This document shows, piece by piece, positions 1 to 49,974 of a stretch of 49,974 bases of DNA. Location of the stretch: NCBI GenBank assembly GCA_038064695.1, contig JBBTSO010000003.1, forward strand, positions 1-49,974, written 5' to 3'. The stretch comes from Patescibacteria group bacterium. GTDB taxonomy: Bacteria > Patescibacteriota > Minisyncoccia > Phycocordibacterales > Phycocordibacteraceae. Under the pieces are notes generated by a model. The model was not told the origin of the DNA. It saw nothing but the letters and a program-made list of their open reading frames with translations, and did no database searches. The position numbers and the translations under genes are program-made. The stretch's first letter is position 1, and each line of letters starts with the position of its first letter.

Positions 1-1
1 G

Positions 2-1738
2 TGTGAGTGCGCCGTTTGAAATTTCAAACGCTTGGCCAAAAGAAGAGCCGCTGCCGGTGATACCCAATGATGACGTTGCCACGTTCACCCACGTGGTGCC
101 GTTATGAAGCAACACGTTACCGTACGCCGCTCCGGTCAGGGTTACATCAGAAAGATCATCAAGCGCTGAGGCACCCCCACCACCAATACCTGATGTTCCT
201 GAAATAGACCCTCCAATAATGGTCGCGTTCCTAATGGTAACCCCATCAAGATTTGAAATATCGTTCATCAGCTGGATAGCACGGTAGTTACCTGAAACAC
301 CGCGAACAGCACGAGCTGAGTAGAGATAAATCTCAGAACGTAATTCATTTTCCAATGCTTCAAGACGTTGTGTAAGGGTGTCATAACTGACCCCCGTTAC
401 CGTAACTCTTTCAGTAAGATTATTAATAACCGTTGTTGGTGTGTTAGTAATGATACGTTCAACGACGGAGGCAGGTGTCTCTGTCACGGGCACCACGGGT
501 GGAGTCTCTTCCGTAGAAAAAAGTGAGAGAAATGATTTTTGCAGTTGGTCATACCATGAAAACGACTGCACGTGTGATTGAGTCGTTGTCTTAATAGGTT
601 CAACAAACGTATCCGTCAAAGAAGAAGCGACTGCAGCAAAAAGATTTTCGTCAGGCATAGATGCCATGGCATGAACACCACGTATCGCCACATCAACGGA
701 ATGAAGAGACGAAAGCAGAGCCGACTCGAATGTTGCGCGCACTATATTTCCCGTAACACTCACACGCGCTGCGCTCTGTTCGATAAATAATTCATGTGCT
801 GCGAGTATTGTATGCGCGTAGTCAAGCAGTGTTATTCCTGTTTTTTTGTACAGTGTATGTGTGTCACGTACAAAAACGATGGTATCACTCAGCAATTCTT
901 CAGCAATGAGGTTTCGATCAAGCCAGAGCGTAGCGAGGTGTTCACTTAACGCATTGCGAGCAGAAATTCCTTTCACATAAAAATTGGCAACGTGCAGTCC
1001 CAGTGACTCGGTGAAATGTGGGAATGCATTCACTGACACCAGGTAGTGTTTAAAAAATGAATCTGAAAAAGCAGCAAACGCGAATGCGGTTTGTATACCG
1101 CGAGGAACAATCTCGTCAATTGAGTCAGCAATAAAATATTTCGGAGCCGACACAACTGAAACTTCAATGTGTGGTTCTGGCACTACCACCTGCAACAGTA
1201 TCGTTTGAGAGAGAGTTTTTAATTCAGTGACAGCGCGCTGTGTGCGACTCGCAATATCATGTGTTGTTTTTTCCAAAGAAGCACCGTTGGTTGTTACCGG
1301 TGGTTGTGGTGTGTACTTAAGAGGATGCGCAATGTGTTGCAGTGCTTTTTGGATTGGTTTGTATTGAACATACTGATACCCAGAAATAAAAGAAAATACA
1401 AAAACAGAAAGCCCCATCCCAATAACCAACATCCTGCCAAGAGTAGTTCCGTAGGCAGTCGCTACAGGTGGTGGTCGACTAATAACATGTGCAACTGATG
1501 ACTGGTACTCTTCTATACGCTCAGCCTTCAATTTAGAAATACGCGCATTTTCTTCTGTAATAATTTTTTGAACAAAAAGGTTTAACGAGTCTTCTTCAAC
1601 AAACCACAGTTTCCCTACTCTATGGGCAACAACCTTTGCCTCACGTGCAAGTTTGCTGATGTAGTCAGAAGAATACCCAAAAGACTCCGCAGCTTCCTTT
1701 GAGGAAAGAAATTTTTTGCCATTGATTATTTCGCTCAT
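2..1738 (-). CDS. Large membrane-anchored surface protein with N-terminal HTH_17/excisionase-like domain (partial, runs off left edge)
   Basis: Absent from ORF track because there is no stop in the window. Manual translation from ATG 1738: MSEIINGKKFLSSKEAAESFGYSSDYISKLAREAKVVAHRVGKLWFVEEDSL..., then a TM segment (MLVIGMGLSVFVFSFISGY), then Thr/Val/Gly-rich sequence ending ...LDDLSDVTLTGAAYGNVLLHNGTTWVNVATSSLG. Confidence 0.85.
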   Translation of the reverse strand, partial: MSEIINGKKFLSSKEAAESFGYSSDYISKLAREAKVVAHRVGKLWFVEEDSLNLFVQKIITEENARISKLKAERIEEYQSSVAHVISRPPPVATAYGTTLGRMLVIGMGLSVFVFSFISGYQYVQYKPIQKALQHIAHPLKYTPQPPVTTNGASLEKTTHDIASRTQRAVTELKTLSQTILLQVVVPEPHIEVSVVSAPKYFIADSIDEIVPRGIQTAFAFAAFSDSFFKHYLVSVNAFPHFTESLGLHVANFYVKGISARNALSEHLATLWLDRNLIAEELLSDTIVFVRDTHTLYKKTGITLLDYAHTILAAHELFIEQSAARVSVTGNIVRATFESALLSSLHSVDVAIRGVHAMASMPDENLFAAVASSLTDTFVEPIKTTTQSHVQSFSWYDQLQKSFLSLFSTEETPPVVPVTETPASVVERIITNTPTTVINNLTERVTVTGVSYDTLTQRLEALENELRSEIYLYSARAVRGVSGNYRAIQLMNDISNLDGVTIRNATIIGGSISGTSGIGGGGASALDDLSDVTLTGAAYGNVLLHNGTTWVNVATSSLGITGSGSSFGQAFEISNGALT

Positions 1739-1901
1739 GATGCCGAACTACTTAGAAGTATACTAGCTATTTCGGCAAATCATCTACAAAAATGTTTCAA
1801 GTTTTGTGTATAAGAAAAAGGAAAAATAAAATACCTATTTACTCTAAAAAGTATTAAAATTTAGCTGAATTAGTAGTCTTTATTACGTTAAAAATAAAAA
1901 A

Positions 1902-1925
1902 TAAATCTCGCTAAAGCGAGATTTA
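1902..1925 (-). terminator. Intrinsic terminator of the 1923..2768 gene
   Basis: TAAATCTCGC-TAAA-GCGAGATTTA perfect 10-bp stem followed by a T-run on the minus strand. Confidence 0.7.
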
Positions 1926-2768
1926 GAACAAATTCACTATAAAAGCTAGTCCAATTTCAAAAAAATTACTAGCGAAGTTAAAAAGAATAGCAAGAAAGTC
2001 TCCAATAAGAGCAACACCACCGACAAAGATAACAGCGAAGAACTCATATAGTAAAGAAAACTGATCTTCTAGGGCACCCGCAAAAGCAGCTTGATTCCCC
2101 AAATCTGCATACGTCCACTCGGACGGGGTGTAAAGACCAGAAAAAATAGCTACAAGAGCAAGAAAAACCCCTAACGCAGTCCCAAGGAGTGCATAATGGG
2201 AACTTAGAAGCAGTTTTGGTTTTTCTTCTTTTTTTGTTCGACTAACACTAACAACGGGTGCTCTTTCAAAATTTTTACGAACGGTCATCCCATCCATAGA
2301 CTTAACGTTGTTGTATGTTCTTTTATGTGAAGTAACTATGTTTTTCAACTTAATTTCTTTACTAGGTGATGAAATATTTACCTTGGATTCAGTTTTTATT
2401 ACAGGAATCAACTCTCGGTTATCCTCTAAATAGTTTACGGAACCCCAGGTGGTAAATGAGCTTTTTTGAACTCCTTGGGATTTTAATTGTTGAAGAGAGA
2501 AAAGGTTTTCTTTACGAGATTCAAGTATATGAGCACTAATTTCCTGCGACTTTTCTAAAATATGAGGTATAGATGCCGTGTCTTCTTGAACCTTACCTGC
2601 GTGTTTTAAAATTGCTTCTTGTTCCACATACCATGACCTCCCCACGCGAGTGGCTGGAACTTTGTTTCCTCGGGCAAGTTGTCCCACATAGTCTTTGGCG
2701 TAACCCGTGAGTTCAGATGCTCGTTTAGACGAGATATATTTTTTACCTTGTAAATCAAGCTCATCCAT
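1923..2768 (-). CDS. HTH_17-domain membrane protein
   Basis: N-terminus KKYISSKRASELTGYAKDYVGQLARGNKVPATRVGRSWYV; hydrophobic C-terminal helices; TATACT 6 nt before ATG. Confidence 0.8.
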   Translation of the reverse strand: MDELDLQGKKYISSKRASELTGYAKDYVGQLARGNKVPATRVGRSWYVEQEAILKHAGKVQEDTASIPHILEKSQEISAHILESRKENLFSLQQLKSQGVQKSSFTTWGSVNYLEDNRELIPVIKTESKVNISSPSKEIKLKNIVTSHKRTYNNVKSMDGMTVRKNFERAPVVSVSRTKKEEKPKLLLSSHYALLGTALGVFLALVAIFSGLYTPSEWTYADLGNQAAFAGALEDQFSLLYEFFAVIFVGGVALIGDFLAILFNFASNFFEIGLAFIVNLF

Positions 2769-2858
2769 AGACTCAGTATAGTGACCAAACTAACAAAGGG
2801 AAAGGAAAAAGGACGTATCAGTGGGGATATAGTTTTTTATGAAATAAGGAAAAACTAA

Positions 2859-4289
2859 CTACAAACCTAATTCACTCTTTATGAGTTCAGCGAGTTCTTT
2901 TGGATTTGCTGATCCTTTTGATTTCTTCATCCCCTGCCCTACCAAAAACTGCAAAGCGCTCTCTTTACCGGCCTTTAAGTCAGCCACTACAGCAGGATTT
3001 TCAGATACTACCTCCTCTGCATATGTCTTTAACTGGGCAATATCGTGTACTTGTAAAAATCCTTTGCTTTTTGCAACATCCAATGGACGGCCACCTTCTT
3101 TCGCAATAACCGCAAGAACCTCTTTCGCTCCCCGTGAAGAGAGTTGATTACTCTCAACAAGCTCTACAAGCTCAAAAAAGACCCCACCAGCAAATTTATC
3201 GAGCGAATCTGCATAAGCGCCCCGCACATCAGAAAGAAGGTAATTTGAAGCAATTTTGATTTTATTTTTATCAGTCGTTTTAGCGAGCACTTCCTGGTCA
3301 AAAAATGTAGCGAACGAGAAGTCAAAAACAAGCATCTCGGCATCGCTGTTTTTTACACCAAGAGCAATGTAACGTTCTCGTTTTTGTGCAGGGAGTTCAG
3401 GAAGCGAACTAACTATATTTTTAAGCGTAAATTCAGGAATACGAGAAAGGTAAAGTTTTGGTAAGTCGGGATCAGGAAAGTACCGGTAATCCTGTGAATT
3501 CTCTTTCAGGCGCTGCGAGAACGTTTTTTGCTTTGTTTCGTCCCACCCTCTTGTTTCTTGTACTATCTGTTCTCTTTTCTCTAGCAATGTTATATGTCGA
3601 GCTACCTCATATTCAATTGCTTTTTCAACCGATTTAAAGGAATTTAAATTTTTTACTTCTACTTTAGTGCCAAATACAGCGCTATCTTGGCTTACCGAGA
3701 TATTTGCTTCAACGCGCATTTCACCTTTTTCCATATTGGCATCAGATGCACCGAGGGTGCGTAAGAGAAGTTGAAGCTCCTGCGCAAAGAGCGCGGCTGT
3801 TTTTGCATCATGTATTACCGGCTCAGTGACTAACTCCATTAGGGGGACTCCAGCGCGGTTGTAATCAACAAGACTCCACTCATCACCCCCCTCCTTGTCG
3901 GAGAGGTGTTGGCTCCTTGCTGAGTCTTCTTCTAAATGTATTCGCGTGAGTGCCACATCTCTTAACATACCTCCAACTACCAAGGGAAACTTGTATTGGC
4001 TCAACTGGTACCCTTTTGGAAGATCAGGATAGAAATAATTTTTTCTATCAAACTCGGTAAAGTCGGCAAGCGCTCCATTAACCGCCGCCCCTACGCGGAG
4101 CACGTGGTGTACTGCTTTTTTATTGATCACCGGAAGCGTTCCTGGGTACGCCATGCAGACAGGGCAGATGTGGGTATTTGGTTGTGCGGCATGTGGGTCG
4201 TTTTTTGACCGGCAGAACATTTTAGTTTCTGTCTTTAACTCCGCATGCACTTCGAGTCCAACGGTGGTTATGTAGGGTTTTGAGGTCAT
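2859..4289 (-). CDS. gatB: Asp-tRNA(Asn)/Glu-tRNA(Gln) amidotransferase subunit B
   Basis: VGLEVHAEL, FDRKNYFYPDLPKGYQ, RIHLEED, DYNRAGVPLMELVTEP, DYRYFPDPDL motifs. Confidence 0.98.
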   Translation of the reverse strand: MTSKPYITTVGLEVHAELKTETKMFCRSKNDPHAAQPNTHICPVCMAYPGTLPVINKKAVHHVLRVGAAVNGALADFTEFDRKNYFYPDLPKGYQLSQYKFPLVVGGMLRDVALTRIHLEEDSARSQHLSDKEGGDEWSLVDYNRAGVPLMELVTEPVIHDAKTAALFAQELQLLLRTLGASDANMEKGEMRVEANISVSQDSAVFGTKVEVKNLNSFKSVEKAIEYEVARHITLLEKREQIVQETRGWDETKQKTFSQRLKENSQDYRYFPDPDLPKLYLSRIPEFTLKNIVSSLPELPAQKRERYIALGVKNSDAEMLVFDFSFATFFDQEVLAKTTDKNKIKIASNYLLSDVRGAYADSLDKFAGGVFFELVELVESNQLSSRGAKEVLAVIAKEGGRPLDVAKSKGFLQVHDIAQLKTYAEEVVSENPAVVADLKAGKESALQFLVGQGMKKSKGSANPKELAELIKSELGL

Positions 4290-4359
4290 CAAAATAAGTA
4301 TACCCTGCGGAGATAAAAAATACAGAGTGTGCTCGCTCTCCCCCGTACCGCCCCATTCT

Positions 4360-5331
4360 TTAGTGGTTTTTCAAAAAGTGAATGAGTGAATCTTGGGCTA
4401 ACTTTAGTAGTTCATCATCAAGGATAGAAACAGGGACTACGGTGGGATTTACTTGTTTTAGTTCTTCAATTTTTTTTACTCTTTCTTCAGATGATATTTC
4501 ATCCACTTTAGTCAGAAAAATAATTTCTGGTTTTTGTGCCACGACTTCATCGTACCGAGAAAGTTCTTGGCGAACGGTGGTGTACGCGCCAACCACATCA
4601 GCGTGTTCAGATGAAACACAGTGGAGTAACACGCGCGTTCTTCGTATGTGTCGTAAAAACTGGTGCCCTAATCCCTTCCCTTCTGACGCGCCCTCAATGA
4701 GTCCCGGAATATCGGCGAGTACATATCCAAACAACGCGCCGAGACTTGGTTCAAGCGTGGTAAATGCGTAGGACGCAACTTTTGTATTTTTCTTGGTGAA
4801 CGCATTCAAGAGACTGGATTTCCCTGCGTTTGGTTCCCCAATGAGACCAACGTCGGCAATCAACTGTACTTCAACGTACAGTGTTCCAAATTCTCCCTGG
4901 TCTCCTTTCGTCGCACGCTCCGGATATTGATTTACTGATGATTTAAAACGCGCGTTTCCTAAACCTCCTTTTCCTCCTTTAAAAACAACAATCTCCTCAC
5001 CCTCTTCAAGAATTTCGTACACTGCGCCCGACTCTTTATGAACCACGCGAGAACCAACAGGAAGATCAATAAAAACGGGTACTCCGTTTTTCCCTTCCAT
5101 TTCGTTTCTAAACCCGTCTTCACCGCGTCCCGCTTCAAACACGGAGCGCCCACGGTACCGAGCCAAAATATTTAAATCTCTCACCCCGCGGAGTACCACG
5201 TCGCCACCCTTGCCTCCGTTTCCTCCTGAAGGCCCTCCAAACTCCTTCCCTTTTAAGTGAAGCCAACGAACGACACCGTCACCACCCTTGCCGGCTTTTG
5301 CCCGTACTGTAATTTCATCAACAAACGACAT
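4360..5331 (-). CDS. obgE: GTPase ObgE/CgtA
   Basis: FVDE start, Gly-rich Obg fold, GEPNAGKS, YAFTT, DIPGLIEGA..G.GLG..FLRHI. Confidence 0.97.
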   Translation of the reverse strand: MSFVDEITVRAKAGKGGDGVVRWLHLKGKEFGGPSGGNGGKGGDVVLRGVRDLNILARYRGRSVFEAGRGEDGFRNEMEGKNGVPVFIDLPVGSRVVHKESGAVYEILEEGEEIVVFKGGKGGLGNARFKSSVNQYPERATKGDQGEFGTLYVEVQLIADVGLIGEPNAGKSSLLNAFTKKNTKVASYAFTTLEPSLGALFGYVLADIPGLIEGASEGKGLGHQFLRHIRRTRVLLHCVSSEHADVVGAYTTVRQELSRYDEVVAQKPEIIFLTKVDEISSEERVKKIEELKQVNPTVVPVSILDDELLKLAQDSLIHFLKNH

Positions 5332-5337
5332 GCGTGC

Positions 5338-5670
5338 CTAAAAAAATAAATCTAAAATCCACAACACTGCTGAAATTAAGAGCGCGCCGAGGAGCGCGGG
5401 AACAAAACCTTCTACTGAAAAACCTTGCACAAAACTCGCGATAAACAAAAGGAACGCGGCATTCACCACAAAGGTAAAAAGCCCGAGGGTGAGCACCTGA
5501 AGTGGAAGTGCAATTAACAGTACGAGGGGTTTGAGCGTAATGTTGATAACACCGAGAATAATTGCGGCAATAGCCGCCGCGTAAAATGTTTCAACCACAA
5601 AGCCTTGAATAAGGTACGTGGCGAGCAGTAACGCAAAAACGGTACCTAAGAAGCGGGCAATGAGATTCAT
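5338..5670 (-). CDS. 4-TM phage-holin-family (YvlD-like) membrane protein
   Basis: LKPLVLLIALPLQVLTLGLFTFVVNA signature; start MNLIAR has TATAGT 7 nt upstream. Confidence 0.85.
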   Translation of the reverse strand: MNLIARFLGTVFALLLATYLIQGFVVETFYAAAIAAIILGVINITLKPLVLLIALPLQVLTLGLFTFVVNAAFLLFIASFVQGFSVEGFVPALLGALLISAVLWILDLFF

Positions 5671-5708
5671 ACCTCCAACTATACAATAAAAAGAAACGAA
5701 TGGACAGC

Positions 5709-8195
5709 CTACGCTTTTTCGTTGTGGTGTACCATCGTCCACCCTTCAGCAAGCAGGGCTTCTGCTTTTTTAAATTTCATCTGCTTTGTTTCCGTGCCAT
5801 TGGTGATAGTGACCATATCGTTTCTTCCCGCTTTTTTACTACTGCCATCAGTAGAAATCACCAACGGTTGCACGCGAACAGGCTCTGCTCCAATACGTTC
5901 TACCGCGCGCGCCACAAACTGCGCGAGGCTTAATTCTAGATTTTTAAAGAGGCGGAGACCTTCTTTGCGGTACTCAATAAAGGGGTCTCTCCCACCGTAC
6001 GAGCGAAGGTTAACCGATGAGCGCAGGTAGTCCATTGTTTCCAAATGTTCTATCCATAGAAGATCAAATGCCTGCAACAAAGTTCGGCGAACTGCTTCTC
6101 CAAAAACCTCTTCTCCGAGTGTTTTTTCTTTTGTGTCATATGCTGTCTCGTCCCCCTCCCCTTCCGCAACCAAAGTACGCGCGATAGCAATAACGTCGTG
6201 TGCAGTGCCTTCAAGAACCGCCCTTCGTCTGCCGTACATAGTTTGTCGTTGGTGGTTGAGTACGTCGTCAAACCCCAGTACGTGCTTGCGGGAATCAAAG
6301 TTCACGCCTTCAATTTTTTCTTGCGCGCTTTCAAGCGAACGCGTAATAATGCGATTTTGAATTGGCTCATCTTCTGGAATGCCGAGCCGCCCCATGAGAC
6401 TCTTCACGGTTGCGGAAGCAAAAATGCGCATCAGTTTATCTTCTAGGGAAACAAAAAATTGAGTCTCTCCGGGGTCACCCTGACGCCCCGCACGACCTCG
6501 GAGTTGGTTATCAATACGGCGCGCGTCGTGTCTCTCTGTTCCAATGACATACAACCCCCCTACCTCGCGCACGAAAGCTGCATCCTCTGCGGTGGTGGGA
6601 TTCCCGCCCAATTTAATGTCAACACCTCTCCCCGCCATGTTTGTTGCAACGGTTACGGCACCTTTTTTACCTGCCTGGGCAATAATTTCTCCTTCCTGCT
6701 CGTGATTTTTTGCGTTCAACATCTGGTACGGAATTCCTGCATGACGAAACGCTCCCGCAAGGCGTTCGTTTACTTCAATAGACGTAGTACCAACCAAAAC
6801 CGGCTGCCCCTTTTCATGGCGAGTGCGTACCTCTTTGACAAGAGCAGAAAATTTTCCTTGTTCTGTTTGAAATATCAAATCATCCTTATCAATACGCTGA
6901 ATCGTTTTATTAGTAGGAATAGAAACGACATCAAGGTTATACACCGACGCAAATTCTTCTTGGCTCGTGAGACCAGTTCCGGTCATACCGGCCGTCTTTT
7001 CATACATTCTGAAATAATTTTGAAAGGTAACGCTTGCGTACGTTTGGCTCTCTCTTTGGATGGGAAGCCCCTCTTTGGCTTCAATGGCTTGGTGCAATCC
7101 TTCAGACCAACGCCTCCCCGGTTGCAGTCGCCCCGTAAATTCATCCACAATCACAATGCCTCCTTCTTTGACCACATACTCCTTATCTTTGTGAAAAAGC
7201 GCGCGCGCCTTCACTGCCGCATCAAGGTGGTGAACATACTTCATCCCGCCCTCCACGTACATATTTTCAATCTTGAGCGCGCGCTCAGCTTTTTCAATGC
7301 CTTTTTCTGTAATTTGAACCGCGCGCTGTTTTTCGTCTACGGTGTAGTCCACCTCAGCTTCAAATGAAGAGGCAATAGTGGCGAACGTATAGTATAAATC
7401 CTCAGCATCACGCGCAGGGCCAGAAATAATAAGCGGAGTGCGCGCTTCATCGATTAAAATAGAGTCAACTTCGTCAATGATGGCGAAAGAGTGCCCCCCT
7501 TCATCTTTTGAGCGTTGTCGTAACTCTTCTTTTCTATAGACCAGGTTGTCACGGAGATAATCAAAACCGAACTCGTTATTCGTTCCGTACGTTATATCTG
7601 CGCGGTACGCTTCACTTCGTGAAGCGGGACGTAAAAATTCATACACCACTTTATACCCTCCTTCTTCATCCCGTGTTTCATCGTCCGCTGGCTTGGTGTG
7701 TGATGGATCGTAAAGATACGATGATTCGTGGTTAATGACACCAACGGTGAGCCCGAGCGCGTGATAAATCTGTCCCATCCACACCGCATCACGTCGAGCG
7801 AGGTAGTCGTTCACCGTAATGACATGCACCCCTTTTCCTGGGAGCGCGTTCACGTACGCGGGGAGCGTGGCAACGAGTGTCTTCCCTTCTCCTGTCCTCA
7901 TTTCGGCAATACCGCGATGGTGGAGCACATATCCCCCAATAAGCTGCACGTCGTAATGCCTCTCTCCTAAGGTGCGGCGCGACGCTTCACGAACGGCTGC
8001 AAATGCTTCAACGAGCACACTCTCAAGCGGCTCGCCCTTTCCGAGACGCTCTTTAAAGGCGAGCGTTTTTGCACGAAGTGCCTCGTCAGAAAGCTCTTTA
8101 TATGACTGCTCAAGCGCGTTAACTTGCGGCACTATCTTTTGCCCCTGCTTTAAGAGGGGGCTCTGAGACTGAATAAAAGAAGATAAAAACTTCAT
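5709..8195 (-). CDS. secA: Preprotein translocase ATPase SecA
   Basis: MRTGEGKT, VITVNDYLA, IIDEVDSILIDEARTPLIIS, ATNMAGRG, QLRGRAGRQGDPG. Confidence 0.99.
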   Translation of the reverse strand: MKFLSSFIQSQSPLLKQGQKIVPQVNALEQSYKELSDEALRAKTLAFKERLGKGEPLESVLVEAFAAVREASRRTLGERHYDVQLIGGYVLHHRGIAEMRTGEGKTLVATLPAYVNALPGKGVHVITVNDYLARRDAVWMGQIYHALGLTVGVINHESSYLYDPSHTKPADDETRDEEGGYKVVYEFLRPASRSEAYRADITYGTNNEFGFDYLRDNLVYRKEELRQRSKDEGGHSFAIIDEVDSILIDEARTPLIISGPARDAEDLYYTFATIASSFEAEVDYTVDEKQRAVQITEKGIEKAERALKIENMYVEGGMKYVHHLDAAVKARALFHKDKEYVVKEGGIVIVDEFTGRLQPGRRWSEGLHQAIEAKEGLPIQRESQTYASVTFQNYFRMYEKTAGMTGTGLTSQEEFASVYNLDVVSIPTNKTIQRIDKDDLIFQTEQGKFSALVKEVRTRHEKGQPVLVGTTSIEVNERLAGAFRHAGIPYQMLNAKNHEQEGEIIAQAGKKGAVTVATNMAGRGVDIKLGGNPTTAEDAAFVREVGGLYVIGTERHDARRIDNQLRGRAGRQGDPGETQFFVSLEDKLMRIFASATVKSLMGRLGIPEDEPIQNRIITRSLESAQEKIEGVNFDSRKHVLGFDDVLNHQRQTMYGRRRAVLEGTAHDVIAIARTLVAEGEGDETAYDTKEKTLGEEVFGEAVRRTLLQAFDLLWIEHLETMDYLRSSVNLRSYGGRDPFIEYRKEGLRLFKNLELSLAQFVARAVERIGAEPVRVQPLVISTDGSSKKAGRNDMVTITNGTETKQMKFKKAEALLAEGWTMVHHNEKA

Positions 8196-8291
8196 TGTGT
8201 AAACCAGTATACCCTGTACCCCCCTAGGAGGACTAGGTGCCCTAAAAAATAAAAACCGTTAACACCCCACACTCGCCTCTACATCGGTAAT

Positions 8292-8321
8292 AAAAACACC
8301 CCGAGCAGCCGAGGTGTTTTT
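8292..8321 (-). terminator. Intrinsic terminator of the histone-like gene
   Basis: Minus strand AAAAACACCTCGG-CTGC-TCGGGGTGTTTTT. Confidence 0.7.
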
Positions 8322-8338
8322 AAATTCGCACGGAAAAA

Positions 8339-8461
8339 CTATTTTCTTTTCTTTGCAGCTTTTCTTTTTGCTGGTTTACGCTTTGCAGCTTTTTTAGCTG
8401 GTTTACGCTTTGCAGCTTTTTTAGCTGGTTTACGCTTTGCAGCTTTTCTTTTCTTTGCCAT
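8339..8461 (-). CDS. Histone H1-like small basic protein (40 aa)
   Basis: Manual translation MAKKRKAAKRKPAKKAAKRKPAKKAAKRKPAKRKAAKKRK*; 27-nt tandem repeats; has its own terminator. Confidence 0.85.
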   Translation of the reverse strand: MAKKRKAAKRKPAKKAAKRKPAKKAAKRKPAKRKAAKKRK

Positions 8462-8492
8462 ATGACGTCAAGAAATTTTTATTAAGAATAAG

Positions 8493-8557
8493 ACTTGCAT
8501 GCTTTGAAACGCTCGACCCAACACCTGTGTGCTGTTGTGGTGCGTTGCAATACAAGC
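8493..8557 (-). promoter_or_regulatory. Long hairpin in the 5' leader of the histone-like gene
   Basis: GCTTGTAT/ATGCAAGT, TGCAACGC/GCGTTTCA, ACCACAACA/TGTTGGGT helices; CATAAT -10-like box at 8565-8570. Confidence 0.5.
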
Positions 8558-8655
8558 TATTTTTATTATGCGACGTCTTTCAATACTCACAACAATAAAA
8601 AAAAGTATTTGTGGATAACCTTATCGCGAACAAAAAAATAATTTCTGAGAAAAAA

Positions 8656-9660
8656 TTATAAAAAATTCACTTCAGGAACAATGTGAAGCGCCGTGTGTGC
8701 AAAAACTTTTTCTTGAACGAGTGCAGCGAGTGCGCGCACGTCGTTCGCTGTTGCGCCACGTTCCGTTGCAATCACCAACGGTTGCGCGTCCCACACGAAT
8801 GCGCCACCGACCTTGAGTCCTTTTGCGTGGACGACGTGGTCAAGAATCCACGCGAGAGATAACTTCACTCCACGTTGGTCTGGGTACTGCGGTAACCCTG
8901 AGTGCGCTACAGCAAGTCTTTCTGCCTCTGTATGGGTAACGACGGGGTTCATAAAGAACGAACCAGCAGTACCCACTTCATTAAGATCGGGAAACTTTTT
9001 TGTTCGTATAGAAAGCACCGCTTCACGCACGTCGTTCAAGGTCGGGTGCGAATGATGCTCAAAGTACTGTGTTAAATCTTTATAAGAAATACGCGGTGTT
9101 CCGTTTTTTTCCAAAACAAAAGCAACGCGTATGACCACATACCGATTAGGATTTTTTTTAAATACGCTCGTGCGGTATCCAAAATCAAGTTCGTCTTTGG
9201 AAAGTTTTTTTATTTCTTTCAACGTGCGATCGTACACCTCAACCCATAAAATTGTCTCTGACACTTGAGCACCGTACGCACCAATGTTTTGAATGGGTGC
9301 TGCACCAACACTTCCTGGAATGCCCGAAAGATTTTCAAGTCCCCAATAATTTTTTGAAATAGTATCGCGAACGAGCGAATCCCACGGGACTCCTGCTTCT
9401 ACCACAACGTGCACGCTTCCCTCTTTTTCTTCATAAGTAATTCCGTCGGTTGCAACCACGACGACGGTCCCATTAAAATATTCATCCGAGGGTAACACGT
9501 TTGAACCTCCGCCAAGAATCACCACCTGCTCACCTGCTTCATCTAAATGTCTGATGGTCTTAAAAAGTTTATCGCTCGTTCGAACTCTCTGAACAGCACG
9601 AATATCTCCACCTACCCTAAAGGTAGTGAGTTCTCTAAAAGACGGTGAGGTGTGATCCAT
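8656..9660 (-). CDS. murB: UDP-N-acetylenolpyruvoylglucosamine reductase
   Basis: TTFRVGG, LGGGSNVL, GLENLSGIPGSVGAAPIQNIGAYG, FGYRTSVF, GTAGSFFMNP. Confidence 0.97.
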   Translation of the reverse strand: MDHTSPSFRELTTFRVGGDIRAVQRVRTSDKLFKTIRHLDEAGEQVVILGGGSNVLPSDEYFNGTVVVVATDGITYEEKEGSVHVVVEAGVPWDSLVRDTISKNYWGLENLSGIPGSVGAAPIQNIGAYGAQVSETILWVEVYDRTLKEIKKLSKDELDFGYRTSVFKKNPNRYVVIRVAFVLEKNGTPRISYKDLTQYFEHHSHPTLNDVREAVLSIRTKKFPDLNEVGTAGSFFMNPVVTHTEAERLAVAHSGLPQYPDQRGVKLSLAWILDHVVHAKGLKVGGAFVWDAQPLVIATERGATANDVRALAALVQEKVFAHTALHIVPEVNFL

Positions 9661-9675
9661 TAAAAGTAGGCGGGA

Positions 9676-9759
9676 GTTCCCTCCACGGTGCGACTGACGG
9701 GCGCGAGCTCCAAAAAGATCTTATGTGAGTGCTGCCATCAGCCGCATCCTAGAGGCAAC
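9676..9759 (-). ncRNA. Candidate 84-nt rod-like structured RNA or murB 5' leader (RNA B)
   Basis: GTTGCCTCTA/TGGAGGGAAC and GATGCGGCTGATGG/CCGTCAGTCGCACC helices with G-U pairs; extended -10 TGaTATTCT (9766-9774) predicts +1 at 9759. Confidence 0.6.
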
Positions 9760-9814
9760 AATAAAAGAATATCATAGAGTCTAGAAAAACAAGCTGGCTA
9801 TTGATACTACCCGA

Positions 9815-9932
9815 GGGTGATGAAAATTGATGCAATGCGAGGCGCTAAGGAGTGCGGGCCTGAGGCGTATTTTGGATACGGTGAAGGCGTAAACGACGCC
9901 AGCAACGATGCAGAGCGCAATTTCCATCACCC
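9815..9932. repeat. RPE/MITE-like palindromic element
   Basis: Terminal inverted repeats GGGTGATGAAAATTG / CAATTTCCATCACCC (14/15); central CGTAT-TTTGG-ATACG hairpin at the midpoint. Confidence 0.6.
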
Positions 9933-9937
9933 GACAA

Positions 9938-9967
9938 ACGAAAAACCCCCTTGCGGGGGTCTTTCGT
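9938..9967 (-). terminator. Intrinsic terminator
   Basis: Minus strand ACGAAAGACCCCC-GCAA-GGGGGTTTTTCGT. Confidence 0.8.
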
Positions 9968-10006
9968 AGATCTTTGGAGCCAATACATTTAAGTATCAGC
10001 ACTCAC
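9938..10006 (-). ncRNA. Candidate ~70-nt small RNA (RNA A)
   Basis: Lies between a near-consensus promoter and a terminator; hairpin GCTGATAC-TTAAAT-GTATTGGC; no credible ORF. Confidence 0.6.
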
Positions 10007-10012
10007 CCTTCT

Positions 10013-10041
10013 AATATAGCAAATCGGGAGCCCTTTTGCAA
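10013..10041 (-). promoter_or_regulatory. Sigma70 promoter for RNA A
   Basis: TTGCAA-17 bp-TATATT with extended -10 TG. Confidence 0.65.
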
Positions 10042-10052
10042 GCGGCTAAAAC

Positions 10053-10379
10053 TCAAACAAGCGGTTCAAGACACACATAGCAAGAGCCCTCTCGCCACGT
10101 GGACCATGGCATAGTTAAAAGAATATGAGGACCACCTGTCGGTTTACATACACCATGGTCAAAGTCATATCTCCCTTTTAAATTTGCAGCTTCTAAACCT
10201 TCCATTCGCCTTTTTGCCTCTTCAGTGAGAGAAATAGGAAGGTCAGCATTATCTTCGCCTGACACTCCATCAGAAAAATCAACATCAGAAATCAGTTGTT
10301 GCAGGTAATACGCCACACCGAGAGCGGCTAGGGTTGCCACTCCACCGAGCACAATGCGGTTTTTTATAGCTTCAGTCAT
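10053..10379 (-). CDS. Hypothetical N-terminally anchored protein with C-terminal Cys/His cluster
   Basis: TM RIVLGGVATLAALGVAYYL; HGVC...H...CYVC; upstream TTGACA-18-TATACA. Confidence 0.6.
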   Translation of the reverse strand: MTEAIKNRIVLGGVATLAALGVAYYLQQLISDVDFSDGVSGEDNADLPISLTEEAKRRMEGLEAANLKGRYDFDHGVCKPTGGPHILLTMPWSTWREGSCYVCLEPLV

Positions 10380-10439
10380 GCAGGTATGTATACACCCGCT
10401 CACACACCCATGTCAAAAATACACTTTTTCAGTGTCTCT

Positions 10440-12614
10440 CTATGGATTCCTACCCGCCTCTATCTCCCCTATATAATATTCGCCTTGGGCTGCAAAGTCA
10501 GGGTTGAGACGCATGGCCTCTCGTAAGGATGCCACTGCTTTCACGCGCTCGCCGTTATCAACATACGCTGCGGCAAGTTGCAGGTGAGTTTGAAAATTGT
10601 CAGGATCTTTTCGAACACGCTCTTCAGCGATTGCCACCACGCGGTCGGTCAATTTAAGGTCAATATATGTCTGGAGAATAACGCCATCGTCTGGGGTAAG
10701 CGTTCCAAATCCTTCCTGAAGGAGTGATTCGCCAAGTGCGCGTTCACCGGAGCGGAGCGCTGCTGCAGCGTAAAGAATACGCGCGCGGTCATAGTTTGGT
10801 TCAAGCTCAAACGCTTCCTTGAAGAAATTGAGTGCTGCTTGTTGGTTACCGTCTTCCAACGCCATAACGCCTTGTTCAAAAATGATGTTCTGCTTTTTTG
10901 GTGACAGCGCGCGTGCTTTTTCAAGCTCCACGACCGATCCTTCACGGTCGCCTATTTGACGCAAGAACGAACCGTAAAACACCTGCAAGCGCGCGTCGTT
11001 TGGCGTACGCGCAAGTTCTGTTTTAAGAGCATCACGTGCAAACAACGCAACCTCACCTCTGAATGCATCGTTGCTGAGGTGCAACAGATTTTGACTTCTA
11101 ATTTGAGTGGCAAATTGAATCAGCTGCTCGTGTACTTCTTGGCGACCAACGCCAGAAGGTCCTATTACTTTTTTATACTCTTCAAAATTCCGAGTAATGC
11201 CTTCCTCGTACGGTTTCAACGCATTTATGAGGCCTGACGCTCTCGCGATGCCAGGAATATTGGCAACATAGAACACGCCTAAAAAAACAACCAGCGTTAG
11301 AGCGCCCACCGTTTGTACGGTTGATGGTGAGTACTGCGTGGCAGCGTACAGCGTTGGCTTCCCTTCGGTGTGACGACTCACCACGTACGCAAGCACCGTG
11401 AAGAAAAATATATAACTGATGAGGTTATCAAATACAAACAAGTTGTGGAAAGAGTATCCTGCGAGAAGTCCAGTGAGGAGCGCGCGCTCTTCAACACCAA
11501 AGACGCTTCCTGGTTTCCAGAGGTACCACAAAGTACATACTGAGAGCGTGAGGTAAAGCACAAGGCCCACTAACCCCCCTGCGACGAGCCAGTCAAAAAA
11601 CACATTGTGCGCGCGGTCAAACCACGGTTCCTGCGCGTAAAGCGAAGGGTCGTAGTGAGTGTTAAACACATAGTTAAACCCTTCCTGTCCCCAGCCGAAA
11701 ACCGGACGCTCTTGAAAACCTTTTATCGCCATTCCCCAAATCGCAAAACGGGTTTCTCCTTCAGAGAGCGAAATGGAGGCGATGCGTGACAACACATCAT
11801 TCTGCTGCACCACTGCCGAATCTTTAAGAATAAAAAACCCACCTGACACGACGAGTACTCCGGCAACGAGCGCTATCCCCGCCTTTCGTAGCAATGCATT
11901 TCCTTTTTGGAAAAACGCAAAGACCAGTCCTGAAACCAGAAGTCCCCCAATGAGACCAAGAATGGTTCCGCGCGTTGCGGTATAAAAAACCATGAGCACC
12001 TGCAAAACTAACGCAAACCCAAGAAAAACCTGTGCCCACTTGTGCCACTTCCATTTTGCGAACGCGAGGAGTGCAAAAAATACATGGAAGAGCATGTACA
12101 CCGCGAGGTAGGTGGCATTTCCTAATGTTGCGTCAACGCGAACACCTCCCTGATTAATAGTGAGCACGCCCCCCAGTTGCAATACACCATAAAGCCCCAC
12201 GAGCGCCGATACTCCAATTGTTGTAATGAGAAATCGCTTCCATAATTTTTCTCCTTGGAGCATAACGTTCACCACGACAAAATACGCGCCAAGATGAAGT
12301 ATGGTGATATACCCTTCCATACGCTCGAAATTGCTCCAAAACGCTTTTGACGGGTTTTCCGCTAACACGGTTGAAATGCCGATTGAAACTACGAAGGCGA
12401 GAAGTACATAAAGAAGCGCGGACGCTTTCGGCCGCACCGACGAATCTATAAACGCCAAAACTACCCATAGAGCGAAAACGACTTCTACAATGATACGAAA
12501 CGCAAACGCTTTACCCGTAATAAAAGGGAAGAAAAACCCATTCACAACAATAAACGGAATAAAAAGAACGGCAAATAACCCCACCAAAATGCCCTGCCGA
12601 AATATGCTTTTCAT
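10440..12614 (-). CDS. O-antigen ligase/Wzy-like membrane protein with C-terminal TPRs
   Basis: Multiple TMs, RVDATLGN, TATRG, RPVFGWGQE, FDRAHN; TPR-like C-terminal helices. Confidence 0.9.
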   Translation of the reverse strand: MKSIFRQGILVGLFAVLFIPFIVVNGFFFPFITGKAFAFRIIVEVVFALWVVLAFIDSSVRPKASALLYVLLAFVVSIGISTVLAENPSKAFWSNFERMEGYITILHLGAYFVVVNVMLQGEKLWKRFLITTIGVSALVGLYGVLQLGGVLTINQGGVRVDATLGNATYLAVYMLFHVFFALLAFAKWKWHKWAQVFLGFALVLQVLMVFYTATRGTILGLIGGLLVSGLVFAFFQKGNALLRKAGIALVAGVLVVSGGFFILKDSAVVQQNDVLSRIASISLSEGETRFAIWGMAIKGFQERPVFGWGQEGFNYVFNTHYDPSLYAQEPWFDRAHNVFFDWLVAGGLVGLVLYLTLSVCTLWYLWKPGSVFGVEERALLTGLLAGYSFHNLFVFDNLISYIFFFTVLAYVVSRHTEGKPTLYAATQYSPSTVQTVGALTLVVFLGVFYVANIPGIARASGLINALKPYEEGITRNFEEYKKVIGPSGVGRQEVHEQLIQFATQIRSQNLLHLSNDAFRGEVALFARDALKTELARTPNDARLQVFYGSFLRQIGDREGSVVELEKARALSPKKQNIIFEQGVMALEDGNQQAALNFFKEAFELEPNYDRARILYAAAALRSGERALGESLLQEGFGTLTPDDGVILQTYIDLKLTDRVVAIAEERVRKDPDNFQTHLQLAAAYVDNGERVKAVASLREAMRLNPDFAAQGEYYIGEIEAGRNP

Positions 12615-12735
12615 AGTGAGTACTATACCATCTCCATGGTTTGTTATAAAAAAGTCGGAGGAAGTAGTACTCCTACTGAAGCAAGCGAAAACGCTATCTT
12701 GGCAAAGGAAAAAGTTTAAAAATCAACAAAAATTT

Positions 12736-13959
12736 TCAAATTTCTTCAGCGCGTAAGTAACTCCCCTTCATTATGGTAGTTGCATTTCCGTTGGAGGTTG
12801 CCTGCGCCCATTTGAGTTGAAAATCCCCTGATGTGCTACTAGTCTTAACTGTACCTTTAATATGAATAGATGTTGGTACGTCGGCAGGTAAATTAATACG
12901 ATTACTCTCTTCCCCCGAAACTAGTACCATTTCATTCACATCGTTTGTATACCCAAGCGCAATATCAACGTCAGTTTGACCAAAAAATCCGATAAGAATG
13001 TCCGGAGTTGCACTTGTTGATGAGGCAAAAATAACACCATCAATAATATAGGTCTTATTTGCAGACAACGATAACACAAGGTTGTCGTCATTTTGTAGAA
13101 CTGTTGAATTGATAACGGACTCATTTACAGATTTTCGCACTTTTAAAAGTTCGTTAAATTCAGCAAACGGCGCACTGACACTGTATGAGGGAGAGCCAGT
13201 TGCGGTCAGATTATTATTGCTTCCTGTTGAATCATTTGCGTTATTGTTTAATTTCCAATATCCAACAAGTCCATTTTCATTCCCGTTTAATTCACGAGAC
13301 ATGTCATCAGCAACTTCCGTGTCAGTCCGTGTTACATTCCAAACCCGCACATCATCAATCAAACCGTCGAAGAACCACGCGGGTGTTGTATCAGTGTTTA
13401 CAGCGCCGATTGAAAAATTCTCTGAATTTGTGGCGAGAGAAGAAGCCCCTGAGCTATTTGTGCTTACAGAAATAGACGATCCATTTTTATACATCGAAAC
13501 TGCTTGCGTGGTCGGATTGACTACTACTGCTAAGTGCACCCACTGTCCAATGTCACCACTGCTCACCACCGTATTTGTTGAATATTTACGTGTATCATTA
13601 CCTGTACTATCCCAATAAATTATTGTCATTTTATTTTCGAATGTGCCTGTGTCAAGAAACCACCGGTATCCTTTATCACTACTCGTCATTTTATTGATTA
13701 GTGTGAGAGCTCCTCCCGCTGAGGGGAGCTGTTCAAGTTTTACCCACGCCTCCAAAGTGAACGACCCTGACAAATCCAAACCACTTTGTGCAGCATCTGA
13801 AATTACTAAATACTGACTGGAAGACTGTTCAAGATCAACTGAATGGGAGTTTAATGCTCTGACAGAAGGTACGCCAAGAAGAAAAAAAACTACTCCTATA
13901 AGAAAGAAGAAGCCGTACATCATAAATAAAGGAGAGGAATCAAAACTTGTTTTTTTCAT
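12736..13959 (-). CDS. Secreted LamG-like jellyroll domain protein
   Basis: Signal peptide; FTLEAWVK, WVHLAVV, FDGLIDDVRVWN, GLVGYWKLN. Confidence 0.85.
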   Translation of the reverse strand: MKKTSFDSSPLFMMYGFFFLIGVVFFLLGVPSVRALNSHSVDLEQSSSQYLVISDAAQSGLDLSGSFTLEAWVKLEQLPSAGGALTLINKMTSSDKGYRWFLDTGTFENKMTIIYWDSTGNDTRKYSTNTVVSSGDIGQWVHLAVVVNPTTQAVSMYKNGSSISVSTNSSGASSLATNSENFSIGAVNTDTTPAWFFDGLIDDVRVWNVTRTDTEVADDMSRELNGNENGLVGYWKLNNNANDSTGSNNNLTATGSPSYSVSAPFAEFNELLKVRKSVNESVINSTVLQNDDNLVLSLSANKTYIIDGVIFASSTSATPDILIGFFGQTDVDIALGYTNDVNEMVLVSGEESNRINLPADVPTSIHIKGTVKTSSTSGDFQLKWAQATSNGNATTIMKGSYLRAEEI

Positions 13960-14202
13960 ATTTTCTTTCTTTATTAGGAGGACACAAATAATATATAGTT
14001 TCCTAAAATACAGGGTAACACCAGTGTAACCAAAATAGAAATTCAGCGGAATAATAAATGTGCAAAAGAGTCTATATGAATTCTCTCTGCGAATATGTCA
14101 TTCGTATCAAAAATTACACGGACTGCACCAGTTTCAAAGTATTCTTAAATGGAGATACGAGTAACAACCCACCGAAAAATCAAGTATGATGTGATCATAT
14201 TC

Positions 14203-15435
14203 ATGCTCAATACAGGGTTAGAAAAAATAGGGCAATTTCTTCAAACTGACGCCCACTACTTGTTTAAAGGTTCATCCTGGCTCGGAATGAGCCAAGCTAT
14301 TGCAGCACTCGCTTCTTTTGGTGCCGCGGTTGCTTTTGCAAACTTGCTACCCCCAAATGACTACGGAACATACAAGTACGTTCTCGGGGTAATGGGTGTA
14401 CTCGCAGTCACCACACTTCCAGAACTGTCTACCGTAGTAGTGCAAACATCGGCAAAGGGAGCTACGGGGACACTCATCCCAGCGCTCATTGCCCGCGTTC
14501 GTTTTAGTTTCATTGGAGTCCTACTGGGGCTCGGCATTGCCGGGTATTATGCGTTCCAAGGAAATATAGAACTCACTATACCATTTTTAATAGTTGCCCT
14601 TGCATTGCCTATTATTGAACCGTTGGCAACCACTCAAGGAGTCTTTGTAGGAAAACGTCTTTTTAAAGAAGCGGCAATTTATACTTCCGTCACTGCAGTA
14701 GCATCAGCGGTGGGAGTAATAGTCGTACTTCTTTTTACTGACAATGTGTGGATGGTGCTTCTCGCTTACCTTCTTGCAACATTGGTGAGTCGGTTTTTCC
14801 GTTTGCGGCAAGTATGGAAAATAGCAAAGCAAGAAAAAGTTGATTATGACGCACTTAAGTTTGGGATGCACCTTTCGTTTTCGGTCGCCATAGCCGGCGT
14901 TGCAGCAAACGCCGACTCGCTTATTTTGTGGCATATGACCAACCCGGAAACGCTCGCCGTATACGCGTTTGCTGTGGCAACACTCACTCCCGCGCGCACA
15001 TTTTTAAAAACACTAGTAAACCTTGCCCATCCAAAAATTGCAGTAGCAAATCACGAAACACTCCAGGGTAATCTCCTCGGAAGAATCACTCGTTCATGGT
15101 TTATTCTGCTTTTACCTGTCGCACTTTTCATAACGATAATGCCCTTTATTTATGAGATATTTTTTCCACGCTATATGGAAGCAGTACCCTTGGCACAAGT
15201 AATGGCGCTTGGATTAATTTTCACCCCCAACAAGCTTTTGTCAGTTGCTCTAATTGCTCGACAAAAAGCAGGTCCGCTTTATCATGTAGGAATCTGGGCT
15301 TCAGGGGCCAGAATTATATTATTTGTTACACTAGTTCCGCTTTTTGGAATTTGGGGAGCAGTCTTTGCGACCCTTTTATCACAAACATTCTCTGGACTCG
15401 TTACGTATATTTTTTTCAAAAGAAAAATATCATAG
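14203..15435 (+). CDS. Wzx-type oligosaccharide flippase (ORF could start at 14149)
   Basis: Polytopic; ANLLPPNDYGTYKY, LVPLFGIWGAVFATL motifs. Confidence 0.85.
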   Translation: MLNTGLEKIGQFLQTDAHYLFKGSSWLGMSQAIAALASFGAAVAFANLLPPNDYGTYKYVLGVMGVLAVTTLPELSTVVVQTSAKGATGTLIPALIARVRFSFIGVLLGLGIAGYYAFQGNIELTIPFLIVALALPIIEPLATTQGVFVGKRLFKEAAIYTSVTAVASAVGVIVVLLFTDNVWMVLLAYLLATLVSRFFRLRQVWKIAKQEKVDYDALKFGMHLSFSVAIAGVAANADSLILWHMTNPETLAVYAFAVATLTPARTFLKTLVNLAHPKIAVANHETLQGNLLGRITRSWFILLLPVALFITIMPFIYEIFFPRYMEAVPLAQVMALGLIFTPNKLLSVALIARQKAGPLYHVGIWASGARIILFVTLVPLFGIWGAVFATLLSQTFSGLVTYIFFKRKIS

Positions 15436-15437
15436 AC

Positions 15438-16217
15438 ATGAAAAGTAAATTAATTCAAAAAATAAAACGCGCTTATGGACTTTTTAAAACAATAGGACTT
15501 AAAAATACGTGCCCTATTTGTTCTTGGAGTGCTCGTTATTTTTATGATGCTGGTTTTGACTTTCCAGTTCTCAAAAAATATAAGATTATCTCTGCAGGAT
15601 TTCGTCATAACGTACGTTGCCCTCGATGCAACTCCTCTGAAAGAGAACGTTTAATATATCTTTTTCTAAAAAGAAAAACTAAAACCTTTTTGAACAACAG
15701 TTCAATTCTCCATGTTGCACCTGAAAAAAGCCTTCAAAAAGTTTTAAAAAAAAGAAGACATGGCACTCATGTGAGTGTAGATATCAACTCTCCCTTTGCC
15801 GACATTGTCGCCGATATACAAGCAATTCCGTATGGTGATCATTCGTTTGATGTTATTATCTGCAGCCATGTTTTAGAGCATGTTCCAGACGATTTAAAGG
15901 CAATGCGAGAGTTTGTAAGAGTTCTTAAGCTAGGAGGCATAGCTATTCTCCAAGTTCCTTACTCCCCTATATTGAAAGAAACATACGAAGATTGGAGTGT
16001 CACACTGCCAGTGGAGCGAGAACGAGTCTTTGGACAAACTGACCACGTTCGGATTTACGGGACGGACTATCCTGATCGATTGAGCATTGCGGGTTTCAAA
16101 GTAGAAACAATTTTACCCCATACATTTCTTACCAAGAAAGAGATTGTTCGTTATTCTCTCAATCCAGAAGAATCTGTATTCTTCTGTAGTCTTAAGTCAG
16201 ACAAAAAAAATTTATAA
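15438..16217 (+). CDS. Class I SAM-dependent methyltransferase with CxxC pairs
   Basis: CPIC/CPRC, ILHVAPE, FDVIICSHVLEHV, GQTDHVRIYG. Confidence 0.85.
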   Translation: MKSKLIQKIKRAYGLFKTIGLKNTCPICSWSARYFYDAGFDFPVLKKYKIISAGFRHNVRCPRCNSSERERLIYLFLKRKTKTFLNNSSILHVAPEKSLQKVLKKRRHGTHVSVDINSPFADIVADIQAIPYGDHSFDVIICSHVLEHVPDDLKAMREFVRVLKLGGIAILQVPYSPILKETYEDWSVTLPVERERVFGQTDHVRIYGTDYPDRLSIAGFKVETILPHTFLTKKEIVRYSLNPEESVFFCSLKSDKKNL

Positions 16218-17072
16218 AAACTCTTTCAAAGAAACGGAAAGAAAGTGTCCAACAACTCGGGCATTAAACTCAAATTTTAGTGATTTCTCAAAATACTCGC
16301 GCGCGCGTTTATATTGTTTCAAATCCCGATACCAAAGTCCTATCCAAAAATAATGTTTTGCTAAGAGACGAGGGTGCTGAGAAAACAACTCAGAATGTTT
16401 TTCTAACAACAATTCTCTTCCTTTTATGCGACGTTCAATATCTCCACCAATGTGCTCGTGCGGTAACATGTTGACGGTTGCAAGTGGTTTATTAAGACCT
16501 ATACCTTTAAATTTTTGAGATATCCGTAGTACCAACTCGGCCTCTTGGTGAGATGGGAGCCGTTCGTCAAAAAATCCAATGACATCAAAAACGTTCTTTT
16601 TTATCAGCAACGTTGAAGTCATGTATCCCTTGAAGCGTGTTAATGCAGTAATGTGCAAATCAGATAGTCCTTCCTCAACAGTTGTTTCTGACATTCCACT
16701 TGATTCAAGTTTTTTAATCCCCGAGAAACAAAAACCAACATTTGAATCGGAATCACGAAATGCGTCGTACTGTAACTGTAATTTTTCTGGCACCCACGTA
16801 TCATCGTCGTCAAGAAATGCAACAAGAGGTGCTGAAGCTACTTTAATACCTGTGTTACGCGCTGCAGACCCTCCCCGCCTTGGTGTTTGATGTTGTATGT
16901 AGGTAATTCGTGAGTCAGAAAATTTCTCAACAACAGAGGCGGAATCAATATCTCCGTCGTCCACAACAATAATTTCAAAATCTTGAAATGTTTGATCTAG
17001 TACCGATTGAATAGCATGCTTTAGAAATTCGGACCTATTAAACGTTGGTATAACAACAGATACTTTCGTCAT
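16212..17072 (-). CDS. Glycosyltransferase family 2
   Basis: VSVVIPTFNR, IIVVDDG, ARNTG, AFLDDDD. Confidence 0.93.
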   Translation of the reverse strand: MTKVSVVIPTFNRSEFLKHAIQSVLDQTFQDFEIIVVDDGDIDSASVVEKFSDSRITYIQHQTPRRGGSAARNTGIKVASAPLVAFLDDDDTWVPEKLQLQYDAFRDSDSNVGFCFSGIKKLESSGMSETTVEEGLSDLHITALTRFKGYMTSTLLIKKNVFDVIGFFDERLPSHQEAELVLRISQKFKGIGLNKPLATVNMLPHEHIGGDIERRIKGRELLLEKHSELFSQHPRLLAKHYFWIGLWYRDLKQYKRAREYFEKSLKFEFNARVVGHFLSVSLKEFL

Positions 17073-18118
17073 ACGGTGGAAGAAATAATCTCCTCAAACT
17101 CTTTAACCCTTTGATTCCAACCTTCCATTGATTCTACAAACACCTTTCCCTCCTCTGCAATGCGATGACGAAGTTCATGGTCAGTTACTACACATTCAAG
17201 TTGATGATACAAATCATCCGTATTTCGCCTCTCTGCAACGAGAGCGGTTTTATTATGAAAAGCATAGTCGCGCGAACCGCCATTATCATAGGTCACCAGC
17301 GCAAGTCCGCACGCCATGGCTTCAATGGAAGGCAATCCGAAACCCTCATCCCAAGAGGGACAAAGGTAGATATCAGCGCTTGAATACAGTTCAGCAAGTT
17401 TATGTTGGGGAACATTGAAGTGATACTCATCATAAGGAAATAAAATATCAGACTTCTGACGTACCCCGAATAATACGAGGCGGACGTGTGGATACTTCCT
17501 TTTGAGTTTTTGTATAACTTCTACCCCCTCAGCAGTTCCTTTCCATTCGTAAACGTGGTGGAGTAACATAACACGTACAGTTTCACTTTTTATTTTTTTG
17601 GAAACTTTGTAAAACTGTTTTAGATCTATAGGGTTCAATAGCAACATTGCTTCCTGCCCATGTTCTTTTTTTAGAATTTCTTTAAGCCACGTTGAAACAA
17701 CAACCTTCTTTGCTTTAGTTTCATATGCTCTGTTAGCAATATCTCGGTCAACATGATAAAGCCCTTCGTCGTGTTGAAGGAGGTAAAATTGTCTACCTTT
17801 TGATGGAGGAAAATTGTCTGCAAGGAGGGCCGTTTGACTTGTAGTGACAACGGTAACATCTGCGTCAGCAAGATACCTCGCTTCAAGTGACGGCACTCTA
17901 ACAACTTGTGTTTGAAAATGTTCTATCCAATGCGGATACCCTAGATGAAATATATTTGCAACGGTACGACGTATAGGGTTATTGCTCTGTACATAGATAC
18001 GAACTTTGTGTCCACGTTTTTTTAAGAGATTGGCGTATGTTAAAGCAATTTTTACCCCACCTGAAATGCGAAGGTGTGGTAGCAAAAAATTAATGGACAT
18101 TGAATTTTTCATGTGCAA
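17069..18118 (-). CDS. Glycosyltransferase family 4
   Basis: SGGVK, EGFGLPSIEAMACG. Confidence 0.92.
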   Translation of the reverse strand: MHMKNSMSINFLLPHLRISGGVKIALTYANLLKKRGHKVRIYVQSNNPIRRTVANIFHLGYPHWIEHFQTQVVRVPSLEARYLADADVTVVTTSQTALLADNFPPSKGRQFYLLQHDEGLYHVDRDIANRAYETKAKKVVVSTWLKEILKKEHGQEAMLLLNPIDLKQFYKVSKKIKSETVRVMLLHHVYEWKGTAEGVEVIQKLKRKYPHVRLVLFGVRQKSDILFPYDEYHFNVPQHKLAELYSSADIYLCPSWDEGFGLPSIEAMACGLALVTYDNGGSRDYAFHNKTALVAERRNTDDLYHQLECVVTDHELRHRIAEEGKVFVESMEGWNQRVKEFEEIISSTV

Positions 18119-18672
18119 TCTGAAAAAAATTTAGAACTTGGCGAGCGTTCCCACTCTTTTAGAGTGGGGGCTTTCTGATCTCCTGCAGAAACAACGGGAC
18201 TCTCAGCGGGCCACGTAATACCAATTGAGGGATCATTCCAGAGTATAGTACCGGAACCTTTTTCATTATGAACGGCAGAAAGTTTATACATCACACTAGC
18301 GTCACTCAAAGCACAAAACCCAAAAGCAAAACCAAACGGAAGATAAAACGCGAGGTGATTGTTTGATGAAAGTTCAACACTGTCCCACATACCAAATGTT
18401 TTTGAATTGGGTCGTATATCAACACCAACAGCGAAAATAGAACCGTGCACTACTCTTACCAGTTTGTCCGTTGGTTTATCAAATTGAAACTTTAGACCAC
18501 GTATCACGCCCTTCTTAGAAAACGAGTAGTTGTCTTGGAGAAACTCTTTTGTAATTCCAATTTCAGAAAAAACATCCTTTCTATACGTTTCCACAAAAAA
18601 ACCTCGCTCGTCCTGATGGACAGTGGGTTCCAGTACAAAAAGATTGGGGATTTTTGTATTAATTTTTTTCAT
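18109..18672 (-). CDS. rfbC: dTDP-4-dehydrorhamnose 3,5-epimerase
   Basis: DERGFFVE, QDNYSFSKKGVIRGL, VDIRPNSKTFG, WNDPSIGITWP. Confidence 0.9.
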   Translation of the reverse strand: MKKINTKIPNLFVLEPTVHQDERGFFVETYRKDVFSEIGITKEFLQDNYSFSKKGVIRGLKFQFDKPTDKLVRVVHGSIFAVGVDIRPNSKTFGMWDSVELSSNNHLAFYLPFGFAFGFCALSDASVMYKLSAVHNEKGSGTILWNDPSIGITWPAESPVVSAGDQKAPTLKEWERSPSSKFFSDCT

Positions 18673-18681
18673 GCGTTACCT

Positions 18682-19725
18682 CTAGAAATATTTCGCTTTC
18701 GCTTGAAGTTCGTAGTGCATCGCGTATTCTTTTTTTCTTTTTAATTTTCTCCACCACTCTTCGTGGTCTGAATACCATTTGACCACCTCTGGTAGTTCTT
18801 TTTCAAAAGTATGCTGTCGTTTCCATCCTAGTTTTTCAAGCTTAGAAGAATCAATAGCATAACGCATGTCGGCGTTTGGTCTGTCAGGAACACGCTCAAG
18901 GTATGCTTCTAAGTTTTTTCCCAAAATTTCAGCAACTTTTTTAAGCACATTAATATTAGACTCGTGTTCGCCTGCAATATTATAAATACCGTTTTTTTCG
19001 CCGTTGTGAGCAACCATATCTATGGCGCTACACATATCGTTCACATGAATCCACTGGCGCAGGTGTTCGCCAGAACCGTGAAGTGGTATTTTCTTTTCTT
19101 CTAATAAGTTGGTAATAACAAGCGGGATTAATTTCTCGGGATACTGAAACGGTCCGAAGTTGTTGGTTGCTCGTACTATCCGTACCGGTACTGTTGATGT
19201 TTTCATCATCGTTTGGAGTAACATGTCGGCCGCAGCTTTTGAACTGGCATACGGGTTAGCGGGTAGAAAAGGAGCATCTTCTTTCACAAAACCCAATGCT
19301 TCGGGAATAGACCCATACACTTCGTCGGTAGAAATATGAACCATTTCCCCACCAAAACGTTGAACCATTAAGGCAAGCAGCAAGGCGCCCTCAACATTTG
19401 TGCGTACAAAATTGGAAAAATTGAAGAACGATCTATCTACGTGACTCTCCGCGGCGAAATGGAACACGTGCGCAAATTGATGTTTTTCAAAAAGTGACTC
19501 TAAAAGTTCTTCATCACTTACATCCCCTTTAACAAAAACGTACCGACTTTTATCTTCGGGTATGGCTAGTTCTTTTTTTTCTATATCCTCTAGGTTTTCT
19601 AAGTTACCTGCATAGGTCAAAGCATCAAGAACGTAGATACGATACTCTGGGTATTTGTTGTACACGTGGTGCACAAAATTAGATCCTATAAAGCCACAGC
19701 CGCCCGTTACGAGTATATTTTTCAT
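18682..19725 (-). CDS. rfbB: dTDP-glucose 4,6-dehydratase
   Basis: GGCGFIGSNF, DALTYAGN, HFAAESHVDRS, HISTDEVYG, YASSK, NNFGPFQYPEKLIP. Confidence 0.95.
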   Translation of the reverse strand: MKNILVTGGCGFIGSNFVHHVYNKYPEYRIYVLDALTYAGNLENLEDIEKKELAIPEDKSRYVFVKGDVSDEELLESLFEKHQFAHVFHFAAESHVDRSFFNFSNFVRTNVEGALLLALMVQRFGGEMVHISTDEVYGSIPEALGFVKEDAPFLPANPYASSKAAADMLLQTMMKTSTVPVRIVRATNNFGPFQYPEKLIPLVITNLLEEKKIPLHGSGEHLRQWIHVNDMCSAIDMVAHNGEKNGIYNIAGEHESNINVLKKVAEILGKNLEAYLERVPDRPNADMRYAIDSSKLEKLGWKRQHTFEKELPEVVKWYSDHEEWWRKLKRKKEYAMHYELQAKAKYF

Positions 19726-19739
19726 AATACAAAGAGGTT

Positions 19740-20696
19740 CTACCGCCACTGGTGCGGATTTTCCTTAAACCATTCTACAGTTCTTTCTATACCTTTGGCA
19801 AACGAGTGCGAAGGAGTCCAACCCAACTCAACGTTTACCTTGGTGAGGTCTGCTTTCCATAATACAGAGTCAAAAGAAATGTCTTGGTTACTCCAAGCAA
19901 TTTCACTTGTTGAGTTGGTAAGGTCAATAATGGAGCGTGCAACTTCTTCTAGTGAGGTTGACACTCCGGAACCGCCATTCCATACACTCCCCTTGAAGGT
20001 GGTTGCTCCTACGGAGGCTCGTATATACAACTCTACGAGGTCTTCTATAAAAATATAATCGCGAACAACGTTAGGGCGAGTGAGTTTAATAGGCTCGTTT
20101 CGTAATGCGCTTGCAATAATCGTTTCAATAACTTTTCCTTTTTCCATAAAAGGCCCGTACGGAGTAAAGACCCGCACCTCAACAAACGGTTTTTTTTCGT
20201 ACTGTCCGAGTGTTTTTGTGTACAACGTCGATGGAACACGCGAGATAGCATAGAGATCCATCGGAGCAAGTGATTTGTTTTCTGAAAAAAAATCTTCTTG
20301 TGGGCCATATTCAACGAAGGATCCTGTATTTACAAAAAAATCAATATCTGTTTTCGCGACTTCCTCCATGAGCATAATGGTAGAAACAATATTCGTCCGT
20401 GCCATATCTGCAAATGTTGGACGTTCAACAAATGACTGATTTGCCGCGGCAAGATGAAATACGCCGTCCACGGAGAGAATGTTGAGAAGATTTTTTATAC
20501 TTTCGTGGTCATCTAAATCAGCGACATGTACGGTAATTTCTGATAATTGGTCAGCAATTCGGGCAGTATTAGTAGATGCCCGCACCAACACATGAACATC
20601 CGCCTGTTCGGAAAGTAAACGCCGTACGAGGTGAGAGCCAATAAAACCGGCCCCTCCCGTTACAAGCACTTTTTTATTCTTTAAAGAAAGTTCCAT
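19740..20696 (-). CDS. NAD-dependent epimerase/dehydratase (extended SDR)
   Basis: TGGAGFIGSH, VFHLAA, RVFTPYGP; YAISR in place of YxxxK. Confidence 0.88.
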   Translation of the reverse strand: MELSLKNKKVLVTGGAGFIGSHLVRRLLSEQADVHVLVRASTNTARIADQLSEITVHVADLDDHESIKNLLNILSVDGVFHLAAANQSFVERPTFADMARTNIVSTIMLMEEVAKTDIDFFVNTGSFVEYGPQEDFFSENKSLAPMDLYAISRVPSTLYTKTLGQYEKKPFVEVRVFTPYGPFMEKGKVIETIIASALRNEPIKLTRPNVVRDYIFIEDLVELYIRASVGATTFKGSVWNGGSGVSTSLEEVARSIIDLTNSTSEIAWSNQDISFDSVLWKADLTKVNVELGWTPSHSFAKGIERTVEWFKENPHQWR

Positions 20697-20737
20697 GGAA
20701 AGTCTCTAGAAAGAATACCAGAGGACGTGGCTCGGTG

Positions 20738-21793
20738 CTATGAGGAGAATCTTGTTTTAATGGTTTGAATTAAACTCAACCCTATCTGTTTGGGTGTACC
20801 AATTTTCAAAAAAGTTTTGTATGCTTCTTGCCCCATTGCTTCTGCGCGACCACTTTCTTTCAAAGCAAGTATTTTTTTCGCCAATTCTTCATGATTTCCT
20901 GCGGTTAAACCGATTGCATCAACGTTCGGAGTAAAAACCTCTTCTAGAGATCCGGGACTGGCATTAATACTCACCTTCGCCATGGCAGCTGCCTCCCAAA
21001 GTTTGGTCGGTATAGCTCGTACTACACGAGGAACATTACCGATAAGCCCAACACAAACATCGGCGTTTGCGATATGTTCCACAATTTCTTCTTGTGGTAA
21101 ATAGCCGTGGAAAGTTACGTTGCTAACAGAAAGTTCTTCTGCAAGCCTTCTTACTTTTTTTGCCTCTTGCCCACTTCCAATCAATGTAAAATGCACACCG
21201 TTCTTTTCAAGCAACTTCGCGGTACGCACTATCACATCGGCGCCCTGCATCGGAAAAAATTTCCCATGGAACTCTACTTCAAAATATGGCGACTGTTTTG
21301 TACGTGGTTTTGGGAAAAATATACCGGTGTCGGCACCCACGTATACATGCGCAAGCTTTTTTTGAGGAACCCCAAACGTTTTAGAAAAATAATTCGTGTG
21401 TAATTTTGTATCTAATATAATGAGGTGTGAAAAAAAACATCCAATCCAATCCGTGAACCAATATAGATAGGCCTTCAGTGAGTGTGGTTTTGCCAACCTT
21501 CTGTCAAAAACCCAATTATCGTATTGTGAAAAGAGTGCCTCCCATACTATAGGTTTTTTACTGACGATACGAGCAAAAACAGGCATAAAACGAGAGTCGC
21601 CGAAACCGACGAAAAGATAATCATATTGACCTTTGAGATTATTAATTTTTTTCCATAACTTCCAATATTTTAAAAGACCCTGCTGTCTTTCATTGCAGTG
21701 AATCACTGGAGTCCCATTCTCCTCTAAACCCTTTACAAGAACCCGTGTCCGAGTATAGTTGGGGTCGTAATCGCCAAAATAAAGAATTTTCAT
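20738..21793 (-). CDS. Glycosyltransferase family 4
   Basis: YDPNYTRTRV, FHGKFFPMQG, IPTKLWEAAAM. Confidence 0.88.
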   Translation of the reverse strand: MKILYFGDYDPNYTRTRVLVKGLEENGTPVIHCNERQQGLLKYWKLWKKINNLKGQYDYLFVGFGDSRFMPVFARIVSKKPIVWEALFSQYDNWVFDRRLAKPHSLKAYLYWFTDWIGCFFSHLIILDTKLHTNYFSKTFGVPQKKLAHVYVGADTGIFFPKPRTKQSPYFEVEFHGKFFPMQGADVIVRTAKLLEKNGVHFTLIGSGQEAKKVRRLAEELSVSNVTFHGYLPQEEIVEHIANADVCVGLIGNVPRVVRAIPTKLWEAAAMAKVSINASPGSLEEVFTPNVDAIGLTAGNHEELAKKILALKESGRAEAMGQEAYKTFLKIGTPKQIGLSLIQTIKTRFSS

Positions 21794-23445
21794 AGTGAAT
21801 CAACTATTTTTTTAGCACGCGAGTCCCATGTATATGTTAAACCGAGTTTTTTAGACTCCTGTGCCAAACTCTCTCTCTGTGAGGGAGTTTGCTTTAGTGT
21901 TGAAATGGCATGCGCAAGCGCTTCTACCTCTCCGGCTCGTACAAAGTATGCGGTTTTTTCATTCAAAATTTCGCGAATTGAAGAGACGTCCGAGGCAATG
22001 ATTGGTTTTCCTGCGCCAAGGTATTCAAATAGTTTAATCGGTGAAGTAAATTGCACAGACTCTTCTGACATCTCAGTATTGGGAACCACCACTACATCAG
22101 CATGTCGAATATAGCGAGGAACAAGATGCGCAGGGACCACACCCATTTCAACTAAGTTTCCTTCAATCTTTTTCGTCCTACCCCCCACAATCACGTGGTG
22201 AATTTCTGGATTTTCTTTTGCTGCAGCACGGAACACATCGATCCCCTTCCACGCCTGGTCTGAGCCCACGTAGAGCGCCAAAAAGCCTTCTGGTAATCCT
22301 AGCTCATCACGAGACGAGAGCGGGCTAGAAAACAGTGCTGGGTCAAATCCGTTTGGTGCAACGAGTGTGTTGACTACTCCTCTGTTATTAAAAGCTGTTT
22401 CAGTTCCCTTTGAGTTACACACTACCAACGCCACTTCGCGTACAAGCGAGAGAGTGAGCCAGCCAAACACTCCGCGGGGCATACGGTGCGCCTCATACAC
22501 CACGTGACGACTTTTTCTAAATGCATACGCAATTTCGGCGTCTCGCGTGTAAATAACACCAGGCTTTGGTGAGTATTTTTTTACACTTTGAAGAAATAGG
22601 AGACGCTGTATGAAAAAAAATATTGAATGCGAGAACCCACCACCCAGTAAATCAGCTACAGGAAGCTCAACGACGTCGAAATTTTCTGGTATGCCATAGT
22701 ATTCAAAGACAGACTCTTTGATAGGATTTTTTCTTTTTGGAATAACGAGCTGAACTGATTTTCCTAACGTGCCGAACGAATGACACATGTGCGCGATGGA
22801 AACACCGTGTGCTTTCTCGGTGGGCATGCGCGCAAACGTGACATATGACCACGTGTTATATACAACTTCTTCAGGCATTGCTGAGTCAGGAACTACTTTA
22901 ACAAAAGACTGTTCCCTGAGATAAGATTGCATAAGTAGGAAATGTTTTTCTGAAACCTTTGCAAACTGTAATGCTGATGTTTTCCCAAATTGCTCTCGTG
23001 GCAACACACGACGTTCAGCGAGTCGCACGGCGCGTGTTTTTTCATCAGTTGAAAGAACAAGTAGCATAGAAGGGCGTGGCAAAAGACGCGTCACACTTTC
23101 TAAAGTCTGAGATGATTGTTCATGTTCAAAAAGCGACAGGAGAATTTGGTGAGGTCCCTGGTCAAGAACCACTTTTTTATAGCGCGTTGCTTTTTGGTAT
23201 AGTGCTAGGTTATAAAAAAACAAATTTGTAATCTTTAAATATCCACGAGCTATACCGCCCGTAAAACGCAAAATCAAAAAGAAGAGTCTAATTGTTTTTA
23301 GCGGGTGGTGAAAGAAGAAAAGAGAAAAATAAAAGAAAATCGCACGTCGTGAACGTAATCGCACTCGCGTCCACCCTTGGTGTTCCCATTGTTTTGCGAG
23401 CGTTGTTTTTCCTGACGCAGGAAGTCCAAAAAGTTCAACGATCAT
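21790..23445 (-). CDS. P-loop kinase-like domain fused to GT4 glycosyltransferase
   Basis: N-terminal GLPASGKT; C-terminal RMPTEKAHG...SPIKLFEYLGAGKPIIASD. Confidence 0.85.
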   Translation of the reverse strand: MIVELFGLPASGKTTLAKQWEHQGWTRVRLRSRRAIFFYFSLFFFHHPLKTIRLFFLILRFTGGIARGYLKITNLFFYNLALYQKATRYKKVVLDQGPHQILLSLFEHEQSSQTLESVTRLLPRPSMLLVLSTDEKTRAVRLAERRVLPREQFGKTSALQFAKVSEKHFLLMQSYLREQSFVKVVPDSAMPEEVVYNTWSYVTFARMPTEKAHGVSIAHMCHSFGTLGKSVQLVIPKRKNPIKESVFEYYGIPENFDVVELPVADLLGGGFSHSIFFFIQRLLFLQSVKKYSPKPGVIYTRDAEIAYAFRKSRHVVYEAHRMPRGVFGWLTLSLVREVALVVCNSKGTETAFNNRGVVNTLVAPNGFDPALFSSPLSSRDELGLPEGFLALYVGSDQAWKGIDVFRAAAKENPEIHHVIVGGRTKKIEGNLVEMGVVPAHLVPRYIRHADVVVVPNTEMSEESVQFTSPIKLFEYLGAGKPIIASDVSSIREILNEKTAYFVRAGEVEALAHAISTLKQTPSQRESLAQESKKLGLTYTWDSRAKKIVDSL

Positions 23446-24164
23446 AGTTTTTCAAAAACGACCACGTATGATTCAGAAAAAAGAGACAGCGGAAAAACAA
23501 AGGGTGCGTGCGAAAGGATGGAAAAAACGACTTTATTAAGCCACGGAATACGGAGAAGCGGCACCGTGGCTGTGGCAAGGTGTACGCTCCGCACACGAAA
23601 ACCTGCTTCACGACACAAGCGAACCAGCGTTGCAGGACTAACCTGACCTTGGTGGAGCGAGGAACGGCGACCACGGATTAAGTCAAAAAACGGTTTAGGA
23701 GTTTTTGTAATGAGGACACCTCGCTTCCCCACTCCAAGCGAGCGAGCAACAACCGCGAGTGCAGCACGTTTATCGTTCACGTATTCAAATGCGCGTGATG
23801 AAAAAAAGAAATCGTATGTATCGGCAGAAGTAAAAGAAACCCAGTCGCTTTCTATAAATACTATATTCCCATTGAGAGATTCTTTGGCTTGCGCAAGCAT
23901 CGTTTCCGAAATATCAACAAGCGTAAAGGATGCGTCAGGCGCTGTCTTCAGCAAATATTTCGTCCACGTACCTGGGCCAGGTCCAATCTCTAGAACACGG
24001 AGCGGTGATCCAACATGAGGCAACACAAAACGTCTCATAACCCCATCCATCATCCAATGTTGTGCCTCAGCTACGGGGTCGGCATGCCAACGGCTCCGCT
24101 CATAATCGGAGCCGTATTTTTGAGGCATCACTTCATTATAAAATTTCTTTGGATCAATCAACAT
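23442..24164 (-). CDS. Class I SAM-dependent methyltransferase
   Basis: VLEIGPGPG, VDISETML. Confidence 0.88.
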   Translation of the reverse strand: MLIDPKKFYNEVMPQKYGSDYERSRWHADPVAEAQHWMMDGVMRRFVLPHVGSPLRVLEIGPGPGTWTKYLLKTAPDASFTLVDISETMLAQAKESLNGNIVFIESDWVSFTSADTYDFFFSSRAFEYVNDKRAALAVVARSLGVGKRGVLITKTPKPFFDLIRGRRSSLHQGQVSPATLVRLCREAGFRVRSVHLATATVPLLRIPWLNKVVFSILSHAPFVFPLSLFSESYVVVFEKL

Positions 24165-25989
24165 GGGGTTTCATTTTAAAACGCTTTGCCCAAAGCTGAA
24201 AGGTAAGCAAAGCCCACAGTTCAGTGAGTGCGTAACGTCCTCCTTCACGGTGACCTTCAAAAAGACTTTCTACTTCACCCCAGTCAAAAAGCGATGAAGT
24301 GCCGTCGTAGAAATTTTCTGTTAACGCTTCCCGAGCAATTTCATGTATGGGACCACGCCGTAACCACTTTGTGCCTGGAGAAAGCCACCCCCGCTTTGGT
24401 TGTAGCCCAAGATGAGAAAGTTCGTCTCTAAACGCGGCGCGGAGCAATCGTTTTGAAGCATTATGGGTTACTTTATAAGAAAGTGGAAGCGGTTCAACAA
24501 AACGAACAATTTCTTGATCAAGCAAAGGAACTCGTGCCTCAAGCCCATGGGCCATGGTCATCGCGTCAGTCCGAACAAGTGAGTGGTCAACGAGCCACGA
24601 GTCACGATCAAACCACAGCATTTTTTGCGTAAACGGTACATTCTTTGCATCCGCCAAAAGACCATCAACACAACTGAGCGACTGCGACAAAGAGAGCGGA
24701 AATGTCACCAGAGGTTGAAGAAAATTTTCTTTAACAAACATGAAGCGAGCAATTCGTTCAGCATTGGGAGCATCAGCAATTTTTTTTGTTTGAGGAATTT
24801 TAGAAAGAATTGACCTAAGCGGTGCAACTCTATCAAACAGGTCACCTAAAAGAGCCAGCTGATATCGTCGGTATCCTCCAAAAATCTCGTCTCCTCCGTC
24901 ACCAGTCAAAACAACATCAACTTTTTTCTTTGCAACACGCGAAAGAGCAAACTGGGAAAGTTCGGTAGGACTTGAAATAGGTGTCCCAAGGTGAGCAATT
25001 ACTCCTTCAAGGAGATTGCCAGTTTCTTCAATAGGTAAAGTAACAGTCTGGTGCCGAGCCCCAAAACGACGCGCGGTTTGCGTTGCAAGAAGAGCATCGG
25101 CATTAAACCGTTCTTGTCCTTTTGTATCGCCAAGCCCAGAAAAATCAATTGAAAATGTATCCAACGGTCCGCGAATTTGCGACGCAACAGCAAGAATGAT
25201 ACTTGAATCAACGCCCCCCGAAAGAAAAAGTCCTAACGGTTTATCAGAAATAAGCTGACGTTCAACGGCATCAGTTACATGCTTGCGTGTTGCTACACAC
25301 GCTTCTTTGAAAGTTATACGTGTTGAGTATTCTGAACGAGTCTCTTGGATGAACTTTTCTAAAACAGGGCTTCCATTTTTAGAAATAGTAATAATATGTC
25401 CTGGAGGGACCTGAAAAACATTGTGAACAAACGTATCGGGTCCTGGAACGTAGAGGAGTCTCAGATATATGTTAAGTGCCGAGAGTGAAAAATGTCGCGG
25501 TATGTCATGTTCATAAATGCCCAGCAACTCTGAAGAAAAAATAAAACGATTTTTGTGTTGAGTGTAATAAAGCGGCTTTACCCCGACCCCATCGCGTGCA
25601 AGTAAAAGTGTTTGGGTTTCCTTATCCCATAAGGCAAGTCCGAAAATTCCATTCAACTCTTTAAATATTTTCTTTCCGAGATGCGCATATCCAGCCAAAA
25701 TTACTTCGGTATCTGACGTGGTGGTATAGGGGTATGGAAAACGCTTTTTTAACTCTTTGAAGTTGTAGATTTCTCCATTAAATACAATAGTATAACGCCC
25801 CGACACGTCGGTCATTGGTTGGTCAGCGCGTGCACGAGGGTCAAGAATTGCGAGACGATTATGCCCAAGAGTAATGCCGTTTTTTAAAAAAGTTTTTGTT
25901 CCATCTGGACCGCGATGCACCGTTGCGGCGTTCATTTTATCAATAAGGGAAAGGCTATTTTCTCCAGTAAATCCATTTATCGCACACAT
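24154..25989 (-). CDS. asnB: Asparagine synthase (glutamine-hydrolysing) family amidotransferase
   Basis: Ntn Cys2 (MCAING), HRGPD, FNGEIYN, LSGGVDSS, TGDGGDE, EARVPLLD. Confidence 0.93.
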   Translation of the reverse strand: MCAINGFTGENSLSLIDKMNAATVHRGPDGTKTFLKNGITLGHNRLAILDPRARADQPMTDVSGRYTIVFNGEIYNFKELKKRFPYPYTTTSDTEVILAGYAHLGKKIFKELNGIFGLALWDKETQTLLLARDGVGVKPLYYTQHKNRFIFSSELLGIYEHDIPRHFSLSALNIYLRLLYVPGPDTFVHNVFQVPPGHIITISKNGSPVLEKFIQETRSEYSTRITFKEACVATRKHVTDAVERQLISDKPLGLFLSGGVDSSIILAVASQIRGPLDTFSIDFSGLGDTKGQERFNADALLATQTARRFGARHQTVTLPIEETGNLLEGVIAHLGTPISSPTELSQFALSRVAKKKVDVVLTGDGGDEIFGGYRRYQLALLGDLFDRVAPLRSILSKIPQTKKIADAPNAERIARFMFVKENFLQPLVTFPLSLSQSLSCVDGLLADAKNVPFTQKMLWFDRDSWLVDHSLVRTDAMTMAHGLEARVPLLDQEIVRFVEPLPLSYKVTHNASKRLLRAAFRDELSHLGLQPKRGWLSPGTKWLRRGPIHEIAREALTENFYDGTSSLFDWGEVESLFEGHREGGRYALTELWALLTFQLWAKRFKMKPHVD

Positions 25990-25997
25990 AAAGATAA

Positions 25998-27029
25998 TTA
26001 TACGCTCTTATACGTTTCAAAGATTTTATTGGAAAGGAGTGCCAAACTTTCCCGTTCAATCACAAGAGTGTGCAAAGAAACCGCGTCAACAACAACAGGA
26101 ACCACCTTTGTTAGTGTAGTTTCCAACGACGCGACATTACTTTGATCTAGGATATACTTTTTTTCTATTATTTCACCGAAGGCAGCACTTGAGACAATAC
26201 AGGGAATGCCACAGGCGATTGATTCAAGAACGGTTTTATCGTAGTTACCGTCATCGGTTAAATTAACTGAAACTTCGTGAGCCGCATACAATACTGGTGT
26301 TTCACTATGTGGTACTGATCCTTTAAATACCACAGCACCACTCCTTATGAGTGATGCATATTTTTCGCGAAGTGGTTTTGTATATTCCTCGTCTTCCGGA
26401 CCAACAAGCGTAAGCACTTTAGCTTCTCCTAAAGCGTGGAGCTTGGCAAACGCCTCTAGAATAATATGAACACGTTTAGCGGGCGCGATACGTCCTTGAA
26501 AATAGATACTTTTCGGAATCTTTTTAATCTCTGGATGCGGTTTAAAAACAGTAGTATCAATTCCAGCGGGCATACGGCGTGCATTTTTATACCGAGCGGT
26601 GTACGCATATGGCGATGTATGGAAAACGACACTCGTGAATGGCTGTGCAATTCTTAACCAAAAACTGCCGACGGAGTGGTTATACCAAAGCCCAATCTTT
26701 TTCCCCGTGAGACGCCACACCCAACCCGCAAGCACGATGTACTCGGGGTTCATATGCACGAAAACAGAATCGTACTGTTTTCGTAAGATAAAAGTTAAAT
26801 GTAGAAAGTTAAAAATAAAACGAATTTTATCTTTTATATTTGATTTTTGATTTTTGATTTTCCCCAAAGAATGGACGGTTACATTCTTTGGGAGGTTATA
26901 CTCCCCTACCTGAAGCGCGATGACGTGGATGTGTTCAGCGTGCTTGGCGAACTCTTCAATCCATCGATGAAAAAACCCAAGGATAGGATGGTTTCGGTCA
27001 ACGGCTTGCGTAATAATCAGTAATTTCAT
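25998..27029 (-). CDS. Glycosyltransferase family 4
   Basis: FVHMNPEY, GRIAPAKR, DKTVLESIACG. Confidence 0.9.
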   Translation of the reverse strand: MKLLIITQAVDRNHPILGFFHRWIEEFAKHAEHIHVIALQVGEYNLPKNVTVHSLGKIKNQKSNIKDKIRFIFNFLHLTFILRKQYDSVFVHMNPEYIVLAGWVWRLTGKKIGLWYNHSVGSFWLRIAQPFTSVVFHTSPYAYTARYKNARRMPAGIDTTVFKPHPEIKKIPKSIYFQGRIAPAKRVHIILEAFAKLHALGEAKVLTLVGPEDEEYTKPLREKYASLIRSGAVVFKGSVPHSETPVLYAAHEVSVNLTDDGNYDKTVLESIACGIPCIVSSAAFGEIIEKKYILDQSNVASLETTLTKVVPVVVDAVSLHTLVIERESLALLSNKIFETYKSV

Positions 27030-27583
27030 TGAACGGTTTCTAACTCAGTGAGTGACGTGATGACCGGAAAGAGGCCACTCCCCGCTCCGCCGTCGCGGCG
27101 AATTTCAAAGACACTTGTCCGATGAAAAAGCTGTGCGACGTTTGTGAGATGTTCAGCGGTATCGTCAACAAAAACGAACTCGTGATCAGCAGGAATTTTT
27201 GTTTGAAGGTACTCACCTTTCGCGGTAGTGTCGGTATAGTACACATCAGCAAACTTTTCCTTTACTCCTGCACCAAATACTTTGATCGCCTGAAATGCTG
27301 GGTTTCCATACGTAACGAGCGTAACGTCAGCACGGTGGTTAGAAAGAAACGGAAGAACGTCGGGAAAGAGGTATGGCTCTACCTCACGCTCTTTAAAGGT
27401 GATACCTCGCTCTTTCACGAAGTCGTGCAAAAAGCGCCACCGAATACTTTTTAACTGGTCTTCCTGTATGACTTTCTGAATTTCTTCGCGTTTTTCTTCA
27501 AACAGCGGATGAGTAAGAAGTACCTCAGTGTTGAATCGGTCAGTATCAAAAATCGTTCGGTCAAAATCGAGGAAGTACTTCAT
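27026..27583 (-). CDS. HAD-superfamily hydrolase
   Basis: MKYFLDFDRTIFD motif I, FVDD motif IV; ATGA overlap with the upstream gene. Confidence 0.85.
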   Translation of the reverse strand: MKYFLDFDRTIFDTDRFNTEVLLTHPLFEEKREEIQKVIQEDQLKSIRWRFLHDFVKERGITFKEREVEPYLFPDVLPFLSNHRADVTLVTYGNPAFQAIKVFGAGVKEKFADVYYTDTTAKGEYLQTKIPADHEFVFVDDTAEHLTNVAQLFHRTSVFEIRRDGGAGSGLFPVITSLTELETVQ

Positions 27584-28566
27584 AGAAGTTTCATAATGCT
27601 CTCGGCAAGCGTGTCGGCGTTGTGGAGCACCAGGCTTCGGTGTACGACGTCTGAAGGGTCTTGGGGTGGCGCTTTGTAAAGCATAGACTCGCGAATACAC
27701 TCTCGCTGGTAGTCATCCACCACGGGAAATTCATAATCAATTTCACACTTCGTTTTTATCTCCTCGGGAATAGATTCGGTGTTAATTAAGACCACGTCCA
27801 TAGGTCTCCCCACGTACTCCTCGAGTGTTTTGGTGTGGTCGGTGACACTCATGCCGTACGTTTGGCCACACCGTGTCATAAGGTTCGCCACATACACCAG
27901 CTTTGCGGGGCTCTGGCGAAGTGCCTCGCCTATTTCAGGAATGAGAATGTTGGGAATGATGCTGGTATATAAATCGCCAGGACCAAGCACAATAAGCTCG
28001 GCCTCTTTAATGGCATCAAGCACCGGCGCATACGCGGAAACGACAGGGTCAATCACGAGCTTAGTGATGCACACGTTTTCGTTGTGGGGTTGGTTATTAA
28101 TAAAATGTTGTCCACGAACGAGCGAACCGTCAGAGTAGTACGCGGTGAGTGTCGTGTGTTTTAGAGATGCGGGCAGCACCACCCCCTCAAGGTGCAACAT
28201 TTTTGATACCTGTTTTATTGCCGCTACTTCGCTCCCCAGCATGTCGGTGAGTGCCGTTAAAATTAGGTTGCCCAGATTGTGACCCTTGAGTCCCTCATCC
28301 CCTTTTGAAAAACGATAGCGGAGCAAATCCAAAAGCGGGAATTCTGCCTTATCGCCCGCAAGCGCAACCAACGCCATACGCAAATCCCCCAGAGGGAGGT
28401 ACCCGAACTGTTCTCGCAGTCGCCCCGTGGAGCCGCCGTCATCAGCGATAGAAATGACGCTCTGAATATCAATGTCACTCTGATATTTTTTGAGCCCCGA
28501 TAAAAGGATGTAGGAGCCGTGCCCTCCTCCCATTGTCACCACTTGTTTTTTTTGCTGTTGAATCAT
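27580..28566 (-). CDS. yvcK: YvcK/GlmR (CofD-like, UDP-GlcNAc-binding) family protein
   Basis: GGGHG, DDGGSTGRLR, GDLR, GHNLGNL, LGPGDLYTSIIPN. Confidence 0.92.
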   Translation of the reverse strand: MIQQQKKQVVTMGGGHGSYILLSGLKKYQSDIDIQSVISIADDGGSTGRLREQFGYLPLGDLRMALVALAGDKAEFPLLDLLRYRFSKGDEGLKGHNLGNLILTALTDMLGSEVAAIKQVSKMLHLEGVVLPASLKHTTLTAYYSDGSLVRGQHFINNQPHNENVCITKLVIDPVVSAYAPVLDAIKEAELIVLGPGDLYTSIIPNILIPEIGEALRQSPAKLVYVANLMTRCGQTYGMSVTDHTKTLEEYVGRPMDVVLINTESIPEEIKTKCEIDYEFPVVDDYQRECIRESMLYKAPPQDPSDVVHRSLVLHNADTLAESIMKLL

Positions 28567-28657
28567 ACGAAGTATGTATAGACGCGCCCTGGACGGGCGT
28601 AAATACTCCTTCAGAATACTCGTTTTTTAGAGAAATAGAAAGAGCGAGACTGACAGT

Positions 28658-29551
28658 TCACCCCAGCGACTGCTTCCATACATTGATCCACTCTTGACGC
28701 GAGAGAAGCGGAAAACGGAGCGTCGCCGATGGATGCGTTGTTAAAACTTCTACCACCGCGTCAGAAAGACGTTCACGAGAAACAACTATCGCGCCAGCTT
28801 CTTTTGCAACACCCACATCGGGCGCTACCACCGGTACACCCGCGGCAAGTGCTTCAACAATTGACGCTCCCCAACTTTCAGCACGCGACGTTGAAAGAAC
28901 TACATGCGCGCGAGCAAGATACGGTGCTGTATCTTGCCATCCTAAAAACTCTACCGGCAGTCCTTGTGCCTCAAGGCGGAGCACAGACGCAAGCGAACCA
29001 TTTCCCAACATAACTAATGTTGCGTCAGGGACACGCGTACGCACTTCTTTAAACACACGAAGCGCGAGGAGTGGATCTTTTTCGTTTTCAAAACGTCCCA
29101 CCCACAATACCAATGGATGTGAGTCGGGCGTACGCCGTACACGTTCAAATCGTTCACTATCAACAAAAATGGGGAGCACGAAAATGGGAGTGCTGACACC
29201 GAGGGACTCCACCTGCGCCTTCACTTTTTCTGAAACCACGCGCACTGACGTAGCGCGACGTAGCACAAAACGTGCAATCATTTTTTTTAACCAACTCTGT
29301 GCAGCAATGTCGGCATGAACTTGCACATTAAATTTCGCTTTAAATCGGCGTGCCCAAAAAAGCCCCACCATGCCGCGCAAAAATGGGTCTTGAGTAGAGA
29401 CCACGTCGTACGAAACTCCTCTAGGAATTGCCCACAGAGCCCCAGGACCCCAGTACAGAGCTTCTAAGTGCTCGCCCGCGCTCGCCTGAAGGTCAAACCG
29501 CGGATTTCCCTCTTTAAATGTTCGGTCACCAGTGATAGCGAGTACGTTCAT
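28658..29551 (-). CDS. Glycosyltransferase family 4
   Basis: VGRFENEK, ESWGASIVEALAAGVPVV. Confidence 0.9.
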   Translation of the reverse strand: MNVLAITGDRTFKEGNPRFDLQASAGEHLEALYWGPGALWAIPRGVSYDVVSTQDPFLRGMVGLFWARRFKAKFNVQVHADIAAQSWLKKMIARFVLRRATSVRVVSEKVKAQVESLGVSTPIFVLPIFVDSERFERVRRTPDSHPLVLWVGRFENEKDPLLALRVFKEVRTRVPDATLVMLGNGSLASVLRLEAQGLPVEFLGWQDTAPYLARAHVVLSTSRAESWGASIVEALAAGVPVVAPDVGVAKEAGAIVVSRERLSDAVVEVLTTHPSATLRFPLLSRQEWINVWKQSLG

Positions 29552-30657
29552 ATATTTTTCAAAACGTGTGCGGTCTCTTCAACCATAGCGGCAATTGAAA
29601 ATTTTTCAACACGTTTTTTAGCATTCCCCGCGATACGCGCACGTGTCTCGGGTGATGAGAGTAATTTTTCAATGCGATGTGTCAGTGTTGCTTCATCATC
29701 TGGTTTTATCAAATACCCGTTAACATTGTCTTCAATCAGCTCAGGGTTCCCCCCGACGCGCGTGGTGACAATCGGGACTCCTACCGCAGATGCTTCAAGC
29801 AACACGTGCGAAAAGCCCTCGTAGTGCGTGTTTAGTACAAACACATCGGCGGCACGCATATAACGAAGCGTCGCGGCACGATCAACATTTCCGGCAAAAA
29901 TAACGGAATCAGCAACACCACACTCCTCAGCAAGTTTTTCAAGTGTTGATTCGTGAGGACCAGCGCCAATAATAAGAAGCGATAAATCGGGAGATGTTTT
30001 TCTGAGGATCGCGTGTACACGAATGAGCGCGGCAAAACCTTTCCACGGCACGAGCCGCCCGACCGAAATAATTAACTTTCCTTTATACCGGAGCAATCCA
30101 CGAATAACTTGTTTTAAACCAACAGTTTCTGACTCAATACCGTTGTACACCACTTCTATGTGTTTTTTGTGTACTCCCCACTGCGCGACAATCCGACCTA
30201 AATATTTTGACGGCACAATCACCTTTAACGCACGCCGCGCAACGAAGCGCTCAATGCCTCTCATAAGGTTTGGCACGAACGGAAGCTGAGCATCCTGAAA
30301 AGATTCAATAGTGCCTCCGTACCCAAACCGCTGCGTTGCCTGCTCCCACGCGTAGTCACCCACTATTTTTACGACAAATTTTTTCCGAGTAATGAATGCT
30401 GCCAACGCGGCGGGGAGCCCCACCGAGAGTGGATCTTGAGCAAAAATAATGTCTGGTTTAAAGCGGAATGTGCGCGACAAAAGGCGGAAGAAATACGCAC
30501 TGTGACGGAGTATTTTGGGAACGCTCCGCACTTCCCGATACGGCAACACCGACGTGGCAATCCCACGTGAGGGAAGCTCATCTAGAAGGGTTTTTGAATA
30601 GGTGGCCGGACCCCCACCCTCAGGGGGGAAAAGTCCTGTCGCAATTAAAACGCGCAT
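29548..30657 (-). CDS. Glycosyltransferase family 4
   Basis: MRVLIATGLFPPEGGGPATY, VGRLVPWKG, EGFSHVLLEA. Confidence 0.92.
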   Translation of the reverse strand: MRVLIATGLFPPEGGGPATYSKTLLDELPSRGIATSVLPYREVRSVPKILRHSAYFFRLLSRTFRFKPDIIFAQDPLSVGLPAALAAFITRKKFVVKIVGDYAWEQATQRFGYGGTIESFQDAQLPFVPNLMRGIERFVARRALKVIVPSKYLGRIVAQWGVHKKHIEVVYNGIESETVGLKQVIRGLLRYKGKLIISVGRLVPWKGFAALIRVHAILRKTSPDLSLLIIGAGPHESTLEKLAEECGVADSVIFAGNVDRAATLRYMRAADVFVLNTHYEGFSHVLLEASAVGVPIVTTRVGGNPELIEDNVNGYLIKPDDEATLTHRIEKLLSSPETRARIAGNAKKRVEKFSIAAMVEETAHVLKNI

Positions 30658-30671
30658 ATAAAGGCATTCTA

Positions 30672-31874
30672 TCAAAAACCACCGAAAACGTTCTCTTTCA
30701 TTTGCGCTGCAATATTATTCCAATCATAACGAGAAAAAGCGACCGCACGCGCATTTTCAATAATTTTTTTGGTCATTTCTTCATCAGACATATAGAGTGT
30801 CACCGCGCGAGCTATTTGCTCAGGACTTCGAGCGTCAACCGCTCTCCCCGTGGGAGAAGTTTCAGGATTCCGCACAGGATCAAAGAGAAAATCGGCGATA
30901 CCTCCCTCTTGGGTTGCAATAACAGGTAGTCCTGCCGCAAACGCTTCCACAAACGAACTACCAAACCCTTCTGAAAGAGAGGGGCGAATAAAAATATCAG
31001 AGACTTTCAAATACCGTGGCAAATTAGTGTGGTTCACAAACCCCACAAATCGCACCCGACTCACTACCTGCAACTCTTCCACGAGCGCGCGGAGCGCTTC
31101 CTCGTCATGGCCGATACCGGCGATAATAAAATGCACGTTCGGAGGAAGGAGTGGGAGCGCGCGTATCACGTCGTCAAGTGCATTTTTCTTCACCAATCGT
31201 GAGGCGGTAATGAGGAATACATCGCCATGTTTTTTCTGTAACTCTTCTTTCAGTGGCTGCAACTCGCCTTCGCTATATTCCTTTGCAAAGTGCGCGGCAT
31301 CAACCGCGTTCGGCACCAACACCACACTCCCGGTGTACCCCATACGGCGCGCCCATGCTCCTAAAAAATTTGAAATCACCTGGATGCGGTCAGCCTTAGT
31401 GAAGGCGCGTTTAAACAACGGACCGAACACGGCCATTTTCTTTTCAATATATTCAGGCGGGTCCCCTTCTTGAAGGGTGAGCACATACTTCACCTGAGGA
31501 TATAACGTTTTAAAAAGTCCCCCAGGCACTCCTGTTGAATGTGCCATCATGCTCCACACCATATCGAAATGGTGCGTGCGATGGAGTGTTACTGCAGTTA
31601 TAAGTGCGTAAAACTGAAACAGCACCTTGTTGAGATGGAGCGGAAATTTTTTCAACGCTGCTATGGTAGGATTTTTGGTTACAAACCCAATGCGATGCAC
31701 CGTAACATTGCCCACTTTTTCAATGCGCGGGAGTGTTGAGTCAAACCGGTTCGTCACCATATGAAATTCAAACTCTGAAGCTGGCAGGCGATCGGTGATT
31801 TCTTTAATCGCTACCTCTGCTCCTCCAACGTGTTTTGGAAAATAGGCGAGCGAAAAAATAAGTACTTTTTTCAT
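30672..31874 (-). CDS. Glycosyltransferase family 4
   Basis: VGGAE, SRLVKKN, EGFGSSFVEAFAAGLPVI. Confidence 0.92.
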   Translation of the reverse strand: MKKVLIFSLAYFPKHVGGAEVAIKEITDRLPASEFEFHMVTNRFDSTLPRIEKVGNVTVHRIGFVTKNPTIAALKKFPLHLNKVLFQFYALITAVTLHRTHHFDMVWSMMAHSTGVPGGLFKTLYPQVKYVLTLQEGDPPEYIEKKMAVFGPLFKRAFTKADRIQVISNFLGAWARRMGYTGSVVLVPNAVDAAHFAKEYSEGELQPLKEELQKKHGDVFLITASRLVKKNALDDVIRALPLLPPNVHFIIAGIGHDEEALRALVEELQVVSRVRFVGFVNHTNLPRYLKVSDIFIRPSLSEGFGSSFVEAFAAGLPVIATQEGGIADFLFDPVRNPETSPTGRAVDARSPEQIARAVTLYMSDEEMTKKIIENARAVAFSRYDWNNIAAQMKENVFGGF

Positions 31875-31879
31875 ACGAG

Positions 31880-33340
31880 CTATGTGTTTCCCTTTCTTAT
31901 GGTATCAGCGTACGCAAACCGGAGCGCGTTTGCAAAAGCATCCCCTCCTCCCAATGAGCGCCGTGGTAGCGCGACTCTCGAAAAACGCGCCGCGTCTGTT
32001 TCTTGAGAATGGTTCGTACCATACACCTGGTCGGCGCGCGAAACCATAAGAGAAAAAAGAAGCTGATGGAGCGGTGACAACGTTTCAAAACTCTGATCTG
32101 CTAACGTGAGTAAAAGGGGTGAACGATGAATGCTCTTAAAGAGTGCTGAAGCCAATCCCGCGTAACTTGCCATAAGGCCCCACGTAAAAAGATACGAATG
32201 TTGCTTCGCCAATGAAATTCCCTTTACCACTCCTAAGAGTGGAAGCAAAAATTTATCCGCCACCATACCAAACCCCACGCGGTGAATGGTGATATTTGAT
32301 GCGGGAGAAGGAGTATGTTTTGCGCTTCCCGTAAAGTGCGTCGTGACCACGTCAAAATGCACACTGGGAAGCGCGCGTGCTAGCGCTATGAATGAATCTT
32401 CAGCGAGGCCTACTGTGGGAGTAAAGGTAGTAGAGAAAACAAGCACTCGTTTATCTCGTGACGCGCCGTGTGAATGTTCATCGGTAAAGAGGCGGATGTA
32501 CTCAGGGAGTTCGCGCTCCGCGCGCCACCCCAATGCATTCGCTTTGTCCGTATTGAGTGCCGAGGTGAGGCGGTTTCCCTCGCGCGGTGGAAACATAACT
32601 CTGTTTTCTTTAAAACCAAACATATCAGCAACTTCTACAATAGAGTAGGCGCGCAGGTTCCCAAGCCCAAACTCATCCCCCATGCCTCGCTCGCCCACTG
32701 CCACGAGCCCATCCACGATATCCAGAACGTGAGTAAAATTACGCACCTGGGTACCGGGAGCAACGATAGCGCACGGCGCGCCGGAGAGATACATGCGTTT
32801 GAAATGTTCAATAACAGTCCCGTACACTCCTGAGCGTTCACGCGGTCCGTACACGTTGTAAAAGTACGTCACGGCGTACGGGAGTGATTCTTTCTCACCA
32901 ATGTCGCGAATGCGTTCAGAGTTTTCTGCTTTAGTCCGCGCATACGGAGACGTGTACCGTGTCTCTCCACTATCACCAAATTTTGTAGAACTTCCCGCGT
33001 ATATCAATTTACATTTTTTAGAACGCCAGAAGGCAATAACCCCGTCAGTCCCAATCGTATTCAAAAAGCGTACCACCTCGGGTTCCAGCACACTCTGTTC
33101 AACGCGGGCGTACTCGCCCAAGTGAAAAAGAATATCGGGTGTTTCAGGAACAAGTACTGCAATATCTTTGGTATGCCCCACGCGATACTCAACTCCCGGC
33201 ACGTGATTCTCACGAGTTCCCGTAAAGTAATTGTCCAGCGAAATAACACGCCACCCAAGCGCGTGCAGTCGCTCGCAGAGGTGTGACCCCACAAAACCAG
33301 CTCCCCCGGTAACCACGGCAAGTTTTTTCTGTGTCGTCAT
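31880..33340 (-). CDS. NAD-dependent epimerase fused to an N-terminal half of a GT4 domain
   Basis: TGGAGFVGSH, YARTK, YNVYGP, RNFTHV; C-terminal ~190 aa aligns by eye with the N-half of the neighbouring GT4. Confidence 0.85.
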   Translation of the reverse strand: MTTQKKLAVVTGGAGFVGSHLCERLHALGWRVISLDNYFTGTRENHVPGVEYRVGHTKDIAVLVPETPDILFHLGEYARVEQSVLEPEVVRFLNTIGTDGVIAFWRSKKCKLIYAGSSTKFGDSGETRYTSPYARTKAENSERIRDIGEKESLPYAVTYFYNVYGPRERSGVYGTVIEHFKRMYLSGAPCAIVAPGTQVRNFTHVLDIVDGLVAVGERGMGDEFGLGNLRAYSIVEVADMFGFKENRVMFPPREGNRLTSALNTDKANALGWRAERELPEYIRLFTDEHSHGASRDKRVLVFSTTFTPTVGLAEDSFIALARALPSVHFDVVTTHFTGSAKHTPSPASNITIHRVGFGMVADKFLLPLLGVVKGISLAKQHSYLFTWGLMASYAGLASALFKSIHRSPLLLTLADQSFETLSPLHQLLFSLMVSRADQVYGTNHSQETDAARFSRVALPRRSLGGGDAFANALRFAYADTIRKGNT

Positions 33341-35856
33341 TGAATTTCTTTAATTGAGTACTCCGCGTAGTCTTCTTTTTTTAAAAATATAATCCCCGCA
33401 GCAGAAATTCCTACGAGCGCCAACACCGCAACAAGCCACCCCCACAGTGGGTGCACATCAGGAATGCTTTGCCCCACCGCCACCGCGGGCGCGGTAATAA
33501 GTTCGCGATTGTCGCGCGTATCGGTGTAGGTCTCTTGTTTAATACCTGAAGAAATACTTTCCCCGCTCCGCGCGCTCCCCCCTAACAAAGACGTAGCAGC
33601 TTCTCCTATGGTCGCAGTGAACTGTGAAGCAAGTGTACCGTTTGGAAATTTTAATAACACCGTCTCAGGCGTATTACCTGAAAGGCCAGAATCGGCGTGC
33701 AAAATACGCACAGTCCCGTTAGCGGGAATAATCACATCGTGAGTGAGAATATATTTTGTTCCGTATGAAAAGAGCGACCACCCAGCAAGAGGAACATCAC
33801 TCGCCGATGCGTTAGCGAGAAGAATATATTCGTTGGTAACCGCGCGCACAGCGACTACTCCTTGAGGAACTTCAACAACTGTTGGAGGAGGAGTAACGGG
33901 AGAAACGGAGACAGACTGAGTAGGAATACTGTTCCCGGGAGTGGGAGAAGCTGATACAAAACCACTGCTGACGCGCTGTAGTGAAAAACCGTCCCCTGCC
34001 GCGCCTTCCTCCGAAGAGTACACCGCGCGGTCAATAGGTGCACCGTCAGGGTCTCGTATTTCTAGTTCCTCACCAACGTTGGAAAGTGTAAACACGCTGT
34101 CATAGACGATACCAGAAAAGCTAGGCCAGTCCGCAAAAAACTTCGCGCTGTTTTCTACAATCACGGCATACCCTCCCGGAGGAATATCACCTCCCGTAAT
34201 AAGCGTAAGCGAATGATTCACCGTGCCTTCAAACAATTTCCACTCATCGAGCGTTATTGCTTCGCTCCCCGTATTAGTGACTTCAATCCACTCGCGCCCA
34301 GTGTCTGCGCCTGGCACATCGTACATAATTTCAGAAAAAGAAATTTGAGCGAATGCAAAAAAAGGAACCAAGAAAAGTGCGAACGCTGACACAGGAACGA
34401 CGTGGAGCATTTGTTTGAGGAGATCTTCAGGAATTTCTTTTGCGCTTGGTGAGTGCGCCGGCTGAGACTGCGCTGCGGCACTTTCTGTTTTTGCAGACAC
34501 CGCTCCTGGAGTAACAGGTGACTGATCTTTAGCGGGCGCTCCCCCGTCAGACTGCTGTTTTGCACGTTCTGCTTGTTTTGCAAAAATAGATTTGAAAGCG
34601 TCTTGAAATCCTTTTGGACTATTGATGTTAGGAGGACCATCTTTATCATCACGCTTTCCTTTAAATTGGGAGTCAACATCCAACCGAAGCGTCGCGTACT
34701 CGCGACGCGCCCGAACCATAATGTCTTGAAAAGAGATATTTTTTCTCTCAGGAAGTGGCGATGAGCGCGCGAAGAAAGGCCGCGCGCGTACTCCGTCAAT
34801 GGTGAGCGCGACTATAAATTCACCTGGCTCCAACTTTACCAACTCATCTGGCTCAGCAAATGGAGAAAAAGCGCGCTCAACGAGCGCCTTATCACCAGGA
34901 TGCGACGCAAACGACGCCACCGAAGCACACCGAGAAAGCGCGAACAATCGTCGATCTTCGTCAGATTCTTGAATGAGCGTGTCGGCTACGGTTATGGCTA
35001 ACGGCACCCGAGGGGCAAAAAGTTTTTCAATGTGATCCTCATTCACGTACCGCACGCAGTCGTGCAAGTAGAGCGACGCGTGCGCTTCCCCCTGCATCGT
35101 TGAAAGTCGAGCACCGTGCAAAAAAATGCGCGTGAGCGGAGTCATTCGTGTCGGGAACAGCTTGATGCGTGAAAAATCAACGACGACGACGCTTCCCTCA
35201 GAAAGTTTAGTGAGCGTAAATTTTGATTTTTTTTGTCCAATAACATTGCGAACAAGCGTATCTTTTGCTAAATATTTTCCATGTTCATCAAGCGCGCGAA
35301 GAAAATCCGTTTCGCCTTTTAACTTTTCTTCAAATGATTTCTGTGCTGCTTCATCCCCAAAAAATACCGTACGAAATTTTTCATCGGTCGCGAGCGAGTG
35401 TAGCGTGAGTAACGTCGTGTCCTCTTTTTCTAAAATGAGTCGTACACACTCCGCAAGAAATGGTGTTTCTGAGAGCGCAAAAATATCTGCCAGTATCGTT
35501 GTGCACTCAGCAAAACGTACTGCTTCGGGAAGCGCTTTAATGTCATCAATAATGTTCCACGAATACGGGTACTCAGCGTCCGAAGGGTCAACATAAATAA
35601 CGCGCCCCAACTGACTAACATCAATGCGTTCTAAAAGTTTTTTTGTGCTCACCCCCGTGGCGTCTAGTAATACTACTCCTAAGCCCCGTTCAATATCTTG
35701 GAGCGCCATCCCGACCAACATATCCCCTCGCCCACTACCAGACCGTCCGAGTATAGAAAAGTGATTAGCGCGGTCGGTATCTTTAATTCCAAAAGTAACC
35801 GTTTTTTCTTTCAGTGTTGTTGAACCAATATAGGTGACTCGAGAGCCCCAGTCCAT
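33337..35856 (-). CDS. Degenerate VirD4/TraG-like (coupling-protein-like) domain fused to a lamin-tail-domain surface protein
   Basis: FGIKDTDRANHFSILGRSGSGRG..QDIERGLG; internal signal-like segment, then ISFSEIMYD..DTGREWIEVTN (LTD) and a C-terminal TM. Confidence 0.75.
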   Translation of the reverse strand: MDWGSRVTYIGSTTLKEKTVTFGIKDTDRANHFSILGRSGSGRGDMLVGMALQDIERGLGVVLLDATGVSTKKLLERIDVSQLGRVIYVDPSDAEYPYSWNIIDDIKALPEAVRFAECTTILADIFALSETPFLAECVRLILEKEDTTLLTLHSLATDEKFRTVFFGDEAAQKSFEEKLKGETDFLRALDEHGKYLAKDTLVRNVIGQKKSKFTLTKLSEGSVVVVDFSRIKLFPTRMTPLTRIFLHGARLSTMQGEAHASLYLHDCVRYVNEDHIEKLFAPRVPLAITVADTLIQESDEDRRLFALSRCASVASFASHPGDKALVERAFSPFAEPDELVKLEPGEFIVALTIDGVRARPFFARSSPLPERKNISFQDIMVRARREYATLRLDVDSQFKGKRDDKDGPPNINSPKGFQDAFKSIFAKQAERAKQQSDGGAPAKDQSPVTPGAVSAKTESAAAQSQPAHSPSAKEIPEDLLKQMLHVVPVSAFALFLVPFFAFAQISFSEIMYDVPGADTGREWIEVTNTGSEAITLDEWKLFEGTVNHSLTLITGGDIPPGGYAVIVENSAKFFADWPSFSGIVYDSVFTLSNVGEELEIRDPDGAPIDRAVYSSEEGAAGDGFSLQRVSSGFVSASPTPGNSIPTQSVSVSPVTPPPTVVEVPQGVVAVRAVTNEYILLANASASDVPLAGWSLFSYGTKYILTHDVIIPANGTVRILHADSGLSGNTPETVLLKFPNGTLASQFTATIGEAATSLLGGSARSGESISSGIKQETYTDTRDNRELITAPAVAVGQSIPDVHPLWGWLVAVLALVGISAAGIIFLKKEDYAEYSIKEIQ

Positions 35857-35910
35857 AACGAACAGTATATAGGTGCTCAGTGTTAGGTGCTAGTGAGGTG
35901 ATGCGACGTA

Positions 35911-37209
35911 CTACTCATTAGCAACGAGCCACTGATAGAGACTTTCATACTTATTAGCCGGGTCCCAAAAAAACCAACTGGTGAGTCCTGAATCGTACGT
36001 TGCTTGAATTTGCGCCTCAATGTCCTCTTTCGTATAGTCTTTCCCATAATCAAAATCTTGAAGCCATGGGCGAAGTTTCAAACGGCTGTGCGCCTCTTTT
36101 GTGTAAAAACCGCTCGCCACTTTTTTAGTGGTCGTTGCAGTAGTTTCAGTCGCAGGAACCTCTTCGTCTTTGAAAATAATTTGCCCGTCAAGTGTTTTCA
36201 CTCGTGTTTCTACTGCTTCCGCGCGTTTGACCGCTTCAACCATAGAGCTGTACACCACCTTGTAGGGGTCACTGTTGGGGTTAGCGAGTCCCACAAACCC
36301 TTTGTTGTAGTGGGACGGATATACCATGGGGGCTACGTAATCAAAATATGGAAGTGCGCGCTCTAGCACTTGCCCGATACCGAGGTCGTCCGTGAGCACG
36401 GTGACGTAGCCAAACAAGTCAACAGACATCACCACTCCTGTCGGGTGCACCTGCGCGTGGAGGTACTTAAAAAATTTCTCCAGCGCTTCTGCCTTGTTGT
36501 TGTTTACATAGCTCGCGTCCGCCATCGGCCCGTCCGAAGGGTAGCGCACATAATCATAGTTCAGCTCGTCAAAACCTATATCGTACGCTTCACGCGAGAG
36601 CGTCGCGATGTAGTCCCAATACGGTTCGCTAGAAACATCAACAAACGAAAGTCCTTTGTGATCCTTCCACGGCTCGCCAGGTCTCGCGACGCTTTGCACT
36701 GCTTGTTCGGGGTGTGCTTTGGTGTACGAAGGGTCTTGAAACACGGTAACTCGGCCTATGACATAAATTCCTTTTTCGTGAAGTGTTTTAATAAACGTCT
36801 TCATATCGCCCGCCCCACAAGAAACCATAGACACTGTTTCAAATCGTGAGTCAGTGGTAGGAAATCCAATAGTTCCTGAGTAATCTTTGATATCTATAAC
36901 CACCGCGTTTAGTGCAGTTTCATCAATCATGGATACTAATTTTTCACGGAAACTTTTTGTCCCCGCCACGCACTGGCTCATATAAATCGCGTACATCGGT
37001 TCAGGAGTAGCGAGGTGCGTTACCGACGCGTCGTAGGTAGGAGAAGATTTTTTTTCTTCAATACTAGTCGCGGTAGACGATTCTCCAGGAACTACTACGT
37101 CAAACGAGGGGGCAACAAAAGAAAAAACACCAGCGAGAGACACGCCAATCACGGTGAATGCAATTCCCGCACCAACGCTAGTTGTGCGCTTCAGAAATTT
37201 TTTGACCAT
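35911..37209 (-). CDS. Putative glycoside hydrolase (DUF4015-like)
   Basis: NAVVIDIKD, IGRVTVFQD, GFDELNYDYVRYP, PMVYPSHY, RPWLQDF; start MVKK chosen to minimise overlap. Confidence 0.85.
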   Translation of the reverse strand: MVKKFLKRTTSVGAGIAFTVIGVSLAGVFSFVAPSFDVVVPGESSTATSIEEKKSSPTYDASVTHLATPEPMYAIYMSQCVAGTKSFREKLVSMIDETALNAVVIDIKDYSGTIGFPTTDSRFETVSMVSCGAGDMKTFIKTLHEKGIYVIGRVTVFQDPSYTKAHPEQAVQSVARPGEPWKDHKGLSFVDVSSEPYWDYIATLSREAYDIGFDELNYDYVRYPSDGPMADASYVNNNKAEALEKFFKYLHAQVHPTGVVMSVDLFGYVTVLTDDLGIGQVLERALPYFDYVAPMVYPSHYNKGFVGLANPNSDPYKVVYSSMVEAVKRAEAVETRVKTLDGQIIFKDEEVPATETTATTTKKVASGFYTKEAHSRLKLRPWLQDFDYGKDYTKEDIEAQIQATYDSGLTSWFFWDPANKYESLYQWLVANE

Positions 37210-37426
37210 ACCCTTGTGCGCCATTTTCGGTGTACGCATCGGTCTGATGATCTCCTTTGAGCGCGCGCATGAGCCATCGTCTTTCTTCACGAACCAAAAA
37301 GCCGAGCGCCAAAATTAAAAGTCCACCGACCACCGAGAGTAGTGTTTTTGCTCCTGTGGGGATGCCCAAAAATGGCATGACCGCGAGAACAAATCCAAGA
37401 AGTGCAATGAGACCTGCTTTAGACAT
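37178..37426 (-). CDS. Small 2-TM hypothetical protein
   Basis: MSKAGLIALLG...PFLGIP...; TATACT 6 nt before ATG 37426. Confidence 0.75.
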   Translation of the reverse strand: MSKAGLIALLGFVLAVMPFLGIPTGAKTLLSVVGGLLILALGFLVREERRWLMRALKGDHQTDAYTENGAQGYGQKISEAHN

Positions 37427-37473
37427 GCAGTAAGTATACCCCAAGGCAAAAGATCCTCTTCTGTGTATATCGT

Positions 37474-38154
37474 TCACTGTCCTAAAACAACCACAAACTC
37501 CCCTTTTTCTAGAATTTTCCCCTCTAAAAATTGCTGGTTCAATTCAGCTACACTACCTCGGTAGTGAGTTTCGTGTAGTTTAGTAATCTCCCTCCCTATA
37601 AACACCGAACGCTCAGGAACTCTCTCAGACAGTTCACCTAAGAGTTTTCCAATGCGATGCGGAGATTCAAACAACACTACCGTGCGTGTTATTTCAGCGA
37701 TTTCATTTAAAAGAGTCTGCCTTCCCTTCTTATGTGGTAAAAATCCTAAAAATACAAATTCATTGGTAGGAAATCCGCACACAGAAAGCGCAGCGGTTAA
37801 TGACGACACTCCGGGAATTGGTTCTATGCGAACATCGGGAAGCGCGCGCACGATGCGAGAAATAAGTTCATTGCCTGGGTCAGCAACACCGGGCGTTCCC
37901 GCGTCAGTAACCAGAGCGAGTGTTTTTCCTTCCTCTAAAAGAGAAATGATTTCGCTCGTTACTCGGTCGGTGCTTTGCTGGTGGTAACTTTTCATAGGAA
38001 CTGAAATGCCATGACGCGCCAATAACTTTCCCGTCACTCGAGTATCTTCCGCCAACAACACATCAACTTCTTTAAGGACGCGAAGCGCGCGCAAGGTCAC
38101 GTCTTCCATATTTCCAATTGGCGTACCAACGATATACAACGTTCCTGTACTCAT
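37474..38154 (-). CDS. rsmI: 16S rRNA (cytidine1402-2'-O)-methyltransferase
   Basis: LYIVGTPIGN, AEDTR, DAGTPGVADPG, FESPHR, REITKLHE. Confidence 0.96.
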   Translation of the reverse strand: MSTGTLYIVGTPIGNMEDVTLRALRVLKEVDVLLAEDTRVTGKLLARHGISVPMKSYHQQSTDRVTSEIISLLEEGKTLALVTDAGTPGVADPGNELISRIVRALPDVRIEPIPGVSSLTAALSVCGFPTNEFVFLGFLPHKKGRQTLLNEIAEITRTVVLFESPHRIGKLLGELSERVPERSVFIGREITKLHETHYRGSVAELNQQFLEGKILEKGEFVVVLGQ

Positions 38155-39437
38155 AGAAGTCGTTCAGCTACTTTGTAAATATCTCCCGCCCCCATAGTAA
38201 TGAGCACGGTGTCAGGCTGATCAAATTTTTTAAGAAGTACAAAAGTATCTTCAAGCGAGAGCGCTGCCACTGCTTTTCGCTCCTCTTTCTGTATGCGTTG
38301 CACTAACGCTTCACTGGTCACTCCAGGAATTGGTTCTTCACGCGCGGCATAAATAGGCGCCACAATAACCGCGTCCGCCGCACCGAAGGCGTGTGAGAAT
38401 TCTTCCATCAAATCGCGCGTTCGTGAGTAGAGGTGGGGATGAAATGCCACGATAATTTTTTTCGTGGGAAATTTTTCCCGCATTGCTTCAAGAGTTGTTT
38501 TCACCTCAGTCGGGTGGTGCGCGTAGTCGTCGTATACCTCTGCCCCACCAGGCGCTACTCCCTTATACTCAAAGCGTCTCCACGTTCCCTTAAACTGCGA
38601 AAGCGAAACATCGAGTGCGGCTTCAGGAAAATCTTTATATGCCAACGCCGTCGCTTTCGCCGCGCGAGCATTGTACGCGTTAAACTCTCCAAGGAGATTC
38701 AGACGCGGTACCGAAAGTGTGCTGTAGTCAACCACACGGCACGGTGAGTGTGAGGCGAGCCATGCTCCCATCGGTGTTTTCATGTTTACCACCAATGTTC
38801 CGTTTTCAGGAAGTCGCTGTACCGCGGTTTTAAATGTTTCTTTCAGTTGTTCAAATGTTTTGAAATAATCAGTATGATCCCACTCAACGTTGGTCACCAC
38901 CAACATTTGTGGAGAAAGTTTTAAGAGGTGATCTTTATATTCACACGCCTCAACCACCAACGGCCCGGAAGGTTCTCCTTGAAGAAAGTTACTCCCGAAG
39001 TCGGTAACTATGCTTCCCACTATTACGGTAGGGTTTACTCCTTGATCCTGAAGCATTTTCCCTACCAAAGCGGTGGTAGTCGTTTTCCCGTGGCTCCCCG
39101 CAACCGCAATGGTAAAAAAATCTCGAGAGACGTCACCGAGCGCTTCAAAGTAGGACTGTTCAGGAATACCCCGTTCGCGCAATAAAGCGCGCTCAGCGTT
39201 ATCAAATGGTACTGCGTCCGAGTACACCACCAAGTCAACGCGCGGTGGAATATTATTCGCGCACTGTCCTACATAGACGCTGATTCCTTTTTCAGATAAC
39301 AATTTTGTGGTGACAGAAGGTTCACGGTCGCACCCTGATACGGCCACCCCGCGCACGTGATAGAGCTGTGCCAAGGCACTCATGCCAATTCCCCCCATAC
39401 CTATAAAATAGACTGACTGTCCTTTTTGTACGTTCAT
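38151..39437 (-). CDS. murC: UDP-N-acetylmuramate--L-alanine ligase
   Basis: IGMGGIGMSALA, GSHGKTTTT, DDYAHHPTE, PHLYSRT, MGAGDI. Confidence 0.96.
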   Translation of the reverse strand: MNVQKGQSVYFIGMGGIGMSALAQLYHVRGVAVSGCDREPSVTTKLLSEKGISVYVGQCANNIPPRVDLVVYSDAVPFDNAERALLRERGIPEQSYFEALGDVSRDFFTIAVAGSHGKTTTTALVGKMLQDQGVNPTVIVGSIVTDFGSNFLQGEPSGPLVVEACEYKDHLLKLSPQMLVVTNVEWDHTDYFKTFEQLKETFKTAVQRLPENGTLVVNMKTPMGAWLASHSPCRVVDYSTLSVPRLNLLGEFNAYNARAAKATALAYKDFPEAALDVSLSQFKGTWRRFEYKGVAPGGAEVYDDYAHHPTEVKTTLEAMREKFPTKKIIVAFHPHLYSRTRDLMEEFSHAFGAADAVIVAPIYAAREEPIPGVTSEALVQRIQKEERKAVAALSLEDTFVLLKKFDQPDTVLITMGAGDIYKVAERLL

Positions 39438-39447
39438 AGTTAAAAGT

Positions 39448-40209
39448 TCAGTCTACCACCGTGACGTGATACTCGTCATTCGGAAAAAAATCAGCGAGAA
39501 ATTCACGGAACACCAGTGAGTCTTTACTTAAGAGGAATGTCATTGACCCATCTCCCACTTCCTGTGGCCACCACCACTTTTTAACACGCCGCGCTACAGC
39601 AACGGCAGGGTCGTAGAGCACAACGGAGGGCGGTAAACATTCTTGAAATTGTTTTATAGCGAGTGGATAGTGAGTGCATGCGAGGATTACAGTTGTAATG
39701 TCATGTATAGAGACCCCTTCTAAAGAACGTCTAATTATTTCCTTTATTTCACTGTGTGACGTCCCGCTTTCAATTGCCCCTGCTAAGAGCGGAATGGCGA
39801 GTGATTGTATTTCTTCTCCAATCATTCGGAAACCGTTCTGGTACATTTCAGAGTGAATTGTTGCTTCAGTGGCACACAGTAAAATTTTTTTATTGCTTCC
39901 ACGAAACGCTGACACCGTAGGACCGACCATTTCAACGAGAGCATTCGGGGTTTCAAATAATGTGTCGTAAAGAGATACTACGAGGGATGCCGAAACACTG
40001 TTGCATGCACTCACCACCCGTGAAGCACCGAACGTCTGGAGGCGTTCAATCGCGGAGAGGGTGAGTAACGTGAGCTCTCCTCTCGATTTAGAGCCATAGG
40101 GAGCATGCGCAAGGTCAGCAAAGTAGACTATATTGGCAGAGGGCATTTCCTTGCGGATAGCACGGAGTACGGTAAGCCCACCAGATCCGGAGTCAAAGAT
40201 TCCTATCAT
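39448..40209 (-). CDS. murI: Glutamate racemase
   Basis: IGIFDSGSGGLTV, PYG, ACNS, LACTHYP. Confidence 0.93.
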   Translation of the reverse strand: MIGIFDSGSGGLTVLRAIRKEMPSANIVYFADLAHAPYGSKSRGELTLLTLSAIERLQTFGASRVVSACNSVSASLVVSLYDTLFETPNALVEMVGPTVSAFRGSNKKILLCATEATIHSEMYQNGFRMIGEEIQSLAIPLLAGAIESGTSHSEIKEIIRRSLEGVSIHDITTVILACTHYPLAIKQFQECLPPSVVLYDPAVAVARRVKKWWWPQEVGDGSMTFLLSKDSLVFREFLADFFPNDEYHVTVVD

Positions 40210-41506
40210 TTTTTTCGTGTATCAATGACACAAATTGATCATTGCGGTCATATTCATTTTTAAACATTCCAAATGACGCGTGCGCAGGGCTAAAGAGAAT
40301 ACTCTCGCCCTGATTGGCGCGCGAAAACGCTTCATGAACCGCGCTCGTTAAGATGTCATGTGGGGAGACGTTTGGGAAAAAAGAACGGATGCGCTCGGTT
40401 CCTGTCCCCGCAAGTAACACGACCCGAGCGCCGCGCTCATGTATTTTTTCTATAAGTGCATCCATTGAAAGTGTTTTATCAGCCCCACCAAAAATAAGTA
40501 CGAGATTGCCGGGAATAGCATCAAGCGCCGCGAGTGTTGCCTCAGGCGTCGTTGAAGTGCTGTCGTTATAAACTGAAATGCCGTGAACCACTCCTAAAAA
40601 TTCTAATCTTCCAGGCACTCCTTTAAAATCAGCGAGCGCGCTTTGTATAGTTTCCTCATCAATATCAAGTGAACGCGCCGCGCACGCAGCAAGACGCGCG
40701 TTGTACTGATTGTGCGCTCCCAAAATACGCAGTGGGAACGTTTCGCCTTGAGAACATTCACGAGGTAAAACAGGTGGCGTAAACATTTTGAGCACGCGCG
40801 CCGACGCTTGTTCGCCGAGTATAAATGAATCACCTTCTTTTTGGTGCAAAAAAATATGCGCCTTGTCGGCAAGATATGCTTGTTCATCGTGGTGGTAGTA
40901 GTTGAGGTGGTCTTTCATGAAGGTGGTAAAAACTGCAACGCGTGGACTCATCTTCATATCGCCCCATCCCTGCAATTGCCACGAATCAAGTTCAAGAAGT
41001 GCCACAGAGTCATCGGTCACTTTGTCCAACAAGGCGAGCGTTGAGACACCGCGAATATTCCCGCCGAGGAGCACAATCATACCGGCGCGCGTCATAATGT
41101 CGTAGAGCATATAGGTCACGGTGCTTTTCCCCCGCGTTCCGGTTACTCCCACCGTTCGTATACCCGAGAGTTCTACAAACCACGAAGCGCTCATTTTTAT
41201 GGGAATACTATTCTTTCGTGCTTCTTCTATAAAGGGAGACCCAAGCGGGACGCCAGCCGCTTTTAATACAAAATCAGTATGACGAAAGTCAGCGAGGTCG
41301 TGTCCGCCAAGGTGGTAGGTGATGTTAGAAAATGCCTGTAGCGCTGCGAGTGAGGGAGCAAGATCACTTTCTGATTTAAGGTCAGTCACGGTAAGAATAG
41401 CTCCGTGGCGAGCCAAAAACGCAATGTCTCCTACCCCACGCCCCAAGAGGCCCAAACCCATAACGGTGATTTTCTTTCCTTTAAAATATTCGTCCCATCT
41501 CTCCAT
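40193..41506 (-). CDS. murD: UDP-N-acetylmuramoyl-L-alanine--D-glutamate ligase
   Basis: GVTGTRGKST, LELDSWQL, DHLNY, NDSTST, FSPAHASFGMFKN. Confidence 0.95.
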   Translation of the reverse strand: MERWDEYFKGKKITVMGLGLLGRGVGDIAFLARHGAILTVTDLKSESDLAPSLAALQAFSNITYHLGGHDLADFRHTDFVLKAAGVPLGSPFIEEARKNSIPIKMSASWFVELSGIRTVGVTGTRGKSTVTYMLYDIMTRAGMIVLLGGNIRGVSTLALLDKVTDDSVALLELDSWQLQGWGDMKMSPRVAVFTTFMKDHLNYYHHDEQAYLADKAHIFLHQKEGDSFILGEQASARVLKMFTPPVLPRECSQGETFPLRILGAHNQYNARLAACAARSLDIDEETIQSALADFKGVPGRLEFLGVVHGISVYNDSTSTTPEATLAALDAIPGNLVLIFGGADKTLSMDALIEKIHERGARVVLLAGTGTERIRSFFPNVSPHDILTSAVHEAFSRANQGESILFSPAHASFGMFKNEYDRNDQFVSLIHEKNDRNL

Positions 41507-41594
41507 AGAGCCATTCTAGACTGAAGAAACAAAAAGGGCTAACACGCGCGACGGGTAGGTTTACACGACACCTTCCTGACTTTATACTAATACT

Positions 41595-42407
41595 ATGAAT
41601 GAAAAAAGCGTTGCGATTATTGGCTACGGATACGTAGGAAAAGCAATTGAGGCATACTTTAAAGACGAGTATCGCATTGTGCTCTACGATCCGTTCTTGG
41701 GATACATGGACAAAGAGCCCGTGAACGAAGCTGACCTTGCGGTGGTGTGCGTCCCTACTCCTATGCAAGAAGACGGGAGCGTTGACCTTTCCGCGATAGA
41801 GGAAACATTTGCGTGGCTAAAGACACCTCTCATTCTTATTAAGAGCACCGTACCGCCGGGAACCACCGAGGCATTGGCTAAAAAGTACGACCTCGTGGAG
41901 AGACTCGTCTTTTCTCCTGAATACATCGGCGAAGGCAACTACCCCGTTCCTTTCTGGAAAGACATTCCTGACACTACCAACATGAAGCGCCACAGCTTCT
42001 TTATTTTTGGAGGAAACAAAAAAGCAACCGCGCCCGTAATGGAGTTCTTCAAACGAGTGTCCGGAGCACACACGCGATTTATGTACACCGACAGCACCAC
42101 CGCTGAAATGGTGAAGTACATGAATAACTCGTGGCTCGCGACCAAAGTAACGTTCGTCAACGAGTTCTACGAAATTGCTGAAAAATTTGACGTGGACTAC
42201 AACGCGCTTCGTGAACTCTTTCTTTTAGACGGTCGCGTGGGAGCATCGCACACGCTGGTGTATACCGACAAACGCGGGTTTGGTGGAAAATGTTTACCTA
42301 AAGACGTGAACGGCATCGTGAAAGCGTCTGAGTCTAAAGGGTACACGGCACAATTCCTTAAACAAGTACTGGAGAGCAATAAAAAATTCCGCGAAGGAAA
42401 AAAATAA
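41595..42407 (+). CDS. Short UDP-glucose/GDP-mannose dehydrogenase family protein
   Basis: GYGYVG, CVPTP, KSTVPPG, SPE, AEMVKY, GFGGKCLPKD; no C-terminal domain. Confidence 0.88.
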   Translation: MNEKSVAIIGYGYVGKAIEAYFKDEYRIVLYDPFLGYMDKEPVNEADLAVVCVPTPMQEDGSVDLSAIEETFAWLKTPLILIKSTVPPGTTEALAKKYDLVERLVFSPEYIGEGNYPVPFWKDIPDTTNMKRHSFFIFGGNKKATAPVMEFFKRVSGAHTRFMYTDSTTAEMVKYMNNSWLATKVTFVNEFYEIAEKFDVDYNALRELFLLDGRVGASHTLVYTDKRGFGGKCLPKDVNGIVKASESKGYTAQFLKQVLESNKKFREGKK

Positions 42408-42433
42408 AAACCACACCGTTCGTGTGTTTTTTC
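42406..42433. terminator. Possible bidirectional terminator between convergent genes
   Basis: AAAAACCACAC-CGTTC-GTGTGTTTTTT. Confidence 0.45.
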
Positions 42434-42438
42434 TGGTA

Positions 42439-43395
42439 TTAGGCAGTTTCAAAAAGAGCGCTCAGAGACTCGTTTTTTTCGATACGTAGTATTGCTTCTC
42501 CGAGCAACTCTCCGACTGAAATAACTTCAACTTTTTCTGAAACTGGTTGCTTCAACGTGAGCGTATCAGTAATGAACACCTTTTTAAGTGGCGACTGATC
42601 AATAACACCACACGCAGAGGTGGAAAACACTCCATGAGTTCCCGCGGCATACACCTCTTTCGCTCCGTGTTCAATCAAAAGATCCACCGCACGGCTGAGA
42701 GTGCCGCACGTATCAAAAATGTCATCAATGATGAGCGCGGTTTTTCCTTTTACGTCACCAATCAATTTCATTTGAGCAACTTGGTTTGGAACTTTGCGCT
42801 CTTTGTGAAGAATCGCCAACTCAGCGTTGGGCATTAACCGACGCGCGTAGGACTGCGCGCGCTTTACTCCGCCAGCATCTGGCGACACTAACACCAGCGT
42901 ATCTTCCTTAATTTGCTGTTTAAAAAATTCTTGTAAACGCTCAATGAACACGGGCCGCGCGTAGAGGTTTTCAAGCATGGTGGAGCGGAAAAAACCCGCG
43001 ATAGAATCTTCGTGCAAATCCATCGTAATAACTCTATCGGCGCCGAGCGCTTCAATAATGTTCGCCATCGTGCGAGCAGAAATAGGTTCGCGGGGCTTCC
43101 CCTTCTTAGATTGTCGTCCGTAGCTGTAGTATGGAATCACCACGGTAACTTCGCGGGCGGACGAACCGCGTGCTGCGTCAAGCGCCAAAAAGATAGTCAT
43201 CCAGTTCTCAGCGGGACCGTTCGTTGACTGCACCAAATACACGTTTCTACCACGCAAGTTTTCATTAAACTGCACGTACTGTTCCCCATCGGCAAATGCG
43301 CGCAACGTGATAGGAGAAAGTGACGTGCCGACCGTTTTTGCAATTCTCTCTGCGAGCGCGTCATTGGTACCGAGTGAAAAAATAAGTGGTTTCAT
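42439..43395 (-). CDS. prs: Ribose-phosphate pyrophosphokinase
   Basis: FADGE, PYYSYGRQ, MDLH, VSPDAGG, IIDDIFDTCGT. Confidence 0.96.
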   Translation of the reverse strand: MKPLIFSLGTNDALAERIAKTVGTSLSPITLRAFADGEQYVQFNENLRGRNVYLVQSTNGPAENWMTIFLALDAARGSSAREVTVVIPYYSYGRQSKKGKPREPISARTMANIIEALGADRVITMDLHEDSIAGFFRSTMLENLYARPVFIERLQEFFKQQIKEDTLVLVSPDAGGVKRAQSYARRLMPNAELAILHKERKVPNQVAQMKLIGDVKGKTALIIDDIFDTCGTLSRAVDLLIEHGAKEVYAAGTHGVFSTSACGVIDQSPLKKVFITDTLTLKQPVSEKVEVISVGELLGEAILRIEKNESLSALFETA

Positions 43396-43422
43396 GCCCC
43401 TCAGTATAAACCGTTTTAATAC

Positions 43423-44160
43423 TTATGCTAGCGGTGCCGGTAATCTGACAATGGTCGCTATACGTCCTTCAGGTTCTCCCGAGGTTCTACTGCGCACGTG
43501 CGAATAGTAGGCAGTGTCACTCCCCGTATCAATAGCACTCACCTCAATGTGAGACGGAAGGACACCTGACTCAGTCAACACGTGCGTGTTACACGCAAAC
43601 AAATCAACGGCGTACTGGCGACCTCGCTCTTCAATAAAAGGGCGCCACCGCGGATCGTTTTTTTGCGCCAAGTCAGGAAACACGTATGAATCTTTTTTAA
43701 TTCCAGGACCTAGGTACGCGTACAAATTCTCTGGGTTAACATTGTACGTTTCTTTCATAAACGCGATGACTTTTTGACCAAGGAGGAGAACGGTAGGTTT
43801 CCACCCCGCGTGGAGGAGTGCCACTGCGCGTGTGTGGGGGTCATAAAGCACTACCGGCACGCAGTCAGCAGTTAAAAGCATCAGTGTCACGCGAGCATCT
43901 TTTGTTATAAGTGCCTCTCCAAGAATGGCGTCGTCGGGGCGAAACGCTCCGTGACCACCCTCACTGCCACCCACCACACGGATAGAATCTCCATGGTTTA
44001 CTTTCATTACCACCACATTCCCGAGCGCCACACCAAATCGTTTCAAAAACTGTTCTCGGTTTTTTGTAACTGCCTCGTGGTTTCCAAAACGAAAGTCCAT
44101 ATTTCCGTCAGCAGCCGTAGAGGTAGTACAGAGGACGCCGTGTTGTTCTAAATTATTCAT
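43423..44160 (-). CDS. pgeF: YfiH/PgeF (laccase-domain) family protein
   Basis: VNHG, TADCVPV, HAGWK, LGPGI, YYSHVR. Confidence 0.88.
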   Translation of the reverse strand: MNNLEQHGVLCTTSTAADGNMDFRFGNHEAVTKNREQFLKRFGVALGNVVVMKVNHGDSIRVVGGSEGGHGAFRPDDAILGEALITKDARVTLMLLTADCVPVVLYDPHTRAVALLHAGWKPTVLLLGQKVIAFMKETYNVNPENLYAYLGPGIKKDSYVFPDLAQKNDPRWRPFIEERGRQYAVDLFACNTHVLTESGVLPSHIEVSAIDTGSDTAYYSHVRSRTSGEPEGRIATIVRLPAPLA

Positions 44161-45535
44161 ATCGTTTTGCCTGTGCATACACCTCGCGCGCGCGATGATA
44201 CGTCTCACGGCACGAAACGATGGGGCGCGCGTACTCAGGCGCGAGCACTGAAAAGTCCCGCTCTTTTCCGTCGGTTAAAAGCGCGGAATCAACGGTGCCT
44301 AACTCAGGCACCCACCGTTTTATGTAACACGCGTCGGGGTCGTACTTTTGCGCCTGGGTGTACGGGTTAAAAATCCGAAGGGGTCGGGGGTCGGCACCGA
44401 CTGAAGCCGACCACTGCCACCCCCCATTGTTTGACGCGGGGTCGTAATCAACGAGGCGGGAAGCAAAATATTTCTCTCCCCACCGCCAATCAATGAGCAA
44501 ATTTTTGGTTAAAAACGAGGCCACAATCATGCGCGCGCGGTTATGCATCCACCCTGTTTTATTCATTTGTCTCATCCCCGCGTCAACTACGGGCACGCCC
44601 GTTCTCCCCTCTTTCCATGCCTGAAACTGTATTTCATCATTCACCCACGCCAGGTGTTCCGCCCACGGTAAAAACGATTTTGTAAACACAAAAGGGAAGT
44701 GATACGCGATGTGGAAGTAAAAGTCTCTCCAGTACAACTCGGCAATAAACTGCGCGGTGTCAAAGTGGTGTCGCTTCATAGCGTGGTGCGTTTCGCGAAT
44801 AGAAACTGTTCCGTATTTATGGTGGGGCGAGAGCTGAGACGTTCCGTACTCTGCGAGCAAGTCACGGCTCACCGCGTAGTTTCTCAAATTCGCGAGTCCT
44901 TCAAGCGCGCGGAGTCCCGCGCTCCTTCCGGGAGGAAGTGTTAGTTTTTTATTCAAAAACGTCTGGTGGTCCTGCAATTCACTGTGCGCCGTTTTTATTT
45001 TTCCACTAAAAAAATTGGTGGCGATGTTTTTTATTGGCTCGTGAACTTCAAAAGAAGATGCTTTTTTAAAAAAGGGAGTAAACACTGAGTATGGTTTTCC
45101 TGAGTCAGTTTTTATATCAATAACGGGCGAAAGCGTGTAGTCGTCACATAAAACGGTGGACACTCCTCCCTTCGTTGCGCGTTTCTGTATTGCTTCGTCA
45201 CGAGCTCTGGCAAACGGCGTGTAATCACGATTTAAAAACACCGCGTCAATTCCATCGTCTTCAATAAGTGAAGCCACTACCTGGTGCGACTCGCCAGAAA
45301 AAAAGAAAAGTTTTCCTCCTTGATCTGCTATTTCTTTTTCTAGTTCAGCAAGCGACTGCGCTAAAAACGCAAACCCCTGTTCACTGAAGTACTCGTTTTT
45401 AGTGGTATCTGTTTGACGGGGATCAAAAACAAATCCTAGGACAACTGTTTCTGCGCTCGTACACGCTTCTCTGAGCGCGGTGTTGTCATCAAGTCTCAGG
45501 TCGCGTCTAAAAAGAAACAACGCTTTTTTATACAT
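44153..45535 (-). CDS. phrB: Deoxyribodipyrimidine photolyase
   Basis: FRRDLRLDDN, TSQLSP, ELYWRDF, GWMHNRARM, DYDPASNNGGWQW, RIFNP. Confidence 0.95.
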   Translation of the reverse strand: MYKKALFLFRRDLRLDDNTALREACTSAETVVLGFVFDPRQTDTTKNEYFSEQGFAFLAQSLAELEKEIADQGGKLFFFSGESHQVVASLIEDDGIDAVFLNRDYTPFARARDEAIQKRATKGGVSTVLCDDYTLSPVIDIKTDSGKPYSVFTPFFKKASSFEVHEPIKNIATNFFSGKIKTAHSELQDHQTFLNKKLTLPPGRSAGLRALEGLANLRNYAVSRDLLAEYGTSQLSPHHKYGTVSIRETHHAMKRHHFDTAQFIAELYWRDFYFHIAYHFPFVFTKSFLPWAEHLAWVNDEIQFQAWKEGRTGVPVVDAGMRQMNKTGWMHNRARMIVASFLTKNLLIDWRWGEKYFASRLVDYDPASNNGGWQWSASVGADPRPLRIFNPYTQAQKYDPDACYIKRWVPELGTVDSALLTDGKERDFSVLAPEYARPIVSCRETYHRAREVYAQAKRYE

Positions 45536-45588
45536 CTCCTTTACAGTATACGTGTCAAAAAAAATGCGCCCCGTGGTACATTTCGTGC

Positions 45589-46164
45589 ATGGAGTACCGA
45601 GACGTGTTAGGGGTTGTCACCGTCATACTTGCTTTTGCGGTGTACGTTCCGTACTACATCACTATTTTCCAAGGAAAAACAAAACCGCACCTCTACACGT
45701 ATTTAATTGGCGGTATCGTCTCACTGGTGGCGTTTGCGGGAGCACTCACCTCAGGCGCTGGCGCGGGAGCATGGAACATTGGCGCGTCAGCGCTGTTGGT
45801 TGGTGGCGTGCTCATTCTCTCATTTCGTTATGGAACCAAAGACATACAACCAGTGGACACGCTCCTCGCCGTTGGCGCAGGGCTCACTATAATTCCATGG
45901 ATACTAACCGACGACCCCACGCTCTCAGTGGTGCTCGCGTCACTCATTGACTCTGCTTCTATGATTCCCACGATGCGAAAAACGTGGCACGACCCACACT
46001 CAGAGCCATACCTCGTGTGGGGGTTAAATGCCGTCAAACACACGCTCGCCATCGCCGCGGTGAGTACGGTTTCGGTTGCAACGGTTTTCTACGCCTCTTC
46101 AATGGTAGTTATGAACGGTTCTCTCGCCGCGATGACGTTTTTAAGACAGAAGGCTCAAAACTAA
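45589..46164 (+). CDS. Hypothetical polytopic membrane protein (PQ-loop-like)
   Basis: PYY..IFQGKTKPH and IPTMRKTWHDPHSE internal repeat; 6-7 TMs. Confidence 0.7.
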   Translation: MEYRDVLGVVTVILAFAVYVPYYITIFQGKTKPHLYTYLIGGIVSLVAFAGALTSGAGAGAWNIGASALLVGGVLILSFRYGTKDIQPVDTLLAVGAGLTIIPWILTDDPTLSVVLASLIDSASMIPTMRKTWHDPHSEPYLVWGLNAVKHTLAIAAVSTVSVATVFYASSMVVMNGSLAAMTFLRQKAQN

Positions 46165-46373
46165 CTAGCGGTTGATCTTTTACTATCCATCCACATGCCA
46201 AACGCATACGCTAGAATAAAAAACGCTGTAAAAGAAGCGTCATCTGTACCAAACTCCCAATCACCGAGGGTAAAGAGTAAATCTTCCTCCCCATTTTCAT
46301 CAAATCTTTTTGGGAAAGACCAATAAGCAAGAGTCCCTACAGCCCCAGAAACAATAAAATTTTTATCTATCAT
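46161..46373 (-). CDS. Small membrane protein (70 aa)
   Basis: ORF track; TTGACT-16-TAAATT upstream; similar to 46414..46593. Confidence 0.65.
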   Translation of the reverse strand: MIDKNFIVSGAVGTLAYWSFPKRFDENGEEDLLFTLGDWEFGTDDASFTAFFILAYAFGMWMDSKRSTAS

Positions 46374-46413
46374 ATTCTTTCAATTTAATACTTTTAGTAA
46401 AAAAGTCAAACGA

Positions 46414-46593
46414 CTAAGAACTTCTCTCGCGGTTATCAAGGAGTGAAAGCCCTATTAGGGTGAATAAAAAAACACTCACTCCTGTAATATCATCTGCTCC
46501 AATTTCATAAAAAATAGGGGTATGGTCTTCAGCTTTAATACGGCCAATCACTCCTGCAATTGCTGACACACCAGGTTTAAAAAGACGATCCAT
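46414..46593 (-). CDS. Small membrane protein (59 aa, below ORF track cutoff)
   Basis: MDRLFKPGVSAIAGVIGRIKAEDHTPIFYEIGADDITGVSVFLFTLIGLSLLDNRERSS*. Confidence 0.6.
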   Translation of the reverse strand: MDRLFKPGVSAIAGVIGRIKAEDHTPIFYEIGADDITGVSVFLFTLIGLSLLDNRERSS

Positions 46594-46641
46594 ACAAATA
46601 CATTAAATTTTTACTATTGTACGTTATCTATTCAAAAATTT

Positions 46642-47289
46642 CTACCAATAATAATTCTGTGCTTCAACGCGACGCTCGGGTGGTAACAATACACCGTCAA
46701 CTACATACACGATGCCGTTTTCTACGTGGTAAATAGCAACTACGTGCGCATTCCCTACTGAGCCCCCATCATCATGAAGTTCAAAGTTAAGCGCGTCGCG
46801 AGAAATTGCCGTCACCACTCCCGCTTTCTGTCCGCCAACGGCTACCATTTTTTGTGGCACGAGGTGGTATGTAACAAAACGAGAGAGTTCTTCCGCATCC
46901 ATAGTGTTTACGTCCGCCTGGAGGTGGTACGGAAGTTTGGCGAATGCCTCGTTGGTCGGAACAAAAAGTGTGTAGAGTGTTGGCTCCACTAAAAACGAAG
47001 CGCCGTTGGCTTTTTTAAACAACGCGGCAAACCGTGAAGCGTTTGGAAGTGTGTTGAGCGTAGAAACGATGGTTTCGCCTGTCAATGCTTCGTTTTTGAT
47101 GCTCACGCCCGCTACCTGCGGAACTCCTTTTGCCGATGCGGCAACCTGCGTGCCAGAGGAGTATGGGTATCCGTAGTTAGTGGGAAATACTGAAGAAACC
47201 CGGCTCAAAGAGTGGGTAATTCCAGAAAGGGCGAGTGAGCCAAGAAAGAAAACCGCCACGAGCGCTGCTGCTATTCCTACAAATTGCAT
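46642..47289 (-). CDS. Fasciclin (FAS1) domain protein
   Basis: YTLFVPTNEAFAKL, YHLV, NGIVYVVDGVLLP; N-terminal signal/TM. Confidence 0.92.
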   Translation of the reverse strand: MQFVGIAAALVAVFFLGSLALSGITHSLSRVSSVFPTNYGYPYSSGTQVAASAKGVPQVAGVSIKNEALTGETIVSTLNTLPNASRFAALFKKANGASFLVEPTLYTLFVPTNEAFAKLPYHLQADVNTMDAEELSRFVTYHLVPQKMVAVGGQKAGVVTAISRDALNFELHDDGGSVGNAHVVAIYHVENGIVYVVDGVLLPPERRVEAQNYYW

Positions 47290-47362
47290 ATAACTTGTAT
47301 TATATCATAGTATACAAAAAATGCAAGTTTTACAAACTCTTCTCTCTATCTCAGTAAGAATG

Positions 47363-47587
47363 TTATCTGTTACGGTAAAGAAGAAACGGTAAAAGCAAGG
47401 TAACGAAAAATGCGAGCTCCGCCGGGTCAAAATGTGAATCAAACAAACTTTGATTGTCAGGATGAACCCCAAATAAAGGTTGCTTTATGTAACCACCACT
47501 AAGGAGCACCCTTTCGGTTTCTCGTGCAATGAAAGCTGAACCGGTACCTGTAATTGCTCCCCCAACAAGTTTTTCAATCGTGTTCAT
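47363..47587 (-). CDS. Small membrane protein (74 aa)
   Basis: MNTIEKLVGGAITG...DSHFD...FFVTLLLPFLLYRNR. Confidence 0.6.
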   Translation of the reverse strand: MNTIEKLVGGAITGTGSAFIARETERVLLSGGYIKQPLFGVHPDNQSLFDSHFDPAELAFFVTLLLPFLLYRNR

Positions 47588-47801
47588 GTAGGGTATGGTA
47601 CAAGAGAAATTTTCAAAATACAATGGAACAGAAAATATTTTTTATTTTCGAGCGAACGCAGAAAGCAAATTTATTTACGGGAACAGTGTGGGTTTTGTGT
47701 TCACTTCGCTACTCGCTCGTTCACATACTCAACCGCCTTCGAATCCTAGACACAAGGTATGCAGATACCTTGTTAGCCAGCACTAAAAACGAAGTTTTTA
47801 G

Positions 47802-47874
47802 TGCGTGCTCTAGGATTCGAACCTAGGACCGCTCGAGTATCAGTCGAGTGCTCTACCAGCTGAGCTAAGCACGC
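47802..47874 (-). tRNA. tRNA-Ile (GAT), CCA not encoded
   Basis: GCGTGCT/AGCACGC acceptor stem, TAGCTCAGCTGGTAGAGC D-arm, CTCGA-CTGATAC-TCGAG anticodon arm, CTAGG-TTCGAAT-CCTAG T-arm. Confidence 0.95.
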
Positions 47875-47953
47875 ATATTTTCTATTACCTCCCCCCTTCT
47901 CAAGGTACGCAAGTCAAGAAATACTAGCAAAATTAAGGTTTAAAAACAACGAG

Positions 47954-48124
47954 CTAAGAATGTTTGCGAAGTATCCCCCATAACCCCACCACAAAAAACA
48001 CCGCGCCTATTCCTGAAGTCACTAAACCAAAAGTGTCATCGTCAAAATAAGAGTCACGTATGGATTTTGCCCCGGCAAACATTCCGAGCATACCTACTCC
48101 TGTATATAATTTTTCATGCCCCAT
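47954..48124 (-). CDS. Small membrane protein (56 aa, below ORF track cutoff)
   Basis: MGHEKLYTGVGMLGMFAGAKSIRDSYFDDDTFGLVTSGIGAVFFVVGLWGILRKHS*. Confidence 0.6.
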   Translation of the reverse strand: MGHEKLYTGVGMLGMFAGAKSIRDSYFDDDTFGLVTSGIGAVFFVVGLWGILRKHS

Positions 48125-48175
48125 AAATTTTCAGTATCGTAACAGACAAACTTCTGATATACAAAAAAACAACTT

Positions 48176-48523
48176 TTATGACAACGTTTTATTTTTTCGT
48201 TCTTTAAAATTTTTCCAAAGTGCAATTGTTATAAACGCGAGCGCCGCAACGGCGCCACCGAGTAACTCAGCTTGCGTTGATAGTCCTGGGATTGGTGGTA
48301 TATCTTCACTTCCTAAAAATCCATTAAAAGGTTGTTCCCACACACCCAGATCAAAATTTTCTTCTAACTTTTGTGCGGCTTTGGAACCGCCAAAAGCCGC
48401 AGGAATAGAGAACCAGCCCCAGTGATGTGCCTGGAAAACGAGTAACTTCCGTCGTTGCTGTATAACGGACTGACCCGCGGTTAGTGCAGCTTCCGCGCGA
48501 GAAGATAGCGGATTTTCTGACAT
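48176..48523 (-). CDS. Small membrane protein (115 aa)
   Basis: C-terminal TM plus basic tail; TAAAAT 6 nt before ATG. Confidence 0.65.
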   Translation of the reverse strand: MSENPLSSRAEAALTAGQSVIQQRRKLLVFQAHHWGWFSIPAAFGGSKAAQKLEENFDLGVWEQPFNGFLGSEDIPPIPGLSTQAELLGGAVAALAFITIALWKNFKERKNKTLS

Positions 48524-48575
48524 AAATATATTTTACCACCCAAAAAAATAAGACACTGCAAGACGGTAGTTACAC

Positions 48576-48830
48576 TTACCCCTTAAATCTGTACCCACTT
48601 TGCACTGCAAATCCAACAACAGCAGAACCCGTAGCTAAACCAGCGAAAGACGCAATACCTGTTGAGGTATTATCAGGAACACCAACTAGCTCAAGACCAG
48701 AATCAACTCCACACCCTGCCAAAGCGCCTAGGGCTCCAGCAACAATCAACGTTGCCATTCCAGTCATTGTAAATTGTAGTACTTCACCTGCCACTTTCCC
48801 CGCATTCAGTTTTGCATCTAAAGAAGGCAT
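48576..48830 (-). CDS. Small Gly-rich 2-helix membrane protein, paralog of 48940..49197
   Basis: Shares G.D..LE.VGV.D..ST and AV.SGY with its neighbour. Confidence 0.75.
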   Translation of the reverse strand: MPSLDAKLNAGKVAGEVLQFTMTGMATLIVAGALGALAGCGVDSGLELVGVPDNTSTGIASFAGLATGSAVVGFAVQSGYRFKG

Positions 48831-48863
48831 AAAAATTTTGTATATTACTTTGATAACATCAAC

Positions 48864-48920
48864 ATTGTATCATATTTAAATTAATTTGTCAAATAACACA
48901 AAACCCGCCGAAAGGCGGGG
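48864..48920 (-). promoter_or_regulatory. Terminator plus sigma70 promoter cassette, copy 2
   Basis: CCCGCC-4 nt-GGCGGG stem with TTTTGTGTT tail, followed by TTGACA-17-TACAAT with extended TG. Confidence 0.75.
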
Positions 48921-48939
48921 CTTGAAAAACAAAGTTTTT

Positions 48940-49197
48940 TTAGTCGTTTTTGTATCCGCTTCTGACTGCTGTCCCTATTACTGCGAGAAAAGCAACAATC
49001 CCCAGCGCGACGCCGAATTTTGTTGATACGTCGTCAGAAACTCCAACAGACTCAAGTGCAAAGTCTGCTCCTTGACCAAGAATGTTTGAAAATACTAAAG
49101 AACCTAAAGTAACCCATGAGCCAGTAAAAAAATTTTTACCGAACTCTACTGCACTCTTTCGGGCATCAAAACGCGATATTGAATCTACATTAGCCAT
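48940..49197 (-). CDS. Small Gly-rich 2-helix membrane protein, paralog of 48576..48830
   Basis: Same shared motifs; flanked by the duplicated terminator/promoter cassettes. Confidence 0.75.
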   Translation of the reverse strand: MANVDSISRFDARKSAVEFGKNFFTGSWVTLGSLVFSNILGQGADFALESVGVSDDVSTKFGVALGIVAFLAVIGTAVRSGYKND

Positions 49198-49231
49198 ATA
49201 CAATTTTTAAATTTATTTACCTATGTTTATT

Positions 49232-49293
49232 ATTGTATCAAAAAATAAACATTTGTCAAGTAACACAAAACCCGCCACAAGGCGGGTTTTGTT
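49232..49293 (-). promoter_or_regulatory. Terminator (after 16S) plus sigma70 promoter cassette, copy 1
   Basis: ACAAAACCCGCC-4 nt-GGCGGGTTTTGT 12-bp stem, followed by TTGACA-16-TACAAT with extended TG. Confidence 0.75.
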
Positions 49294-49520
49294 GTTTGTA
49301 TTGAATACCAGTTTTTGTGTTTTCTTGCTAGCCACTAGAAACTAGCCGCTAGCACCTAAATAAATTCCAATTTCTATTCTGCTTTAGTTCTATCCATCGT
49401 GTCGTGTATCGATGAAACCGGATATAGGTTAGAGCCAATATATCAGTGCTCTATGTGTGGTCAATTGAGCCACACATAATCAACCGTATCAATTCTGACC
49501 AATGGTCAAAACATTTCCAC

Positions 49521-49974
49521 ATGGAAGTGATCCACGAGCAGCTTCCGCTACCCGTGCCTTGTTACGACTTACTCCCTGTCACCGAACTTACCGTTGGCCG
49601 CGATAAACGCGAACTTTGGGTATTCCCGGCTCCCTTGAGTTGACGGGCGGTGAGTACAAGACTCGAGAACGTATTCACCGTAGTTTGCTGACCTACGATT
49701 ACTAGCGATTCCGGCTTCATGGGGTCGAGTTGCAGACCCCAATCTGTATTGGCGATGTGTTTAAGGATTTGCTCCGCATTGCTGCATTGCGTCCCATTGT
49801 CACACCGATTGTATTACGTGTGCAGCCCAGGGCATCAGAGGGACATGCTGACTTGGCGTCATCCTCACCTTCCTCCCCCGTGAGGGGGCAGTCTCGCCTG
49901 ACATATAAAACAGGCAACGAGGGTTGCGTTCGTTACCCCACTTAAGGGAACAGCTCAAGCCACGAACTGACGAC
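49521..49974 (-). rRNA. rrs: 16S rRNA, 3' portion (partial)
   Basis: Minus strand carries GTTAAGTG-like/GCAACGAACGCAACCC, GAATCGCTAGTAATCG, GGTGAATACGTTC, CACCGCCCGTCA, AAGTCGTAACAAGG, GGATCAC. Confidence 0.98.

What the first reader, a model, noticed from the sequence alone, without database searches (positions are those of the whole stretch)
9663..10041. Pair of mutually complementary structured RNAs upstream of murB: candidate two-RNA system
Seen: RNA A (minus, ~10006-9938) has TTGCAA-17-(TG)TATATT, one hairpin and a terminator. RNA B (minus, 9759-9676) has an extended -10 and folds as an 84-nt rod ending 15 nt before the murB ATG. The first 10 nt of A (GTGAGTGCTG, 10006-9997) are perfectly complementary to CAGCACTCAC of B (9734-9725). 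A's GCTCCAAAGATCT (9980-9968) pairs with B's AGATCTTTTTGGAGC (9721-9707) with a 2-nt bulge. Both targets are the apical stem and loop of B, 3 nt apart. Their order is permuted relative to a simple inverted duplication, so binding would give a four-way junction (or a pseudoknot if co-transcribed), as in CopA-CopT-type complexes. The loop also holds the palindrome AGATCT. I do not recognise it as SRP, tmRNA, RNase P or a known riboswitch. Inference: either an sRNA switch on the murB leader, or a two-piece ncRNA. A's 5' end also matches what a 6S-style pRNA templated from B's loop would be.
Basis: partly seen in the sequence, partly recalled or inferred. Interest (0 to 1): 0.85.

Follow-up and report, generated by a model that had tools for sequence, protein, structure and literature searches.

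The report
Co-evolving small-RNA pair beside murB
Two small RNA genes next to the cell-wall gene murB in a tiny-genome (CPR, Paceibacteria-like) bacterium are conserved across a whole bacterial class and have kept pairing with each other through many compensating mutations, so they form a real RNA-RNA switch that I found in no database or paper searched and whose cellular output is still unknown.

Summary
RNA A (minus strand, 10006 to about 9938) and RNA B (9759-9676) exist as described, and neither matches any Rfam 15 family.

- **Conservation.** B is a single-copy rod of about 90 nt in 105 of 151 genomes of the order and in 29 of 145 genomes of other orders of the class. Its structure is 94.9% paired, and 22 of 27 pairs show compensatory change.
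- **A travels with B.** In the genus, all 26 genomes that have A are among the 27 that have B. A lies in tandem with B, or divergent from it in 6 cases, so they are separate transcripts.
- **Pairing has co-evolved.** In 76 A-B pairs, A's 5' GUGAGUG pairs with B's CACUCAC. A lineage-specific helix of 7-14 bp is kept in 75 of 76. Cognate duplexes average -11.4 kcal/mol against -6.5 ± 0.3 for shuffled partners (0 of 20000 permutations).
- **A switch.** One lineage shows a triple covariation, which indicates that A unzips B's own apical helix.
- **Link to murB.** B is murB's 5' leader in 65 of 93 loci. But 21 of the 105 genomes with B lack murB, and there B is followed by terminator-like hairpins.

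My reading: a dedicated antisense switch on an autonomous effector RNA. Its output is unknown.

The parts
10013..10041 (-). Promoter of RNA A: TTGCAA, 17-nt spacer, TG-n-TATATT
   Evidence: 9 of 12 matches, TG present. An equivalent promoter sits 5-9 nt before the 5' G in 72 of 78 A genes, against 9 of 1560 random positions.
9938..10006 (-). RNA A, about 69 nt: 5' seed, hairpin 1, single-stranded pairing stretch, intrinsic terminator
   Evidence: Fold. Covariance-model hit at 10006-9932 with 58.4 bits. Alignment A1 gives 16 predicted pairs, 9 of them with compensatory change.
9997..10006 (-). h1 strand of A (GUGAGUGCUG). Its first 7 nt are invariant in the genus.
   Evidence: Pair table over 76 A-B pairs.
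9968..9980 (-). h3 + h2 strand of A (GCUCC + AAAGAUCU). The last 7 nt are unpaired in A alone.
9938..9967 (-). Terminator hairpin and U-tract of A
   Evidence: The stem co-varies.
9766..9774 (-). Extended -10 of RNA B (TG-A-TATTCT), 7 nt before the rod
   Evidence: aligned TAnnnT hexamers. A TAnnnT lies 0-15 nt before the rod in 61 of 70 B genes, 36 of them also with a TTGnnn -35. Controls: 349 and 44 of 1400.
9676..9759 (-). RNA B, an 84-nt rod: two co-varying outer helices and an almost invariant apical domain
   Evidence: 94.9% of cells paired, 22 of 27 pairs compensatory, 0 of 500 shuffles reach this. Model hits.
9725..9734 (-). h1' site of B (CAGCACUCAC). In free B it forms the 5' strand of the apical helix.
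9707..9721 (-). h2'/h3' site of B (AGAUCUUU-UU-GGAGC). The loop part is lineage-specific; UUGGAGC is invariant.
8656..9660 (-). murB (FAD_binding_4 + MurB_C). No terminator separates it from B, and its start codon lies 15 nt after the rod.
   Evidence: The same arrangement is found in 65 of 93 loci.

Best explanation
A and B are two separately transcribed small RNAs that form a dedicated RNA-RNA switch.

**What B is.** B is an autonomous RNA rod of about 90 nt. Its apical helix (GCACUCAC paired with UUGGAGC..GC) is under sequence-specific constraint. I infer that this helix is the working surface, recognised by a third partner that is still unknown, probably a protein. In most genomes B's promoter also drives murB, so B doubles as the murB 5' leader.

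**What A is.** A is B's antagonist, and I propose three steps:
1. A's unpaired stretch just before its terminator nucleates on B's apical loop. This is helix h2, 7-14 bp, with a lineage-specific sequence.
2. A's 5' end, GUGAGUG(C), invades the 5' strand of B's apical helix (h1, 8 bp).
3. In some lineages a CUCC-type stretch of A captures the GGAG strand as well (h3).

The result is an unzipped apical domain and a four-way-junction-like complex.

**Shown**
- Two separate genes, each with promoter motifs.
- Both secondary structures.
- Intermolecular pairing kept by compensatory change.
- Mutual exclusivity of B's inner helix and A pairing.

**Inferred**
- The order of the pairing steps.
- The existence of a third partner.
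- The downstream effect, which could be release or occlusion of that partner, or altered RNase III processing or translation of the B-murB transcript.
For: **Separate genes**
- Promoter motifs at the predicted 5' ends.
- Divergent orientation in 6 cases.

**Co-occurrence**
- In the genus, A scores above 43 bits in 26 of 33 genomes and B is found in 27 of 33. The only B-only genome has B at a contig end.
- A lies next to B in 18 of 20 order-level loci (17 at E below 1e-5, plus one 20.5-bit hit at the expected place), 36 of 40 further order-level loci and 7 of 10 other-order loci.

**Pairing**
- h2 is 7-14 bp in 75 of 76 pairs, across 57 distinct loop sequences.
- Cognate mean -11.41 kcal/mol against -6.54 ± 0.29 for permuted partners; 0 of 20000 permutations reach the cognate value.
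- At h1 position 1: G-C 68, G-U 6, A-U 2.

**Switch**
- In L144, B's CUC/GAG helix has become CCC/GGG and A's 5' end has become GUGGGUG. One B position therefore co-varies with both its intramolecular and its intermolecular partner.
- L118 shows the same for B position 34, B position 82 and A position 8.

**Energetics in the window**
- Opening costs are 8.2 kcal/mol for B and 8.3 for A.
- Duplex gains are -16.6 and -15.9, a net of about -16.
- The first loop contact costs 0.8 and yields -6.8.

**B is autonomous**
- 21 of 105 B-positive genomes of the order have no MurB_C match.
- 5 of 5 such genomes tested also gave no hit with the MurB protein.
- One of them also lacks Mur ligases.
- In these genomes B is followed by terminator-like hairpins (judged by eye).

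**A third partner is suggested**
- B's apical helix almost never varies, while the rod below it co-varies freely.
- UUGGAGCUCGC is not consistently matched by A.
Against: - There are no expression data. No RNA run was listed.
- No third partner has been identified, and no candidate protein gene travels with the pair. The conserved neighbours are a Wzy_C/TPR membrane protein, murB and secA.
- The rod sits within 25 nt of the murB start codon in 55 of 65 loci, median 9 nt. In the genus, 4 of 5 genomes without A and B also gave no MurB hit. Both points favour a murB-centred role.
- h1 and h2 sit on diagonal arms of the proposed junction and are joined by only 3 nt of B. Whether both can form fully at once is uncertain. 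This is inference from geometry; no 3D model was made.
- RNAcofold does not return the complex, though it cannot represent pairing inside a hairpin loop.
Confidence: 0.5

Rival explanations
1. A is a riboregulator specific to murB. B is essentially the murB 5' UTR, and its rod occludes the ribosome-binding region. A pairing changes RNase III (or other) processing, stability or translation of the B-murB mRNA. Copies of B in genomes without murB are relics on the way to loss.
For: - murB follows B on the same strand in 65 of 93 loci. The gap between the rod and the start codon is 25 nt or less in 55 of these 65.
- In the genus, GGAG-type Shine-Dalgarno motifs lie inside the rod's 3' strand.
- 4 of 5 genus genomes without A and B gave no MurB hit.
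- B is somewhat more frequent with murB (84 of 114 genomes) than without it (21 of 37).
- An ORF with the RNase III signature motif exists in the genome (the motif is recalled).
Against: - 21 genomes without murB, from many families, keep B. A-B pairing there is intact, for example 13 perfect base pairs in L083.
- The B-murB association is weak: odds ratio 2.1, p = 0.065, not corrected for phylogeny.
- A pairs only with the apex. The roughly 20-bp lower rod that would cover the start region is not touched.
- In about 13 genomes that have both, murB lies elsewhere. I compared coordinates by eye.
Confidence: 0.25
2. A sponge pair. A is a multi-target sRNA that uses its invariant 5' seed on many mRNAs. 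B is its decoy, carrying the seed match plus a private zip-code helix. The roles could also be reversed.
For: - A's 5' GUGAG is invariant across the class, as expected of a seed held in place by many targets, whereas h2 drifts freely.
- Short B-like fragments occur at second sites in G000 and G001.
Against: - CACUCAC is not enriched around start codons: 9 hits in 664 windows against 9.2 expected.
- The genome-wide excess of GCACUCAC (55 against about 22 expected) is a coding effect: 26 of 32 sense-strand hits in genes lie in one frame.
- No conserved second target was found. Only G000 was scanned, with crude gene calls.
Confidence: 0.12
3. A two-piece housekeeping RNA. A and B assemble into one structured particle, a four-way junction with protein, that carries out a constitutive function in Paceibacteria.
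For: - Single copy and conserved across the class.
- Near-consensus promoters.
- Invariant unpaired or junction nucleotides (AUA, UCGC).
- Fixed position beside secA, in a lineage where no SRP RNA, Ffh or FtsY was found.
Against: - B was not found in 46 of 151 order genomes or in 116 of 145 genomes of other orders, and it is lost within the genus. This is unlike an essential RNA, although divergent copies may have been missed.
- A looks like an ordinary terminator-ended sRNA.
- There is no protein partner and no similarity to any ribozyme or RNP RNA in Rfam.
Confidence: 0.1
4. Chance complementarity, or a DNA-level element such as protein-binding repeats or an internal murB promoter, rather than RNA pairing.
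For: - A 10-nt complement alone occurs in 14 of 300 shuffles.
- TTGGAG followed 17 nt later by TAnnnT resembles a promoter in 11 of 65 murB-adjacent B genes.
Against: - Complementarity, not sequence, is what is conserved: 57 distinct loop sequences each matched by the cognate A.
- The same holds in both tandem and divergent gene orientations.
- The promoter-like spacing is missing in 54 of 65 murB-adjacent B genes.
Confidence: 0.02

Closest known systems
CopA-CopT and related plasmid antisense systems (recalled from general knowledge; not from a call)
   Same: A short, terminator-ended antisense RNA attacks the apical stem-loop of a structured target. Pairing at separated segments would give a four-way-junction-like complex rather than a full duplex.
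   Different: CopA is encoded on the opposite strand of its target, so its complementarity comes for free. A and B are non-overlapping genes, in tandem or divergent, and their complementarity had to be kept by selection. The locus is chromosomal and conserved across a class, and it has no replication gene.
Trans-encoded base-pairing sRNAs with a 5'-terminal seed, acting on a 5' UTR (recalled)
   Same: Own promoter, seed at the very 5' end, Rho-independent terminator, and a target site in a leader next to a start codon.
   Different: The total pairing is unusually long: 8 + 7-14 (+4-6) bp. It is aimed at one dedicated, equally conserved partner RNA that also exists without any downstream gene. 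No Hfq-like motif was seen, though the test was weak.
sRNA-sponge (anti-sRNA) pairs, and hierarchical pairs such as GlmY/GlmZ that control cell-wall precursor synthesis (recalled; the GlmY paper PMC2377431 was seen only in the listing)
   Same: Two small RNAs, one of which modulates the other. The locus sits among cell-envelope genes.
   Different: GlmY and GlmZ are homologues that compete for a protein and do not pair with each other. Known sponges titrate sRNAs that have regulons, and no regulon was detected here.
6S RNA with its pRNA, and the ssrS-ygfA arrangement (recalled)
   Same: A rod-shaped RNA whose structure is reset by a short complementary RNA. The RNA gene is co-transcribed with a downstream protein gene.
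   Different: The RF00013 model finds no match. B is about 90 nt, not about 180, and has an apical domain rather than a central bubble. A is DNA-encoded with its own promoter, not templated on B.
Enterococcus par RNA I/RNA II and other type I toxin-antitoxin pairs with dispersed complementarity (recalled)
   Same: Two RNAs that pair through several separate short segments.
   Different: There is no conserved toxin ORF. The 48-codon ORF in the window's A-B spacer has no convincing homologue at the other 92 loci (best other tblastn E-value 0.063). No reading frame is conserved within B (by inspection).

Membership tests
Any Rfam 15 family | Covariance-model match at or near the family's gathering score | tested here: not met
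   - The whole window at gathering threshold gives only SSU rRNA and one tRNA.
- Positions 9500-10200 at E up to 10 give a best score of 15.8 bits against a gathering score of 47.
- In 18 related loci nothing is found at B. At A there are only terminator-driven hits of 31 bits or less, against gathering scores of 43-55.
Bacterial SRP RNA (RF00169, RF01854) | Model match | tested here: not met
   0 matches in the own genome (98.2% complete). The controls matched in 12 and 7 of 14 genomes.
Bacterial SRP RNA (RF00169, RF01854) | Partner protein Ffh (M domain, SRP54 GTPase) present | tested here: not met
   - No PF02978 or PF00448 match in the own genome.
- PF00448: only one borderline 22.5-bit fragment in 41 relatives, and 0 of 121 phylum genomes at E up to 1e-10.
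- The only DT[AS]GR motif in the six-frame translation lies in a primase-like ORF.
6S RNA (RF00013) | Model match; a rod of about 180 nt with a large central bubble | tested here: not met
   No match. B is 84-93 nt with an apical domain.
Cis-encoded antisense pair (CopA/CopT type) | The two genes overlap on opposite strands | tested here: not met
   The genes lie on the same strand 100-800 nt apart, or are divergent without overlap.
Trans-encoded base-pairing sRNA (generic kind), for A | Own promoter and intrinsic terminator | tested here: met
   72 of 78 A genes have the promoter pattern, against 9 of 1560 controls. The terminator stem co-varies. These are sequence motifs only; no transcript data exist.
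Trans-encoded base-pairing sRNA (generic kind), for A | Complementarity to the target kept by compensatory change | tested here: met
Cis-regulatory leader or riboswitch of murB, for B | Always in the 5' UTR of the regulated gene, and lost together with it | tested here: not met
   B is the leader in 65 of 93 loci. But 21 of 105 B-positive genomes have no MurB_C match, and there B is followed by terminator-like hairpins (by eye).
Type I toxin-antitoxin | A conserved small toxin ORF in the target RNA | tested here: not met
   The spacer ORF is not conserved. No conserved frame in B (by inspection).
sRNA sponge pair | The sRNA has other conserved mRNA targets | tested here: inconclusive
   No enrichment of seed matches at start regions in G000. 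No multi-genome target prediction was run.
Two-piece structural RNA / RNP | A stable stoichiometric complex with a protein partner | not testable with these tools
   Needs biochemistry.

The most novel reading that the evidence does not exclude
A and B are the two halves of a Paceibacteria-specific ribonucleoprotein RNA. The proposed particle is a four-way junction whose invariant junction nucleotides are its functional core. It would act in envelope or secretion biology beside secA, in a lineage where no SRP RNA, Ffh or FtsY was found. On this reading the pair is a lineage-specific housekeeping RNA machine rather than a gene regulator.
Probability: 0.08. Interest if true: 0.95.

Novelty: new variant of a known kind. 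Interest (0 to 1): 0.8.

Why it matters
Almost nothing is known about RNA-based regulation in CPR (Patescibacteria) bacteria. They are mostly uncultured, have genomes of about 0.7 Mb and carry few recognisable regulators.

This locus offers two new RNA families, found in no Rfam model or paper I searched. Their physical interaction is supported by intermolecular covariation of the kind usually seen only inside a single RNA, across genus, order and class. It includes a three-way covariation that points to a conformational switch.

Why that is useful:
- It gives a ready-made, naturally mutated series for studying how a trans-encoded antisense RNA and its partner co-evolve.
- It is a marker locus: Wzy_C-like gene, A, B, murB, a DnaA-box-like motif, then secA.
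- It gives a concrete handle on how these organisms control envelope genes.
- If B proves to have a protein ligand, that would reveal a new RNA-protein regulatory axis in a very large and poorly understood part of the bacterial tree.

Tried and rejected
- **Known RNA families.** Rfam at gathering and at permissive thresholds gave nothing for A or B. The SRP and 6S models were negative. tmRNA is present. An RNase P RNA candidate scored 53.6 bits, below the 100-bit cut-off.
- **B as SRP RNA.** Dropped, because Ffh and FtsY are also not found. A passage in PMC8080830 says two SRP subunits are absent in many CPR bacteria (passage only).
- **Co-transcribed pseudoknot.** Rejected as a general model because of the divergent gene pairs.
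- **Internal murB promoter (TTGGAG, 17 nt, TAnnnT).** Present in only 11 of 65 murB-adjacent B genes and 1 of 27 murB-less ones.
- **rRNA mimicry by GGAGCUCGC.** The other window copy, at about 47420, lies in a small ORF and not in rRNA.
- **A regulon through the CACUCAC seed.** No enrichment. The genome-wide excess is a coding-frame effect.
- **Small ORFs as toxins.** Not conserved.
- **oriC nearby.** There is a single TTATCCACA and no GC-skew turn in the window.
- **RNAcofold of A + B.** It returns the two separate folds, with the cofold 3.5 kcal/mol worse. The method cannot place intermolecular helices inside a hairpin loop, so this says nothing either way.
- **Expression.** No RNA holder was listed for window 9000-10400.
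- **Literature.** Five full-text searches returned nothing on this RNA pair (listings only). Term look-ups in three papers found 0 occurrences of murB, Patescibacteria/Parcubacteria or secA.
- **Not done.** R-scape, IntaRNA or CopraRNA, any 3D model, and a protein phylogenetic profile against A/B presence.
- **Terminators after B in murB-less loci.** Judged by eye, not counted by a tool.
Full report
**1. What is in the window.**
Read on the minus strand, the gene order is as follows:
- a Wzy_C/TPR membrane-protein gene (12614-10440);
- an unconserved 116-codon ORF;
- RNA A;
- a 180-nt spacer;
- RNA B;
- murB (9660-8656);
- a 460-nt gap;
- secA (8195-5709).

A has a near-consensus promoter: TTGCAA, 17 nt, then TG-n-TATATT. 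It folds into one hairpin plus a long terminator hairpin (-32.3 kcal/mol, z = -5.8). B folds into a single 84-nt rod (-41.3 kcal/mol, z = -4.7) that ends 15 nt before the murB ATG.

A 10006-9997 pairs with B 9734-9725 (10 bp). A 9980-9968 pairs with B 9721-9707 (13 bp with a 2-nt bulge).

Taken alone this is only suggestive, because 14 of 300 dinucleotide shuffles of the region contain a 10-nt complement.

**2. The organism.**
The window is contig 3 of a 715-kb, 6-contig genome rated 98.2% complete. The closest SecA homologues that carry names are labelled Candidatus Paceibacteria, Patescibacteria group bacterium UBA2163 and Candidatus Kaiserbacteria (73-76% identity). It is therefore a CPR bacterium of the Paceibacteria (Parcubacteria) lineage. 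'Genus', 'order', 'class' and 'phylum' below are the unnamed ranks of the genome tool.

**3. B is a conserved RNA gene.**
- BLAST finds B in 27 of 33 genomes of the genus at 76-93% identity, while the neighbouring MurB proteins are only 37-46% identical.
- A covariance model built from the genus finds one copy in 105 of 151 genomes of the order (95 of 131 genera). It finds none in 120 other genomes sampled from the phylum.
- A model built from 60 order-level sequences finds B in all 6 same-order genomes and in 29 of 145 genomes of other orders of the class.
- On 60 sequences, 94.9% of cells form standard pairs. 22 of 27 pairs show changes on both sides. No shuffle of 500 reaches the observed values, and slid controls pair at 37-56%.
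- The two outer helices co-vary freely. The apical domain is almost invariant: GCACUCAC-A, a variable loop, then UUGGAGC-UCGC.
- A TAnnnT hexamer lies 0-15 nt before the rod in 61 of 70 genes, and 36 of those also have a TTGnnn -35. Controls give 349 and 44 of 1400.

**4. A is a conserved RNA gene that travels with B.**
- The 7-mer GTGAGTG lies upstream of B in 17 of 28 genus loci. The context is always the same: promoter, 5' GUGAGUG, a co-varying hairpin, an A-rich single strand, and a co-varying terminator.
- The A model scores above 43 bits in 26 of 33 genus genomes. These are exactly the B-positive genomes, minus one in which B lies at a contig end.
- A is found beside B in 18 of 20 order-level loci (17 at E below 1e-5 plus one 20.5-bit hit at the expected place) and in 36 of 40 further order-level loci. 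In other orders it is found in 6 of 10 loci by the model, plus one by eye.
- 72 of 78 A genes have TTGnnn-(16-19)-TAnnnT ending 5-9 nt before the first G, and 66 of them have TG. The control gives 9 of 1560. The predicted transcript therefore starts with the seed.
- A and B are usually in tandem. They are divergent in G019 and G002, in L079, L082 and L086, and in L114. Elsewhere they lie 0.5-1.8 kb apart.
- They are therefore separate transcripts that must meet in trans.

**5. The pairing has co-evolved.**
B's loop between ACUCAC and GGAG differs from lineage to lineage. In each lineage, the single-stranded stretch of the cognate A is its complement. Examples of perfect runs are 13 bp in L083, 11 bp in L073, 9 bp in L078 and 8 bp in L087 and L089.

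Over 76 A-B pairs, this helix (h2) has 7-14 paired bases in 75. With 57 distinct loops, the cognate mean is -11.41 kcal/mol. Permuted partners give -6.54 ± 0.29, and 0 of 20000 permutations reach the cognate value. A smaller set gave the same result.

Only 14 of 57 A RNAs have their own loop as the single best partner, because related lineages share similar loops.

The 8-bp helix h1 (A's 5' end with GCACUCAC) is nearly invariant. Where it does change, it stays paired: position 1 is G-C in 68 pairs, G-U in 6 and A-U in 2. Position 8 is C-G in 52, U-G in 18 and U-A in 1, with 5 mismatches.

**6. Evidence for a switch.**
In free B, GCACUCAC pairs with GGAG..GC of B's own 3' side. The A-B and B-B pairings are therefore mutually exclusive.

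Two lineages change these otherwise fixed bases:
- **L144 (another order).** B has CACCCAC and UUGGGG, which is an intramolecular compensation. The A gene 1.1 kb upstream, with promoter TTGACA-17-TATCAT, begins GUGGGUG, which is an intermolecular compensation. That A also carries the exact complement of the local loop, 9 bp.
- **L118.** B position 34, B position 82 and A position 8 change together.

For the window, I estimate opening costs of 8.2 kcal/mol for B and 8.3 for A, against -16.6 (h1) and -15.9 (h2 + h3). The net is about -16 kcal/mol before any junction penalty. The first loop contact is almost free of opening cost.

From this I infer the order of events: nucleation at the loop, then strand invasion by A's 5' end. 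Only complementarity and mutual exclusivity are actually shown.

**7. Relation to murB.**
- murB follows B on the same strand in 65 of 93 loci. The gap between the rod and the start codon is 25 nt or less in 55 of these, with a median of 9 nt. Six values are negative because the start-codon choice is uncertain.
- B is therefore the murB leader in most genomes, and so stable a rod flush against the start codon can hardly be neutral for translation. That last point is inference.
- In the same 151 genomes of the order, the cross-tabulation is: B+murB+ 84, B+murB- 21, B-murB+ 30, B-murB- 16. This gives an odds ratio of 2.1 and p = 0.065, uncorrected for phylogeny.
- Five B-positive genomes without adjacent murB gave no hit with the MurB protein or with PF02873. 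Four of them keep Mur ligases and one does not.
- In such loci B is followed by terminator-like hairpins and then by the secA promoter region (by eye).
- In the genus, 4 of 5 genomes that lack A and B also gave no MurB hit. The fifth has murB cut by a contig end.

My reading is that B is an RNA in its own right whose promoter murB uses. Loss of murB loosens the selection on the pair but does not remove it.

**8. What it most likely is.**
I commit to a dedicated antisense switch. A is the antagonist of B, and B is the effector.

The reason for placing the effector role on B is the pattern of constraint:
- B's rod co-varies freely, yet its apical helix is frozen in sequence.
- Part of that frozen sequence, UUGGAGCUCGC, is not consistently paired by A.
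- Something other than A therefore seems to read B's apex. This is inference; no partner was found.
- A's only invariant part is the complement of B's invariant part.

The rivals and their weights are given separately. They are a murB-only riboregulator, with RNase III as a possible executor (an ORF with the recalled signature motif exists), a sponge pair, a two-piece RNP, and chance or a DNA-level element.

**9. Comparison with known systems.**
The names in this paragraph are recalled from general knowledge and were not returned by any search, unless a call is cited.
- **CopA-CopT.** The pair works like CopA-CopT in its geometry, but it is not cis-encoded.
- **Seed-type sRNA.** It resembles a seed-type trans-acting sRNA acting on a 5' UTR, but with a private partner that is just as conserved.
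- **6S RNA with pRNA, and ssrS-ygfA.** It recalls these in that a rod is reset by a short RNA and is co-transcribed with a gene. It fails the 6S model and the 6S size.
- **Type I toxin-antitoxin.** It has no toxin ORF.
- **Databases and literature.** It matches nothing in Rfam 15. I found no description of it in five literature searches and three in-paper look-ups. Supplements could not be read.

I therefore class A and B as two new RNA families forming a new variant of a known kind, the base-pairing sRNA with a structured partner.

**10. Limits.**
- There are no transcript data; no RNA run was listed.
- Promoters and terminators are sequence motifs only.
- The genomes searched are samples, and related genomes are not independent.
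- The covariance-model alignments are fitted to the model.
- The permutation test treats lineages as exchangeable.
- The geometry of the complex was not modelled.

Noticed in passing
window 8610-8618 (minus strand), between murB and secA; also 52 other loci: The exact 9-mer TTATCCACA (the DnaA-box consensus, recalled) lies on the B strand downstream of B in 53 of 93 loci. About 0.45 would be expected by chance, and there are 0 on the other strand downstream of B. It sits just after murB, or 20-190 nt after B where murB is absent. By eye, a TTGTTG-like -35 and a (C/G/T)ATAAT -10 in front of secA follow it. It looks like a class-wide operator upstream of the secA promoter. It is a single box and the window shows no GC-skew turn, so it is probably not oriC.
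   Followed up: partly
whole genome G000 and relatives: No SRP RNA (RF00169, RF01854), no Ffh M domain (PF02978) and no SRP54-type GTPase (PF00448) in the own genome. PF00448 gives only one borderline 22.5-bit fragment in 41 relatives and 0 of 121 phylum genomes at E up to 1e-10. The controls matched in 14 of 14 genomes for the protein families. A passage in PMC8080830 states that two SRP subunits are absent in many CPR bacteria, so this is already known.
   Followed up: partly
order-level genome sample: 37 of 151 genomes of the order have no MurB_C match. 4 of 5 murB-less genomes tested still have Mur ligases. murB therefore seems to be lost often while other peptidoglycan genes stay.
   Followed up: partly
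G000:C2:60324-60349 (L002) and G001:C19:38656-38673 (L032): Short B-like fragments lie at second sites between convergent genes. In G000, 26 nt of B's 3' half at 96% identity sit right after a terminator. In G001, an 18-nt exact match to the loop/GGAG part of B is followed by a second degenerate B-like piece. They could be relics, decoys or recombination scars; which is unresolved.
   Followed up: partly
window 9781-9927 (minus strand), the A-B spacer: A 48-codon ORF encoding a hydrophobic peptide. Among the other 92 loci the best tblastn E-value is 0.063 over 14 residues, so it is not a conserved part of the module.
   Followed up: yes
L089:1792-2128 and L078:685-1116: RNase P RNA lies within about 0.3-0.8 kb of the A/B pair in two genomes of the order (110.3 and 82.1 bits). 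In G000 the RNase P RNA candidate is on another contig and scores 53.6 bits, below the family cut-off.
   Followed up: no
L144:1174-1273: A run of N flanked by a duplicated 5' half of B. This looks like a scaffolding artefact at the B gene in that assembly.
   Followed up: no
whole genome G000: GCACTCAC occurs 55 times against about 22 expected. 26 of the 32 sense-strand hits in genes lie in one reading frame (GCA-CTC-AC, Ala-Leu-Thr), so the excess comes from codon and peptide usage and not from A target sites.
   Followed up: yes
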